NCBI GenBank assembly: GCA_965214705.1
Contig: CBDCCI010000002.1
Location: 1,536,001 to 1,600,000, forward strand
Direction: 5' to 3'
Source: Alphaproteobacteria bacterium
Lineage (GTDB): Bacteria; Pseudomonadota; Alphaproteobacteria; UBA828
DNA: 64,000 nt
A program made the position numbers and the translations under genes. Every line of letters starts with the position of its first letter. Position 1 is the first letter of the stretch. Of this stretch, positions 1 through 64,000 are shown in pieces. A model generated the notes under the pieces. The model saw only the letters and a list, made by a program, of their open reading frames with translations. It was not told the origin of the DNA and ran no database searches.

Positions 1-50
1 CGGCGCCGGGCCGCGGCGCCCCGGAATCATCAGCGTGCGGGAGGCCGGCG

Positions 51-1541
51 ATGCTCGAACGCTCCGAATGGTACGATATCGCGCGGGATACCAACTGGAC
101 GCCCTCCTACGTCTCGCAGGAGGCGCTGTTCCCGCCCGAGATGGGCGATCCCTACGGCATCCCCACCGAAGAGTGGGAGACCTTCGACGAGCCCTACAAG
201 GTCGCCTACCGCGAGTACGTGAACATCCAGCGCGAGAAGGATTCGGCCGCCTATTCGGTGAAGGCGGCGCTGGCGCGCTCCAAGTTCCACGACGAGGCCG
301 ACGAGGGCTGGGCCTGCGTGCTCAAGCTGCACTACGGCGCCGTGGCGCTCACCGAGTATCAGGCCTGCCAGTTCCAGGCGCGGATGTCCCGCTTCGGCCC
401 GTCGCCCGCGATGCGCAACATGTCGGTCTACGGCATGCTGGACGAGCTGCGGCACACGCAGCTTCAGCTCTTCTTCCCGCACGAGCTGGTCCACCGCGAC
501 CGCCAGTACGACTGGGCGCACGAGGCCCAGCATTCCAAGAACTGGGCGGTTTTAGGCGGCCGTCACGCGATGGACGACATCATGATGACGCGGGACGCCA
601 TCACGTCCTCGGTGATGGTCTCCTTCGCCTTCGAGACCGCGCTCACCAACCTGCAGATGATCGGGCTTTCGACCGACGCCGCCAATCTGGGCGACCACAC
701 CTTCGCCAACCTGATCACCAGCATTCAGTCGGACGAGGCCCGTCACGCCCAGCTCGGCACGCCCACCATCGAGATCATGATCCGCAACGGCCGCAAGAAG
801 GAAGCGCAGCAGGCCATGGACATCGCGCTCTGGCGGGTCTGGCGGCTCTTCTCGATCACCGTCGGCATCCCGATGGACTACTACATCCCGCTCGAGCAGC
901 GGCACATGTCCTTCAAGGAGTTCATGCACGAGTGGGTGATCAACCAGTGGGAGCGGCAGGTGCAGGACCTCGGCCTGGAGCGGCCGTGGTACTGGGACAT
1001 CTTCCTCCTCGACATCGACAACCACCACCACTGCCAGCAGGGCGGCATCTGGTCGTGGCGGCCCACGGTCTGGTGGAACCCGCCGGGCGCGGTGGGGCCC
1101 AAGGAGCGCGCGTGGCTGGAGGAGAAGTATCCCGGCTGGAACGAGAGCTACGGCAGTTACTGGGATGTCATCACCAACAACCTGCTGCAGGGGCACGAGG
1201 AGAAGACGCACCCCCAGTGCATCCCGATCATCTGCAACATGTGCCAGATCCCGATCTCGCACCGGCCGGGCCCTGAGTGGGGCGCCCGCGCCTACCAGCG
1301 CGAGTACGGCGAGCGGCGCTACAACTTCTGCACCGAGGTGTGCCGCTGGATCTTCGATACCGACCCGGAGCGCTACAAGGACCACGAGACCATCGTGGAC
1401 CGCATGTACTCGGGCGAGATCGACCCGCCGACGCTGGAGAACGTGCTCACCTACATGGGCATCGGCGTCATCAGCGAGGGCGGCCGCGACGGCCACGACT
1501 ACCGTTGGGTCGAGGGTTTTCGGGCCCAGGCGGCGGAATAG
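51..1541 (+). CDS. tmoA: Soluble di-iron monooxygenase hydroxylase alpha subunit (toluene-4-monooxygenase/alkene monooxygenase type)
   Basis: N-terminus WYDIARDTNWTPSYV; di-iron ligands ALTEY, DELRH, FAFETALTN, SDEARH; C-terminal YHS-like FCTEVCRWIF; RBS GGAGG. Confidence 0.92.
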   Translation: MLERSEWYDIARDTNWTPSYVSQEALFPPEMGDPYGIPTEEWETFDEPYKVAYREYVNIQREKDSAAYSVKAALARSKFHDEADEGWACVLKLHYGAVALTEYQACQFQARMSRFGPSPAMRNMSVYGMLDELRHTQLQLFFPHELVHRDRQYDWAHEAQHSKNWAVLGGRHAMDDIMMTRDAITSSVMVSFAFETALTNLQMIGLSTDAANLGDHTFANLITSIQSDEARHAQLGTPTIEIMIRNGRKKEAQQAMDIALWRVWRLFSITVGIPMDYYIPLEQRHMSFKEFMHEWVINQWERQVQDLGLERPWYWDIFLLDIDNHHHCQQGGIWSWRPTVWWNPPGAVGPKERAWLEEKYPGWNESYGSYWDVITNNLLQGHEEKTHPQCIPIICNMCQIPISHRPGPEWGARAYQREYGERRYNFCTEVCRWIFDTDPERYKDHETIVDRMYSGEIDPPTLENVLTYMGIGVISEGGRDGHDYRWVEGFRAQAAE

Positions 1542-1574
1542 CCAAGCGGCACCTATCGCGTTGCTGAGGGCGGC

Positions 1575-1847
1575 ATGAGCGCGTTCCCGATTCTCTCGCG
1601 CTTCCAGCAGGACGCGCACATCAAGACGGTGGAAATCGAGCCGGGTCAGACCATGGACGAGGTGGCGGCGGCCTGCGCTTTCCACTCGATCGGCTTGCAC
1701 GTGGCGGACAAGCCGGGCCGGACGCTGCGCGTGCGGCCCACAACCGAGGACGACTCCGCGCCGCCCTGGCCGCGCGATCTCACGGTCGAGAAGGCGGGCA
1801 TCCGCTTCTACGACTGCATCGACATCTATTTCGAAGAGCCCCAATAG
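1575..1847 (+). CDS. tmoB: Monooxygenase hydroxylase gamma subunit (TmoB-like)
   Basis: 90 aa, MSAFPILSRF...TMDEVAAACAFHSIG; directly after the alpha subunit. Confidence 0.85.
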   Translation: MSAFPILSRFQQDAHIKTVEIEPGQTMDEVAAACAFHSIGLHVADKPGRTLRVRPTTEDDSAPPWPRDLTVEKAGIRFYDCIDIYFEEPQ

Positions 1848-1879
1848 CCCACGCGCACAGGGGATGGAGTGATCGACGC

Positions 1880-2215
1880 ATGGCGTTCAAGAAGGCCTGC
1901 ACGCTGGACGACATCTGGGAAGGCGACATGGAGACCTTCGACGTGGACGGCACCGAGGTGCTGCTCGTCCATGTCGAGGGCGAGGGCATTCACGCGCTCC
2001 AGGCGCAGTGCCCGCATCAGGAAGTCGATCTCGTGGACGGCGATCTCGACGGCCGGGTGCTGACCTGCATGATGCATCTCTGGGAGTTCGACGTGGTGGC
2101 GGGCAAGGGAGTAAACCCGGCCGATGCCGAGATCGCCCAGTATCCGGTCAAGATCGAGGGCGAGGACGTCCTGGTCGACGTCGAGGGCATCGAGCCCAAG
2201 CATGCCAAGCCCTGA
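1880..2215 (+). CDS. tmoC: Rieske-type [2Fe-2S] ferredoxin of the monooxygenase
   Basis: CPH...CMMH Rieske motifs; 111 aa; operon position. Confidence 0.9.
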   Translation: MAFKKACTLDDIWEGDMETFDVDGTEVLLVHVEGEGIHALQAQCPHQEVDLVDGDLDGRVLTCMMHLWEFDVVAGKGVNPADAEIAQYPVKIEGEDVLVDVEGIEPKHAKP

Positions 2216-2241
2216 CCGCGGGCGGAGCGGAGGATGCGGCA

Positions 2242-2547
2242 ATGAGTGGTGACGACACGGCACGCAAGAACGCGGTCGGGCCGGTGCTGCGCGCGGGCGA
2301 GGTCGCCGACGCCGTGGTCGAGGCCCTGGAGGAGGACAATCCCGGCAAGGAGTTCACGGTCGAGGATCGGGTCGCTTACGTTCGGGCCGAGACCGAGGGC
2401 GAGTGCGTGGTGCGGGCGGAGACCGTGGCGCGGGTGCTCGGCCGGCCGTTCAAGATCGCCGAGCTGGAGATCAATCTCAGCTCATTCTCGGGCCGGATCG
2501 AGACCACCGACGACACCATGCGCTTCTACTTCGAGAAGAGGCTGTAG
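2242..2547 (+). CDS. tmoD: Monooxygenase effector/coupling protein (MmoB/DmpM family)
   Basis: NAVGPVLRAG...EDNPGKE...EINLSSFSGRI; ATG at 2242 after GGAG/GAGG. Confidence 0.88.
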   Translation: MSGDDTARKNAVGPVLRAGEVADAVVEALEEDNPGKEFTVEDRVAYVRAETEGECVVRAETVARVLGRPFKIAELEINLSSFSGRIETTDDTMRFYFEKRL

Positions 2548-2550
2548 GTA

Positions 2551-2769
2551 CTATCCAACCGGACAGGACCGTATCCAGTTGCTGCAAGTTTCCATTTCGC
2601 CTGAAGTGCGGCTAGAGACCCCCCCACCTCACCCCGGCCCTCTCCGCCCCCAGGGGCGGAGAGGGAGAGCCGCGTCGGCCCCACCCACGTCCCCCCTCCG
2701 CCTTTGGGGGAGGGGGACAGGGGGAGGTGGTTGTTCTTCGGACCGCAGTGATCCAGTCAGGCCGGATAA
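2551..2769. repeat. REP/MITE-like palindromic intergenic element
   Basis: Perfect hairpin CCCTCTCCGCCCC-CA-GGGGCGGAGAGGG (2638-2665); a related imperfect hairpin in opposite orientation (2689-2718); outer CCACCTC/GAGGTGG arms; imperfect terminal inverted repeats near 2551-2568 and 2752-2769. Confidence 0.6.
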
Positions 2770-2818
2770 CGCTCCAGAGACTCGCTCGCGTTGGACGCGA
2801 AGGGCATTGGGCTGAGGC

Positions 2819-3118
2819 ATGGCGATTGAGGGTGAAGGCGGGCGTGTTCAGGCTGCGATCCGCCAAAAACTGAGCGAGGCGCTCGCACCCAGCCGCCTCG
2901 ATATCGTGGACGATTCCGCGCGCCATGCCGGCCATGTCGGCGCGCGGCCCGAGGGCGAGAGCCACTTCATCGTGGAGATCGCCTCGGCGCAGTTTGCGGG
3001 TCTCTCGCGGGTCGCCCGCCAGCGTCTGGTCCACAGCGTGCTCGAAGACGAGCTGCGCACCGACGTGCACGCGCTGGCGCTCAAGACCGTCACGCCTGAG
3101 GAGGACGCCGCGCAGTAG
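2819..3118 (+). CDS. bolA: BolA family protein
   Basis: DDSARHAGH...ESHF...F.GLSRVARQRLV...VHALAL. Confidence 0.9.
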   Translation: MAIEGEGGRVQAAIRQKLSEALAPSRLDIVDDSARHAGHVGARPEGESHFIVEIASAQFAGLSRVARQRLVHSVLEDELRTDVHALALKTVTPEEDAAQ

Positions 3119-3124
3119 GACGGC

Positions 3125-4057
3125 TTACTCCGCCGCCATCAGCGTCTCGACGTGGGCTGCGGCGCTGGCGCCGAGGGCGCGCAGGTCGTAGCCGCCTTCC
3201 AGGGTCGAGACCACGCGTCCGTCGCACACCTCGCCCGCGAGCCGGGTCAACTGCGTGGTGATCCAGCGGTAGTCGTCCTCGACGAGCTCCAGGTTCGCCA
3301 GCGGATCGTCGCGGTGCGCATCGAAGCCGGCGGAGATCAGGATCATCTCGGGGCGGAAGGCGCGAAGCGCCGGCAGCATGCGGCTCTCCATCGCATCGCG
3401 GAAGCCGGCTGAGCCCGTGCCCGGCGAGAGCGGCGCGTTGACGATGTTGCCGACGCCGGTCTCGCTTGCAGCGCCTGTGCCCGGATAGAGCGGCCACTGA
3501 TGGGTCGAGCCGAAGAAGAGGTCGCCGTCCTGCTCGAACGCGGCTTGCGTGCCGTTGCCGTGGTGGACGTCGAAGTCGATCACGGCGATCCGCGTCAGCC
3601 CGTGGGTGCGCCGCGCCCGCTCAGCCCCGATCACGACGTTGTTGAAGAGGCAGAAGCCCATCGGCCGACGGGGCTCGGCGTGGTGGCCGGGCGGACGCAC
3701 CGCGCAGAAGGCGTTGTCCGCCTCGCCGGTGAACACCGCATCCACCGCAGCCGCAACCGCACCCGCCGCCCGTCGCGCCGCCTCGCCCGAGGCGGGCGAA
3801 ATCACCGTGTCAGCGTCGATGGCGACGCGTCCCTCATCGGGCACGTTCGCGAGAATGGCGTCCACCAGCTTCTCGTCGTGCGCCCAGGCAAGGATCTCGG
3901 CATCGCCCATGGGCGCCTCGCGGCGATCGAGCGGCTCGAAGGCGTCGGCGGCCAGCGCATCCTCAATCGCCCCCAACCGCGCGCCCGATTCCGGGTGACG
4001 CGCGCCGGGGTCGTGGTCCGCGCACACGGGATGGCTGTATAGGATCGTCTTCGCCAC
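3125..4057 (-). CDS. Histone deacetylase-like amidohydrolase (AcuC/acetylpolyamine amidohydrolase family)
   Basis: [41 protein letters not shown] motifs. Confidence 0.92.
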
Positions 4058-4195
4058 GGCCTGCCCTCCAGTTGCCCAGAGCCTAGCACGGCCTTATCGA
4101 CGATGTTCCGCCGAAGCAAAATTCGCGGCTCATTGGGGCTGGACCTGCGCCGGATAATCGCCACATTGTGGATTAACGATTCGAGGGAGGAATCG

Positions 4196-5575
4196 ATGCG
4201 CTTCCCGCTGTTGCTGCTCACCCCCATCGCGCTCGCGGTCACGCTCTTCGCCGCGGCCCCGGCGCACACGCACATGACGGCCGACGAGGTGCCCTCGCTG
4301 GCTCCGCTCGTGAAGGAGAGCGCGCCGGCGGTGGTCAACATCAGGACCGTGGGCCAACTGGAGGAGGCGCCGCAGCATCCCTTCTTCGACAACCCTTTCT
4401 TCGAGCGCTTCTTCGGCGAACGTGAGCGCGAACGCCCGCGCCGCCGCCAGCCGCGCCGCAGCCAGGCGGCCGGCTCGGGTGTGATCGTGGACGCGGAGCA
4501 GGGCTATCTGCTCACCAACCAGCACGTGATCGCGGACGCGCACGAGATCGCCGTGACCCTCACCGATGGCCGCAGATTCGAGGCCGAGGTGGTGGGCGCC
4601 GATCCGGGGACCGACGTGGCGTTGCTCAAGATCGACGCGGACTCGCTTTCCGCCATGCCGCTCGCCGATTCGGACGCATTGCAGGTGGGCGATTACGTCG
4701 TCGCCATCGGCAACCCGTTCGGGCTCGGCCAGACCGTCACCGCCGGCATCGTGAGCGCGGTCGGCCGTTCGGGGCTCGGCATCGAATCCTACGAGGATTT
4801 CATTCAGACCGACGCGGCCATCAATTTCGGCAATTCGGGTGGCGCGCTCATGAATCTCAAGGGCGAGCTGGTCGGCATCAACACCGCCATCTTCGCGCGG
4901 GCAGGCGGCAACATCGGCATCGGCTTCGCGATCCCGATCAACATGGCCCGCCAGATCATGGACCAGCTCCTCACCCACGGCGAGATCCAGCGCGGCCGCA
5001 TCGGCGTGCAGATTCAGGACCTAACGCCCGATCTCGCCGAGGCGCTCGGCACCACCCACCAGAAGGGTGCTGTGGTAGCCCAGGTAATCCCAGGAACGCC
5101 GTCGGCGGCGGCGGGTATCCAACCCGGCGACGTGGTCGTCGGGATGAATGGTGAGCCGGTCTCCGGCTCGTCCGACCTCCGCAACATGGTCGGCATGCTG
5201 CGGGTGGGCGATGCGGTTCAGCTCACCATCGTCCGCGAGGGAGAGACGATGACGATCGATCTCGCGGTCGGCGAAATCGGCGAGGTGGCGCTCGGCGCCG
5301 GGAGCCAGATCCCCCAGCTCGAGGGCGCGGTGTTCGGGCCGCTCGGCTCGTCCTCACCCCTCTACGGCAAGGTGAAGGGCGTGCTCGTTGTGAGCGTCGA
5401 GGCCGATACGCCCGCCTGGGACGCGGGGCTTCGCGAGGACGATGTTATCACCTCGGTTAACCGCCGCCCGGTGGAGACTCCCAACGAAATCATCCAGGTG
5501 GTGGAGGAGACCGGGCTCCCGATCCTGATGAACGTCAGGCGTGGCGACGGGGCACTCTTCCTGTTGATCCGCTGA
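4196..5575 (+). CDS. degQ: Periplasmic HtrA serine endoprotease with two PDZ domains (DegQ/DegP)
   Basis: Signal peptide; catalytic [24 protein letters not shown]; PDZ repeats; ATG 4196 after GGAGG. Confidence 0.9.
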
Positions 5576-5613
5576 CGCTCTGCCGCAGCCAAGCGTTCGC
5601 GTGTGCCGCGCGC

Positions 5614-6381
5614 TCACGCGGTGATGCGCATCTGGATGGGGCCTTCGGCACGCTGGTTGATCAGTTGGTCCAGGTAGGCGTTGCCGCTCTCGTCGATCTC
5701 GTCGGGTGCGCCCTGCCACATGATCGTGCCCTCGTGCAGCATGGCGAGGCGGTCGAAGCTGCGCCGGGCGATCGCCATGTCGCTGGTCACGGTGAGCGCG
5801 GTCGCGCCGCTTCGTTTTATGGCGCCCCGGATGAGCGAGACGATCGTGCCGGTCAGGATCGGGTCGAGGCCGGCGGTCGGGTCGTCGAGCACGAGGAAGC
5901 GCGGCTCGGCGGCGATCGCGCGGCCCAGTGCCACGCGCTTCTGCATCCCACCGGAAAGCTCCGCCGGCGACAGGTCGGCGACGTCGGGCTTGAGACCCAC
6001 CGACGCGAGGGTTTCGAGCGCCCGGTCTCTGGCAGCACGCCGGTTCATCCCGTGGCCGTGAATCAGGGTGAAGGCCACGTTCTCCCACACGGTGAGGCTG
6101 TCGAAGAGCGCGTTCTGCTGAAACAGCACGCCCACGTCGCGCATCAGGCGCTCCAGCCCGCTCTTGTCGAGGGTCGCGAGAGCGGTGTCGCCGTAGCGGA
6201 CGCTGCCGCTGTCCATGGGCAGCAGCCCGAGCAGGCATTTCAGCAGCACCGACTTGCCGCCCGAGGAGGGGCCCACCAGGACGGTCGAGCGCCCCTCCGG
6301 CACGTCGAGATCGGCGCCGCGCAGCACCGGCTTGCCGTCGAACGCCTTGACCACGCCGCGCGCCGTGACCGTAATGCTCAT
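5614..6381 (-). CDS. ABC transporter ATP-binding protein (MlaF/Ttg2A-like)
   Basis: Walker A GPSSGGKS; ALFDSLTVWENVAF; LSGGMQKRVALGRA; DDPTAGLDP. Confidence 0.85.
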   Translation of the reverse strand: MSITVTARGVVKAFDGKPVLRGADLDVPEGRSTVLVGPSSGGKSVLLKCLLGLLPMDSGSVRYGDTALATLDKSGLERLMRDVGVLFQQNALFDSLTVWENVAFTLIHGHGMNRRAARDRALETLASVGLKPDVADLSPAELSGGMQKRVALGRAIAAEPRFLVLDDPTAGLDPILTGTIVSLIRGAIKRSGATALTVTSDMAIARRSFDRLAMLHEGTIMWQGAPDEIDESGNAYLDQLINQRAEGPIQMRITA

Positions 6382-6472
6382 GGCACGTCTCTAGCGCGGC
6401 CCGCGCCCAAAGTCGAACCACACCCTGGGGAGAGGTCGGTGTCCTGCCGGCTGACAAGTGAGGACTCCGGAT

Positions 6473-7729
6473 ATGTCAAACGACACGCTGCTTGAACGCC
6501 GGCACCGGCTGCTGGGTGCCGGCGCGCCGCTCTTCTACGACCGTCCGCTCCACCTGGTGAAAGGGGAGGGGGTCCGGGTCTGGGACAGCGACGGGCGGGT
6601 CTACCTCGACGCCTACAACAACGTGCCCCACGTCGGCCACTGCCATCCCCATGTGGTGGAGGCGCTGGCGAATCAGGCCGGTCGGCTCAATCTCTCCACC
6701 CGCTATCTGGACGAGCGCATCCTCGACTACGGCGAGGCCCTGACGGCTACGTTTGCGGACGAGCTCTCCCGCGTCTCGTTGGTCTGCTCGGGCACCGAGG
6801 CCAGCGAGCTCGCGCTCAGAATGGCCCGCGCCTGCACGGGCAACGAGGGCGTCATCGTCACCGACTTCTGCTACCACGGGAACTCCGCCGTGGTCGCCGG
6901 GCTCTGCACTGCGTTCGCGATGCCCGAGGGCATCGACCCCAGGGTGCGCACGATCAGGGTGCCCGAGGCCGACGACGACCCGGCCGAGGCGGCGGCCGAG
7001 GTGGAGGCGGCCATCGCCTCGATGGCCGAGGCCGGCATGAAGCCCGCCGCGATCTTTTTCGACACGATATTCGCGACCGAGGGCATGCCGGCCGTGCCCG
7101 TGGGTTACGTCGAGCAGGCCGTCGCGCTCACCCGCCAAGCAGGTGGGCTCTACATCGCGGACGAGGTGCAGCCGGGCCTTGGGCGCACGGGCGCCGGGAT
7201 GTGGGGGCATCAGCTCTACGACGCCGTGCCTGACCTCGTGACCCTCGGCAAGCCGCTCGGCAACGGCCATCCGCTCGCGGGCGTCGTCGCCCGGCCTGAC
7301 CTGATCGACGATTTCGCGGACAGGGCGATGTACTTCAACACCTTCGGCGGCAACCCGGTCTCCTGTGCGGTGGGGCATGCGGTGCTGGAGGTGGTCGAGC
7401 AGGAACGCCTGATGGAGAACGCGCGCAAGGTCGGCGAGCACCTGCAGGAGGGGCTGCTGGCTCTCGGCAACAAGCACGCCATGATCGGCGCGCCGCGCGG
7501 GCGGGGGTTCTTCACGGGCGTTCCGTTCTTCGCCGACGGGGACAGGGAAACGCCGGCGCCGGACCTGACCAAGGCCGCCGTGAACGGGATGCGCGATCGC
7601 GGCGTGCTGATCAGCCGCACCGGCCGGCACGATCACGTGCTCAAGATTCGCCCGCCCATGCCGTTCTCCGCCGCCGACGCGGATCAGCTTCTCGCCGCTC
7701 TCGACGAAACCCTCGATTCGCTCGTGTGA
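6473..7729 (+). CDS. Class III PLP-dependent aminotransferase / phospho-lyase-like enzyme
   Basis: YLDAYNNVPHVGHCHP, ADEVQPGLGRTG, LVTLGKPLGNG, YFNTFGGNPV, VLKIRPP. Confidence 0.88.
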   Translation: MSNDTLLERRHRLLGAGAPLFYDRPLHLVKGEGVRVWDSDGRVYLDAYNNVPHVGHCHPHVVEALANQAGRLNLSTRYLDERILDYGEALTATFADELSRVSLVCSGTEASELALRMARACTGNEGVIVTDFCYHGNSAVVAGLCTAFAMPEGIDPRVRTIRVPEADDDPAEAAAEVEAAIASMAEAGMKPAAIFFDTIFATEGMPAVPVGYVEQAVALTRQAGGLYIADEVQPGLGRTGAGMWGHQLYDAVPDLVTLGKPLGNGHPLAGVVARPDLIDDFADRAMYFNTFGGNPVSCAVGHAVLEVVEQERLMENARKVGEHLQEGLLALGNKHAMIGAPRGRGFFTGVPFFADGDRETPAPDLTKAAVNGMRDRGVLISRTGRHDHVLKIRPPMPFSAADADQLLAALDETLDSLV

Positions 7730-7739
7730 CCGGGCGCCA

Positions 7740-8759
7740 ATGACCGACTTCTATCGCCTGCCGCTCGATGAGCGGGCCGAACGCCTGCGCGGGCTTGCGG
7801 TCGAGGCTCTCCTCCGTTGGAGCGTGGAGGAATGCGAGCCCGAGATCGTCAAGTTTCGCGAGAACGCGATCTTCCGGGTGGTTTCAGCGGATGGGGACGA
7901 CGCCGTGCTCCGTGTTCACCGCCACGGCTACCACAGCGATGCGGCGCTCCGCTCCGAGCTTGCCTGGATGGAGGCGCTGCACGCCGAAGGCATCGACGCG
8001 CCGGCGGTGATCCCGAGCGCCGCCGGAGAGCGGTTCGAGACGGTGCAGACCGCAGGCGTGCCGGAGCCTCGCCAGGTGGACATGCTGACCTGGATGCCCG
8101 GTATCCCCATCGGCACCCTGGAGGAAGGCCTGAACCCGGCGATTGGAGACGTGCACGCGGCCTTCGCCGGAGTCGGCCGGCTTTGCGCCCGACTTCACAA
8201 TCAGGCCGAAGCGTGGCCGCTGCCGACGGGCTTCACCCGCCATGCCTGGGATCGCGACGGGCTCGTGGGCCCGGAGCCGCTTTGGGGCCGTTTCTGGGAA
8301 GCCGCCGTGCTCGGCGCCGAGGAGCGCCGCCTGATCGATCGGGCCCGCACCAGCGTCCACGATGCGCTGACGGTCTACGGCCGCTCTCCGCGCCGCTATG
8401 GCTTGATTCACGCAGACTTCAACCTCGACAACATGCTGCTCGACGGCGATCGGGTGATCCCCCTCGACTTCGATGATTGCGGCTTCGGCTGGCACCTCTT
8501 CGACCTGGTGACGGTCTGGACGATGTTTCACGGCAGCGATCTGGCTGAGGCCATCCACGCAGGGGTCGTCGAGGGCTATCGCCGCCACCGCGCCCTGCCG
8601 GACGAGGAGCTCGCCCACTTTCCGCTCTTCGAGCTTGCGCGCGCCTTCAGCTACCTCGGCTGGGTTCACACGCGGTCGGAAACCGCAAGCGCGCAAAGCT
8701 TGGCGCCCGAAGTCGCCGAGCTCGCATGCACGCTGGCGGAGGAATATCTTCGCGGATAA
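7740..8759 (+). CDS. APH/homoserine kinase type II-like phosphotransferase
   Basis: RENAIFRV, VLRVHR, LIHADFNLDN, LDFDDCGFGW motifs. Confidence 0.85.
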   Translation: MTDFYRLPLDERAERLRGLAVEALLRWSVEECEPEIVKFRENAIFRVVSADGDDAVLRVHRHGYHSDAALRSELAWMEALHAEGIDAPAVIPSAAGERFETVQTAGVPEPRQVDMLTWMPGIPIGTLEEGLNPAIGDVHAAFAGVGRLCARLHNQAEAWPLPTGFTRHAWDRDGLVGPEPLWGRFWEAAVLGAEERRLIDRARTSVHDALTVYGRSPRRYGLIHADFNLDNMLLDGDRVIPLDFDDCGFGWHLFDLVTVWTMFHGSDLAEAIHAGVVEGYRRHRALPDEELAHFPLFELARAFSYLGWVHTRSETASAQSLAPEVAELACTLAEEYLRG

Positions 8760-8768
8760 CCGGCCGGC

Positions 8769-9884
8769 TTACGGGAAGAGCGTGAGCACGCCGGTGTAGC
8801 CGTAGAGCCGGTTGTGCGATATCTCGCCGTTACAGAAGAAGCCTACCAGCGGCACGTCGCCGAGAGTTCGTTCAATCAGCCGCAGTTCCTCGGACGTTTC
8901 GCCGAACATGTTGGGGCCGCGGGCGAGACAGCTGATGTAGAGGGCGCCACGCGGCTCGGCACCGGCCCGGCGCTTTACCGACTCCACCATGCGGCCGAGA
9001 TCGTGCTCTGCGGCGGCCGCGTCCCGGCGGCAGAACTGAACCTGAGTGCCGCGCTCCACCAGCTCGCCGATGCCGATCAGCCCCCGGTCGACGTCGAAGC
9101 CCACGATGTTGCGCACCAGATAGTCGCCAGTATCGCTGCCCGAGACCGGCAGGGAGGCGAAGATGAGGCCGCCGACCCGACGCAGGTCGCTGGCGAGCTC
9201 CTCGCCGATCTCCTCCTTGAAAATCTCCAGCGCCGGTCGGCCGTTGAGCTCGATCAGGATGTTGGCCCGGCAGTCGGTGATCTCGTGGATCGCGCCGATG
9301 GGCATGCAGCTCTGGCTGAGCGCGGTGGCGACGGCGACGGTGTCCGACAGGAGGACGCCGGAGAGCCCGCCCTCGGTAACGCCGCCTGCAATTTGCGCGG
9401 GCACGGCGCGCGACGACGAGAGCCCGCCGACCAGGAAGCCGTCCAGCTCGTCGGCGAGATCCGCGACGATATCGCCCGTACGCTGGTTGCGCGGGTCGGC
9501 GTGAACGATGCCGAAGTGTGCGGGCGCGCGGGCAATCCACGCGCCGTTCGAGCGGCTGAACTCGCCCAGGTCGTCGCGGATGGTCTCGAAGACTCGATAG
9601 CTCTGCTGGTCGAGGTCGGCGATCATGACCGCTGCGGCGGGCTCGTCGAAATACTCTCGCCCGGTGGCGCAGATGCCGATGCCGACCGAGCCCACCCACT
9701 CGTCGATGCCGGTCGCGCGCTTGAGGCGGTCCAGCCCGGCGGGCAGATGATCGCCGATCGAGTCGGTCACGTAGAGCATGCCGAGGCCCTGCTGCGGCAG
9801 TGTCGGCCCGAGCCGCTGGATGCAGGCTTCGATGGCGGCTTCGCCGGTCGGCCCGCCGGCGTGGGCGAAATGAAATCGGGTCAT
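8769..9884 (-). CDS. FIST N/C domain signal transduction protein
   Basis: FLVGGLSSS, DYLVRNIVG, C-terminal PLVGFFCNGEI...YGYTGVL. Confidence 0.85.
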   Translation of the reverse strand: MTRFHFAHAGGPTGEAAIEACIQRLGPTLPQQGLGMLYVTDSIGDHLPAGLDRLKRATGIDEWVGSVGIGICATGREYFDEPAAAVMIADLDQQSYRVFETIRDDLGEFSRSNGAWIARAPAHFGIVHADPRNQRTGDIVADLADELDGFLVGGLSSSRAVPAQIAGGVTEGGLSGVLLSDTVAVATALSQSCMPIGAIHEITDCRANILIELNGRPALEIFKEEIGEELASDLRRVGGLIFASLPVSGSDTGDYLVRNIVGFDVDRGLIGIGELVERGTQVQFCRRDAAAAEHDLGRMVESVKRRAGAEPRGALYISCLARGPNMFGETSEELRLIERTLGDVPLVGFFCNGEISHNRLYGYTGVLTLFP

Positions 9885-9923
9885 CCTCTGCGTCCCGGCG
9901 CTGTGGCGCAGCTAATGGTGCGC

Positions 9924-11270
9924 TTACTCGCCCGCTTCCTGCAAGCGGGCGCCGCACCACGCCGCCGCGCGCAGCGTCGTCGCATCGGCGCCGAAGCGCC
10001 CCACGACCTGAAGGCCGAGCGGCAGCCCATCCAACGCGAGGACGGGAACATTGACCGCAGGCGCGCCGAGCATGGTCCAGAGCATGGTCTGCAGGCGGCT
10101 GCCGGTGAAGGCTAGGCCCTCGGGCGCAGCACCCGGCGCGGCGGGGGTGAGCACTGCATCGTAGGGCCGCATCGCATGCTCGAACGCGCGCCGCATGGTG
10201 TCCGCCGCGTCGAGCAGAGCGAGATAGCCGTCGGCATCGATCTCCCGGCCCGCTTCGATATGGGCGCGTATGGTGTTGGAAAGGTCTGTGGCGCCCCGTT
10301 CGTACCAGGGGGCAAGGGCGTGGGCGACCTCGCGCCGCATGATGCCGAGGTGCACCGCCGCCGCGTCGTCGAAGGGAGAGCCGAGGATGAGCGGCGCCGC
10401 GCCGCAGGCTGCCGCGGCGGCTTCGAGGGCTGCCGCGGCGCCCGGCTCGACCTCCTCCCAGGCCGGCTGTCTGATGAAGGCAAGCCGGGGCCGCCCGAGA
10501 GGCAGAGCGAGGGCGGCGGAGAGGCGGGTCGGCGCGCGCCCGGCGCTTGCCAAATCCACCCCATCGTCTCCGGAAATCGCGTCGATGCCGAGCGCCACGT
10601 CCTGCACCGAGCCCGCGAGCACGCCGACGTGGTCCAGCGTGCGCGACAGCCGCGTGATCCCGGTGCGCGGGATCGCGCCGAAGCTCGGCTTCATGCCCCA
10701 GACGCCGCAGAAGGTCGCAGGCCGCACGACCGAGCCGGCAGTCTGGGTGCCGAGCGCCAGCGGCACGCCGCCGGCCGCCACGGTGGCTGCCGAGCCTGAA
10801 GAAGAGCCGCCCGGCGTGCGTGCTGGATCGTGGGGGTTGCGGGTGGCGTTGGCGGCACCGCAGGCAAGCTCGGTGGTCACGGTCTTGCCGAGGATCAGCG
10901 CGCCCGCCGCGCGCAGCCGGCGCACAACCGTGGCATCCGCGCTTGGCCTGCGTCCTTTGTCGAGCGGCGTGCCGTTCTCGGTCGGCTGGTCGGCGGTATC
11001 GATGATGTCCTTGACGGCCACCGGAACGCCCGCGAGCAACCCGCGCGCGCCGGCAGCGTCGATCGCTTGTGCCCGCGCCGCAGCCTCGGCGGGGTCGAGA
11101 TGGCACCACGCCCGAACCGCAGACTCGGTCGCGGCAACGCGGTCCAGCGCCGCAGCACAGGCCACCGCCGTGCTCTCGCGCCCGGCCCGCACCATGGCCG
11201 CGATCTCCTCCGCGCTCGGGCATTGCGGCAGCGCGGGCGCCGCCGATTCTCTCCTGTCGGTCGTCGTCAT
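9924..11270 (-). CDS. Amidase (amidase-signature family)
   Basis: GVPVAVKD, TPGGSSSGSAA, GTQTAGSVVRPA; start taken at ATG 11270. Confidence 0.9.
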   Translation of the reverse strand: MTTTDRRESAAPALPQCPSAEEIAAMVRAGRESTAVACAAALDRVAATESAVRAWCHLDPAEAAARAQAIDAAGARGLLAGVPVAVKDIIDTADQPTENGTPLDKGRRPSADATVVRRLRAAGALILGKTVTTELACGAANATRNPHDPARTPGGSSSGSAATVAAGGVPLALGTQTAGSVVRPATFCGVWGMKPSFGAIPRTGITRLSRTLDHVGVLAGSVQDVALGIDAISGDDGVDLASAGRAPTRLSAALALPLGRPRLAFIRQPAWEEVEPGAAAALEAAAAACGAAPLILGSPFDDAAAVHLGIMRREVAHALAPWYERGATDLSNTIRAHIEAGREIDADGYLALLDAADTMRRAFEHAMRPYDAVLTPAAPGAAPEGLAFTGSRLQTMLWTMLGAPAVNVPVLALDGLPLGLQVVGRFGADATTLRAAAWCGARLQEAGE

Positions 11271-11371
11271 GGTCTGCTCACGTGTGTGGTCCAGTCCCCG
11301 TTCTCGCCGTCCGGCCCCCGGCGCTCTGCCGTTGCTTGGCAAGCATAGCGGGCAGGGCTATAAGCCGACGC

Positions 11372-12409
11372 ATGCTTGTCACCTTGGTTGACGACTCTAT
11401 CCCATTCAACGGGATGACCCCGGCATATCAACCCATCGGTGGCGCCGAAAAGGCGTTCGCCAGCTTGCCGGCGGCGCTCGCGCGCCAGGGCCACGTCGTG
11501 CGCGCCGTCAACCGCAGCCCCAACAGCCTCGGCTTCGAGAACGTGAGCTGGATCCACTGGGAGGGCCGCAAGCCGCCGATCACCGAGGTGCTGATCGCCT
11601 TTCGCAAGCCGGCGCTGCTCGAGTTCACGCGGGCAACGCGGGCGCGCATCCTCTGGGTCACCGGGCCGCCCGACTATCTCCACCGGCCACCGGTTCACGA
11701 GGTGCTGAACCGCACGGATGCCAAGCTCGTATTCTTGGGCAATACCCATTCCGAAGCCTATCGGACCCAGGGCGAGAACCTGGTCTACTACCGCTCGATC
11801 ACGCCAGGTGTGCGCGAGGAATACCGCAGCAAAACCGAGATGTCGCCGGAGGATCCGCCGACTGCGGTGGTCACGACCCACCCCAAGCATGATCTCGACT
11901 GGCTGCTCGACTTGTGGACCGAGCGGATTCGCCCGCAGGCGCCGAACGCCCAGTTGCAGGTCTATTCGGCCGCCTTCAAGCGCGCCGAGACCGCCGGTGA
12001 CGCTCTCGCCGACGATCTCAAGCCGATTTACGAGAAGGCGCGCGCCGGCGCCGACCACGGTGTGACGATCATGGCCCCGGCCGGCGACCGGGACATGGCG
12101 AAGGCCTACGCCAGGGCCAGGGTGCACCTCTATCCCGGCTCCGAACGCGAGATGTATTGCTCGACGCTGGCGGAATCGCAGGCCGTGGGCTTGCCTGCGG
12201 TGGCTCGGCCGGTCGGTTCCGTGAAAGAACGCTTCACCGATCGTCAGTCGGGCTTTCTTGCGCCCGACGACGATGCCTTCGTCGAGAACGCGCTGGCCAT
12301 GTTGAAGGACGACGAGGCCTTCCAGGCAGCGAGCAAGACCGCCACCCGGAGCGGCCGGGGACGAAGCTGGGATGCCGCGGCCACCGAGTTCGAAACGCTC
12401 TTCCGGTGA
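11372..12409 (+). CDS. Glycosyltransferase family 4
   Basis: PIGGAEKA N-terminal motif; EMYCSTLAESQAVGLPAV (E-x7-E); start ATG 11372. Confidence 0.85.
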   Translation: MLVTLVDDSIPFNGMTPAYQPIGGAEKAFASLPAALARQGHVVRAVNRSPNSLGFENVSWIHWEGRKPPITEVLIAFRKPALLEFTRATRARILWVTGPPDYLHRPPVHEVLNRTDAKLVFLGNTHSEAYRTQGENLVYYRSITPGVREEYRSKTEMSPEDPPTAVVTTHPKHDLDWLLDLWTERIRPQAPNAQLQVYSAAFKRAETAGDALADDLKPIYEKARAGADHGVTIMAPAGDRDMAKAYARARVHLYPGSEREMYCSTLAESQAVGLPAVARPVGSVKERFTDRQSGFLAPDDDAFVENALAMLKDDEAFQAASKTATRSGRGRSWDAAATEFETLFR

Positions 12410-12464
12410 AGAGTTCCTTCATCGCCGCGACATGAAGGGGTGACGCGGACCTTTAGAAGCGTTG

Positions 12465-14198
12465 ATGGCCCGCCCGGACGACGCTGTCGCATTCGTGGTG
12501 CCGGTCTACAACAAGGCGCGCTGGCTGCCGAGCGTCTTGGAGCAGATCGCTGCGCAGCGCGGGAGCTTCGCCCGCGAATACATCTTCGTCGATGACGGCA
12601 GCACCGACGGGTCGCTGTCGGTCCTGAAGCGCCACACCGCGGGCTGGCGCAACATTACGATCGTCGAACAGGCGAACCACGGGCCGGCACACGCCACGAA
12701 CCGGGGCATTGAAAGGGCGACGGCGCCCTTCATCAAGCTCTGTGACGCCGACGACCTGCTGGCCGACGACGCGACGGCGGTGTTGCTGGACGCTCTGCGC
12801 CGGGACGAGAGGCCGGTTCTCGCCTATGGCGGCGGCGAGGACTTCGATGACGAAGTGGATATCGTCCTGAACGCCCCGCTCGCGGGCGCCCCTGCCGCCG
12901 TGATCGCGCGGCCGCTCAGGCCGACGCTCAGGCGCAAATTCTTCGGGCCGGCCCAGTGCCTCATTCGGACCGCTGCGGCCCGAGACTGCGGTGGCTGCGA
13001 CGAGCGCATTCCCTTCGCGCAGGACTATACGCTGGCACTCAGGCTGGCGGGGCAGGGGCCGTTCCTCCGCGTGCAGGCCACGGTCGCGTTCTTTCCGCGC
13101 GATGTGCCGGACCGGCTGAGTGCGGACACACCCCGTGAGTTACGCGATTCGACGACGACCCTCGCGCGTTTTGTCGAAGACCGACCGCGGCTGCCGTGGC
13201 GTCACAAGCAGTTCGCGTGCCGGCGGGCCGCAGGCCGGTGCCGCCGCTTCGCCGCCCGCAGCGGGGCAGGCACGGGTGCACTGCGGCGCGGGAACGCACT
13301 CTACCGGCGCAGCCACCTGCCGATCATGCGCAATCATGCGGCATTCATCGAGCGCTGTACCGAAGTCATCGCGACGAGCGCGGGCACGGCGGGGCCATCG
13401 GCGCGCCCTCGCCTCTCGGCCCTTGTGGTCGCGCGCAACGAGGAAGGTCAGCTCGCGGACTGTCTGGAGACGCTACGCTTCGCCGACGAGATCGTGGTGG
13501 TGCTCGACCGCTGCACCGACTGCTCGCGGGCGATCGCGGAGCGCTTCTGCAGGACGATCGTCGAGGGCGCCTGGCCGCTCGAAGGACCGCGCCGCCATGC
13601 CGGTATCGATGCCTGCACGGGAGACTGGATTCTGGAGGTCGATGCCGACGAGCGGGTGCCCGAGGCGCTGGCGCGGGAGATCCGCGAGACCATCCGCGAT
13701 GCGGCGCCGGGCTACTTCATGGTTCCGTTCGAGAACTTCGTCGGGGGGCGGCTGGTGCGCCACGGCTGGGGCGGCGTGTGGGGGGTCACGAAGACCGCGC
13801 GTCTCTTCACCCCCGGTGCCAAGCAATGGAGCGATCAACGCATCCACCCGCGGGTCGCTCTGCAAGGGCCGGAGCGCCGCTTGAAGGCGGCCATGCATCA
13901 CTACGTCGACCGGGATTTTGCTGACATGGTGGTGCGGCTGCAGCGCTACACCGACGCCCACGCTGCCGACCTGCGGGACTCCGCCGCGTCCTTGCCGCCG
14001 TTGATCTGGACGTTCCGCCGCTCGCTCTCGCGCTTCCTGAAGTGCTACGTGAGCCGGCGCGGCTATCGAGAGGGGCGATTGGGATTCGCCATCGCGCTCA
14101 TGGCCGCGCTCTATCCATTGCTTTCACACCTCAAGGCCGAGCTGGACGGGCGGGCCGCCGAGGAGGGGGTTCCTCCCGTCGGACAAGGCCCTACATGA
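12465..14198 (+). CDS. Tandem two-domain glycosyltransferase family 2
   Basis: First GT2: VVPVYN, VDDGSTD, DADD. Second GT2: VVARNEE, VLDRCTD, EVDADER. Confidence 0.85.
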   Translation: MARPDDAVAFVVPVYNKARWLPSVLEQIAAQRGSFAREYIFVDDGSTDGSLSVLKRHTAGWRNITIVEQANHGPAHATNRGIERATAPFIKLCDADDLLADDATAVLLDALRRDERPVLAYGGGEDFDDEVDIVLNAPLAGAPAAVIARPLRPTLRRKFFGPAQCLIRTAAARDCGGCDERIPFAQDYTLALRLAGQGPFLRVQATVAFFPRDVPDRLSADTPRELRDSTTTLARFVEDRPRLPWRHKQFACRRAAGRCRRFAARSGAGTGALRRGNALYRRSHLPIMRNHAAFIERCTEVIATSAGTAGPSARPRLSALVVARNEEGQLADCLETLRFADEIVVVLDRCTDCSRAIAERFCRTIVEGAWPLEGPRRHAGIDACTGDWILEVDADERVPEALAREIRETIRDAAPGYFMVPFENFVGGRLVRHGWGGVWGVTKTARLFTPGAKQWSDQRIHPRVALQGPERRLKAAMHHYVDRDFADMVVRLQRYTDAHAADLRDSAASLPPLIWTFRRSLSRFLKCYVSRRGYREGRLGFAIALMAALYPLLSHLKAELDGRAAEEGVPPVGQGPT

Positions 14199-14847
14199 CG
14201 CCGTATTTCTCCCAGGCCTCGGTGGTGGACAGGCCGCCCTCGATCTCCTGGGCGATGATGTTTTCCATGCGACGCTTCTCCAGCGCTTTCTCCACGCATT
14301 CGGCCGCGACGTCGCTCGGGACCACCAGCACGCCGTCGTCGTCGCCCACGATCAGGTCACCCGGCTGGACGGCGACCTCGGCGATGCGAACCGGCTCCCG
14401 ATAGGCGACCACCCGGCCTCGGCCGCGCTGGTCCTGCGCGTAGGAGCCGCGCGCGAAGACCGGCAGCGTCATGGCACGAATCTCCCGCGTATCGCGCATG
14501 TAACCGTCGAGCACAGCGCCTGCCGCGCCTTGCGCCAGCGCGCGGGTGGTCATCAGTTCGCCCCAGAGCGCGAAGGGAGGCGCCCCGGCCGCGGCGACGT
14601 AGACCTCGTCCTTCCCAAGAGAATCGAGGGCCTCGAACATCAGGCCGAAGCTGTGATCGTCCGGCGTTGCCGCGATCTCCAGCAGTGGCATCGCCCGGCC
14701 GACCAACGTGGTGCCGGACATGGCCGAGCAGATTTCGGGCGGCAGGAACTGATGGCGGCGGCCGAGAGTGTCCAGCACGTCCCCCAGTTGCGCGGTGGAA
14801 AGCTCGGCACGGACCTTCGCGAGAAGCGTGTCGGGAACCTGGGTCAT
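14191..14847 (-). CDS. RraA family / HMG-CHA aldolase-like protein
   Basis: LGDVLD, ALWGELMT, GAVLDGYMRD, PGDLIVGDDDGV. Confidence 0.85.
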   Translation of the reverse strand: MTQVPDTLLAKVRAELSTAQLGDVLDTLGRRHQFLPPEICSAMSGTTLVGRAMPLLEIAATPDDHSFGLMFEALDSLGKDEVYVAAAGAPPFALWGELMTTRALAQGAAGAVLDGYMRDTREIRAMTLPVFARGSYAQDQRGRGRVVAYREPVRIAEVAVQPGDLIVGDDDGVLVVPSDVAAECVEKALEKRRMENIIAQEIEGGLSTTEAWEKYGVM

Positions 14848-15755
14848 GGTGTTTCTTCCTCCGGCTGGGTCGGGCGCGTGCGGTCGATCAGCGTCGCGAT
14901 GACGGGATGGTAGCGCGCGCCGAGCCCGCACTCGATGGCTTCGGTGAACAGCGCCTTGACCAGCGCTGCGCCCTCGGCGTCGACCCCCGACTCCTGCGCT
15001 AGATCAAGCGCGTAATCGAGGTCTTTCAGTGCGTAGGTGACGGGAAACGCGCCCTCGGGGAAGCGCCCTTCCAGCATCGCCTTCATGCCGTGATTGCGCA
15101 GCGCAAAACTGTCGCCTGAGCTGCGGCCCACCGCCTCCAGGAACGTCTGCGGCTCGATCCCCTGGCGGCGCGCGATTGTAAGCCCCTCCGCCAGTGCCCG
15201 CACGTTCTGGAAGAGGATCATGTTGTTCAGGATCTTCACCACCTGCCCGCTGCCGACCGGGCCGCAATGGGTCACGTCCTGCGCGATGTAGGCGAGTAGT
15301 GGGTGCAGGCGCTCCACCAGCGCAGCATCGCCGCCCACCATGATGCTGAGCGTACCGTCGATGGCGGCCTGGCGCGTGCGCGCGATCGGCGCATCGGCGA
15401 AGGCGATGCCGCGCGCGACGAAGGCGCTTTCGAGCTCGCGGGCGAGGGCAGGCGGCGCGGTGCTGGTATCGACCACGGTGCACCCGGTGGGGAGGTGGTC
15501 GATCAGGCCGCTTTCGCCGAGGCACACAGTCCGCACCTCGCGGCCCGAAGGGAGCGACATGAAGATCAGATCGGCCGCCTCGGCGAGCGCCGCGATGGAC
15601 GGAGCGACCCGCGCCCCGTCGGCGGCGAGCCGCTCCAGCGGCGCCGGGTCGAGGTCGTAGGCGGTGACCGGCCCGTCGTGCTTGCGCACGAGGTTGCGGC
15701 ACATGGGCTCGCCCATGACGCCCGTACCGATGAAGCCGACGCGGATGCCGCTCAC
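14844..15755 (-). CDS. NAD(P)-dependent oxidoreductase (3-hydroxyisobutyrate dehydrogenase family)
   Basis: GFIGTGVMG Rossmann motif; DAPIA; GSGQVVKILNN; overlaps neighbours by 4 bp. Confidence 0.88.
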   Translation of the reverse strand: MSGIRVGFIGTGVMGEPMCRNLVRKHDGPVTAYDLDPAPLERLAADGARVAPSIAALAEAADLIFMSLPSGREVRTVCLGESGLIDHLPTGCTVVDTSTAPPALARELESAFVARGIAFADAPIARTRQAAIDGTLSIMVGGDAALVERLHPLLAYIAQDVTHCGPVGSGQVVKILNNMILFQNVRALAEGLTIARRQGIEPQTFLEAVGRSSGDSFALRNHGMKAMLEGRFPEGAFPVTYALKDLDYALDLAQESGVDAEGAALVKALFTEAIECGLGARYHPVIATLIDRTRPTQPEEETP

Positions 15756-17257
15756 CGGTCGCGGCCTTCCTTCGCGAATTGGGCGGCACCGGTGCCGGCG
15801 AGGTGGCCGAAGACCGCGCCCGAGACCAGGCCCGTGCCGCCGGGATAGTTGCCGTAGAAGAGCCCACCGACCAGCTCACCCGCCGCGTAGAGGCCCGGAA
15901 TCGGCGCGCCGGAGACCGCCTGCACCCGCGCGCCGGGGTCGATGGCGAGACCGCCGAAGGTGAAGGTGATGCCGCAGGTGACGGCATAGGCCTCGAAGGG
16001 CGGGGCCTCGATCCGGTTGGCCCAGTTGGTCTTGGGCGGCGCGAGGCCGCGGGTGCCACGGCCGTCCTTCACGGTGGGGTCGAAGGGCACTTCCGTCATC
16101 ACGGCATCGTTGTATGTCCGCACGGTCGCGAGGAAGCGCGCGCCGTCGATGCCCTCCATGCGCGCCGCAAGCTTTTCCAGCGTGTCGGCCTTCGCCTTGG
16201 TGACTTGCCGGATGCGGTACTCGTCGCGAAGCAGGTGAGTCACCTGCGCGTCGAAGACCTGCCACGCGACCTGACCGGGCTGCTCCAGCACGCGTCGGCC
16301 GTAGGCGGCGTAGGTGTAGTTGCGAAAGTCCGCACCCTCGTCGACGAAGCGATCGCCCGCCGCGTTGACGACGATCGAGAACGGGTAGCTGTGCTTCTGG
16401 AAGCCGTCGCCCACGGCGAGGTCGCCGAAGGCTGGTGCGTTCCGGTCCCAGGCGACCGCGTGGCAGCCCGACCAGTTGCCGGCCGGCATGGCGCCGGCTT
16501 CCAGCGCCATGCGGATGCCGTCGCCCTGGTTGAAGCGGGTGCCGCGTACCTTGGCGAGGTCCCAGCCGGGCCCGAGATAGCGCGCCCGCCACGCGGCGTT
16601 GGCCTCGAAGCCGCCGCAGGCGAGCACCACGGCAGGCGCATGGACGTCTGCCGTGCGCCCGCCGATGCGCGCGATCACACCGCGCACACCGTCGTCGTCG
16701 GTGAGCAGGGAGCGGGCTTCAGCTTCGTAGTGAACGGCAACGCCCGATTCTTGGGCGCCCTTGTAGAGCGCATCGACGAGGCCCGGCCCGCCGCCCCAGG
16801 CCTCGACCGCGAGCCCACCCCAGAAGCGGAAGCGCCCGCCCTCCCGCTTGAACGCCTGGCGACCGTAACTCGGCTGGAAGCGCACACCCCTTTCGCGCAC
16901 CCAGACGAGCGTGGCGTGGCTGCGGGTGACGAGCTGCTCCACGAGGTCGGGGTCGGCGCGGTACTGGGTAAGCCGCGCCATGTCGTCGTAGTAGTCGGCC
17001 TCGGTGTAAGCGCCGAAATCGGTTTCGGCCAGCTCGCGATCGGTGAGGTCGGGCATCAGCGCGCGGAGCGAATCGGGACCGTCGAAGACCACCCGCATGG
17101 CGCCGGCGGTATAGGTGCTGTTGCCGCCGCGCTCCTCTTCCGGCGCGGCCTCAAGCAGGCGCACACGGGCGCCGGCCTCCGCCGCAGCGAGCGCTGCCGT
17201 AAGCGCGGCGTTGCCGCCGCCCACGACCACAACATCCGCCGACAGCACCTCGGTCAT
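15752..17257 (-). CDS. tcuA: FAD-dependent tricarballylate dehydrogenase-like flavoprotein
   Basis: VVGGGNAAL, RGGNSTYTAG, YLGPGWDLAKVRG, DEGADFRNYTYA, NYPGGTGL. Confidence 0.85.
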   Translation of the reverse strand: MTEVLSADVVVVGGGNAALTAALAAAEAGARVRLLEAAPEEERGGNSTYTAGAMRVVFDGPDSLRALMPDLTDRELAETDFGAYTEADYYDDMARLTQYRADPDLVEQLVTRSHATLVWVRERGVRFQPSYGRQAFKREGGRFRFWGGLAVEAWGGGPGLVDALYKGAQESGVAVHYEAEARSLLTDDDGVRGVIARIGGRTADVHAPAVVLACGGFEANAAWRARYLGPGWDLAKVRGTRFNQGDGIRMALEAGAMPAGNWSGCHAVAWDRNAPAFGDLAVGDGFQKHSYPFSIVVNAAGDRFVDEGADFRNYTYAAYGRRVLEQPGQVAWQVFDAQVTHLLRDEYRIRQVTKAKADTLEKLAARMEGIDGARFLATVRTYNDAVMTEVPFDPTVKDGRGTRGLAPPKTNWANRIEAPPFEAYAVTCGITFTFGGLAIDPGARVQAVSGAPIPGLYAAGELVGGLFYGNYPGGTGLVSGAVFGHLAGTGAAQFAKEGRDR

Positions 17258-17511
17258 CTCGCTCCTGCGGTCATGCTTGCTTGAACGAAGCCGCTACGCG
17301 GAGTTAGCGGCGTAGAGTTCATTCATTTCCGAGGCGTCGCGGGTGCCGTTTGTTCTGTGCGTTCGCTTCCCGGTTGCGTCAGTGGCGCTCCGCCCGTCGG
17401 GTGGCGGATCCCCAGCAGCCTCCCGATCACCAGTGGTTAGTATCGACCCCTGCGACGGACCGTCGCCGGATCGGTCCGGCGGCGCGCCGTCGCGATCCAG
17501 GGAGATCGATA

Positions 17512-18390
17512 ATGACCGGGACCGCGTGCGACACGAACACCGTCACCCCTCTTCGCCAGCGCATGGAGGAGCAGCTCCGCATCGCCAATCTGGCCGCGAG
17601 CACGTCCAAGGCCTACATCTGCGAGATCAAGAACCTGGCCAGGTACTACGACGCCTCGCCGGACGAGCTCGACGCCGAGCAGGTGCGCCAGTGGTACCTG
17701 GGGCGGATCGACAAGGGGCTCAGTCCGGGCACGACCAACGTCTCCTTCGCCGCGCTGAACTTCCTCTACATCGACACACTCGGCTGGCCTGACCATGTCG
17801 CCGGCCTGCGCTCCCGCAAGAAGCCCGGCAAGCTGCCGCGCTACATGTCGGAGCAGGAGGTCGAGCACCTCATCCTTGCGACACCCGACCTCCGCCACCG
17901 TGCTGCCATTGTCACCGGCTATGGCGGCGGGCTCCGCATCTCCGAGACCTTGGCCATCAAGGTCGGCGACATCCTGTCGGAGAAGAAGCTGCTGCACATC
18001 CCCTCCGGCAAAGGCGGCACCGAGAGAATGGCACCGTTGCCGGACATCGTCATCCACTACTTGCGCGTCTACTACAGGAACATCTGGCCGCGTCCGACGA
18101 GCTGGCTCTTCTACGGCGTCTCGCTCGACAGGCCCATCGCAACGGAGACCTTGCAGGCCGCCTTCAGGAGGGCGCGCGACATTGCCGAGCTCGACCGCAG
18201 CTACACCTTCCATTGCCTGCGCCATTCGGCGGCGACCCATCTCCTCGAGCGCGGCGGCGATATCGAGGTGATCCGGGACATGCTCGGCCATCGAAGCGCG
18301 AACACGACCCGTCACTACGCCCGCGTCACCGGCAAGATGTTCGAGGGCCTCGACCACCCGATCTCAGGCTTCGCAGCGTTGCGCAACTGA
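17512..18390 (+). CDS. Tyrosine recombinase / integrase with N-terminal SAM-like domain
   Basis: GLRISE, GKG, HCLRH, LGH, TRHY catalytic residues; ATG 17512 after AGGGAG. Confidence 0.92.
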   Translation: MTGTACDTNTVTPLRQRMEEQLRIANLAASTSKAYICEIKNLARYYDASPDELDAEQVRQWYLGRIDKGLSPGTTNVSFAALNFLYIDTLGWPDHVAGLRSRKKPGKLPRYMSEQEVEHLILATPDLRHRAAIVTGYGGGLRISETLAIKVGDILSEKKLLHIPSGKGGTERMAPLPDIVIHYLRVYYRNIWPRPTSWLFYGVSLDRPIATETLQAAFRRARDIAELDRSYTFHCLRHSAATHLLERGGDIEVIRDMLGHRSANTTRHYARVTGKMFEGLDHPISGFAALRN

Positions 18391-18396
18391 CGGCGC

Positions 18397-19638
18397 GTGG
18401 AGGCCGAACGCGCGGGCGTGGCGGAGATCTTCCGCCGCGCCGGCGCCGCTTTCCGTGAGCGCCACAAAGGGCGCATCGACGCCGCCCGGCTCAAGGTCAT
18501 GGGCGCCATCGAGGCGTGCCGCACCGCCGTGCTCGGCGGCCACATGTACGCCTGCGAGGGCTGCGGGCGCGAGCATCCGCTCTTCAACTCCTGCCGCAAC
18601 CGCCACTGCCCCACCTGCCAGGGTCTCGCCGCCAACCTCTGGAGCGAGGAGCGCGCCGGGGACATCCTGCCGGTGCCCTACTTCCATGTGGTCTTCACCC
18701 TGCCCAAGGAGGTTGCCGCCATTGCCTTCTGCAACCGCAGGGTGGTGTTCGACATCCTCTTCCGGGCCGTCGCCGAGACCCTGCGCACCATCGCCGCCGA
18801 TCCCCGCCACGGCGGCATGCGCATCGGCGGCACCGCGGTCCTCCATACCTGGGATCAGAAGCTCCGCTTCCACCCGCACCTGCACGTGGTCGTGCCCAAC
18901 GCGGGCTTCGACGTAGACAGTGGCGAGTGGAAGACGGGGAGCACCACCTTCCTCGCCCCCGTCAAGGTCCTCGGCAGCCTGTTCCGCCGCCTCTTCCTCG
19001 AGGAGCTCGCCCGCGCCCACGGCCGGGGGGACCTGGAGTTCCACGGCACCCTCGCCCACCTCGCCAATCCCGGCGAGTTCCACGCCACGCTTGCCGCCGC
19101 CCGGGCCAGGGACTGGGTGGTCTACGCCAAGCGGCCCTTCCGCGGGCCTGAGCAGGTCTTCCGGTACCTCTCGCACTACACGCACAGGATCGCCATCTCC
19201 GACAGCCGCATCGTCTCCTTCGACGGCGAGACGGTCTCCTTCCGCCACCGAAAGCCCAAGGCGCCGGGGCAGAGAAAGCCGCGCTACGGCATCGCCACCG
19301 TGAGCGCCGACGAGTTCATCCGCCGCTTCCTGAGGCACGTCCTGCCGGACGGCATGCACCGCATTCGCTACTTCGGCATCCTCGCCAACGGCTGCCGCGC
19401 CAGCACGCTGGAGAGAGCACGCCAGGCTCTCGGCGCCCTCGGCTGCGCCGCCCCCGAGGGAAGCGTGGACGGCGCTCGGGCCGAGCCCGACGAAGAGCCC
19501 GAGATCGGCACCGCGCCCGTGGCCTGCCCCCACTGCGGCGGCGTCATGCGCCTCGTCCGCGAAATCCGCCGCCGCCATGAGCCCCGCTCGACGCGCGGCC
19601 CGCCGGCGCTGCCGCCGACCCACAGGGGGAAACCGTGA
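18397..19638 (+). CDS. IS91-family rolling-circle (HUH, Y2) transposase with Zn-binding domain
   Basis: CEGC...NSCRNRHCPTCQ, HVVFTLP, HPHLH (HUH), YLSHY (YxxxY), RIRYFG, CPHC. Confidence 0.93.
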   Translation: MEAERAGVAEIFRRAGAAFRERHKGRIDAARLKVMGAIEACRTAVLGGHMYACEGCGREHPLFNSCRNRHCPTCQGLAANLWSEERAGDILPVPYFHVVFTLPKEVAAIAFCNRRVVFDILFRAVAETLRTIAADPRHGGMRIGGTAVLHTWDQKLRFHPHLHVVVPNAGFDVDSGEWKTGSTTFLAPVKVLGSLFRRLFLEELARAHGRGDLEFHGTLAHLANPGEFHATLAAARARDWVVYAKRPFRGPEQVFRYLSHYTHRIAISDSRIVSFDGETVSFRHRKPKAPGQRKPRYGIATVSADEFIRRFLRHVLPDGMHRIRYFGILANGCRASTLERARQALGALGCAAPEGSVDGARAEPDEEPEIGTAPVACPHCGGVMRLVREIRRRHEPRSTRGPPALPPTHRGKP

Positions 19639-19900
19639 GACGCCCGCTCGCTTCGGCCCCGCGCAACGGCGCCAAAGCGCCGACGCACGACCGAACCTGT
19701 CTCCGCTTGAGCCGGGCTGACAGCCCTCGGCTCACACCCCGCTCAGTCCTCGCAGCGTGCGCCCGCATGCCTGCCGAAAGACCGGCGCGAGCGTCGATTT
19801 TATGCGCAACTCTGCTGCCGGTGGATGCCGCCTGACGCTGACATCAGCGCACTTTCCACATAGCTCAACTTCGCCTCTCGTGGCCCGCGGCTTCGTTCAA

Positions 19901-19942
19901 AAGGGTTGGGCAGGCTCTCGAGAGAGAGCCTGCCCAACCCTT
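19901..19942. other. Perfect 19-bp hairpin near element right end (copy 1)
   Basis: AAGGGTTGGGCAGGCTCTC-GAGA-GAGAGCCTGCCCAACCCTT. Confidence 0.9.
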
Positions 19943-19945
19943 AAC

Positions 19946-22037
19946 CCGAACTTCCGTTAGCATCTGATTGCCGATCTGGCCGGATTTTGCCTGTTTCCGC
20001 CCTTTCTGCGCAGTTTAGCGCCCGGTTTGGCGCGAAATTCCCGAAATGATCGCCGAAACCGCCGCGATTCGGCGCTCCAGCGCTGGATCACGCCGTCCCG
20101 GCGCATCCACCAAAACCTGAATACTAGTCAGTAGATAGTTTTCTCGTTACGATAATTGCTCCGCATTCCCAAGCCTTTCCGATATGATTGCCGCGATTCG
20201 CTAGGCAGATCGATATGCACATCGAAACCACCCGGTCCGGAAACTCCCGCTGCCACCTCCTCAGACAGTCCTACTGGCAGGACGGAAAACCCAAGAAGCG
20301 CACCCTGTGCAACCTCTCCGCCCTCCCGGAACACGCCATCGAAGCCCTCAAACGCGCCCTCAAGCGCGGACCCGCCCTCAATCCCGACAGCGCCGACGTC
20401 GAACTGCGCGCCAGCCGGGCGCACGGCGCCGTCAGCGCCGTTCTCGGCACCCTTCGCGACATCGGCCTCGACCGCGTCATCTTCCACCGGCCCGATCGCC
20501 GCAGGGCCCTCGTCATCGCCATGATCGTCGCCCGCCTGATCCGGCCCGGCGCCAAGCTGCGCGTCGAGCGCGAACTGGGAGCGGCCGGCACAACCACCCT
20601 CGCCGCCCTGCTCGGCGTCGAAGGCGTCAGCGTCGACGAACTCTACGCCGCCATGGACTGGCTGGGCGCGCGACAGGGCGCGATCGAGCGCAAGCTCGCC
20701 CGGCGCCATCTCGGAGAGGACGATCTCGTCCTCTACGACGTGTCCTCGAGCTACATGGAGGGCAACGCCTGCCCCATGGCGAAGCGCGGCTATTCGAGGG
20801 ATCGCCGGGGCGACCGCCCGCAGATCGTCTACGGCCTCCTCTGCACCCGCGATGGCTGTCCGGTCTCGATCGAGGCCTTCGCCGGCAACACCGGCGACCC
20901 GATGACTCTGGCCAGCCAGGTGCGCAAGGTCCGCGACAGCTTCGGCATCCGGCGGGTGGTGTTGGTGGGGGACCGCGGCATGATCGCGCAGACCCGCATC
21001 GACCGCGACCTCGCGCCCAACGGCATCGACTGGATCACGGCGCTGCGCGCATCCTCGATCCGCAAGCTCGTCGACCGGGGGCATGTCACGCCCGGCCTGT
21101 TCGACACCTGGGGCCTCGCGCGGGTGACCACGCCGGACTATCCCGGCGAGAGGCTGATCGTCTGCTACAACCCGGTTCTGGCGGCCGAGCGCAAGCGCAA
21201 CCGCGACGGGCTGCTCAATGCGACCGAGACGGACGCGCGCGATTTCGCCGCGCGCCACGCCGCCGGCGACATCGACCGCGACGAGTTGAACCGTCGGCTG
21301 GGAACCTTGCGCCGCCGCAAGATGGCCAAGCACTTCCGCTTCGAATTCGACGAGGGCAGCGGCACCTTCAGTTGCGAACGCGACCGGGCGTCGATCGACG
21401 CCGAGGCCGCCCTCGACGGTCTCTACGTCATACGCACCAACGTGGACGAGGACGAGATCGAGGACGTCGAGGCGGTCCGCGTCTACAAGAGCCTGTCACG
21501 CGTCGAGCGCGCCTTCCGCTCGCTCAAGACGGTGTCGTTGCGGATCCGCCCGATCTTCCACTGGCGCGACGACCGAGTACGGGCGCATCTTCTGATCTGC
21601 ATGCTGGCTTGGTATGTCGAGTGGCACATGCGCCGCAGGCTGGCGCCGCTGCTGTTCGCCGAGGAGGACGGAGCGCCGCTGTCCGCGAACCCGGTGGCGC
21701 CGCCGGAACGCTCGGAAAAGGCCCGGCGCAAGGACAAGCGCCGAAAGACGGATGATGGACTTGCGGTGTGCGACTTCCGCGATCTCCTCGGCCATCTCGG
21801 CACGCTTGCTGCCACTGAGATCGCCACCGGAACCGACTTCGCCGTGCCCGCCCTGACCAAGCCGACCGAACTGCAGGAAAGGGCGTTCGCATTGCTCGGG
21901 CTGCGGCCCCATCCTGCGCCCGCGCTCACCGAAAAGGGGATGACCACCGCCAAACCTGTCCAGTAATCGTCGCTTCGAAACTCGCCGAAACCCCTGCCGC
22001 ACAACGGTTCTTTGACTATCCCACACTGGAAGTTCGG
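19946..22037 (+). mobile_element. IS1634-family insertion sequence (2092 bp)
   Basis: Terminal IRs CCGAACTTCC (19946-19955) / GGAAGTTCGG (22028-22037); 6-bp target duplication CTTAAC (19940-19945, 22038-22043). Confidence 0.92.
20215..21966 (+). CDS. IS1634-family DDE transposase
   Basis: LLRQSYW..GKPKKRTLCNLS, LYDVSSSY, GYSRD, VGDRGMI, VERAFRSLK, RPIFHW. Confidence 0.92.
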   Translation: MHIETTRSGNSRCHLLRQSYWQDGKPKKRTLCNLSALPEHAIEALKRALKRGPALNPDSADVELRASRAHGAVSAVLGTLRDIGLDRVIFHRPDRRRALVIAMIVARLIRPGAKLRVERELGAAGTTTLAALLGVEGVSVDELYAAMDWLGARQGAIERKLARRHLGEDDLVLYDVSSSYMEGNACPMAKRGYSRDRRGDRPQIVYGLLCTRDGCPVSIEAFAGNTGDPMTLASQVRKVRDSFGIRRVVLVGDRGMIAQTRIDRDLAPNGIDWITALRASSIRKLVDRGHVTPGLFDTWGLARVTTPDYPGERLIVCYNPVLAAERKRNRDGLLNATETDARDFAARHAAGDIDRDELNRRLGTLRRRKMAKHFRFEFDEGSGTFSCERDRASIDAEAALDGLYVIRTNVDEDEIEDVEAVRVYKSLSRVERAFRSLKTVSLRIRPIFHWRDDRVRAHLLICMLAWYVEWHMRRRLAPLLFAEEDGAPLSANPVAPPERSEKARRKDKRRKTDDGLAVCDFRDLLGHLGTLAATEIATGTDFAVPALTKPTELQERAFALLGLRPHPAPALTEKGMTTAKPVQ

Positions 22038-22130
22038 CTTAACCTTTGCCGTGTCTGTCGTCTGGTGCGGCGTGAGCCCTTCTCGTCGCGGCAGTGTACG
22101 ATACCGGCGGCCAATCGCAGGAGGAGACGA

Positions 22131-24182
22131 ATGAGCGCAGCCGCAGCCGAGGGAAATCAGTCCGCGTCCGAGCTTCGCCTGGTGTGGGAGCCGCTGGAGA
22201 TCGGCTCCACGCGGGTGAAGAACCGGATCATGATGACCGCCCAGACCACGCTCTACGGCAAGGACAACATCCTCAGCGACCGGCACATCGAGTTCTTCCG
22301 GGAGCGAGCGAAGGGTGGCGCGGCGCTCTTCATCACCGAGCAGCAGGCCGGCCACCGGATCGCCAAGGGGTCGTTCGTGAATGGCTGCACCGCCTGGGAG
22401 AAACGTGCCATCCCCCAATACGCCAAGCTCGCCGAGGCGGTGCACGAGCATGGCGCGCGGCAATTCATCCAGCTCTTCGGCTGCGGCGTGCACGACAAGG
22501 GCACGACGATCATGGACGAGTGGCACCCGCTCTGGGGCGTCTCGAAGCTGCCCTCGATCGTGCACCACGAAATTCCCATGGTCATGGAGCAGGAGCACAT
22601 CGACGACATCGTCAGGGAGTTCGGCGAGGCGGCGCTCAACGTCAAGGTTGCGGGCTGCGACGGGGTGGAGCTACACGCCGCGCACAGCTACCTGCTCGGC
22701 CAGTTCCTGAGCCCGGTCTACAACGACCGAACGGACCGCTACGGCGGCTCGGTACGCAAGCGCTGCCAGATCCTGCTCGAAATCGGCGAGTCGGTCCGCG
22801 CACAGGTCGGCGACGGCTTCACGGTCGGCGTCCGGCTCTCCTTCGACGAGTTCCTGGGCGAGGCCGGGATCACGCCAGACCAAGCCGAGGAGCAGCTGGA
22901 AATTTTGTCGACTAGCGGGCTCTTCGACTTCTTCAACATCTCCGGCGGCGGCTACTACACGCTGCACCATGCCGTCGCGCCGATGGATGTGAAGAACGGC
23001 TTCATGCTCCCCTTCGCGAAGCGTGCCAAGGCGGTGGTAGGCAACCGAGCCAAGGTCTTTACCGTCGGCCGGATCATCGACCTGCATCAGGCGGAGCAGG
23101 CGATCGCCGAGGGCACCACCGACATGGTCGCGATGACCCGCGCGCAGATGGCAGAGCCGCACCTGGTGAAGAAGACCCGCGAGGGCCGCCAGAAGGAGAT
23201 TCGGCGCTGCATGGGTGCTAACGAGTGCGTCGCCCGCCTCTTCGACAACCGACCGGTGACCTGTGCGGTCAATCCGTCGGTCGGCCGCGAGGCGCGGTGG
23301 GGGAGCGACACGCTGCAGCCGGTGGCACCGGAGGAGGCGAAACACATTCTCGTCGTGGGTGGCGGCATCGCCGGGATGAAGACGGCGGCTGTCGCGGCGA
23401 GCCGCGGCCATCGGGTGACACTGCTGGAGCGCGAGGAGCGCCTGGGCGGCCACCTGAACCTGCTGCTCAGCTTGCCGACGCGCAAGGAGTGGGACATCGC
23501 CATCGACAACCTGGTCCGCGCGATGGAGGTGGCTGGTGTGGAGGTGAGGCTCGGCGCGGAGGCGACTCCCGAGGTGATCGAGCGCGCGCAGCCCGACGCC
23601 GTGGTCGTCGCCACCGGCGCGCGCTGGGACTGTGACGGCCGCAGCGAGTTTCGGCCGGGTCAAGCGCGCCTCGCGGGGACGGAGCAGGAGAGCGTCATCG
23701 ACGTCGGCACGGCGACCGAACGCGCGCTGGCAGACGCAAGCGCCCTCGGGCAGAGGGTCGTGATTCTGGAGGAAACCGGCTTCTACCTGCCGCTCGGGCT
23801 CGCCGAGATCCTAGCGACGGATGGCGCCCATGTGGAGATCGTGACACCGCGCGCCATGGTGGGCGAGGACGTCATGCGCACCCTCGATCTCCCGTTCGTG
23901 ATGCCGCGCCTGGAAGAAGCCGGCGTGGTTTGCAGCGCTCACACCAACGTCGACAAGATCGAGGGCGATGCGGTGCACGTCCGCTCGGTCTGGGGCGGGC
24001 AACCGCGCGTGATCGAGGGGGTGGATACCGTCGTCGTCTCGATGCTGCGCTCGCCCAATGATGCACTCTATCGAGCGCTCGAGGGTCGCGTCGCCTCGAT
24101 GCACCGGGTCGGCGACGTGGTCGCGCCGCGCCGTCCGGTCCAACTCATGTACGAGGGCGAAGAGCTCGGCCGCGCGCTGTAG
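22131..24182 (+). CDS. Old-yellow-enzyme-family flavin oxidoreductase with Fe-S/FAD domain (trimethylamine/histamine dehydrogenase-like)
   Basis: ERAKGG, DGVELHAAHSYLLGQFLSP..NDRTDRYGGS, CMGANEC...C, VVGGGIAG; ATG 22131 after GGAGGAG. Confidence 0.88.
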   Translation: MSAAAAEGNQSASELRLVWEPLEIGSTRVKNRIMMTAQTTLYGKDNILSDRHIEFFRERAKGGAALFITEQQAGHRIAKGSFVNGCTAWEKRAIPQYAKLAEAVHEHGARQFIQLFGCGVHDKGTTIMDEWHPLWGVSKLPSIVHHEIPMVMEQEHIDDIVREFGEAALNVKVAGCDGVELHAAHSYLLGQFLSPVYNDRTDRYGGSVRKRCQILLEIGESVRAQVGDGFTVGVRLSFDEFLGEAGITPDQAEEQLEILSTSGLFDFFNISGGGYYTLHHAVAPMDVKNGFMLPFAKRAKAVVGNRAKVFTVGRIIDLHQAEQAIAEGTTDMVAMTRAQMAEPHLVKKTREGRQKEIRRCMGANECVARLFDNRPVTCAVNPSVGREARWGSDTLQPVAPEEAKHILVVGGGIAGMKTAAVAASRGHRVTLLEREERLGGHLNLLLSLPTRKEWDIAIDNLVRAMEVAGVEVRLGAEATPEVIERAQPDAVVVATGARWDCDGRSEFRPGQARLAGTEQESVIDVGTATERALADASALGQRVVILEETGFYLPLGLAEILATDGAHVEIVTPRAMVGEDVMRTLDLPFVMPRLEEAGVVCSAHTNVDKIEGDAVHVRSVWGGQPRVIEGVDTVVVSMLRSPNDALYRALEGRVASMHRVGDVVAPRRPVQLMYEGEELGRAL

Positions 24183-24248
24183 GTCAGTTGTCGCTCACGG
24201 CGGCCAGCATTTCTCCGGTTTCGCGCGCCTGTCGGCGCGACCGCCGCG

Positions 24249-25781
24249 CTACTCCGCCGCTCGCTCGCTGAGGCGCGATTGCAGCGCGGCGCAGAGCGTT
24301 CGCAGGACTTCCAAGCGGGCGTGCCTCTTGTTGTTGCCGGGGACCAGAGTCCACGGCGCCTCTCGGGTGCTGGTGCCGGCGATCATGTCGTTGGCGGCGT
24401 CCTCGTAGGCCTCCCACTTGGCGCGGTTGCGCCAGTCTTCCTCGGTCAGCTTCCAGCTCTTGTAGGGGTTCTCCTTACGCGCCAGGAAGCGCCGCTCCTG
24501 CTCGTCCTTGTCGATGTGGAGCCAGAACTTCATGAGCAACGTGCCATGGCCGATGATCTGCTCTTCGAAGTCGCGAATCTCGGCGTAGGCGCGCCGCCAT
24601 TCCGCCTCGGTCGCGAAAGACTCGACGCGCTCCACCAGCAGCCGCCCGTACCAGCTGCGGTCGAACACCGCGATCTGCCCGGCCTCGGGCAGGCGCCGCC
24701 AGAAGCGCCAGAGGTAGTGATGAGCGCGCTCCTCGTCGCTCGGCGCGCTCACCTGATGCACACGGTAGCTGCGGGCATCCAGCGCCGAGACCATGCGCCG
24801 GATGGCGCCGCCCTTGCCGCCGGCGTCCCAGCCTTCGAACACGAGGACGACCGAGAGCCCATGCAGCAGATTCTGCGCGGCGAGCCAGTAGAGATCGGCT
24901 CGCATGCGAGCCATCGACTTTTCGTAGGCCTTGCGGCCCACGGTCTTCGTCTGATCGATCGTGGCCAGCGGCTTGACCTCCCGCACCGCCGCACCGACCA
25001 CCGCCGGGCTCACGACTGGCGCACGGGCGCGAAAGCCGGCATCCGGCGGCGGCAGGCCGGCCAGGCGCGCTTCGAGCGCCCGGTTCACCATGCCCAGCAC
25101 CCTGAGCGAGCGGTGCCGCGCGTGACGGCCATCGACCACGAGCCACGGCGCCTCGGCGGTGCTGGTGCGGGTGATGATGTGCTCGGCGGCCTCGTTGAAG
25201 TGGTCGTAGCGGTGCCAATTGCGCCAGTCCCACTGAGAAATCCGCCAGTGATCGCGCGGGTGCTTCTGCAGGGCTTCCAGGCGCTGCTGCTGCGCCTTCT
25301 TGTCGAGGTGCATCCAGAACTTGAGGATCAGCGCCCCATCGTCGGCGAGCGTCCGCTCGAACGCGGCGATGCGTGCGAGCTTCCGATCGAGGGCGCTCGG
25401 CCCGATGCGCCCGTAGGCACGGTCCAGCAAAGGTGCCGAGTACCAGGAGCTGAGGAAGAGTCCGAGCCTGCCGCGCGCCGGCAGGTCGCGCCAGTAGCGC
25501 CAGAATTCCGGCCGCTGGCCTTCCTCTTCAGTGAGCCGGTCGTATGCATGAGTGACGATCCGGCGCGGGTCGAGCCACTCGGTGAGAAGGTTGACCGTCT
25601 CCCCCTTGCCTCCGCCGTCCACGCCTGCGAACAGCACGACGACGGGAAAGTCCGCCTTCGCCAGCGCGCGCTGGGACTCCACCAGCGAAACCCTGAGTGC
25701 CGTCGCCTGTTCTTCGAACGCGGCCTTGGAAAGCTCCCGTACCCGCTCGCGTTCAACCTCTTCGAATACCCGAGCGCTCAT
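24249..25781 (-). CDS. Polyphosphate:AMP phosphotransferase (two-domain PPK2)
   Basis: Two PPK2 domains: AGVDGGGKG and EGWDAGGKG; FDRSWYGR; KFWLHI. Confidence 0.9.
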   Translation of the reverse strand: MSARVFEEVERERVRELSKAAFEEQATALRVSLVESQRALAKADFPVVVLFAGVDGGGKGETVNLLTEWLDPRRIVTHAYDRLTEEEGQRPEFWRYWRDLPARGRLGLFLSSWYSAPLLDRAYGRIGPSALDRKLARIAAFERTLADDGALILKFWMHLDKKAQQQRLEALQKHPRDHWRISQWDWRNWHRYDHFNEAAEHIITRTSTAEAPWLVVDGRHARHRSLRVLGMVNRALEARLAGLPPPDAGFRARAPVVSPAVVGAAVREVKPLATIDQTKTVGRKAYEKSMARMRADLYWLAAQNLLHGLSVVLVFEGWDAGGKGGAIRRMVSALDARSYRVHQVSAPSDEERAHHYLWRFWRRLPEAGQIAVFDRSWYGRLLVERVESFATEAEWRRAYAEIRDFEEQIIGHGTLLMKFWLHIDKDEQERRFLARKENPYKSWKLTEEDWRNRAKWEAYEDAANDMIAGTSTREAPWTLVPGNNKRHARLEVLRTLCAALQSRLSERAAE

Positions 25782-25938
25782 CTCCCTCCCCGTCGAGGGC
25801 CATCCCCGCTCGATTACGGGGACGCTCCCTCTTGCGCCGCAGCCGGCCTCTCCGGGCTCGTCCTGCACGCTCGGGTTATAACGGTATTACGCCCGCAAGA
25901 CGATTTCGACATGGATTTGGCGGGGCCGGCCGCGCGGG

Positions 25939-26781
25939 TCAGCCGTGGATATCCTCCGTTTGCGCGCAGAGGGCGCCGTAGAGGTCCGGCCGGCGGTCGC
26001 GGAAGAAGGGCTTCTTTTGACGCACCTCGAAGACGCGGCGGCGGTCGAGCGTTGCCGTGATGATCTCGTCGCCCTCGTTGCCGGCGCAGGCCAGCACCTG
26101 ACCCTCGGGATCGACCACCATGCTTTCGCCGCCGAACCGCCAGCCGCTCTCCGGCCCGACCTTGTTGCAGGGCGCGAAGTAGACAGCGTTCTCCCAGGCC
26201 CGGGTGATCATCATCTCGCGCCAGGGACCGACGCGCGGAGCCGCGAACGGCACCACGATCAGCTCGGCGCCGTTGACCGCCGAGCAGCGTGCGTGCTCCG
26301 GAAAGAACGTGTCGTAGCAGATGATGATGCCGATTTTCCACTCGCCGACTTTGAAGACCGAGAAGCGAGAGCCGAAGCGGAAATACATGCGCTCGAGGCT
26401 GAGGTAGAGCCCCGGCATCACCTTGCGATACTTGCCGACGATGTCACCTGTGGGGTCGATGACGAAGGCCGTGTCGTAATAGAGGCCGGCTGATTCCTCT
26501 TCATAGAGCGTCGCGATCAGGTGGATCTTGTGCTCGGCCGCCTTGGCCCGCATTGCGGTGATGCTCGGGCCCGTCGCGGGCTCGGCCCGTTTCAAGTGTT
26601 CGTGGTCGCGTTCGTTGAAGACGTAGGGGTGATTGAAGAACTCCGGGATCACCACCAGGTCGGGCCGCTCGGTCTCCACCGCGCGGTCGATATGGGCGGC
26701 AGCCCGCGCGATGTTCGCATCGCGATCCGGCCCGCTGTTCATCTGCACCAGGCTGAGCGTGATCTGATCGCCGAGGCTCAT
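25939..26781 (-). CDS. Carbon-nitrogen hydrolase (nitrilase superfamily amidase)
   Basis: Glu-Lys-Cys triad contexts IPEFF, YRKV, ICYDTFFPE. Confidence 0.88.
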   Translation of the reverse strand: MSLGDQITLSLVQMNSGPDRDANIARAAAHIDRAVETERPDLVVIPEFFNHPYVFNERDHEHLKRAEPATGPSITAMRAKAAEHKIHLIATLYEEESAGLYYDTAFVIDPTGDIVGKYRKVMPGLYLSLERMYFRFGSRFSVFKVGEWKIGIIICYDTFFPEHARCSAVNGAELIVVPFAAPRVGPWREMMITRAWENAVYFAPCNKVGPESGWRFGGESMVVDPEGQVLACAGNEGDEIITATLDRRRVFEVRQKKPFFRDRRPDLYGALCAQTEDIHG

Positions 26782-26897
26782 GGGCCACTTCTCCCGCCGG
26801 CGTATTTCATTGAAGGCTAGCAGTTAGGCCCGGCGCGGTCAGTGGCTATGATGCACGTGTTCGGGGACGGTCGAGATCACGCGGGGAGGGGCGCAAA

Positions 26898-28682
26898 GTG
26901 AATCGGGCCGCAGCCGGCATCGATCCGGTCACTGCGAATGTGATCTACGGCGCGCTGGAGACCATCGCCGTCGAGATGGGCTTCAAGCTCATGCGCATGT
27001 CGCATTCGAGCCTGATCCGGGAATCCGAGGATTTCGGCGCCGCCGTGCTGGACGCGGCCGGCAACCAGATCGCCGAGACGCCGCAGAGCACGCCGCTCCA
27101 GTCGGGTCCGTTGCCGGGCTACGTGCGGGGCATTCGCGCGGCGCTGGAGAGGCGCGGCGAGGCCATCGAGCCGGGCGATGTCTACATCCACAACGATGCC
27201 TATGGCGGCGCCAGCCACGTGCCCGACGTGGCGTTCTGCGTGCCGGTGTTCCACGAGAGCGTGCTGGTGGGCTTCACCGGCACCGCCGCCCATCACGTCG
27301 ATATCGGTGCCCACACACCGGGCAGCGCCGGAATCGTCGATGCGGTCGACGCCTACGCCGAGGGCATTCAGCTCAAGGGCCTCAAGATCTACGACAAGGG
27401 GGTCAGGAACACGACGCTCTGGGCGGTGCTGGGCGACAATATTCGCGCCTCCCACCTGGTGCTGGGCGACATGGAGGCGCAGATCGCCGCCGCCCGAATC
27501 GGTGCCGAGGCGTTTCTCGCCCTGATCGAGCGCCACGGTCTGGAGACGGTGCAGGCGGCCTGCGCCGCGCTCATGGACTATTCCGAGCGCATGATGCGGC
27601 AAGCCATCGCGGCGCTCCCAAACGGCCGCTACCAGGCGCAAGGCGCCATCGACGGCTTCCTGGACGACGACGACCCGGCGCGCCGCGAGCTCCCCATCGC
27701 GGTCACCCTCACCGTCTCAGGCAGCGACATCACCGTCGACTTCACCGGCACGTCGGCGCAGGTGGACGACCGGCCGATCAACATGCCGCTCCACGGCACG
27801 GTCGACTGCGCTGTCTGGATGACGCTCCGCTCGATCCTGCTGGACTCGGCCGTGCACGGCCGCGTGCCGCTCAACGCCGGGCTGACCCGGCCGATCCGCA
27901 TCGTCGCGCCCAGGGGAACCCTGGTGAACCCCATCTTCCCGGCGCCCACCATTTCGCGCGCCTGCCCCGGGATTCAATGCGCCGACACGATCATGAAGGC
28001 GCTCGCCCAGGCCGTGCCAGGCCAGGTCTCGGCCGGTGTCGGCAACCTCAACGTCGTCGCCTACAGCGGGCTGCGCGGGGAGCGCCACTGGGTCCACATG
28101 GAGATCTACGAGGGCGCCTACGGCGGGCGCGCCGGCAAGGATGGCATGGACGCGGTGGACATCCTCTTCACCAACACGCGGAACAACCCCATCGAGGACG
28201 TCGAGTCCCACTTCCCGCTGCGCATCCACCGCTACGAGCTGCGCGATGAAGGCTGCGCGGCGGGGCGGTGGCGCGGCGGGATCGGGCCGATCCGCGAGAC
28301 CGAATTGCTCGACGATGCGGGCTTCTCGATCGAGGGCGAAGGCCAGCGCTTCCCGCCTTGGGGCCATGACGGCGGTGCCGAAGGCCGAGCAAACAGCATC
28401 AGCCTCATTCGCGCCGACGGTTCGGAGCAGGCGCTGCCCTCCAAGCTCGCGCACATGAAGGCGGCCGCCGGCGATCGCGTGATCGTCACCTCGTGCTGCG
28501 GCGGCGGCTACGGCGATCCGCTGCTGCGACCGGCCGAACAGGTGGCGGCGGACGTCGTCGATGGTCACATCAGCGCCGAGGCCGCGCGTCGCGACTACGG
28601 CGTGGTGCTCACCGAAGCGCTCACGCTCGACGCTGCCGCTACTGCACGCGAACGCACGGCCCGCGCCACGCCGGCACCGTAA
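26898..28682 (+). CDS. Hydantoinase B / oxoprolinase family protein
   Basis: SSLIRESEDF, NDAYGGASHVPD, HHVDIG, GRWRGG, GGGYGDP. Confidence 0.9.
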   Translation: MNRAAAGIDPVTANVIYGALETIAVEMGFKLMRMSHSSLIRESEDFGAAVLDAAGNQIAETPQSTPLQSGPLPGYVRGIRAALERRGEAIEPGDVYIHNDAYGGASHVPDVAFCVPVFHESVLVGFTGTAAHHVDIGAHTPGSAGIVDAVDAYAEGIQLKGLKIYDKGVRNTTLWAVLGDNIRASHLVLGDMEAQIAAARIGAEAFLALIERHGLETVQAACAALMDYSERMMRQAIAALPNGRYQAQGAIDGFLDDDDPARRELPIAVTLTVSGSDITVDFTGTSAQVDDRPINMPLHGTVDCAVWMTLRSILLDSAVHGRVPLNAGLTRPIRIVAPRGTLVNPIFPAPTISRACPGIQCADTIMKALAQAVPGQVSAGVGNLNVVAYSGLRGERHWVHMEIYEGAYGGRAGKDGMDAVDILFTNTRNNPIEDVESHFPLRIHRYELRDEGCAAGRWRGGIGPIRETELLDDAGFSIEGEGQRFPPWGHDGGAEGRANSISLIRADGSEQALPSKLAHMKAAAGDRVIVTSCCGGGYGDPLLRPAEQVAADVVDGHISAEAARRDYGVVLTEALTLDAAATARERTARATPAP

Positions 28683-28742
28683 GACCCGTCGGAGCGCTCT
28701 CGGCACGCCGGAGCACCCGAGCGGCCAATCTGATCGATGCGG

Positions 28743-29189
28743 CTAATCCTCGGCCTGCTCGGCGGTGCTCTTCCTCAACGTGATGACGTTGAGCGCATCC
28801 CGGCGCTGGTAGTCCACGTCGTCCATCATCTGCTGCACGAGAAAGAGGCCGAGCCCGCCGAGAGCACGCTCTTCAAGAGTCGCGTCGACGTTGGGTTCGC
28901 GCTCCAGCGAAGAGTCGAAGGCCCTGCCATCGTCGACGATCACCACGACCAGCGTGTCGCCTTCCTGGCGCAGGGTGAGGTCGATGCGGTGCTCGGCCTC
29001 GTCGTCGTATCCGTAGCTGATGGTGTTGGTCAGGATCTCGTCGATCGAGAGATTGACCGCATAGGCGATCTGCGGCGACAGCCTCCGCGCCTCGCAGAAC
29101 GCGTCGATCTTCTCGGCCGCGGCACCGATTTCCCGCAGGTCGTTGACCAGCGAGAGTTCGAGTGCGCCGTCGCTCACGGATTCGTTCAT
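28743..29189 (-). CDS. Anti-sigma factor-type Ser/Thr kinase (RsbW/HATPase_c)
   Basis: LSIDEILTNTISYG, IVDDGRAFD, GGLGLFLV. Confidence 0.88.
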   Translation of the reverse strand: MNESVSDGALELSLVNDLREIGAAAEKIDAFCEARRLSPQIAYAVNLSIDEILTNTISYGYDDEAEHRIDLTLRQEGDTLVVVIVDDGRAFDSSLEREPNVDATLEERALGGLGLFLVQQMMDDVDYQRRDALNVITLRKSTAEQAED

Positions 29190-29410
29190 TGGCCAAACGT
29201 GTCGCGGTGCCCGCAGGGCCACGTATCGGCCCTCATAATGTGCACCCTTTTCGCCTATTCGGGGGGACATGCCAACCGCTTTGGACTGGCGTGAACGCCC
29301 CTGCTGCCTGTCTGGCCTCACTTGATCGAACCCGCCCTGCCGGCCACACTGGCAACGGAGGACTGGCCGGGCGGGCGCACGCGCGGTCGCAACAGGGAGG
29401 AACGACCGAG

Positions 29411-30757
29411 ATGTCCAACGACGCCGAAGCTGCGCTGCTCGATCGAGACAACGCGCACCTGCTCCATCCGCTGCACAGCCATGCCGTCCATGCCACCGGC
29501 AAGGTCTGGGTCGGCGGGGAAGGGGCCTTCCTCGTCGATGCGAACGGGGATCGCTACATCGACGGTCTCTCCGGCCTCTGGAACAACACCGCCGGCAACG
29601 GCTGCCGTGAGCTGGTCGAGGCCGGGAGCAAGCAGCTCGCCGAGATGGCCTATGCGTCCGGCTATTCCGGCAGCACCAACCCGCGCGCCATCGAGCTTGC
29701 CGAAAAGCTCGCCCGGATCACCTACCCGAATATCAACCACTTCTTCTTCACGTCGGGCGGCGGCGAGGCGACCGACAGCAACATCAAGATGGCCCGCTAC
29801 TACTGGAAGCTGAAGGGCCAGCCGGAGAAGACCAAGGTCATCTCCCGCATCTGGGGCTATCACGGGGTCACGCTCGCGGCCATGTGCGCGACGGGCATGA
29901 GCATCTACTGGCCGAGTTTCGAGCCGCGCATGCCGGGCTTCGTCCATATCCCGAGCCCCTATCCCTATCGCTACGAGGCGCCGGAGGGCGCGGAGAGCCA
30001 GGGCATCGCCGCAGCCGATGAGCTCGAGAAAGCCATCCTCGCCGAGGGGCCTGAGACGGTGGCGATGTTCATTGCCGAGCCGGTGCAGGGCGGCGGCGGC
30101 GTGATCCCGCCTCAGCCCGACTACTTCCCGCGCATACGCGAGATCTGCACCAAGTACGACGTGCTGATGGTCTCGGACGAGGTGATTACCGGGTTCGGCC
30201 GCACCGGCAAGATGTTCGGCCTGCAGCACTGGGACGTCGAGCCCGACATGATCCAGTACGCCAAGGCCATTACCTCGGGCTACTTCTCACTCGGCGGCAT
30301 CGGGATCAGCGACGAGATCGCCAACACGATGCACGAGAGCGGCAAGCCCTGGATGCACGCCTACACCTACAGCGCACATCCCACCGGATGTGCCATCGGC
30401 TGCGCCATGATGGACCTGATCGAGCGGGAGGATTTCCCCGGTCAGGCCGCGGCGAAGGGCAAGCGCCTGCTGGTTGGCCTCAAGGACGCGCTCGCCGATC
30501 ATCCCAACGTCGGCGATATCCGCGGCCTCGGACTCATGTGCGCCGTGGAGTACGTGAAGGATCGGGCGACCAAGGAGAGCTTCGATCCCGCCGACGGCAT
30601 CGCCGCGAAGATCAACGCCGAGGCGGTGGCGCGCGGGCTCTTCAGCCGCTCCCGGCCGGACGTTTTCATGGTTGCGCCGCCGATCATCATCGACGACGAG
30701 ACCATCGATCAAATGGTAGAGATCACCGCCGAGTCGACGCGGGCGGTCCTTGGCTGA
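29411..30757 (+). CDS. Class III aminotransferase (omega-amino acid/putrescine type)
   Basis: YIDGLSGLW, YHGVT, AEPVQG, DEVITGFGRTG, YAKAITSGY, HAYTYSAHP. Confidence 0.9.
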   Translation: MSNDAEAALLDRDNAHLLHPLHSHAVHATGKVWVGGEGAFLVDANGDRYIDGLSGLWNNTAGNGCRELVEAGSKQLAEMAYASGYSGSTNPRAIELAEKLARITYPNINHFFFTSGGGEATDSNIKMARYYWKLKGQPEKTKVISRIWGYHGVTLAAMCATGMSIYWPSFEPRMPGFVHIPSPYPYRYEAPEGAESQGIAAADELEKAILAEGPETVAMFIAEPVQGGGGVIPPQPDYFPRIREICTKYDVLMVSDEVITGFGRTGKMFGLQHWDVEPDMIQYAKAITSGYFSLGGIGISDEIANTMHESGKPWMHAYTYSAHPTGCAIGCAMMDLIEREDFPGQAAAKGKRLLVGLKDALADHPNVGDIRGLGLMCAVEYVKDRATKESFDPADGIAAKINAEAVARGLFSRSRPDVFMVAPPIIIDDETIDQMVEITAESTRAVLG

Positions 30758-32099
30758 GAGCGGCACGCAGGCCGCGCTGGGGGAGGATCGTCCGGCGCCA
30801 CGGCCGCCCATAGACTGGGAGGCGCCCGAATTCCTGGACGCGAGCGCGCTCGATGACGAGCTGCGCCGCGTCGCGGGCGTCTGTCATACCTGCCGCCGCT
30901 GCGAGGATCTCTGCGAGAGTTTTCCGCGACTCTTCGATCTGATCGACAGCGCGGGCAGCGTCGAGGCGGTCAAGAGCGCCGACTTCGAGAGCGTGGGCGC
31001 GGCCTGCACGCTCTGCGACATGTGCTACCCGGTCTGCCCCTACACGCCGCCGCACGTGCACGCGGTCGATTTCCCCGCGCTGATGATCCGCCAGCGGGCG
31101 CATGCCAAGAGCAAGGTGGGCCTCTTCGAGCGCGCATTGGGTTTGACCGACCGCAATGGCCGGCTGTTCGGCGCCATCGCTCCGCTCGCCAACTGGGCGG
31201 CGCGCCGGGGCAACCGGCTGACCCGGTCGCTCATGGAAGCGTTCGCCGGCATTCACCGCGATGCGGTGCTGCCACGCTTCCATGCCCGCAGCTTCAGCCG
31301 GCAGGCCGCCACACGCCCCCCGACCGTCGCCGCGAACGCGCCGGCCGCCGGCCGCAAGGCCGTGCTCTACGCCACCTGCTTCGTCGAGTACAACAATCCG
31401 GGAATCGGCCGAGCAGCCCAGGGCGTGCTGGCGAAGAACGGCGTCGAGACCAAGATCGTCTACGACACATGCTGCGGGATGCCGCAATTGGAGCGCGGCG
31501 ATATCGCGGAGGTTTGCCGCCGCGCCCGGCGAGTCGCCAAGGCGCTCATCCCTTGGATCGACCGAGGCTGGGATGTTATCGCGCCGGTTCCCTCCTGCGC
31601 GCTGATGATGAAAACGACGTGGCCCCAGTGCCTGCCAGACGATCCGGCGGTGGCGCGCCTCGCGGAGCACACGAGCGATATCTCCGAGTACGTCGTGGGC
31701 ATCGCTCGCAGCGAGGGGCTCGCCGACGGGCTGGCACCGCTCGACGGCGATGTCGCCCTCCACCAGGCCTGTCACGCCAGGGCCCAAGATATCGGCGCCA
31801 AGGCCGCGGTCATGCTGCGCATGATCCCGAAGAGCAATGTGCTGATGATGCAGCGTTGCGCCGGACACGGCGGCACCTGGGGCGTCATGAAGCGGAACTT
31901 CGAGATCGGCATGAAGGTCGGCGAGCCGGTCATCCAGCAGGCGGCCGAAAGCGGCCGCGCTTACCTCGCCTCCGAGTGTCCGCTTGCCGGCGACCACATC
32001 GTGCAGGGGATGGAGCGCCTGGATGCGGGCCGCGCCCGTGCGAAGCGCGCCCACCACCCGATCGAATTGCTGGCCAAGAGCTATGGCATCGACGCCTGA
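30750..32099 (+). CDS. GlpC/heterodisulfide-reductase-like Fe-S oxidoreductase (CCG domains)
   Basis: CHTCRRC..LC, CTLCDMCYPVCPY, CCGMP, CHARAQ, RCAGHGG, SECPLA. Confidence 0.88.
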   Translation: MAESGTQAALGEDRPAPRPPIDWEAPEFLDASALDDELRRVAGVCHTCRRCEDLCESFPRLFDLIDSAGSVEAVKSADFESVGAACTLCDMCYPVCPYTPPHVHAVDFPALMIRQRAHAKSKVGLFERALGLTDRNGRLFGAIAPLANWAARRGNRLTRSLMEAFAGIHRDAVLPRFHARSFSRQAATRPPTVAANAPAAGRKAVLYATCFVEYNNPGIGRAAQGVLAKNGVETKIVYDTCCGMPQLERGDIAEVCRRARRVAKALIPWIDRGWDVIAPVPSCALMMKTTWPQCLPDDPAVARLAEHTSDISEYVVGIARSEGLADGLAPLDGDVALHQACHARAQDIGAKAAVMLRMIPKSNVLMMQRCAGHGGTWGVMKRNFEIGMKVGEPVIQQAAESGRAYLASECPLAGDHIVQGMERLDAGRARAKRAHHPIELLAKSYGIDA

Positions 32100-32514
32100 C
32101 CGCGCGCTCGACGCGCACGCGACCGAGACACTGGCCGCGATGGCGCGCGTGCTCTATCCCCACGACTTCCTGGACGACTCACCCTATCGCCAGGTGGTCG
32201 ACATCGTGGCCGGGGAGGCGGATGCCGCGCAGCGCACGCTGCTGGCAGAGGGCGTCGCGGTACTGGATGGGGCCTCGGACCGTCCGTTCCTCACGCTCGC
32301 GGAGGGGGAGCGGCTCGCGGCAGTCCAGGCGATCGAGCGCACTCCCTTTTTCGAGACCATGCGCGCGGCCACGGCGCGCCACCTCTATTCCAATCCGGCA
32401 GTGTGGCCCCACTTCGGCTATGAGGGGCCGTCCCACCATCGCGGCGGTTACATCGATCGCGGCTTCGACGATATCGACTGGATTTCCGAAGAGGACGTGA
32501 GGGTGGACGAATGA
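32083..32514 (+). CDS. Gluconate-2-dehydrogenase subunit 3-like partner protein
   Basis: LYPHD, LYSNPAVWPHFGYEG....GGYIDRGFDDIDW; coupled to GMC gene. Confidence 0.8.
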   Translation: MASTPDRALDAHATETLAAMARVLYPHDFLDDSPYRQVVDIVAGEADAAQRTLLAEGVAVLDGASDRPFLTLAEGERLAAVQAIERTPFFETMRAATARHLYSNPAVWPHFGYEGPSHHRGGYIDRGFDDIDWISEEDVRVDE

Positions 32515-34115
32515 TTGCGCCTCACCGCGACGACGACGATATCCCTGCCGTCACCTACGACCTGGACGACGACAGCGTCGTCGTGATCATCGGCTCCGGC
32601 GCCGGTGGCGGCACCATGGCCGATGAGCTGACCCGGCGGGGCATCGACGTGGTTCTGCTGGAGGCCGGCCCGCGCTTCAAGACGAGCGACTTCGTCAACG
32701 ACGAGTGGGCGATGAACGACCTTCTCACCTGGAAGGACAAGCGCGACTGCACCGGCGGCGCGCCCGTCGCCCGTGACTACCCCACTGCGCCCACCTGGAC
32801 CTGCAAGGCCCTGGGCGGCACCACTCTCCACTGGACTTCCATGTGCCCGCGTCCCGAGGACTACGAGTTCAAGGTACGCACGACTTACAGCGACATGGAC
32901 GGCGCCGCCTTGGAGGACTGGCCGCTCGACAATGAGGAGATGGAGCCCTTCTACCGCGAGGCCGAGATCAAGATGGGCGTCACCGGGCGGAACGGGATCC
33001 CGTTTCACCGATCCTCCAACGCAGTCCGGGTCATGTCCCTCGGCGCGAAGCGCATGGGCTACCGAGACTTCGGCCCCAACAACTTGGCGGTCAACCCGCT
33101 GCCCCGCGACGGCCGCAACGCTTGCGACCAGATCGGCTTCTGCATTCAGGGCTGCCGCTCCGGCGGCAAGTGGTCCACCTTCGTCTCCGAGCTGCCGCGC
33201 GCCGAAGCCACGGGGCGCTGCGAGATTCGCACCCGCTGCATGGTGCTCCGCATCGAGCATGACGAGCGCGGCCGCATCAGCGGCGTCCTCTACGCCGACG
33301 CCGTGGGAGACCATCACTTCCAGAAGGCGCGGCTGGTCTGCGTCGCGGCAAATTCGATCGAGACCACGCGGCTGCTGCTCAACTCCGAGTCAAGCGCGTG
33401 GCCCGACGGGCTCGCCAACTGCTCGGGCATGCTCGGCAAGCACTACATGCGCCACGTGACCGCCTACATGTACGCCGAGTTCCCAAGGCCGGTGCGCATG
33501 TACCGCGGCCTGGTCGCCGCGGGGGTCATTCGCGACGAAGCCCGGCTCGATACCACACGCGGCTTTGCCGGCGGCTACTACTATGGCTCCATCGGCCTCG
33601 GCCTGCCTTTCTACGCGGCGTTCCTGAGTCCGGGGCGCTGGGGCGCCGACTACGCGAGCTGGATCGAGGCCTATGAGCGCGTCGCGGGCCTGTTCGTGAA
33701 CGGCGAGGACATGCCCATCGCCACCAACCGGGTGACGCTCCATCCCACCGAGAAGGACCAGCACGGGCTGCCGATCCCCCGTCTCAACCTCGACGATCAT
33801 CCTAACGATCTGGCGATGAAGCGCCACGCCTACCGCAACGGGATCGCCATGTTGGAGGCGGCCGGCGCGCTCCGCGTCTTCTGCTCGCCGCCGCTGCCTG
33901 TCTCCCACAATCTCGGCACCTGCCGCATGAGCGAGGATCCCGACGCCGGCGTGGTCGACCGCTGGGGCCGGAGCCACGAGATCCCCAACCTCTTCATCTC
34001 CGACGGCAGCCAGTTCACCTCGTCGCTGGCGGGCAATCCCACGCTCACCATCGTCACCCTCGCCATCCGCCAGGCGGGCTACATCGCCCGACAGATGAGC
34101 CGCGGCGAGCTCTGA
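32511..34115 (+). CDS. GMC family FAD oxidoreductase
   Basis: IIGSGAGGG, LGGTTLHW, CDQIGFCIQGC, HNLGTCRM, NPTLTI. Confidence 0.9.
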   Translation: MIAPHRDDDDIPAVTYDLDDDSVVVIIGSGAGGGTMADELTRRGIDVVLLEAGPRFKTSDFVNDEWAMNDLLTWKDKRDCTGGAPVARDYPTAPTWTCKALGGTTLHWTSMCPRPEDYEFKVRTTYSDMDGAALEDWPLDNEEMEPFYREAEIKMGVTGRNGIPFHRSSNAVRVMSLGAKRMGYRDFGPNNLAVNPLPRDGRNACDQIGFCIQGCRSGGKWSTFVSELPRAEATGRCEIRTRCMVLRIEHDERGRISGVLYADAVGDHHFQKARLVCVAANSIETTRLLLNSESSAWPDGLANCSGMLGKHYMRHVTAYMYAEFPRPVRMYRGLVAAGVIRDEARLDTTRGFAGGYYYGSIGLGLPFYAAFLSPGRWGADYASWIEAYERVAGLFVNGEDMPIATNRVTLHPTEKDQHGLPIPRLNLDDHPNDLAMKRHAYRNGIAMLEAAGALRVFCSPPLPVSHNLGTCRMSEDPDAGVVDRWGRSHEIPNLFISDGSQFTSSLAGNPTLTIVTLAIRQAGYIARQMSRGEL

Positions 34116-34189
34116 TCTGCCGCCCCCGGTCCGGTTTCGCCTATCGAGCGATCCCGGCACCCGAGCCAGACGAATCATGGGAGGAAGAC

Positions 34190-34588
34190 ATGGCAACTCT
34201 GCCGATGGTCGACTACGACGACGCTCCGCCGGAGGTCCGCGCGGTCTACGACGACATCATGGAGACCCGCAAGACCGACTGGATCAACAACTTCTGGAAG
34301 GTGCTGGCCAACGATCCGCCGACTCTCGCGCGCACCTGGAACAGCATCAAGGAGGTGATGGCGCCCGGCGCCCTCGATCCGCTCACCAAGGAGCTGATCT
34401 ACGTCGCGGTGAGTGCCACCAACGGCTGCGAGTACTGCATCCGCTCCCACACCGCAGGTGCGCGGCGGCAGGGGATGACCGATGCCATGCTGGCCGAGCT
34501 GATGGCGGTGGTGGGCATGGCGAACGAAACCAACGCGCTCGCCAACGGCTACGCCGTCGACGTCGACGCGGCGTTTCTGAAGAAGTAG
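34190..34588 (+). CDS. Carboxymuconolactone decarboxylase / AhpD family protein
   Basis: KELIYVAVSATNGCEYCIRSH. Confidence 0.88.
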   Translation: MATLPMVDYDDAPPEVRAVYDDIMETRKTDWINNFWKVLANDPPTLARTWNSIKEVMAPGALDPLTKELIYVAVSATNGCEYCIRSHTAGARRQGMTDAMLAELMAVVGMANETNALANGYAVDVDAAFLKK

Positions 34589-34673
34589 GAGGAGCGGCGC
34601 CTGCGCACCCTGCCCACATCCCCACGGGCGCAGCAGCAACAGGAAGATCGATTCAAGAGGATTCTGGCGGCCT

Positions 34674-34891
34674 GAACATCAACCCGAATACACCTCAGCC
34701 CAGCCGTCAGGCTGTCCGAAAAGGCGAGGCCACCTCACTCTTTCTCAGGCTGCCATCCCCGAGTGGTGCGCCCGACGCGGTTGAACATCAACCCGAATAC
34801 ACCTCAGCCCAGCCGTCAGGCTGTCCGAAAAGGCGAGGCCACCTCACTCTTTCTCAGGCTGCCATCCCCGAGTGGTGCGCCCGACGCGGTT
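34674..34891. repeat. Exact 109-bp tandem duplication (2 units)
   Basis: GAACATCAACCCG...CCCGACGCGGTT at 34674-34782 repeated at 34783-34891. Confidence 0.95.
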
Positions 34892-35166
34892 AGCGCCGGG
34901 TTCATTCCTGGTTGTTGATATATTGGAAACGACGGTGAACAATTGCTCGATTGTTGAATAATTCGGAATTGAACTTCTCATAAAATCGCTTGTCCTGTTG
35001 CCATCCGATCATGCACCAATTGTCCGCTGTGCGCATACGATCCGATGCCTCCATGTTCGAGCGGCTTGGGCACCCCACAGAGCTTGCATCAATTCCGTTG
35101 CCGACGACTTCACGGGTTCTTCCGGGTGGCGTGATTTCGGCTGGGGCGGGCGCAGGGTAGTTGCCG

Positions 35167-35891
35167 ATGCCTTCCAGGTACCGCGATATCGCCTTTGGTC
35201 CCGTAAGCACCCGGGTGAGTCGAGCCGTGGGCCGTTTCTTCGTCGGCACCCGCGCGGGGGCCACATCCATCGTTACGGCAGCGGTCGCGGTGATGTCGGT
35301 CGCAGGCTTTGCGTTTGTCACCGACCACATCTGGCTGATCGATCAGCGCGACGTGCTCAAGAACGCCGCCGATGCAGCTGCGATCGCTGCCACGCAGGAG
35401 ATGAATCGCCGGCTTATCCCCACTCCGGACATGAGCGAGGACGATCTGAAGACTGCCATTGCCCCCGTGGCGGAAAACTACATCAAGCTGAATCTCGCCT
35501 ATCTGCCGACTGACCGTCTCACCCGAGCCGAAGAGACGCTCACGGTGGCCGTCACGCCCGATCGCAACCTGGGCACGGTGGATGTGGCGACGACGGCGGA
35601 CCTCGGCGGCACGCTGTTCTCCCGGCATCTGCCGATCCTCAGCAACTACAAAGGGCCTGCAAAGGTCGGCATCCGTGCCGGCGTCGAGACCAGGGTGACA
35701 CCCGTCGAGGCCGTGCTCGCCATCGACGTGAGCATATCCATGCTAGCCAAGCTGGACGGAGGATTTCCGGACAAGGATATGAATGAGAAGAGCCGCATGG
35801 ACATCGTCAAGGACGCGGCCAAGGCACTCGTCAACATCCTCCGGCCCAACGAGCACAACCGCGTCGCGATCGGCGTCGTGCCGTGGCACTT
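35167..35891 (+). pseudogene. TadG-like pilus-associated vWA protein, 5' part (interrupted)
   Basis: Pilin-like GATSIV hydrophobic helix, LKNAADAAAIA, vWA MIDAS DVSISM, IGVVPWH then element junction; start codon uncertain. Confidence 0.8.
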
Positions 35892-36120
35892 GAACGAAGC
35901 CGCTACGCGGAGTTAGCGGCGTAGAGTTCATTCATTTCCGAGGCGTCGCGGGTGCCGTTTGTTCTGTGCGTTCGCTTCCCGGTTGCGTCAGTGGCGCTCC
36001 GCCCGTCGGGTGGCGGATCCCCAGCAGCCTCCCGATCACCAGTGGTTAGCATCGACCCCTGCGACGGACCGTCGCCGGATCGGTCCGGCGGCGCGCCGTC
36101 GCGATCCAGGGAGATCGATA

Positions 36121-36999
36121 ATGACCGGGACCGCGTGCGACACGAACACCGTCACCCCTCTTCGCCAGCGCATGGAGGAGCAGCTCCGCATCGCCAATCT
36201 GGCCGCGAGCACGTCCAAGGCCTACATCTGCGAGATCAAGAACCTGGCCAGGTACTACGACGCCTCGCCGGACGAGCTCGACGCCGAGCAGGTGCGCCAG
36301 TGGTACCTGGGGCGGATCGACAAGGGGCTCAGTCCGGGCACGACCAACGTCTCCTTCGCCGCGCTGAACTTCCTCTACATCGACACACTCGGCTGGCCTG
36401 ACCATGTCGCCGGCCTGCGCTCCCGCAAGAAGCCCGGCAAGCTGCCGCGCTACATGTCGGAGCAGGAGGTCGAGCACCTCATCCTTGCGACACCCGACCT
36501 CCGCCACCGTGCTGCCATTGTCACCGGCTATGGCGGCGGGCTCCGCATCTCCGAGACCTTGGCCATCAAGGTCGGCGACATCCTGTCGGAGAAGAAGCTG
36601 CTGCACATCCCCTCCGGCAAAGGCGGCACCGAGAGAATGGCACCGTTGCCGGACATCGTCATCCACTACTTGCGCGTCTACTACAGGAACATCTGGCCGC
36701 GTCCGACGAGCTGGCTCTTCTACGGCGTCTCGCTCGACAGGCCCATCGCAACGGAGACCTTGCAGGCCGCCTTCAGGAGGGCGCGCGACATTGCCGAGCT
36801 CGACCGCAGCTACACCTTCCATTGCCTGCGCCATTCGGCGGCGACCCATCTCCTCGAGCGCGGCGGCGATATCGAGGTGATCCGGGACATGCTCGGCCAT
36901 CGAAGCGCGAACACGACCCGTCACTACGCCCGCGTCACCGGCAAGATGTTCGAGGGCCTCGACCACCCGATCTCAGGCTTCGCAGCGTTGCGCAACTGA
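36121..36999 (+). CDS. Tyrosine recombinase / integrase
   Basis: Same protein as 17512-18390. Confidence 0.92.
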   Translation: MTGTACDTNTVTPLRQRMEEQLRIANLAASTSKAYICEIKNLARYYDASPDELDAEQVRQWYLGRIDKGLSPGTTNVSFAALNFLYIDTLGWPDHVAGLRSRKKPGKLPRYMSEQEVEHLILATPDLRHRAAIVTGYGGGLRISETLAIKVGDILSEKKLLHIPSGKGGTERMAPLPDIVIHYLRVYYRNIWPRPTSWLFYGVSLDRPIATETLQAAFRRARDIAELDRSYTFHCLRHSAATHLLERGGDIEVIRDMLGHRSANTTRHYARVTGKMFEGLDHPISGFAALRN

Positions 37000-37005
37000 C
37001 GGCGC

Positions 37006-38247
37006 GTGGAGGCCGAACGCGCGGGCGTGGCGGAGATCTTCCGCCGCGCCGGCGCCGCTTTCCGTGAGCGCCACAAAGGGCGCATCGACGCCGCCCGGCT
37101 CAAGGTCATGGGCGCCATCGAGGCGTGCCGCACCGCCGTGCTCGGCGGCCACATGTACGCCTGCGAGGGCTGCGGGCGCGAGCATCCGCTCTTCAACTCC
37201 TGCCGCAACCGCCACTGCCCCACCTGCCAGGGTCTCGCCGCCAACCTCTGGAGCGAGGAGCGCGCCGGGGACATCCTGCCGGTGCCCTACTTCCATGTGG
37301 TCTTCACCCTGCCCAAGGAGGTTGCCGCCATTGCCTTCTGCAACCGCAGGGTGGTGTTCGACATCCTCTTCCGGGCCGTCGCCGAGACCCTGCGCACCAT
37401 CGCCGCCGATCCCCGCCACGGCGGCATGCGCATCGGCGGCACCGCGGTCCTCCATACCTGGGATCAGAAGCTCCGCTTCCACCCGCACCTGCACGTGGTC
37501 GTGCCCAACGCGGGCTTCGACGTAGACAGTGGCGAGTGGAAGACGGGGAGCACCACCTTCCTCGCCCCCGTCAAGGTCCTCGGCAGCCTGTTCCGCCGCC
37601 TCTTCCTCGAGGAGCTCGCCCGCGCCCACGGCCGGGGGGACCTGGAGTTCCACGGCACCGTCGCCCACCTCGCCAATCCCGGCGAGTTCCACGCCACGCT
37701 TGCCGCCGCCCGGGCCAGGGACTGGGTGGTCTACGCCAAGCGGCCCTTCCGCGGGCCTGAGCAGGTCTTCCGGTACCTCTCGCACTACACGCACAGGATC
37801 GCCATCTCCGACAGCCGCATCGTCTCCTTCGACGGCGAGACGGTCTCCTTCCGCCACCGAAAGCCCAAGGCGCCGGGGCAGAGAAAGCCGCGCTACGGCA
37901 TCGCCACCGTGAGCGCCGACGAGTTCATCCGCCGCTTCCTGAGGCACGTCCTGCCGGACGGCATGCACCGCATTCGCTACTTCGGCATCCTCGCCAACGG
38001 CTGCCGCGCCAGCACGCTGGAGAGAGCACGCCAGGCTCTCGGCGCCCTCGGCTGCGCCGCCCCCGAGGGAAGCGTGGACGGCGCTCGGGCCGAGCCCGAC
38101 GAAGAGCCCGAGATCGGCACCGCGCCCGTGGCCTGCCCCCACTGCGGCGGCGTCATGCGCCTCGTCCGCGAAATCCGCCGCCGCCATGAGCCCCGCTCGA
38201 CGCGCGGCCCGCCGGCGCTGCCGCCGACCCACAGGGGGAAACCGTGA
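37006..38247 (+). CDS. IS91-family HUH/Y2 transposase
   Basis: Same as 18397-19638 except one L/V change. Confidence 0.93.
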   Translation: MEAERAGVAEIFRRAGAAFRERHKGRIDAARLKVMGAIEACRTAVLGGHMYACEGCGREHPLFNSCRNRHCPTCQGLAANLWSEERAGDILPVPYFHVVFTLPKEVAAIAFCNRRVVFDILFRAVAETLRTIAADPRHGGMRIGGTAVLHTWDQKLRFHPHLHVVVPNAGFDVDSGEWKTGSTTFLAPVKVLGSLFRRLFLEELARAHGRGDLEFHGTVAHLANPGEFHATLAAARARDWVVYAKRPFRGPEQVFRYLSHYTHRIAISDSRIVSFDGETVSFRHRKPKAPGQRKPRYGIATVSADEFIRRFLRHVLPDGMHRIRYFGILANGCRASTLERARQALGALGCAAPEGSVDGARAEPDEEPEIGTAPVACPHCGGVMRLVREIRRRHEPRSTRGPPALPPTHRGKP

Positions 38248-38558
38248 GACGCCCGCTCGCTTCGGCCCCGCGCAACGGCGCCAAAGCGCCGACGCACGAC
38301 CGAACCTGTCTCCGCTTGAGCCGGGCTGACAGCCCTCGGCTCACACCCCGCTCAGTCCTCGCAGCGTGCGCCCGCATGCCTGCCGAAAGACCGGCGCGAG
38401 CGTCGATTTTATGCGCAACTCTGCTGCCGGTGGATGCCGCCTGACGCTGACATCAGCGCACTTTCCACATAGCTCAACTTCGCCTCTCGTGGCCCGCGGC
38501 TTCGTTCAAAAGGGTTGGGCAGGCTCTCGAGAGAGAGCCTGCCCAACCCTTAACCTTT

Positions 38559-39516
38559 CACCGTGCGCCTTGCGGATGCGACGGCCACGGATTGGAGCAC
38601 CAAGCGCTGGGCGCGCTATCCGACAGAGCGAACCTACGGCGTGCCCTACGAATGCACTCCTTCGTTGAACACCTGCAAGCCGGACGCCATCAAGGCGGAA
38701 CTCCCGTCGTCTGCGCCGGAAGATTGGGACGGATGCCTCGACGGCCACCGCATGGGAGGCAGCGGAACCAGTGCAGCAAACCCCGCAGTGGCGGATCTCT
38801 TCACCACGCCGTCGGTCAATGCATTCTCTCAGGCGTACTATCCCTCCCTCTACGGGTTCCAATATGAGTGTTCTCCCTGGGACGCCATCGAAGACTACCC
38901 TTCCGATTTTTGGGACATGAGCTGCTACAATCCCTACGATCCCAACGACCTCCGTTCTGGCGATTATCGACCACAGTACGGTTGCGACGACACGGATCCG
39001 ACCATCCTTCCCTTGAGCACCGACCGCACCACCATCATCGGTGCCATAGACGGTCTCTCCGCCGACGGCTCGAAGACTTACTCCGCGCTCGGCGTGCTGT
39101 GGGGCCAACGCATGCTTCTGTCGTCGTGGCGGAGCGTGTGGGGAGGGACCGTTCATCCCGTGGACCCCGCCTCCGCCGACGGGAAGGGCGTCCGCAAGGT
39201 CATCGTTCTCCTCACCGACGGCTATGACTCCATCTGCGGTGACGATAATGTCGCCTGCACCGACAGCGCGATCGGCATATCGCGCACCGACGCGTGCACG
39301 CTGGCGAAGAACGCGGGGATCGAGATCTTTGTCGTGGCGGCCATGCACCCGGACTACGTCTCGACCGATTTCGGGACATCGCTGACCGAATGCTCCAGCG
39401 AATCCGACGACTCGGACGAAACTTACGCGTTTCTCAACAATGCGACCTCGGAGAGCCTTCAGACCGCGTTCGAGAGCATTGCGAACCAGTTGCGGGTCGT
39501 CCGGCGAACTCACTGA
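38559..39516 (+). pseudogene. TadG-like vWA protein, 3' part
   Basis: Cys-rich insert, GSKTYSALGVLWG, KVIVLLTDG, CTLAKNAGIEIFVV, LQTAFESIANQL; in frame with the 5' part once the element is removed. Confidence 0.82.
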
Positions 39517-39797
39517 CGTGCTCCGAAATCCCGCTTTCCTGGAATGCCCATGACCGGCCTCTGTGGGGCATCGCGCAGCGCGTTCGGGCGCCCGGACCAA
39601 TCAGCCATTGCTGTTGTTGGGCGCGCAATCTAGACCTAGCAGTAGCAAGAAGGTTCAAGAATTTGTGTTGCCGACAGGCGCACAACAACCGGGCTGAACA
39701 TCAGGCGGGAAATGGACCGTACCGGCATCAGCCCTTCATAGTCACCGGCGCGACTGCCCTCAGATAAGGCAAAGGCGTTCAGCCTCGGGAGTATTCA

Positions 39798-39998
39798 ATG
39801 GAAAACGACAATCTGCTTCTTTTTCTGCTGCAGCGCTTCCCCGGATTGAACGATGAGGAACTTTCCAGACTGTCCGGGTTGACGCCGACCCGGCGCGTCA
39901 AGCGAGTCTGCCGCGATCTGGAAAACCGCCAGCTTCTGGAGCGCAGAGCCGGGCACGAAGGCAAAATCGGAAACTATGTGCTCGGTTCCGAGTCGTAG
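39798..39998 (+). CDS. Small winged-helix DNA-binding protein (putative)
   Basis: 66 aa; PGLNDEELSRLSG...VKRVCRDLENRQLLERR pattern; RBS GGGAG. Confidence 0.55.
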   Translation: MENDNLLLFLLQRFPGLNDEELSRLSGLTPTRRVKRVCRDLENRQLLERRAGHEGKIGNYVLGSES

Positions 39999-40273
39999 TT
40001 CGTTTCGGTCAGGTTGAGCGCGGTGACCGAAGCGCGGGAAGCTATACGCTGCGTCACCAGCGTTCCGAGACAAAGCTCCCTTGGATGGCTGGCTCTATGA
40101 GCCATTCCACGAGGTCGTGCGCCAGCGGCAATGAGTGTGCTCCCGACGGAGATTTGCCACACGCGACCACGGCGGCTGGCACCTCTTGGATTTCGCGCGC
40201 CTGCGCGGGCGCACCACTGAAGCGGCGGGCCGCGATCGCGGCTTGTCACGCATCCGTCAAAGACGGACGCGCT

Positions 40274-41152
40274 CTATCTAGAGGGACCGTCTGCCGGTGC
40301 GAGCGCGACCCCGAGCCGCCCGGCGAGGTCCTGCACGAACTGCCAGGCCACGCGGCCCGACCGGGCGCCGCGGGTCATGCTCCACTCGATGGCTTCTGCG
40401 TGCAGGGTCTCGCGCTCGACGGCGAGGCCAAAATGATCGGCATAGCCCTCGACCATGGCGAAGAACGTCGCCTGATCGCACGGATGGAAGCCTAGCCAGA
40501 GCCCGAAGCGGTCCGAGAGCGAGACCGACTCCTCCACCGCCTCGCCGGGGTGGATCGCGGTCGAGCGCTCGTTGTCGATCATGTCGCGCGGCATCAGATG
40601 GCGCCGGTTCGAGGTCGCGTAGAAGAGCACGTTGTCGGGCCGGCCGCTGATGCCGCCCTCCAGCGCCGCCTTGAGCGACTTGTAGGTGGTGTCCTCGGAT
40701 TCGAAGGAGAGGTCGTCGCAGAAGAGCAGGCACTGGTGCGCGCTGCCGCGCAGGCGCCCGAGGAGGACCGGCAGAGAGGAAATCTCTTCCCGGTGAATCT
40801 CGATGAGCTTGAGGCCGCTTGTGGCGTCCGCCGCCACCACGCCGTGCGCAGCCTTGATGAGCGAGCTCTTGCCCATGCCCCGCGCGCCCCAGAGCAGGGC
40901 GTTGTTGGCCGGCAGGCCGCGAGCGAAGCGTTGGGTGTTGTCGAGCAGGATATCGCGCACCCGGTCGATGCCCTTGAGCAGCGATAGCTCAAGCCGGTTG
41001 ATCCGGGGCACGGCCTCGAGACGCGCGCCATCGGCATGCCAGACGAACCCATCTGCCGAGTCGAGGCCCGCGTCCTCTACCCCGGCCGGCGAGAGACGCT
41101 CCAGCGCTTCCGCGACCCGCTTGAGGAGGGGCGCCAACTCAGAGTCCGACAT
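40274..41152 (-). CDS. DUF815 family AAA+ ATPase
   Basis: LPANNALLWGARGMGKSSL, FCDDLSF, YATSNRRHL, SLSDRFGLWLGF, SGRVAWQF. Confidence 0.9.
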   Translation of the reverse strand: MSDSELAPLLKRVAEALERLSPAGVEDAGLDSADGFVWHADGARLEAVPRINRLELSLLKGIDRVRDILLDNTQRFARGLPANNALLWGARGMGKSSLIKAAHGVVAADATSGLKLIEIHREEISSLPVLLGRLRGSAHQCLLFCDDLSFESEDTTYKSLKAALEGGISGRPDNVLFYATSNRRHLMPRDMIDNERSTAIHPGEAVEESVSLSDRFGLWLGFHPCDQATFFAMVEGYADHFGLAVERETLHAEAIEWSMTRGARSGRVAWQFVQDLAGRLGVALAPADGPSR

Positions 41153-41229
41153 GAGTGCACCGGCTGGTTGAAAGGCGCGCGGACCCTAGCCTGGATGACT
41201 CGCCACTGTCACGGCCTGCGTCGCGGCGC

Positions 41230-44085
41230 CTATGCCTTGGGCGCGACGAAGGCGCGGGTGATCTCGACCGCTTCGGCGAGGCCGACGCGCTCCACCGCGA
41301 CGCCGGCCGGGAAGGCGCCCTTGAGCCGGCTCGGCAGCGCGGGGTCGAGCAGGACGAAGACACCGCGATCGTCCGCGCGGCGCACCAGCCTGCCGTAAGC
41401 CTGCCGGAGCCGCCCGCGCGTGAGCCGGTCGTCGTAGCGCCCGCCCCCAAAAACCCGCCGCCGCGCCTTGTGCAGGATGTCGGGGCGGGGCCACGGCACC
41501 CGGTCGAAGACGATGAGGCGGAGGCTCCGCCCCGGCACGTCGATGCCGTCCCGCATCGCGTCGGTGCCGAGCAGGCAGGCATCGGTCTCGCTGCGGAAGA
41601 TGTCGACCAGCGTGGTCGGGTCGAGCGGGTCCACGTGCTGGGCCCAGAGCGGGAGATTGGCCTCGTCCAGCGCACCGGCGATGCGTTCGTGCACCCCGCG
41701 CAGCCGTGCGATCGCGGTGAAGAGACCCAGAGCGCCACCGCCGGCGGCCGTGAAGAGCGCGCGGTAGGCCGCCGCCACCCGGTCGGGTGCGCCCCTTCTC
41801 ACGTCGGTCACCACCAGCACGCGGGTCTGCGCGCCGTAGTCGAAGGGGGAGGGCAGGGCGGCACGGATCGCCGGGGCCTTCAGGTGGCGCCCGCCCGTGG
41901 TCGCCTCGGCTGCGGCCCAGTCGTGCTCCGGATCGCCGCTGCCGTCCCGCAGGGTCGCCGAGGTGATGAGCGCGCCGTGGGAGCGGCCCGTGACGAAGGC
42001 GGCAAAGGGAATCGTCGGGTCCACGTGGTGGCGGTGCATGCCGACATCGACGTCGCGCCCGTCGATGCGGGAGATCGCGAACCAGTCGACGAAGCCTGTG
42101 GCATCCGGGGCGTCTTCCGCGTCCTGCGACAGCTCCTCGTCGGCGACGGGCGTGGCCGTCATGTCCGACAGCATGGCGCGCCACGAATCGAGCTGTTCGC
42201 CCACCCGGCGCTCGATGCCGCGCACCACGGCCTCGATGCGCTGGCGCTCGGCGGTCTCCAGGCTCTCGGCCTCGGCGTCGAGGTGCGCCGCAAGTGCCGC
42301 CGCGAGCCGGCCGAGGGGCCGGGCGATCCCGTCCAGTGCCGTCTCCAGCGCCGCCGCGGCGTCGGCGATACCAGGAATGAGCGGGTGCACCGGCGCTTCG
42401 ATGCTGTAGCCGCTCCGGGGCTCCGGCGCCCGCGCCATGACCTGGTCCCGCGCCAGCGCGAGGAAGCGCTCGCACGGCCCCTGCGCCGAGCCGGACGCGA
42501 GCCGCTGGTGCCACTCGTTGCCGGGCAGCGCGTGCGCCGCCTTCAATGCGTCGTCGAGGGCCTCGCGCGCCGCCTCGCGGTCCGCGATCAGGTCCTCGAT
42601 CCGGCTGCGCAAGCCCCGCGCGCGGCCGCCATCGCCGCGGCCCCGCGATTCCGGCCCCAGCAGCCAACGCCTGAGCTCCCGCGTCTCGCTGCCGGAGAGA
42701 TGGGCGGAGAAGGCGCTGTCCGCCGCGTCGAAGAGATGGTGCCCCTCGTCGAGCACATAGCGGGACGGCACGCTCCGCTCGTCGCCGGTGCCGAAGACCG
42801 CGCGCGCCGCCTGCACCATGAGCAGCGCGTGGTTGGCGATCACCATGTCCGCCCGCCGCGCCTTGCGCTGGCTCTTCTCGATGAAGCAGCGGCGATAGTG
42901 GGTGCAGGCGCTGTGGATGCATTCGCCGCGGCGATCCGCGAGGCCGAGGGTGCGGCCGTAGCCGAGCAGGTCGGCGAGCCAGGCCGGCAGGTCGCCGCCG
43001 GTGATGTCGCCGTCCCGCGTCGCCGCCGCCCAGCGGGCCATGAGGCCCAAAGCGATGCGGTCTCCGGTCATCAGCGCGCTGCGGCCGAGCGCCTCCTCCA
43101 TGTTGAGCAGGCAGAGATAGTTCTCGCGGCCCTTGCGCAGCACCACCTTCTCGGCCTTGACCCTGGGCTCCGGGTAGAGCCGGTCGAGCTCCTGGTCGAT
43201 CTGGCGCTGCAGGTTGCGGGTGAATGTGGAGAGCCAGACCGTGCCCTCGTTGCGCTCGGCCCAGAGGCTCGCCGGCGCGATGTAGCCGAGGGTCTTGCCG
43301 ACCCCGGTGCCGGCCTCGGCCAGCACAACGTGGGGCTCTTCCTCCGCCTCGATGGGATCGAACGCGGCGCACGCGGCCGACGCATAGTCCGCCTGCTCGG
43401 GCCTGGGCTCGGCGCCTTCGCCCAGCAGGTGCGCGAGTCGCTGCCGCGCGGCTGCGGTCGGCACCGGGTCGTGGCCGGGCGCCGGTGGCGGTGCACTCTC
43501 CTGCCACTCCTTGAGCCGGGTCCAGACCGCGAGCGCGCCGCCGTCGCCGGTGCGGCCCGCGCCCGCTGCGGAGCGTCCGCCCGCTGCCAGCGCCGCCACC
43601 GCCGCATCGCCCCAGAGCCAGCCGGCGCGGGCCATGGTGCGCGCAATGGCGGGCGCGTCCTTCTCGCCCGCGAGGCCCGGTGCCGAGAGTGCGGCGAGCA
43701 GGGTCTCGGCCGCCCTGAGCAGGGTCGATGCTTCGTCCTCGATGCTCGCGGGCAGCGGGAGCCCCAGCGCCCGTGCGAGTCCCCGCACCGTGGGCACGGC
43801 CTGCCGCGCCGGATGGACGAAGGCGAAGAGCTCCAGCACGTCGAGCGCCGCCAGCGTGTGCAGGCCGAGCCGGCGCGCGGTCGCCTTGGCGTGGCAGACG
43901 TAGGGCGGGCGGCCGTCGGCGGCCAGGCGCTCGGCTGCGTCCTTGTGGGTGAGCCGCGCGAGCGCGCCGTGCTCGTCCAGCCAGGCCGCGTGGCGCGGCG
44001 CCACCGCGAGCACGGGCGCGCGCGGCAGCAGCGGCGGCGCGGATGGCGCTGGGGAAGGCTCGGGTGACTCGAGGGGCGCCGGCAT
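41230..44085 (-). CDS. dinG: DinG/XPD-family ATP-dependent helicase
   Basis: PRPEQ Q-motif, AGTGVGKT, Fe-S cysteines (YLC...ECIHSAC...C), [30 protein letters not shown]. Confidence 0.9.
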
Positions 44086-44156
44086 CGGGCGGCAGTATAG
44101 CGGTTGACGCGCGCCGGCGGCCCGGCGCATGTTCCGCCCGCTTCCGGACCGGGACG

Positions 44157-45752
44157 ATGAACGAGACCTCACACGACCTGCGGGCGCTGGCCCAGAACGC
44201 CAAGGCCTGGCCTTTCAAGGAGGCTGCGGCGCTCCTGAAGCGCATCGGCGGCACGACGCCGGCGAAGGGCTACGCGCTGTTCGAGACCGGCTACGGCCCC
44301 TCCGGCCTGCCCCATATCGGCACCTTCGCCGAGGTCGCACGCACGACCATGGTGCGCCACGCCTTCGCGACGCTTTGCGACATCCCGACGCGCCTCGTCG
44401 CCTTCTCGGACGACATGGATGCGCTGCGCAAGGTGCCGGACAACATCCCCGAGCGGGCGATGGTCGAGCAGCATCTAGGCAAGCCGCTGACGCAGATCCC
44501 GGACCCCTTCGGCACCCACGAGAGCTTCGGGGCGCACAACAACGCGCGTCTGCGCGCCTTCCTCGACGACTTCGGCTTCGACTACTCCTTCAAGAGCTCG
44601 AGCGAGGCCTATCGCTCGGGCGAGTTCGACGGCGCGCTCATGGACGTGCTGCGTCACTACGACGAGATCATGCGGATCATCCTGCCGACGCTGGGGGCGG
44701 AGCGGCAGGCGACCTACAGCCCCTTCCTGCCGCTTTGCCCGAAGACCGGCCGCGTGCTGCAGGTGACCATCACCGCGCGCGACGAGGACGCGGGCACCGT
44801 GAGCTACGTCGACGAGGACGGCGAGACCATGACGGTCCCGGTCACCGGCGGCCGGTGCAAGCTGCAGTGGAAGGCGGACTGGGCCATGCGCTGGCATGCG
44901 CTCGGCGTTGACTACGAAATGGCGGGCAAAGACCTGATCAGCTCCGTCGAGCTCTCGGGCAAGATCTGCCGCGCGCTGGGCTCAAAGCCGCCCGCCGGCT
45001 TCATCTATGAGCTCTTCCTCGACGAGAGCGGCGAGAAGATATCGAAGTCGCGCGGCAACGGCCTCGCCATCGAGGAGTGGCTCACCTACGGGCCGCGCGA
45101 TTCGCTCTCGCTCTACATGTACAACGCGCCGAGGCGGGCCAAGCGGCTCTACTTCGACGTGATCCCACGCCACGTCGACGATTACCTGACCCACCTCGCG
45201 AAGTACCCGGAGCAGGAGGAGGCCGAGCGGCTCGAGAGCCCGGCCTGGCATATTCACGCGGGCCACCCGCCCGCGCCCGAGAGCGGATTGAGCTACGGCA
45301 TCCTTCTCAACCTCGCGAGCGTCTGCAATACCGAGGACCCCGCCGTGCTCTGGGGCTTCATCACCCGCTACGTGCCCGGCGCCTCGTCGGAGACCGAGCC
45401 CATCCTCGACGCGCTGGTAGGCCACGCCATCGCCTATTACCGCGACAGGGTGAAGCCGACGAAGGCGTATCGGGCGCCGCTGCCGGAGGAGCGGGCGGCG
45501 CTCGACGACCTGCGTACCGTGCTCGCCGCAATGCCGGCGGATGCGAGCGCCGAGGATATCCAGACCGAGGTCTACGAGGTGGGCAAGCGCCACCCGTTCG
45601 AGTCATTGCGCGAGTGGTTCCGCGCGCTCTATGAGATTCTCCTGGGCCAGAGCCAGGGCCCGCGCATGGGCTCGTTCATTGCGCTCTACGGGCTCTCGGA
45701 GACGGTCGCGCTGATTGACCGGGCGCTGGCTGGCGAGGACCTGGCGGCCTGA
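44157..45752 (+). CDS. lysS: Lysine--tRNA ligase (class I)
   Basis: [42 protein letters not shown]. Confidence 0.95.
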
Positions 45753-46009
45753 GCAGTACAGCGGCATCCCAAGCGTCCCTTCGACCTCGGCCTCCCTGTT
45801 GGGGCTAGGTGAGAATAGAGCCACTCCAACTCTTCTTCTTTCAAACATCTAACCTGATTTTGGCTGCTGATTGCGGCAAATGAACCGGCATGATTTGTAA
45901 AATATAATCTGGATATCGATGCGGAATGGTGCTATATTAATTGGCGGAGACTGATACCACGACACTCGTTGTATTACGTTAATGTAGGTCTATTGCAAGA
46001 TCATGGTAA

Positions 46010-47284
46010 ATGCCCGGTATATCTAAATTCACTCGCCCAGCGTTCAGAAAACGCATTGCCATACTGGCACCCAGTCTAGCTGGGCAAGGGGCCGAGAGGA
46101 AGGCACTGTATATTGGAGCCGGACTGCTTGAGCGAGGCCACGAAGTCGATCTTCTCCTCTATCGACTCGTCTGCCACTATCCTGAAGAAGTACCGGATGG
46201 GGTACGTATCTTCTATGCTTCAGGCCGAAACGACAGTAGAACGCGTTTGAATTTGGATCGAATCACTGCGATCCATCGGCCTTTCGTGTCCGATCCTCTT
46301 CCTTGGCACATTCGCCTTCCACGTCTGGGAACGGCGAACCGTCTGTCGCGCAAGCAATTGCCGCTGCTCACGAGTACGAGACTACCTCGATGGGCCGTTT
46401 GCATCGCCGCATACATGGATCGAGAGAACCCGGACGCGCTTCTGGCCATGCACGTTCTCGCGACAACAGCAACAGCAATGGCAAGGCATCTCACTTCCCA
46501 CAGGGCGAAAACGGTAGCCTCGCTGCACGGACCGTTAACACGCCGACTTCTGCATCGAGCGCGCCGCTCGTATCCCTACGCGGATGAGGTTGTTGGAGTC
46601 TCTCATGGTATAACGGGCGAGTTTTCCAAAATCCCAGGCTTGTCAGATGATCGGGTTCACACTATTTACAATCCCATTGACATCGACTATATAAAACGCA
46701 AATCGAGAGAACGGATTAGCCATCGTTGGCTTGTTAGTTCTGACTGTCCAGTCATAGTGGCCATCGGTAAGTTGATTAAGAGGAAGGGTTTTGCCACTCT
46801 TCTTCGCGCCTTCGCGCGTCTCGTGTCCAAGCGGAAGGCCCGATTGATCGTTCTCGGAGAAGGTCGCTTTCGATCAAACCTGCTTTCGTTAGCAAATGGG
46901 CTAGACGTCGCTGAGTGTGTCGATTTTCCGGGTTTCGCAGAAAATCCTTTCGCCTTTCTCGCAACAGCCGATTTATTCGTTCTCTCATCCCGAAACGAGG
47001 GGCTTCCTACCGTTCTCATCGAAGCGATGGTTTGCGGATGCCCGGTCGTCAGCACGGACTGTGACTTTGGGCCCAGGGAAATTCTGGAAGACGGCCGCCA
47101 TGGGCCTCTGGTACCCGTGGGAGAGCCGGAGGCACTTGCAGGCGCCATGCTCTCCGTTCTGGACAACCCGCCGCGGCGCGAGGCGCTGCAGACTCGAGCA
47201 GAATTCTTCAACGCCGCTCGGGCAGTAGACCGCTACGAAGAGCTGCTGTTGGGTGAGGAACGCTCGGTAGAACAGCGAGCGTGA
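46010..47284 (+). CDS. Glycosyltransferase family 4
   Basis: GQGAERKA, IYNPID, LFVLSSRNEGLPTVLIEAM.CGCPVVSTDC. Confidence 0.88.
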   Translation: MPGISKFTRPAFRKRIAILAPSLAGQGAERKALYIGAGLLERGHEVDLLLYRLVCHYPEEVPDGVRIFYASGRNDSRTRLNLDRITAIHRPFVSDPLPWHIRLPRLGTANRLSRKQLPLLTSTRLPRWAVCIAAYMDRENPDALLAMHVLATTATAMARHLTSHRAKTVASLHGPLTRRLLHRARRSYPYADEVVGVSHGITGEFSKIPGLSDDRVHTIYNPIDIDYIKRKSRERISHRWLVSSDCPVIVAIGKLIKRKGFATLLRAFARLVSKRKARLIVLGEGRFRSNLLSLANGLDVAECVDFPGFAENPFAFLATADLFVLSSRNEGLPTVLIEAMVCGCPVVSTDCDFGPREILEDGRHGPLVPVGEPEALAGAMLSVLDNPPRREALQTRAEFFNAARAVDRYEELLLGEERSVEQRA

Positions 47285-47366
47285 ACCTCGCGAGATCGGC
47301 GGCCTCCTCGTCCGTCATTGGGTCGATCCGTTCGAGCGTTCTAAATTTAGCTCGTAAGTAAAGTGT

Positions 47367-48419
47367 ATGGTCCGGATCTCCGATATTTGTGTTGTCGCGC
47401 CGCACTTCAAGCGCCGATACTCGGGCGTGACCAGCACGATCATTCAGTTAATTCCCAAACAAGCAGAAAAAGTCGGAATTGCCACGCTGGGGCCGGGCTT
47501 GCCCAACGGTCTTCCCAAGATCGCTTGGTGGCAGATGCCCTTGCTCCTCAAGCGACCGCGCCAGCGCCCCCTCCGCATTTGGCACGCCCGGCGAAATAAC
47601 GAGATGCTGATTGGGTTGTTCCTGAAAACCGCCTTTCGAGCACCGTTGACGCTCGTTTTCACCTCTGCCGCGCAGCGTTCGCGCAGTTGGTTCAGCCGGT
47701 TCCTGATATCGCGAATGGACACTGTTATTGCAACCAGCGGTTCATCTGGACAAACCTTGGCAGTGCCCCACACCGTTGTCATGCATGGAGTGGATTGTGC
47801 GCGATTTCGCCCGCCCGTGTGCCTGGACGATCATTGGAAACGAAGCGGATTGCCAGGTCGGTACGCAATCGGGTGTTTTGGCCGTATGCGATATCTGAAA
47901 GGAACCGATCTCTTCGTCGACGCGATGGTTCACCTGTTGCCAGATTATCCGGACTGGACTGCTGTGCTGGCGGGGAGAGTAACCCGTCGGAACCGTGAGT
48001 TCTATGAAACATTACTACGTCGCATCGCGCGTGCAGACTTGGAGAGGCGGATCGTATTTCTGGGAGAAGTATCTGATGCAGATCTTTGGTTTCGGCGGTT
48101 GACGTTACATGTTTCACCTTCGCGATATGAGGGCTTCGGACTGACCCCGCTCGAGGCCATGGCTTCTCAAACCGCGGTCGTGGCGAGCGACGCCGGATCG
48201 TATCCGGAAATGATCGTGGAGGGTGTAACAGGGACTGTCGTACCAGCCGGGGACGGCGACGCACTCGTCGAGGCAATCAGACGCTATATGGCAGATCCTG
48301 AACTTGCGGCCGTACATGGACGCGACGGTCGCGAACATGTGTGTGAGAACTTCCCTGTCGAGAAGGAAATGAGCGGCATTAACGCCGTTTACGATCGGAT
48401 TTGGCGAGACAGCAAATGA
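47367..48419 (+). CDS. LPS core glycosyltransferase, GT4 (LpcC-like mannosyltransferase)
   Basis: FKRRYSGVTSTI, IWHARRNNEM, FTSAAQR, KGTDLFVDAM, EGFGLTPLEAMAS. Confidence 0.88.
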   Translation: MVRISDICVVAPHFKRRYSGVTSTIIQLIPKQAEKVGIATLGPGLPNGLPKIAWWQMPLLLKRPRQRPLRIWHARRNNEMLIGLFLKTAFRAPLTLVFTSAAQRSRSWFSRFLISRMDTVIATSGSSGQTLAVPHTVVMHGVDCARFRPPVCLDDHWKRSGLPGRYAIGCFGRMRYLKGTDLFVDAMVHLLPDYPDWTAVLAGRVTRRNREFYETLLRRIARADLERRIVFLGEVSDADLWFRRLTLHVSPSRYEGFGLTPLEAMASQTAVVASDAGSYPEMIVEGVTGTVVPAGDGDALVEAIRRYMADPELAAVHGRDGREHVCENFPVEKEMSGINAVYDRIWRDSK

Positions 48420-48442
48420 GCTTCGTGAAGTGCCCCCGCCGG

Positions 48443-50119
48443 GGTGTGATTCTCGTATGGCGATATGCCAGTCGTGATGGCGCTAAAGGATATGGGCTGG
48501 TTCATTTTGGTCAAGCAGCGAGTGCCAGGACTTCGGTTGGGCTGATGTTGTCGTTAGCTGGTCCGGATCGGGCGTCCATGAGCGCATCCCATGCCCGGTC
48601 GAAGAGGCCGGATTTGATCAGGGCGCGGAAGGTCAGAACCGCCTGCCCGCCGTCGATCCGCCAGCGCATGCCCGAGCGTTTCAAGCGCTGCGCGACGAGG
48701 GTCTTGCAGGCCGCCTCGACCACACCCGAGCCGATGGCGATGCCCTCTTCCTTCAGGGCGTGGTAGCGCATCCGATGGCGGTGCTTTCGGAAGAAGGCCA
48801 GCTCGCGCTCGATCTCGGCCGGGTCCCCCTTTGCCCTGTCCAGGAGGTAGCGCAGTGCCCGGATCACCTTGTCGACGCCGCGGGGGTCGTGGCGCAGGAT
48901 TTCGCGGTGCTTCTCGAACCAGTGGCGCGCCACCGCATGGTCAGAGGCCACGCGGAGATGCTCGCAAGCGTGCCAGAAGTCGATGACCTCGGTCTCGGGC
49001 GAGAGGCTTTCGAGGAAGGTCCAGTTGTCGGCGGCCCCGTCGGCGACGGCGCCGATCCTGATCTTCGGGCTCACACGGCGGATATGGGCGACCTCGCTTG
49101 CAAGTTGCGCTTTCAGCGCGGCCTTGCCGCTCTCGGGCATACGGCCGAGATAGAGGGTCTTCAGCCGTTGGCCCTCGGCGTCGTGGAAGGAGACCGTGCC
49201 GCAAGAGGCCTCGCGCCAGCACGCCTCGGCACGGCCGTCCTCGCCGGCCCGCAGCGCCACCATGACGCCGTCAAGGGAGACGGACGCGGTGACCGCATCG
49301 GGCGGTATGCCCTGGGTTTCACGGATGCTGGCCAGCGTCTCCGGGGCGACGCTCTCCCAGTGCTCATGCATGCTCAGGGCCAGGCGCTGCAGCGTGCTCA
49401 CCGACGGCGTCATTCCGCCCATTTTCGCGAAGAACTCCTCCGCTTCACGCGGCGTACAGTGGCCCATCATCATCAGCCCGAGCTGCGCCGCCGGCCGCGT
49501 CAGGTAGTCGTCGATGAGGCCCAGGCTCTCGTCCACCGGCACCAGCGACGTGCTGCTCGCGCCGCTGCGATAGCGCGCACGCCGATAGGTCACGGGACCG
49601 AGCGTCGTCATGATCGTCTTCGGCGTCGCCGCCACCCGGACCCAGCTCTGTCCGTCGCGCTCGATCCGGCTCGCACCGTCGTCGCGGCTCTCGGCGAAGG
49701 CCCCAAGGAGCTTGCAACCCAAGCCGTTCATGGCGTCCCGCAGCCCCGTCTCAACCGTTTCGAACGTCTCGGCAGACGGGTCAGACCCAGCCTGTTCGCG
49801 ACAGAACTCCACCACCTGGGCGACCGCTTCGGCGACTTCGGCAGGCAGGCCCAAAAGGTCGATGGACGAGGCGATGAGAGACTGCGACACTGGCATGGGA
49901 ACGCTCCTGATGTTGGGTCTGATGTTGGGTTGTCGGCGCGGCATCCTACCGCATCTCGCGGTGCGGAGCGTTCCCACCCACCACTGCTGGATGCCGCCGT
50001 TGTGACAAAATCCGGCCCTGCACCGGCCGATTGTCACGAAAACCCGATTCTGGCTGCCTACGGCCACCCGCCAATCGCGCTAAATCAATGACTTACGATC
50101 GCCATGCCAGACCTACACC
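48443..50119 (-). mobile_element. ISKra4-like (prokaryotic Mutator-type) insertion sequence
   Basis: Imperfect IRs GGTGTGATTCTCGTATGGCGAT / ATCGCCATGCCAGACCTACACC; direct repeat CCCCGCCGG at 48434-48442 and 50120-50128 (boundary ambiguous by 1 bp). Confidence 0.85.
48511..49896 (-). CDS. ISKra4/ISLre2-like DDE transposase
   Basis: SLDGVMV, VADGAADNW, IDFWHACEHL (DxxH), IGSGVVEAACK, RLKRSGMRW. Confidence 0.88.
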   Translation of the reverse strand: MPVSQSLIASSIDLLGLPAEVAEAVAQVVEFCREQAGSDPSAETFETVETGLRDAMNGLGCKLLGAFAESRDDGASRIERDGQSWVRVAATPKTIMTTLGPVTYRRARYRSGASSTSLVPVDESLGLIDDYLTRPAAQLGLMMMGHCTPREAEEFFAKMGGMTPSVSTLQRLALSMHEHWESVAPETLASIRETQGIPPDAVTASVSLDGVMVALRAGEDGRAEACWREASCGTVSFHDAEGQRLKTLYLGRMPESGKAALKAQLASEVAHIRRVSPKIRIGAVADGAADNWTFLESLSPETEVIDFWHACEHLRVASDHAVARHWFEKHREILRHDPRGVDKVIRALRYLLDRAKGDPAEIERELAFFRKHRHRMRYHALKEEGIAIGSGVVEAACKTLVAQRLKRSGMRWRIDGGQAVLTFRALIKSGLFDRAWDALMDARSGPANDNISPTEVLALAA

Positions 50120-50296
50120 CCCCGCCGGCCATGGCTGACCGTTTCCCGCATTTCTCGGAATTCCGCTCATGGCAATCGTCTGGCGAGGGAGTCGAGAGCC
50201 CGGCCTGGCACGGCTTTCTGCCACGAAGGATCGACGGCGTGTGCCGAACCTTGATCATCAATTTCGTCACGAAGGAATGGCGTAACCGTCACGAGT

Positions 50297-51367
50297 GTGC
50301 CTGTCCCAACAAACCCGTCGGTTAGAACCGTCTGGGCTGTGACCACCGGTGAAGCCGGCAAGGTGTCTCAGGCGGAGGGGTTGGCCGAGGCGCTCGGCTG
50401 GCCGTTCGAGAGCATCGTCGTCCGGCTGCGCCGGCCCTGGTCGTGGCCGCCCGCGCATTGGCAGTCGCCGGGTCTCTTGCGCTATGGGGTGGAGGAAAAC
50501 CTCCCGCGGCCCTGGCCTAACCTGCTGATCAGCTGCGGCAGGCGCAGCGCCGCGGTCTCGGCTGCGGTGCGGCGCGCCACCGGCGGCCGAACCTTCGCCG
50601 TGCACATCCAGAACCCGCGAACGCCTCTCCCTTGTTTCGACCTGATTGTGCCGCTGGCGCATGACGGGATCGCCGGGCCCAACGTGGTGGCGACGCAGGC
50701 CGCCCTGAACCGTATAACGCCCGAGAAGCTCGCGGCCGCGGCCGAGGAATGGCAGGAACGGCTCGGCAACCTGACTGTCGCCGTGCTGCTCGGCGGCCGC
50801 TCGCGGTCATATCGCTTTACGCGGGAGACAATCGACAAGCTGGCGCGCGGCCTCGCGAGCCTCGACGGGGAAATCGCGATCACGCCGTCGCGGCGGACGA
50901 GCCCCGGCGTGGTCGATGCGCTCAAGGCCCGTGTGCCGAAGGCTTGGTTCTGGGACGGCACCGGTCCCAACCCCTATCTCGGCATGCTGGCGTTGGCGCG
51001 GCACGTCGTGGTCACCGAGGACTCGGTCTCCATGATCAGCGAGGCCATCTCCACCGGAAAGCCGGTCTACGTTGCCAAGATGGCGGGCGGTAGCCGCCGG
51101 CTCGCGCAGTTCCACGCCTCGCTCGCGGAAGGCGGTGTCGTGCGGCCCTTTGACGGCCGGCTCGCTCAATGGCGCTACGAGCCGGTCAACGAGACTCCGC
51201 GCATCGCTGCCGAAGTGCGCCGACGGATGGGAGCCGCTTCAGCCGCCGCGCCATCCCCCTGGACCTGTCACCAGGGTATGCCTCTCTCGCAGGGGTTGGG
51301 AAGGTCTGCTACTGTCCCCGCCAACTCTTGTGTACGGCGATTTCCGGGAGAGGAGACCAGTCAATGA
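50297..51367 (+). CDS. Mitochondrial fission ELM1-family protein (putative nucleoside-diphosphate-sugar enzyme)
   Basis: TGEAGKVSQAEGLAEAL, LLISCGRR, HIQNPR, PSRRT, NPYLGML, VTEDSVSMISEA. Confidence 0.85.
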   Translation: MPVPTNPSVRTVWAVTTGEAGKVSQAEGLAEALGWPFESIVVRLRRPWSWPPAHWQSPGLLRYGVEENLPRPWPNLLISCGRRSAAVSAAVRRATGGRTFAVHIQNPRTPLPCFDLIVPLAHDGIAGPNVVATQAALNRITPEKLAAAAEEWQERLGNLTVAVLLGGRSRSYRFTRETIDKLARGLASLDGEIAITPSRRTSPGVVDALKARVPKAWFWDGTGPNPYLGMLALARHVVVTEDSVSMISEAISTGKPVYVAKMAGGSRRLAQFHASLAEGGVVRPFDGRLAQWRYEPVNETPRIAAEVRRRMGAASAAAPSPWTCHQGMPLSQGLGRSATVPANSCVRRFPGEETSQ

Positions 51368-52674
51368 CGACCGAGAGCCGCAGGGCAAAGGGTGCCGGCC
51401 GCACCCGTCGCGAGATCCTGAAAGCAGGCGCCGCCGGTGCCCTGGGGACGGCCGCGCTCAGCGCAGGCTTCCCCTCAATCGTCCGCGCTGCGGATACGGT
51501 GCGGATCGGTTACGTCAGCCCCAAGACCGGGCCGCTCGCGCCCTTCGCCGTTTCCGACGAGTTCAACGTCGCCACGGTGCTGGAGGCCATCGGCGGCAAG
51601 GTTCAATCCGGTGGCAAGAGCCTCGATGTCGAGATCATCGTTAAGGACAGCCAGTCGAACCCGAACCGCGCGGCCGAGGTGGCGAGCGAGCTGATCCTCT
51701 CCGACGAGGTGCATTTGCTCTGCGCCGGCAACACGCCGGAGACGACCAACCCGGTTGCGGACCAGGCCGAGATCAACGAGGTCCCCTGCGTCACCACGCT
51801 TTGCCCGTGGCAGCCATACTTCTTCGGCCGCGGCGGCAATCCGGCGGAGGGCTTCCAGTGGACCTACCACTATTTCTGGGGGCTGGAGGACGTGATCGCG
51901 GTCTTCCTCAACCTCTGGGCCAAGATCGAGACCAACAAGGTTGTCGGCGGGCTGTTCCCCAACGACGGCGACGGCAATGCCTGGGGCCATCCCGAGCTGG
52001 GCTTCCCCAAGCCCCTCGCGGCCGCCGGCTATACCCTGATCGATCCGGGCCGCTATCAGAACCTCTCCGACGACTTCTCGGCTCACATTTCCGAGTTCAA
52101 GGAAAACGGCGTCGAGATCGTCACCGGCGTCGTGCTGCCGCCGGACTTCACCACCTTCTGGACCCAGGCCGCGCAGCAAGGCTTCCGGCCCAAGGCGGCG
52201 ACCGTGGGCAAGGCGCTGCTTTTCCCCGAGGCGATCGGGGCACTCGGCGACGCCGGGCACAACCTGAGCTCCGAGATCTGGTGGAGCCCCTCGCACCCCT
52301 TCACCTCGAGCATCACCGGCCAGAGCTGCGGCGAGCTCGCCGCTGCCTTCACCGCCGCCACCGGCAAGCAGTGGAGCCAGCCAGTGGGCTACGGCCACTC
52401 GATCTTCGAGGTGGCGCTGGACGTCGTGAGCCGGGCCGAGGACGTCAACGATCCTGAGTCCATGCTGGCGTCCATCGTCGCCACCAACGTCTCGACGATC
52501 GCAGGGCCGGTCTCGTGGGGCTCGGGCCCGGTGAAAAACGTCGCCAAGATGCCGCTGGTGGGCGGCCAGTGGCGGCGCACGCCGGACGGCCCCTTCGACC
52601 ATGATCTCACCATCACGTCGAACGAGACGGCGCCCGACGTTCCCACCAACGCCGAGATGGAGATCATCGGCTAA
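51364..52674 (+). CDS. Branched-chain-type ABC transporter substrate-binding protein (Tat signal)
   Basis: TRREILK Tat motif; [12 protein letters not shown]; [13 protein letters not shown]. Confidence 0.9.
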
Positions 52675-52683
52675 GAAGCGAGA

Positions 52684-52717
52684 CCTGCGGAGGGCGCCCC
52701 CGGCGCCGCTCCGCAGG
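52684..52717 (+). promoter_or_regulatory. Intercistronic stem-loop after substrate-binding gene
   Basis: CCTGCGGAG-GGCGCC-CCC-GGCGCC-G-CTCCGCAGG; no U-tract. Confidence 0.55.
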
Positions 52718-52728
52718 CGCGTGCCGGC

Positions 52729-53454
52729 ATGACGGCGCTGATCGCGCTGGAGGGCGTCTCCAAGAGCTTCGGCTCGGTCAGGGCGACCGACCAGTTCAGC
52801 ATGGAGCTCGTGGACGGCGAGGCGCTCGGCGTCATCGGCCCTAACGGCGCCGGCAAGAGCACCATGTTCAACATCATCACCGGCGCGGTGCGGCCGAACG
52901 CGGGGCGCGTGCTCTTCGCCGGCCGCGACATCACGCGGGCGCCCGCTCACGAGCGCTGCCGCATGGGGATCGGGCGCTCCTACCAGATCCCCCATCCCTT
53001 CGCGAACATGACCGTGTTCGAGAACCTGCTGGTGGGCGCGGCCTTCGGCGGCAGCCGCTCCGAGGCGGCCTGCTACGAGGAGTGCTGCGAAATCCTGGAG
53101 CGCACCGGCCTGCTGGAGAAGGCGAATGCGCTGGCCGGCGCGCTCACCCTGCTGGAGCGCAAGCGGCTGGAGATGGCGCGCGCGCTCGCGACCCGGCCTC
53201 GCGTGTTGCTTCTGGACGAGATCGCAGGCGGGTTGACCGAGCACGAATGCGTTGCGCTGGTCGAGACCATCAAGGCGATCCACCGCACCGGGGTCTCCAT
53301 CGTCTGGATCGAGCACGTGGTCCACGCGCTGCTCTCGGTGGTGAGCCGCCTGATCGTCATCAACTTCGGCCAGAAGCTCGCCGAGGGCGACCCGCACCAG
53401 GTGATGGCGAGCGCCGAGGTGCAGGAGGTCTACATGGGGATCAGCGCCGAATGA
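52729..53454 (+). CDS. ABC transporter ATP-binding protein (LivG-like)
   Basis: [27 protein letters not shown]. Confidence 0.9.
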
Positions 53455-54164
53455 GCGCGGCGCCGGAGCCGGTGCTGGCGACCCACGAACTCACCGCCTT
53501 CTACGGCGATTTCCAGGCGCTGTTCGGGATCGACGTGCATGTCGCGCGCGGCGAGACCGTTGCCATCATCGGGGCCAACGGCGCGGGCAAGTCGACGTTC
53601 CTGAGAAGCGTGGTCGGGCAGCTGTCGTCCGGGCGGGAGCAGGTGACGTTCGAGGGCGAGCCCATCGGCCATCTGCCGGCGCACGAGATCGTGCGCCGCG
53701 GAGTCGCGCTGGTGCCCGAGGGGCGGCTGCTCTTCCCCTCGCTCTTGGTCGAGGAGAACCTGCGTCTCGGGGCCTATGGCAAGCGCGCGGGTCCGTGGAA
53801 GATCGAGCGCGTGCACGAGCTCTTCCCGGTCCTGCGGGAGCGCCGCGCGACGCCCGGCACCGCGCTCAGCGGCGGCGAGCAGCAGATGTGCGCCATCGGC
53901 CGCGCGCTGATGAGCAACCCGACGCTCTTGCTCTGCGACGAGCTCAGCCTGGGGCTCGCGCCGGTCATCATCCGGCAGATCTACGCCGTGCTGCCGGTAA
54001 TCGTTTCCGAGGGGACGACCATCGTCGTGGTCGAGCAGGACATCAACCAGGCGCTTGCCGTCGCCGACCGTGTCTGTTGTTTCCAGGAAGGCCGCGTTTC
54101 GCTCCAGGGCAGGCCGGACGACCTCTCCCGCGAAGACGTCGCCACGGCGTACTTCGGTGTTTAG
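53451..54164 (+). CDS. ABC transporter ATP-binding protein (LivF-like)
   Basis: GANGAGKST, VPEGR, LSGGEQQM, DELSLGLAP; ATGA overlap. Confidence 0.9.
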   Translation: MSAAPEPVLATHELTAFYGDFQALFGIDVHVARGETVAIIGANGAGKSTFLRSVVGQLSSGREQVTFEGEPIGHLPAHEIVRRGVALVPEGRLLFPSLLVEENLRLGAYGKRAGPWKIERVHELFPVLRERRATPGTALSGGEQQMCAIGRALMSNPTLLLCDELSLGLAPVIIRQIYAVLPVIVSEGTTIVVVEQDINQALAVADRVCCFQEGRVSLQGRPDDLSREDVATAYFGV

Positions 54165-54180
54165 AGCGGCCTGACCCGCG

Positions 54181-55050
54181 ATGGAGTGGCTCGACGCCAT
54201 CATTCAGGGCGTGTTGCTGGGCGGGCTCTACGCGCTGTTCGCGACCGGGCTCTCGCTCATCTTCGGCGTGATGCGGCTGGTCAACATCGCGCACGGCGAT
54301 CTGATCGTGCTCGCCGCCTTCCTCGGCCTCGCCATGGTCAACGGCACCGGCGTGCATCCGCTCATCAGCCTGATCGTCATCGTGCCGGTGATGGCGGCGA
54401 TCGGCTACGCGCTCCAGCGCGGCATCCTCAACTTCACGCTGGGCCGTGACATCCTGCCGCCGCTGCTGGTGACCTTCGGCCTCTCGATCATCATCCAGAA
54501 CGTGCTGCTGGAGGTGTTCTCCGCCGACACGCAGCGCCTCAAGGCCGGTGCGCTCGAGACCGCGAGCATCGCCATCGGCGAGCAGATCGCCATCGGCTGG
54601 TTCCCCCTCATCGTCTTCCTGTCTGCGGTCGGCGTGATCGCTGCCTTGCAGCTCGTGCTCTTCCGCACCCGGCTGGGCACCGCCTTCCGCGCGACCTCCG
54701 ACGACCACGAGACCGCGGCGCTGATGGGCATCGACAACCGCCACGTCTTCGCGCTCGCGATGGCGTTGGCGCTCGCGGTGGTGGCACTCGCCGGCACCTT
54801 CATGGCGATCCGCACCAACTTCTCGCCCGCCATCGGGCCGGCGCGGCTGCTCTACGCTTTCGAGGCGGTGATCATCGGCGGACTCGGCAGCCTGTGGGGC
54901 ACGCTCGCCGGCGGCGTGATCCTGGGCGTGGCGCAGGCCATCGGCGCCAAGTTTCACCCCGGCGGGCAGATCCTCGCGGGGCACGTCGCGTTCCTGATCG
55001 TGCTCGTGCTCCGCCCCAACGGGCTCTTCCCGCGCACGAGGGATCGGTGA
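54181..55050 (+). CDS. ABC transporter permease (LivH-like)
   Basis: GLSLIFGVMRLVNIAHG, IIGGLGSL. Confidence 0.9.
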   Translation: MEWLDAIIQGVLLGGLYALFATGLSLIFGVMRLVNIAHGDLIVLAAFLGLAMVNGTGVHPLISLIVIVPVMAAIGYALQRGILNFTLGRDILPPLLVTFGLSIIIQNVLLEVFSADTQRLKAGALETASIAIGEQIAIGWFPLIVFLSAVGVIAALQLVLFRTRLGTAFRATSDDHETAALMGIDNRHVFALAMALALAVVALAGTFMAIRTNFSPAIGPARLLYAFEAVIIGGLGSLWGTLAGGVILGVAQAIGAKFHPGGQILAGHVAFLIVLVLRPNGLFPRTRDR

Positions 55051-56117
55051 GCGAGGGCGCCGCCAGCTACCGCGTCGCGCGCGGCACACGCGCGAGCCGC
55101 TACGGCGCGCTGGTCGCGATCGCAGGCCTCGCCGTCCTGATCTCGCTCCCGTTCTGGGGCGGGCGCGCGGACATGCGGACCATCGTCGAGATCGCCTACT
55201 ACCTGGCGCTGGCACAGCTCTGGAACCTGCTCGCGGGCTACGCCGGGCTGGTCTCGGTCGGCCAGCAGGCCTTCCTGGGCCTCGGCGGCTACGCGCTTTT
55301 CGTCTTCGCGATGAACGCGGGCGTCCACCCCATCGCGGCGATCCCGCTCGCGGGCATCGCCGCCGCGCTCTTCGCCGTGCCGACGGCGTTCATCGTGTTC
55401 CGCCTGCGGGGCGCCTACTTCGCCATCGGCACCTGGGTGGTGGCGGAGGTGTACATGCTCTCCTTCGCCCAGGTGTCCGCGCTCGGCGGCGGCTCCGGCA
55501 TGAGCCTGCCGGCAGCCGTGGTGAAGGGCATCGCCGCAGGCCGCATGTGGCGGGAAACGGCGATCTACTGGACCGGGATTGCCATCGCGGTCGGCGCCAT
55601 CGCGCTGGTCTACCTGCTGCTCCGCTCGCGCCACGGCCTCGCGCTGACCGCGATCCGCGATTCTGAGGAGGCGTCCGGCAGCCTCGGCGTCGACAACTTC
55701 CGCACCAAGATCTGGGTCTATATCGTCGCCGCCTTCGGTACCGGCATGGTCGGCGCGCTGGTGTTCCTGACCAAGCTCCGCATCTCGCCGGAGGCCGGCT
55801 TCAACGTGGTCGACTGGACCGCCAACGTCATCTTCATCGTCGTGATCGGCGGCATCGGCACCATCGAAGGGCCGATCATCGGGGTCATCATCTTCTTCGT
55901 GCTGCGCGAGCTGCTCGCGGACTTCGGCAGCTGGTACCTGATCGTGCTCGGCGGGATTGCGGTGCTGATGATGCTGCGGGCGCCGCAGGGCGTCTGGGGC
56001 CTGATCGCCGAGCGCTTCGATATCCGCTTCTTCCCGGTGCAGCGGCGCCTCGTGTTCGACCCCGCGTCCTTCAGTTTCGTGTCGGACTCCCAAGACGAGA
56101 ACGATCGCAACCGGTGA
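55047..56117 (+). CDS. ABC transporter permease (LivM-like)
   Basis: WNLLAGYAGLVSVG, RLRGAYFAI, IGGIGTIEGP; GTGA overlap. Confidence 0.9.
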   Translation: MSEGAASYRVARGTRASRYGALVAIAGLAVLISLPFWGGRADMRTIVEIAYYLALAQLWNLLAGYAGLVSVGQQAFLGLGGYALFVFAMNAGVHPIAAIPLAGIAAALFAVPTAFIVFRLRGAYFAIGTWVVAEVYMLSFAQVSALGGGSGMSLPAAVVKGIAAGRMWRETAIYWTGIAIAVGAIALVYLLLRSRHGLALTAIRDSEEASGSLGVDNFRTKIWVYIVAAFGTGMVGALVFLTKLRISPEAGFNVVDWTANVIFIVVIGGIGTIEGPIIGVIIFFVLRELLADFGSWYLIVLGGIAVLMMLRAPQGVWGLIAERFDIRFFPVQRRLVFDPASFSFVSDSQDENDRNR

Positions 56118-56150
56118 ACTTCCGGCGGGTGTATCGCTTTCGGGTTCCGG

Positions 56151-56966
56151 CTACTTCACGGCGCCGAGGGCGAGGCCGCGGATCATGTGGCGCTGAATCA
56201 GGAACACCACGATCAGCATCGGCACGAGCTGGATCACCACCGCCGCCGAGAGCGGCCCCCAGAGCACGTTGTAGAGGTCGATCATCTTGGCGATCTGCAC
56301 CGGGATCGTGACCGCCTTGTAGCTGGTGAGGTAGAGCGCGAAGAGGAACTCGTTCCAGGCGAAGACGAAGGTGAAGACCGCGGTGACCGCAATGCCGGAA
56401 GTCGCCATCGGCAGCATGATGCGCCAGATGATCGAGAACCAGCCGAGGCCGTCCAGCCGCGCCGCCTCCTCGACCTCGCGCGGCAGGTCGAGCAGGAAGC
56501 CGCGCAGCAGCCACACCGCGAACGGCAGGCCGTAGGCCACGTAGACGATGATCATGCCGAGGTGGCTGTCGGTGAGCCCGGTCCACTGCGCCATCAGGAA
56601 GTAGGGCAGCGCGATCACTACGCCCGGCATGAAGCGGAGCGAGAGGATCAAAAGCGACATGCCGTCGGCGCCCCGCATCTTCATCCGCGCCAACGCGTAG
56701 GCCGAGATCAGCGCCAGGAACATCGTGATGATGGTGGAGACGATGACGATGATCGCGCTGTTGAGGATGGCCTGGGCGAAATCGAAGCGCTCGAAGGTCG
56801 TGTGGTAGTGCTCAAGCGTTGGGTCGAAGGCGAACTGCGGCTTCGGGGCGTTGATCACGTTCGTCGGCTTCACCGAGGTCATCGCGATCCAGTAGAGCGG
56901 CGCGAGGTAGACCGCGACCACGACCACCGCGCCGACATCCAGGAATCGTCTGAGCGGCGTGCGCAT
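56151..56966 (-). CDS. Carbohydrate-type ABC transporter permease
   Basis: LPREVEEAARLDG EAA motif; AWNEFLFAL. Confidence 0.9.
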   Translation of the reverse strand: MRTPLRRFLDVGAVVVVAVYLAPLYWIAMTSVKPTNVINAPKPQFAFDPTLEHYHTTFERFDFAQAILNSAIIVIVSTIITMFLALISAYALARMKMRGADGMSLLILSLRFMPGVVIALPYFLMAQWTGLTDSHLGMIIVYVAYGLPFAVWLLRGFLLDLPREVEEAARLDGLGWFSIIWRIMLPMATSGIAVTAVFTFVFAWNEFLFALYLTSYKAVTIPVQIAKMIDLYNVLWGPLSAAVVIQLVPMLIVVFLIQRHMIRGLALGAVK

Positions 56967-57910
56967 CAGACGCTCACCTTCTGCCGCGTCGCCTTCTCCT
57001 GCCGATGCAGGACGCGGAGGAAGCTGATCACCACGATGTTGATGGCGATCACCATGAGCACGCCGTAGGCCGCCATGACGCCGAGCCGGCCGGCGTGGAA
57101 GATGGAATAGATGTTCATGCTGGCGAGCAGCGTGGACGAGCCGGGCCCGCCCCGCGTGATGATGAGGATCACGTCGAAGATGCGGATCTCATCCACCAGC
57201 CTCAACAGCAGCACCACCGTCACCACGGGCCAGATCAGCGGCAGCACGATGCGGCGCAGATAGGTGAGGCCGCGCACCCGGTCAAGCCGCGCGGCCTCGA
57301 CCACCTCCGGAGATATCCCCTGCATGCCGGCGAGCAGGATGAGCGTGACGAAGGGCGTCCACTGCCAGATGTCGACGATCATCACCGAGAGCAGCGCCGT
57401 ATCCGGGTGGGTGTGCCACAGGCTCTTCTCGAGGCCCACGCCCTGGAGCAGATAGTTGAGCAGGCCGCCGATGGGCTCGAACATCGCGCGCCAAGAGAGC
57501 CCGAGCGCGACCGGCGTGATGAACACCGGGATCACGATGAGGGTTCTCAGAATGCCGATGCCGCGCATGGTGGTGTCCAGCAGCATGGCCAGGAACAGGC
57601 CCAGGATCAGTTGAACCGGCACCGTGATGGCGCACCAGATGCCGGCGAGCCGGAGCGTCTTCCAGAACGTGTCGTCGTTGAAGAAGAGGAATTCGAAATT
57701 GCGCGGGCCGACCCAGCGCGCCGCCAGCGGGTTGAACAGGTTGTCGCTGCGGAACGCCGTCGCCACGGTCCACCCCAGGGGATAGACCGCGAGCCCGATC
57801 AGGATGAGGAGAGTCGGAAGGACGAGAAGGTAAGCGATCCGATTCTCGCTCAGGTGAAGAAAGGGCTGGCGGCGCCCCCCGGAGGAGCCCGCCAGCCCTG
57901 GTACAGCCAT
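56966..57910 (-). CDS. Carbohydrate-type ABC transporter permease
   Basis: WQWTPFV, EVVEAARLD, TRGGPGSST. Confidence 0.9.
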   Translation of the reverse strand: MAVPGLAGSSGGRRQPFLHLSENRIAYLLVLPTLLILIGLAVYPLGWTVATAFRSDNLFNPLAARWVGPRNFEFLFFNDDTFWKTLRLAGIWCAITVPVQLILGLFLAMLLDTTMRGIGILRTLIVIPVFITPVALGLSWRAMFEPIGGLLNYLLQGVGLEKSLWHTHPDTALLSVMIVDIWQWTPFVTLILLAGMQGISPEVVEAARLDRVRGLTYLRRIVLPLIWPVVTVVLLLRLVDEIRIFDVILIITRGGPGSSTLLASMNIYSIFHAGRLGVMAAYGVLMVIAINIVVISFLRVLHRQEKATRQKVSV

Positions 57911-57921
57911 GCAGAGAACGC

Positions 57922-59343
57922 TTAGTCGTAGTAGCCGTTATCCGCCATGATCTGGCGCTGCGCCTCGTCGATGTCCACGAGCGCCTCTTCCATGCCCTTT
58001 TCGCCCGCGATCACCGCGGCGACGTCGTTGCCGAGCGTGTCGGCGAGCGTGAAGGTCGGCGGCACCCAGACAAAGCCCGGCGTGCAGATCGGGATGGACC
58101 TCGCAAGCGCGTCGAAGTAGGGCTGCTTCTCCGCGTACTTGTTGAGCAGCGAAGTCCGCGCCGGCTGCCCGGCCGCGTTGACGAAGTCCTCGCCAATGCG
58201 GGTGTCGACGTAGTCGCCCGAGCTCATGTGCTTGACCCACTCGAACGCGGCCCGCTGGTCGTCGCCGAAGCTGTTGACGTAGAAGCCGAAGCCGCCCATC
58301 AGCGGTTCCTGCTTGCTGATCTCGGTCTCGCCGCCGGGTACGACATCCGAGCGGAAGTTCGCGTGGTGATCCGTGAAGTTGGGATCCTGCAGCACCGAGG
58401 TGCCCCACTCCATCGGCGCGAACACGGCGGAGCCCTTGGCGAGCACCGAGTTCGCCTCCTCGTCCGTCGCGTTCATCGTGATCGGGTGGCGATATTCCAT
58501 CAGCTTGAGCAGCATGGAGAACGCCTTGTGACCGATCTCGGTGTTGAACTGCGGCTCCCAGTTCTCGTCGAACCAGACGCCGCCGTAGGAGCGGATCATC
58601 TGGTAGAGCTCGAGGCCGGCGAAGAGGCCGCGGCGCCCGGTGGTGACGAAGCCGTAGATGTCGTTGTCAGGATCGTGCAGAGCCTTGCAGACCTCGATGG
58701 TCTCTTCCCAGGTCGTCGGGACCGAAGTGATGCCCGCTTCGTCGAACTTGTCCTGGCGGTAGTACATCAGCTTCGTGTTGCTATCGAAGGCGATGGAGGC
58801 GTGGTGGCCCTCCGGCGTCTGCGGGAAGTTGTAGCCCACGGTGACGTTGGCCGGGACATCGGCGTGGTAGTCGTCCAGCCAGCCCTGGTCCTCGGCGAGC
58901 CACTCGTCGAGGTTGAGCGGCGTGCCGATGGTGCCGATCGACGACATCACGTTGTGGTCGTTGATGGCGCAGTTGTAGGAGTCCGACTTGGACGCCGCGT
59001 AGACCTGCATCTTGGTGTAGGCCTCGCCCACCGGCTCCGCGATGATCTTCACATTGACGTTGGGGAAGCGCTCCTTGAAGGTCCCGACCACGGCTTCGAG
59101 CGGCAGGCCCCAGCGCTGGCCCGCGAAGGTGTAGGCCACCACGTCGCCCTCGAGGCTGTCGTCGGTGTACCAGCCGGGCCCGTTGGTGTCTGACGAGCGC
59201 GCCCACTTCGGCGCGACGCCGACGCCTGCGGCCGCAGCCATGGCTGCCGAGATCTGGAGCATCTGCCGGCGCGTGATCTTCGCCCGCATGTCACGCGCGT
59301 GCTGCATCGATTGCTTGTAGAGAGTCTCTCTGTCCGTACCCAT
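57922..59343 (-). CDS. Extracellular solute-binding protein family 1 (Tat signal)
   Basis: TRRQML Tat motif; YYRQD...PTTWEE; upstream of two permeases. Confidence 0.88.
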   Translation of the reverse strand: MGTDRETLYKQSMQHARDMRAKITRRQMLQISAAMAAAAGVGVAPKWARSSDTNGPGWYTDDSLEGDVVAYTFAGQRWGLPLEAVVGTFKERFPNVNVKIIAEPVGEAYTKMQVYAASKSDSYNCAINDHNVMSSIGTIGTPLNLDEWLAEDQGWLDDYHADVPANVTVGYNFPQTPEGHHASIAFDSNTKLMYYRQDKFDEAGITSVPTTWEETIEVCKALHDPDNDIYGFVTTGRRGLFAGLELYQMIRSYGGVWFDENWEPQFNTEIGHKAFSMLLKLMEYRHPITMNATDEEANSVLAKGSAVFAPMEWGTSVLQDPNFTDHHANFRSDVVPGGETEISKQEPLMGGFGFYVNSFGDDQRAAFEWVKHMSSGDYVDTRIGEDFVNAAGQPARTSLLNKYAEKQPYFDALARSIPICTPGFVWVPPTFTLADTLGNDVAAVIAGEKGMEEALVDIDEAQRQIMADNGYYD

Positions 59344-59449
59344 GTGAACCTCCCCTGGGATTTGGTCGTGGAAACTATAGCGCCGCGCCGTGGGGAGTGT
59401 ATACGTTGACGGAGCCGTAAACTCGGCGTCCAACCCGCGGAGAGCCCCC

Positions 59450-60793
59450 ATGTCCTACTGGATCAGCCAGAGCGTCGATGGCGCGCCCTTGCCCAAGGCG
59501 GTTCGTGCCGAAGGCGTCTACGTCTACGGCGAGGACGGCAAGCGCTACATCGACAGCACCGGCGGGCCGGGGCTGTTCTCCCTCGGTCACGGCCACCCGG
59601 AAGTGACGGCGGCGATCAAGGACCAGTTCGACCGGATGGCCTACGGCTTCAGCATGACCTTCACGACGGATGTGGTGGAGGAGCTCTCCGAGAAGGTCGT
59701 GACGGCCGCCGGCGCCGATCGTTTCGGCGGCGTGTTCTACTCGTCGAGCGGGTCCGAGGCCAACGAGCACGCGCTGAAGGCCGCGCTACAGTATCACCTC
59801 GCGAATGGCGAGCCCGAGCGGACCCGCTTCATCGGCCGCAAGCTCTCCTGGCACGGGGCGACGCTCGGTGTGCTCGACGTCGGCCATCACCTCTGGCGGC
59901 GGAGCCTCTACGAGAGCGAGCTCGGCCGCGCGACCCACGTCTCCGCGCCGATGCTTTATCGGCCGCCGGAGGGCGTCGCGCCCGAGGACCTCGCGCAGCA
60001 CTATGCGGACGAGCTCGATGCCGAGATCCGGCGCGTAGGCCCCGGTCGGGTCGCGGCCTTCATCTTCGAGCCCATCGGCGGCGGCACCGGCGGCATCCTG
60101 CCGCCGCCCGCCGGCTACGCCCAGGCCATGCGCGCGGTCTGCGACGAGCACGGCGTGCTCATGATCGCGGACGAGATTTTTTGCGGCGTGGGGCGCTCCG
60201 GCAAATGGCGGGCGCTGGAGCATGACGATGTGAACCCCGACATCATGACCATCGCAAAGGGGCTCTCGGGCGGCTACATGCCGCTCAGCGCCTGCGTGCT
60301 CTCGCGCCAGGTGCGCGAGACGATCGACCGCGCCTACGGCAATCTCGAAGCGGCCCGCACCTATTCCGGCCACACCGCCGCCTGCGCGGCCGGGCGCGCG
60401 GTGCTGGGCATCATCGAGCGCGACGGGCTGGTGGAGAAGGTCGCGAGCGACGGCATCTACCTCAAGGAGCGGCTGGACCGGGCGCTGGGCCAGGACGACG
60501 CGGTCGGCGATATCCGGGGCTGCGGCCTCATGTGGGGGATCGAGCTGGTCAAGGACCGCGACACCAAGGAGCCGTTCGATCCCGCGCTCCAGGTGTGGAA
60601 GCGCTATCGCGACGCCGCGCTGGAGAACGGCATGCTGAGCTACCAGGGCGGCGCCATCATCGACAGTAAGCGCGGCGATTACGCTCTCGTCACCCCGGCC
60701 TACACGGCGACGCGGGACGAGCTCGACGAGATCGTGGACAAGGTCGCCCTCTCGATCCGCCAGGCCGTGGAGTCGGCGCGCGCCGCGGCCTGA
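59450..60793 (+). CDS. Class III aminotransferase
   Basis: SGSEANE, SWHGAT, FIFEPIGG, ADEIFCGVGRSG, IAKGLSGGY. Confidence 0.88.
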   Translation: MSYWISQSVDGAPLPKAVRAEGVYVYGEDGKRYIDSTGGPGLFSLGHGHPEVTAAIKDQFDRMAYGFSMTFTTDVVEELSEKVVTAAGADRFGGVFYSSSGSEANEHALKAALQYHLANGEPERTRFIGRKLSWHGATLGVLDVGHHLWRRSLYESELGRATHVSAPMLYRPPEGVAPEDLAQHYADELDAEIRRVGPGRVAAFIFEPIGGGTGGILPPPAGYAQAMRAVCDEHGVLMIADEIFCGVGRSGKWRALEHDDVNPDIMTIAKGLSGGYMPLSACVLSRQVRETIDRAYGNLEAARTYSGHTAACAAGRAVLGIIERDGLVEKVASDGIYLKERLDRALGQDDAVGDIRGCGLMWGIELVKDRDTKEPFDPALQVWKRYRDAALENGMLSYQGGAIIDSKRGDYALVTPAYTATRDELDEIVDKVALSIRQAVESARAAA

Positions 60794-60839
60794 ATCCGCC
60801 GCGCCGACGGGCTCCCCCGCTTCGACAGCGATACGTCTC

Positions 60840-61931
60840 GTGTTCTCCGTTCCAATTTGGGACGAGCTAGTCCCCACTCTCGGGCTTTCCGGCGTGGCGG
60901 TCCTCGCTCTGGTGGGCGGCTACTTGTACGGCGGCAATCTGTGGTGGGAACGCCACTCAATCCGCTTCGGCGGCGACCCATTGCCACTGCAATTCAGCGG
61001 CGCAGTTGGCGAGCTCGTGGTTCTCGCCATGGTGGTCGCCGGAGTCGTCATTGTGATGGTCTCTTGCCCGGACGCGAGCCTGTACCACTCGGAAGGCCCG
61101 GAGCTGGCCTTAGTCTTCCTCTGGTTCGGCTGCGTCTATGCTGGCGCCGTCTTCCACTCGCAAGGCGAGATTGAAGCCGGCGCAGACAAGAGCGAAATCG
61201 AGGCCATCGGCGGCAGCGATCAGTCGCCCGAAGCGAAAGCCGAGCTTGACAAGCAGCTTCGTCAGAAGTTGCGGAGGGCGTATCGCGTCTACGATCTCTA
61301 TTCCTGTGTGGTCTTTGGCCTTGGCGGTCTGGCGCTTGCCAAAGCCGCTCTCCAATTCTGGCATGACTGGCAGAGCAATGCGTCCGCCTCCCGGCACTTG
61401 GTTGCTCAGGCCGACACGCTCCTGGCGATCCAGCCCGCCGTGTTTAACCTGAACGCCATCATCGAGGTCGAGCGGGCCTATCTGTCATTTCGAGAACTGC
61501 TGAACGACGTGCTCCTCCAGGTCGAGCCGATCGCCTTCCTGTTTCTCTATGTTATGTTGATGAGCCTGCTGGTTTCTGTGACGCCCATCTCGGCCGCGTA
61601 TCGCAACCGTGCGCGTCGGCTGGGCTCGACCGTCTCATTGATCGCGGTGATCGTCCTCCTGGCGATCTCACTTGGTAGCTATTTCCTGCACGCGACGGTC
61701 GCCTCGCGCGGCCTAGCAAGCTCGCTCTCGTACCTGGAGTCGTGGTCCGCCACCGATTTCCGCCATTATCTGCGGTATTCGGAGATCTACACGGAAGTGA
61801 ACGCGGCAGGTGGGCTCAGCGGGTTCATCAGGGCGCTGCTTTCCGAAGCGGTGTTTCTTGTCATCCTGGTGGGTGTTGCCCAGCAGGCGGCCTCCTGGGT
61901 GCGCCATCTGATGGGACGATCAAAGCAGTGA
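60840..61931 (+). CDS. Hypothetical polytopic membrane protein
   Basis: 363 aa with about 7 hydrophobic segments; GTGA overlap with next gene; start uncertain. Confidence 0.65.
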   Translation: MFSVPIWDELVPTLGLSGVAVLALVGGYLYGGNLWWERHSIRFGGDPLPLQFSGAVGELVVLAMVVAGVVIVMVSCPDASLYHSEGPELALVFLWFGCVYAGAVFHSQGEIEAGADKSEIEAIGGSDQSPEAKAELDKQLRQKLRRAYRVYDLYSCVVFGLGGLALAKAALQFWHDWQSNASASRHLVAQADTLLAIQPAVFNLNAIIEVERAYLSFRELLNDVLLQVEPIAFLFLYVMLMSLLVSVTPISAAYRNRARRLGSTVSLIAVIVLLAISLGSYFLHATVASRGLASSLSYLESWSATDFRHYLRYSEIYTEVNAAGGLSGFIRALLSEAVFLVILVGVAQQAASWVRHLMGRSKQ

Positions 61932-62953
61932 TCGCAGCCGTGGCGGTCCTGCTCGCGCTGGTTGTCGCGGCCGGCGTCGTGTTCTTTGCCAATCGCCTTA
62001 AGTCTCCGCGCTACGGCGGCATCCCCTTCAGCGGGCCGGACCAGGCAGGCGCAGCCGGCGCCGCGTTGCAGATCGTTACTTGGAACATCGGCTACGGATC
62101 ACTGGGGGCAGGTGCGGACTTTGTCGCGGATGGCGGTCAGAACGTGCGCGCCCTCGGCCGCCGCAGCATAACCAGCGCGGTTGACGCCATCGGCGAGACA
62201 TTGGGGAGGCTGGATGCCGATCTCGTGCTCCTGCAGGAGATGGCGGCGGCAAGTTTCATGACCCGAGGAGTCGATGTCAAAGCGGGTGTACTAAGGGCGT
62301 TGAACCGCTACCGCGTTGCCTTTTGGAAAGATTTTTCAACGACGATGGTGCCGCCGCCCTTCAATCTTTCCAACGGATTGATGACGCTCGCTTGCGTCGC
62401 CGGCGCAGAGTGCACAGCGCAACCTCTGCCGCAAGAGCCAGGCTTTCGCCTCGGAATCCTCAAGAAGCAATACGGTGCTCTCGTGACCCGAATTCCGGTC
62501 GAGGACGGCCGCGAGTGGGTCATCATGAACATCCACCTTGCCGCGTTCGACGACGGCGGACAGGTCAGATCAAGGCAGGTCTCGGCGCTGCTGGAGTTGG
62601 CACAGGCCGCGTATCGAAGCGGCGCGCATGTGGTGATCGGCGGCGACTGGAACTTGCGACTGGTCGATACGGCGTTTCCTCATGGAACGGAGGAGAAGTT
62701 TCTCTGGTGGATTCACGACTTTCCCCACGAGGCCGTTCCCGAGGGATGGACATTCGGCCTCGATCCGTCCGTGCCCAGCGTTCGCACGCTGCATCGGCCC
62801 TATGAATCGGGGGTCAACTACGTGACCGTCATCGACGGATTTCTGGTTTCGCCCAACGTGGTCGTCGAGCGAGTCGAGACGTTGGATCTCGGCTTTCTCC
62901 ACACCGATCATCACCCGGTGCTGGCGACCCTGCGAATGAACACTGTGCAATAA
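61928..62953 (+). CDS. Endonuclease/exonuclease/phosphatase (EEP) family protein with N-terminal anchor
   Basis: TWNIGY, LLQE, NIHLAAFD, GGDWN, IDGFLVS, TDHHPV. Confidence 0.88.
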   Translation: MIAAVAVLLALVVAAGVVFFANRLKSPRYGGIPFSGPDQAGAAGAALQIVTWNIGYGSLGAGADFVADGGQNVRALGRRSITSAVDAIGETLGRLDADLVLLQEMAAASFMTRGVDVKAGVLRALNRYRVAFWKDFSTTMVPPPFNLSNGLMTLACVAGAECTAQPLPQEPGFRLGILKKQYGALVTRIPVEDGREWVIMNIHLAAFDDGGQVRSRQVSALLELAQAAYRSGAHVVIGGDWNLRLVDTAFPHGTEEKFLWWIHDFPHEAVPEGWTFGLDPSVPSVRTLHRPYESGVNYVTVIDGFLVSPNVVVERVETLDLGFLHTDHHPVLATLRMNTVQ

Positions 62954-63025
62954 CGCCCGATCCGGATTCGTCACGACGGTCATGGAGAGCGCCGCGCAAT
63001 CTATGACGCTCGCGCGACACGACGC

Positions 63026-63715
63026 CTACCCGGAGAGCACCACGCCCCAGGGCAGGACCTGGTTGCCGGAGACGAGGCTCGCGCCGAGGATACGCGTCGG
63101 CTTCAGCAGGTGGGTGGGGTCGTCGTCGCTCGGCTCGAAGCGCACCGTGCCTTCGCCCCAGACGGTCTCGGTGATCTCGGTCTCGGCCGGGAGCTGTACG
63201 ATCTGCCGCTTCACCGCGTCCGGCCGGTCCGCCTCCGGCAGTGCCTTCACGAAGAGGCGGGGGAAGGTCTTGAGGGGCTCGAATTCCTGGCCGGTGGGCC
63301 GCATGTCGATCTCGATCACGCGCCGGCCCAGGCGCTCGGTAAAGCCCCAAATCCGGTTTGTATCGACGTGAAGCTCCATGGCCGCGAGCTTCATGCGGAA
63401 GCCCCAGAGCTCGCGGGTGCCGGAGCAGACCTGATCGGTGCTGGTGAAGGCGTGCACCCAATGCCCACCGATCTCGCCGCCGTAGCGCACCTGCGCGATG
63501 ACGGCGCTGTCGTAGTAGGGGCGCGTCGGCACCGTGCTCTCGAAGTGCATGACCGTGATCTGCACGACGTTGGTGGCAAGCTCCAGCGGCGCTGGCACGC
63601 GCGGGGCAAGGGCCGCCTCGTCCACCTCGCAGAAGATGCTGAGGGTGCGGAAGCGATGCTTCCAGGGCGGCAGGGGGTAGGGCAGGAGCTTGGTGTCGAG
63701 CTGCTTCTCGTTCAT
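63026..63715 (-). CDS. Acetoacetate decarboxylase-like protein
   Basis: PYPLPPW N-terminus; RELWGFRMKLA with Schiff-base Lys. Confidence 0.8.
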   Translation of the reverse strand: MNEKQLDTKLLPYPLPPWKHRFRTLSIFCEVDEAALAPRVPAPLELATNVVQITVMHFESTVPTRPYYDSAVIAQVRYGGEIGGHWVHAFTSTDQVCSGTRELWGFRMKLAAMELHVDTNRIWGFTERLGRRVIEIDMRPTGQEFEPLKTFPRLFVKALPEADRPDAVKRQIVQLPAETEITETVWGEGTVRFEPSDDDPTHLLKPTRILGASLVSGNQVLPWGVVLSG

Positions 63716-63741
63716 GGGCGCACTCGTCGGGGGTTGGTCGC

Positions 63742-64000
63742 TCAGGAGCGGAGCCGGGTGATGACCTCGCCGGCATAGAGCCTGAGCGAGCGCACCACGG
63801 CCTCGTGCTCGATGCCGGGCACGCGGAAGCGGCAGATCACGTGGTTGATGCCGGCCTCCTGCTGCAGGGTCTTGAAGCGCTCGAACACCTGGTCGGGGTC
63901 GCCGAGGACGAAGCGCTCCTGCATCAGTCGGTCAAGCGACGCCTCCGCGTCGCCGAGGGCGCCGGCTTCGGCATGGCGGGCGTAGATCGCCCGCAACGGC
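63742..64000 (-). CDS. Luciferase-like (LLM class) flavin-dependent oxidoreductase, C-terminal part
   Basis: FVLGDPDQV...GINHVICR...RSLRLYAGEVI; truncated by window edge. Confidence 0.7.
   Translation of the reverse strand, partial: PLRAIYARHAEAGALGDAEASLDRLMQERFVLGDPDQVFERFKTLQQEAGINHVICRFRVPGIEHEAVVRSLRLYAGEVITRLRS

Follow-up and report, generated by a model that had tools for sequence, protein, structure and literature searches.

The question raised by this locus is which of two enzymes, encoded side by side in one mobile element, pastes that element into its target. The window (the whole stretch of 64,000 nucleotides that was analysed; all features given below lie on its forward strand) contains at 35890–38558 a tyrosine recombinase gene and an IS91 transposase gene in a single element, as a previous sequence-only reading had stated and as placement of both genes by Pfam and NCBIfam confirmed. 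It is an IS91-family insertion sequence with an extra integrase gene, an element type already catalogued. Genes for virulence and resistance are carried about by IS91-type elements and the related ISCR elements, whose chemistry is for the most part still known only as a model. What the additional integrase does in a large IS91 subgroup is undescribed as far as found: the literature search, with ISfinder and TnPedia outside it, returned no printed account of mechanism, target rules or enzyme roles in integrase-carrying IS91 elements, which agrees with the earlier remark that such elements are catalogued while the division of labour is without a clear account. With its approximately 90 near-identical copies and 76 readable targets, the genome offers a sharp test of which enzyme inserts.

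The recombinase (292 aa, 36121–36999) matches Pfam families Phage_integrase and Phage_int_SAM_4 (PF13495) and is assigned by Pfam, NCBIfam and alignments to the Xer/IntI clade. Its scores with the NCBIfam profiles of XerA (143.6 bits), XerC (134.4), IntI (130.2) and XerD (118) are all under cut-offs of 220–335, and by profile comparison it is a relative rather than an ortholog of these four proteins. Profiles of IntI match it in two stretches with the middle absent, so that the IntI-specific inserted domain was not found, while the catalytic R, K, H-x-x-R, H and Y are all present in alignment with XerA (4a8e) and XerD (1a0p). The transposase (413 aa, 37006–38247) is assigned to the Y2 HUH enzymes of the IS91 family by Pfam domains Zn_Tnp_IS91 (PF14319) and Y2_Tnp (PF04986), by NCBIfam model NF033538 (382 bits against a cut-off of 125) and by the motifs HLH and YLSHY in its translation. 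The integrase gene stops at 36999, directly upstream of the transposase start at 37006 and on the same strand; both frames are open in all 54 uninterrupted copies. The same order was found in 69 of 80 related loci, six others being without integrase and five lying on contigs that are too short. This two-gene layout is that of integrase-carrying IS91 members, and in the available part of 10.1101/542381 the recombinases borne by IS91 elements are grouped next to integron integrases and lack the IntI insertion.

Genome-wide, 94 left and 86 right ends of the element were registered, and in 16 of the 18 copies with a paralogous empty site the mobile unit TTGAAC...AACC measures 2666 bp. For the copy that drew attention to the locus (copy 2) the inserted unit TTGAAC...CCCTTAACC occupies positions 35890–38555, as fixed by these ends, by the paralogous empty sites and by the empty site of a relative. 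It interrupts a Tad/TadG-like host gene, whose 5' part lies at 35161–35889 and which resumes at 38557–39516. In the 98% identical relative G006 (L032) this gene is uninterrupted and reads ...GTGGCAC|TTCACCGTG, so that the empty site reconstructed earlier with a single TT was actually seen; in a second ortholog, G017 (L033), the gene is likewise uninterrupted and of equal length at this site. Between the unit and the resumed gene stands one extra T (38556), since comparison with the orthologous site CAC|TTCACC gives an insertion of 2667 bp, and two other copies are alike. Copy 1 (17281–19946) has its right tip split by a 2.1-kb insertion sequence at 19947–22043; the severed tip CTTAACC is found at 22038–22044, followed by TTTGCCGTG, and this copy also reads AACC+TTT. 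The assembly also contains one or two tandem copies.

The empty sites settle to whom the terminal TT belongs. Sixteen of the 18 paralogous ones received exactly TT+GAAC..AACC, one received an additional T and one received two, while no target base was duplicated at any of them or at the orthologous site. None of these 18 fits a model taking both TTs from the target, and the junction is neither the 2-bp TT duplication nor the TT core shared by donor and target that had been suggested. The statement that TT stands on both sides holds for most copies only: of the 94 left ends 90 have it, on the right it follows in 63 of 76 usable targets, and three targets without TT at the break (two among the paralogous empty sites and one nested copy) all have TT on the left only. 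The dinucleotide is part of the element's left end, where it is predicted to pair with the internal AA of a 14-bp stem. The right end had been read as ...AACCT, which had to be corrected, because the genome-wide end is ...CCCTTAACC and TTT after AACC occurs in a minority of paired copies (15/86); all three of those with a known empty site carry 1–2 extra T. Single-nucleotide patterns of the copies are reticulate, and those reading TTT are scattered among them. A 3-bp CTT duplication was also considered; it was discarded, since the tail C never varies and 38 of 76 targets have T, A or G at −1.

Targets were compared as 76 usable sites forming 72 independent clusters; clusters G and F–J of the relatives were left out of the logos, as their ends are not fixed well enough. 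The consensus is a degenerate palindrome CGnnCAA-N6-|TTGnnCG with a 6-bp spacer and the break at an arm/spacer border. In its right half, T was found at +1 in 59 and at +2 in 69 of the 72 independent targets, whereas its base frequency is 0.17; chance is thereby excluded as the source of this preference. C at +6 (51/72) and G at +7 (42/72) belong to the same half. On the left, A occupies −8 in 35 and −7 in 34 of 72 targets (p about 1e-8), and the mirror positions predicted after this AA was seen, C at −13 and G at −12, were each found in 34 of 72 (p = 0.01 for each). This left half-site is weak: both A's occur jointly in only 20 of 72 targets and are lacking in copy 2, where CGTGCCG (35877–35883) poorly matches CGnnCAA and the right half-site (38557–38563) reads TTCACCG instead of TTGnnCG. 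The spacer is conserved neither among targets nor with respect to the element junction. As the left half-site is unlike the element's own double-stranded junction, it is not explained by a transposase that recognises only its own ends. Mirror positions showed no covariation among the targets, so the target seems to be read as sequence rather than folded into a hairpin. The hairpin itself was tried as a candidate and rejected, mirror positions being no more complementary than shuffles. Among the right flanks GAA was met in 3 of 76 and CAAG in none, so that the origin flank is not of the GAAC/CAAG type. A departure from the target rules of IS91-type elements, which the sequence-only reading had proclaimed, is therefore real in the motif and in the second, mirrored half-site; it was overstated in that the left end copies the target and nothing is duplicated.

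Two more observations concern the choice of target. The two bases before the break match the element tail across families: for the studied element, whose tail ends with CC, 62 of 76 targets have a pyrimidine at −1, and for families with tail GA a purine stands there in 11 of 11 (Fisher 1.6e-7). This is the pattern to be expected if position −1 paired, with wobble allowed, with the base that leads the incoming strand. The same genome harbours a second integrase+IS91 family, family C, with identities of 40% in the transposase and 34% in the integrase; 11 left ends and 11 right ends of it were found. Its left flanks read ACATA(A/G)-N6 in 6 of 11 cases, two of these being paralogous, and its right flanks read (T/C)TA(T/C)GT in 8 of 11. 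This sample is small, and several flanks come from one repeat family. Family C flanks match the core of the only CATAA-N6-TTATG of the genome, located at the GC-skew maximum of contig 3 and representing the probable chromosomal dif, and the arm of the family C target differs from the family's own left end. Of the two families, C shows the dif-like arrangement of inverted arms and spacer more plainly. Forty-eight other genomes of the order contained no more copies of family C.

The logo of the targets, the position of the break and the presence of the sister family in dif-like sites point to the integrase as responsible for target choice and probably for the joining step as well. As the best explanation of the element we regard a two-enzyme rolling-circle insertion sequence, with about an even chance of being right. 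The earlier outline, in which the HUH enzyme makes a circle and the recombinase integrates it, is retained, while its TT crossover core is abandoned, the break lying 5' of TT. That the circle is single-stranded with a hairpin at its junction, and that the integrase inserts it by exchange of one strand, we hold to be equally balanced between true and false. The left end of the element, TTGAACGAAGCCGC (35890–35903), the same in all 94 left ends and preceded immediately by the break, is proposed to form the right arm of the folded junction and to pair there with an internal inverted copy of itself (GCGGCTTCGTTCAA, 38496–38509), giving a 14-bp outer stem. Next to this copy lies a hairpin with a 19-bp stem (38510–38551) and a second arm-like motif TTGGGCA / TGCCCAA, then the tail AACC (38552–38555), which would make a 4-nt bulge and whose last bases match target positions −2 and −1. 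With DNA parameters the junction is predicted to fold at −46.6 kcal/mol; its arms are then 5 nt apart on one side and 9 nt on the other rather than 6, and in the double-stranded junction they are separated by 9 bp.

According to the proposed scheme, the Y2 HUH transposase would act at the right end, the one with the hairpin, and nick the strand opposite to the genes; rolling-circle copying would peel this strand off as a single-stranded circle. The nick might sometimes fall 1–2 nt into the flank, which would explain the extra T. In the circle the ends would meet as the 14-bp stem of left end and internal inverted copy, the 4-nt bulge and the 19-bp hairpin, a folded junction resembling a folded attC or the folded attachment site of CTX phage. 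The Xer/IntI-like integrase would bind this fold together with a double-stranded dif-like target, cut both on the strand opposite the genes, after ...CAA where arm and spacer meet, and exchange one strand. The incoming strand begins with GG, and these bases would be tested by pairing against positions −1 and −2 of the target. Replication would then resolve the junction, so that nothing is duplicated. Only an exchange of one strand would fit, because the spacer is not conserved between the element and its targets. Xer-type recombinases are known to cut at the arm/spacer border, and one-strand pathways are used by integrons and CTX phage. The registered break has the polarity arm|spacer on the very strand that should be displaced by IS91-type copying with its origin at the right end, as this copying is modelled in the available part of PMC3189936. 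Relative to the replication direction deduced from GC skew, 27 copies are co-oriented and 42 anti-oriented (p = 0.09), the skew being weak and the genome rearranged. In four contig sets from public runs neither a circle junction nor contigs joining across the element were found, except for one loose end of 10 letters that fits the palindromic tandem junction of the genome.

A serious rival, although we consider it unlikely, is classical IS91 transposition by the HUH enzyme alone, with the integrase as an accessory, for instance in multimer resolution or regulation. On this view the transposase would make its cuts after ...CAA in three places, namely the flank of the origin, the left end and the target, and would itself insert the displaced strand. 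In topology the element is the equal of IS801 and IS91: according to the accessible text of PMC3189936 the left end of IS801 copies the target motif and nothing is duplicated, just as here. The additional T at the right tip looks like a product of imprecise nicking, tandem copies exist, and three of the 76 flanks start with GAA like the canonical target. A transposase polymorphism moreover goes along with flanks that lack TT (on recount, 6 of 11 copies versus 2 of 34), which hints at an influence of the transposase on the right junction. Transposition by the HUH enzyme alone nevertheless leaves unexplained the mirrored left half-site 6 bp off and without covariation, the dif-like target of family C that is unlike the family's own left end, and the pairing-like tracking of the tail base by target position −1; it also gives no reason for the tight linkage with the integrase. 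The right half-site and the lack of duplication are, for their part, predicted equally well by the classical IS91 model. The HUH enzyme would also have to cut at or near the same two borders in order to produce the circle, and could therefore cut the target itself too.

Quite improbable is the view that the integrase or host XerCD excises and integrates double-stranded DNA and the HUH protein only replicates the circle. The dif-like geometry of targets and the complete active site of the integrase agree with it, but an exchange of two strands needs a common overlap of 6–8 bp, whereas the spacer is unconserved and has no match to the junction; the arms in the double-stranded junction are 9 bp apart, the extra T counts against precise excision, and the CAA-N6-TTG targets of the studied family (family A) are unlike the probable host dif. 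The literal TT model, in which a 2-bp duplication or a TT crossover core accounts for the junction, has hardly any chance left, for although TT flanks most copies on either side and occurs once in the empty site, it is already contradicted by the non-TT targets with TT on the left only, by the contrast between 13 of 76 right flanks without TT and 90 of 94 left ends with it, by the predicted pairing of the left-end TT within the element's own 14-bp stem and by the fact that a 2-bp crossover is a trait of serine rather than tyrosine recombinases.

With IS91, IS801 and IS1294 the element shares the transposase family, the absence of target duplication, tandem copies, a hairpin in the terminus that follows the transposase gene and a left end copying the target motif (TTGAACG versus TTGnnCG), with GAAC after TT. 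Unlike them, it carries a tyrosine recombinase gene, has TT(G) rather than GAAC/CAAG as the origin flank (63/76 versus 3/76), breaks 2 nt further out than GAAC-ended elements, has a second, mirrored half-site in its target and repeats its left end in inverse orientation beside the hairpin. ISAzo26, ISMno23 and ISSod25 are presumably further integrase-carrying IS91-family names in ISfinder. One named member of this kind, ISShvi3, is mentioned in the available part of PMC9229058.

Like an integron cassette, the unit starts with TTGAAC and ends in a hairpin followed by the target's own TT, with the break just 5' of TT; the integron core TTRRRY (TT, purines, pyrimidine) accommodates TTGAAC. A folded single-stranded substrate, exchange of one strand and resolution by replication would fit this analogy. 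In contrast to cassettes, the recombinase has no IntI-specific domain, the targets are neither attC nor attI, C/T takes the place of G just before the break, and it is the HUH enzyme of the element that would provide the single strand. Integration of CTX-phage type at dif is similar in its two inverted arms with a 6-bp spacer and the cut at the arm border, and may also be similar in using a folded single-stranded attachment site as the partner and in needing replication; it differs in relying on host XerCD instead of an own recombinase, in having one dif instead of many degenerate targets and in serving a phage rather than an insertion sequence. Integron and CTX integration are both described in the accessible portion of PMC9345347 as replication-dependent insertions by tyrosine recombinases. 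With the Y1 HUH “peel and paste” elements IS200/IS605 the element has in common subterminal hairpins, no duplication, a target beside one end and, as proposed here, a single-stranded circle, but that family has no recombinase partner and reads its target by pairing with a guide in the element, whereas the pairing signal described above is located on the transferred strand, on the 3' side of the cut.

The same element was found in none of 20 other species of the genus, two of which have an 80% relative, and the plasmid collection gave only partial matches of 74–90% identity to genes annotated as IS91 family transposase. The target consensus, the cut position and the swappable 2-nt pairing rule provide testable handles on the function of the extra enzyme. 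If the integrase does not paste, what remains is an ordinary relative of IS91 whose target motif has shifted. If it does, one small element couples rolling-circle HUH activity to tyrosine recombination of single strands, which would bear on how integrons arose. Tentatively, and somewhat short of an even chance, integrase-carrying IS91 elements may be regarded as self-contained “single-strand integrons”, in which the HUH enzyme would only make the circle and the recombinase would paste an attC-like fold into pseudo-dif sites under a 2-nt pairing check. Should this be true, the elements could mark the origin of the single-strand recombination chemistry of integrons, because their recombinases are the nearest relatives of integron integrases.

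The integrase-bearing IS91 element (window 35890-38558, copy 2; 2.67 kb) lies within a Tad-like host gene and carries two genes. The first encodes a tyrosine recombinase of 292 aa in which Pfam recognises Phage_integrase and SAM_4 domains. Among NCBIfam profiles it is related to XerA, XerC, IntI and XerD, every score being under the respective cut-off; the match to the IntI profile is split into two stretches, and the catalytic residues (R, K, HxxR, H and Y) line up with those of XerA and XerD. The IS91-family transposase (413 aa; NF033538, 382 bits; motifs HLH and YLSHY) starts 6 bases 3' of the recombinase gene. In the source genome (G000; 7.9 Mb in three contigs, the window being on contig 3) the element is represented by 94 left and 86 right ends, both reading frames are open in all 54 uninterrupted copies, and in public contigs it stands at roughly 90 times the depth of its flanks. 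This genome is crowded with insertion sequences, and the element alone occupies about 3% of it. Even an 80% relative turned up in no more than 2 of 20 other species of the genus, which makes the expansion recent and local.

The left end is GAACGAAGCCGC in 94 of 94 cases, directly preceded by TT in 90. The right end is ...CCCTTAACC, and the next bases are TT in 63 of the 86 paired copies, another insertion sequence in 9 and CT, GA or AT in the rest. The sequence-only reading had put TT on both sides. Its right end was placed one T too far, because both copies that it compared (copy 2 and copy 1, window 17281-19946) read AACC+TTT. Fourteen bases of the left end recur in inverse directly before the terminal hairpin, and the left-end TT pairs with an internal AA of the element. 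No target bases are duplicated, and the left TT belongs to the element itself. In a 98%-identical relative (G006) the host gene is uninterrupted and reads ...GGCAC|TTCACCGTG, and the site is equally long in a second ortholog; copy 2 is therefore a 2667-bp insertion, in which one extra T follows TT and the core. Insertion into other repeats is common, and 18 copies thus have a paralogous empty site, accepted at 47 or more of 50 bases without gaps. Exact insertion of TT+GAAC..AACC fits 16 of these; of the other two, one has one more T and one has two more. Derivation of both TTs from the target fits none of the 18. Targets without TT at the break (two of the 16 and one copy nested in another copy) gained TT on the left only, which contradicts the 2-bp TT duplication or shared TT core proposed earlier.

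Some copies are themselves interrupted. In 9 of them a 2.1-kb insertion sequence (window 19947-22043 and 8 other copies; ends CGAACTTCC.../...GGAAGTTCG; 15 full copies in the genome) lies 7 bp from the right tip with CTTAACC duplicated on both sides. A 1.65-kb insertion cuts seventeen copies at exactly one and the same place, element base 1306 in the transposase gene (G000:C1:39433-41081 and 16 others, outside the window), and four more contain a longer insert near base 1295. The outer flanks differ among the 17; either the spot is the target of a second element, or copies that are already broken are still being moved in trans.

Once one tandem copy and 9 copies whose tip another element interrupts had been left out, 76 targets remained, which formed 72 clusters when similar ones were grouped. 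Bases before the break are pyrimidines at -1 (59/72) and at -2, and those after it are T (59), T (69), G (36), n, c, C (51), G (42) and G (33). Upstream, A is enriched at -8 (35/72, p = 3e-9) and -7 (34/72, p = 1e-8), and -10 is C or G. The mirror of TTGnnCG over a 6-bp spacer predicts C at -13 and G at -12; each is enriched (34/72, p = 0.01), and the aligned targets give the consensus CGnnCAA-N6-|TTGnnCG. Complementarity of the mirror positions was no greater than in shuffles; a hairpin in the target was therefore ruled out and the symmetry is read as one of sequence. In sites of Xer type a 6-bp spacer separates two inverted arms and the break falls at the border of arm and spacer, a layout that the targets of the main element share.

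Among the other integrase+IS91 elements of this genome, family C (2.6 kb; 11 left and 11 right ends) is 40% (transposase) and 34% (integrase) identical to the main one and is built like it, with a left end (T/C)TGAAC..., an inverse copy of this end, a hairpin with a 13-bp stem and a 7-nt tail. Its left flanks read ACATA(A/G)-N6 in 6 of 11 cases, two of these paralogous, and its right flanks (T/C)TA(T/C)GT in 8 of 11. The whole genome contains a single CATAA-N6-TTATG (G000:C3:1885743), with no intact one on the other two contigs; because it coincides with the peak of cumulative GC skew on contig 3, it is probably the chromosomal dif. Comparison of the flanks with this site places family C in dif-like sites, ACATAA-N6-TTATGT (G000:C1:1526487-1529101, loci L120 and L121, and 10 other places). 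Many of them are inside 20-bp palindromic repeats such as TTATGT-N8-ACATAA, and three family C copies adjoin the right end of the main element. The target arm ACATAA is unlike the left end of family C, and such targets would not be produced by a transposase reading one sequence at its own end and in the target.

Closer relatives of the main element (family B of the same genome, loci L039 and L049, and clusters D and E of other Alphaproteobacteria; transposase 68-82% identical) have in common the left end TTGAACGAAGCC, an inverse copy of it and the hairpin. The tail of these relatives ends in ...AAGA, with TT next in 14/14. A purine occupies target position -1 in 11/11 of them versus 14/76 in the main family, where the tail ends in CC (Fisher, 1.6e-7). 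The first base of the transferred strand is T in the closer relatives and G in the main family; pairing with wobble would place A/G opposite T and C/T opposite G, as is seen. This tail-to-target match would suit a short homology check of strand swap. Distant relatives (transposase about 48% identical; L059, L062-L065, L069, L079, L083, L098, L100, L105, L108, L110 and L113) start at GAAC without constant TT and end ...CCCTCAACA; in several uncultured Alphaproteobacteria they are found within palindromic repeats of the type ATGTCG...CGACAT.

When the two ends of the window copy were joined by script and folded with DNA parameters, either strand was predicted to form an outer stem of 14 bp and an inner stem of 19 bp, with a bulge of 4 nt that reads AACC on one strand and GGTT on the other (-46.6 kcal/mol). 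TTGGGCA, a second arm-like motif, is part of the inner stem; 5 nt separate it from the outer arm on one side and 9 nt on the other. The break on the strand opposite to the genes reads ...GTTCAA|GGTT, arm and then spacer, which is the polarity expected of a tyrosine recombinase. By the IS91 rule in passages of PMC3189936, copying starts at the right end and finishes at the left, and this is the strand that rolling-circle copying would displace. In a head-to-tail tandem (L119 88-166; G000:C2:646567-646645) the junction is a perfect palindrome, with the 4-nt bulge copied onto the opposite side as an added GGTT and with an inverted loop.

Taken as a mechanism, the HUH enzyme would make a single-stranded circle, its nick straying at times 1-2 nt into the TT flank and leaving an extra T; the integrase would use one-strand exchange to insert the folded junction into a duplex that resembles dif, and replication would resolve the product. 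We infer this division of labour as the best fit and give it an even chance of being right; the earlier hybrid proposal agrees with it in outline, apart from its TT core or duplication. The classical IS91 model, in which the HUH enzyme alone inserts, accounts for the right half-site, the absent duplication, the extra T and the tandems. A transposase SNP, A at element base 1717 (first codon position), speaks for it too: right flanks other than TT occur in 6 of 11 copies with this base versus 2 of 34 other young copies (recount; 2/36 in the test, p = 0.001). Counted from G of GAAC, the SNP positions 818, 1717 and 2195 correspond to window 36710, 37609 and 38087; the patterns among copies are otherwise reticulate, as if copies recombine. 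Insertion by the HUH enzyme alone leaves the mirrored half-site, the target of family C and the tail-to-target match unaccounted for; we rate it as the less probable reading but as a serious rival. Two-strand exchange is unlikely because element and targets have no common spacer.

As described in passages of PMC5714925 and PMC3189936, IS91 elements have no inverted repeats, make no duplication, move as a single-stranded circle, begin with GAAC at the left end and target GAAC, GGAC, CAAG or CGAC. Recombinases "found in IS91" are grouped with integron integrases in a passage of a preprint (10.1101/542381), which adds that these recombinases lack the IntI insertion, and a passage of PMC9229058 names ISShvi3, an IS91-like element adjoining an attC site. 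Searches confined to full-text literature gave no account of how integrase and HUH enzyme divide the work. The element belongs to a catalogued kind, with a variant target rule. Its copies form an unusually rich natural data set, and the role of the integrase is directly testable.
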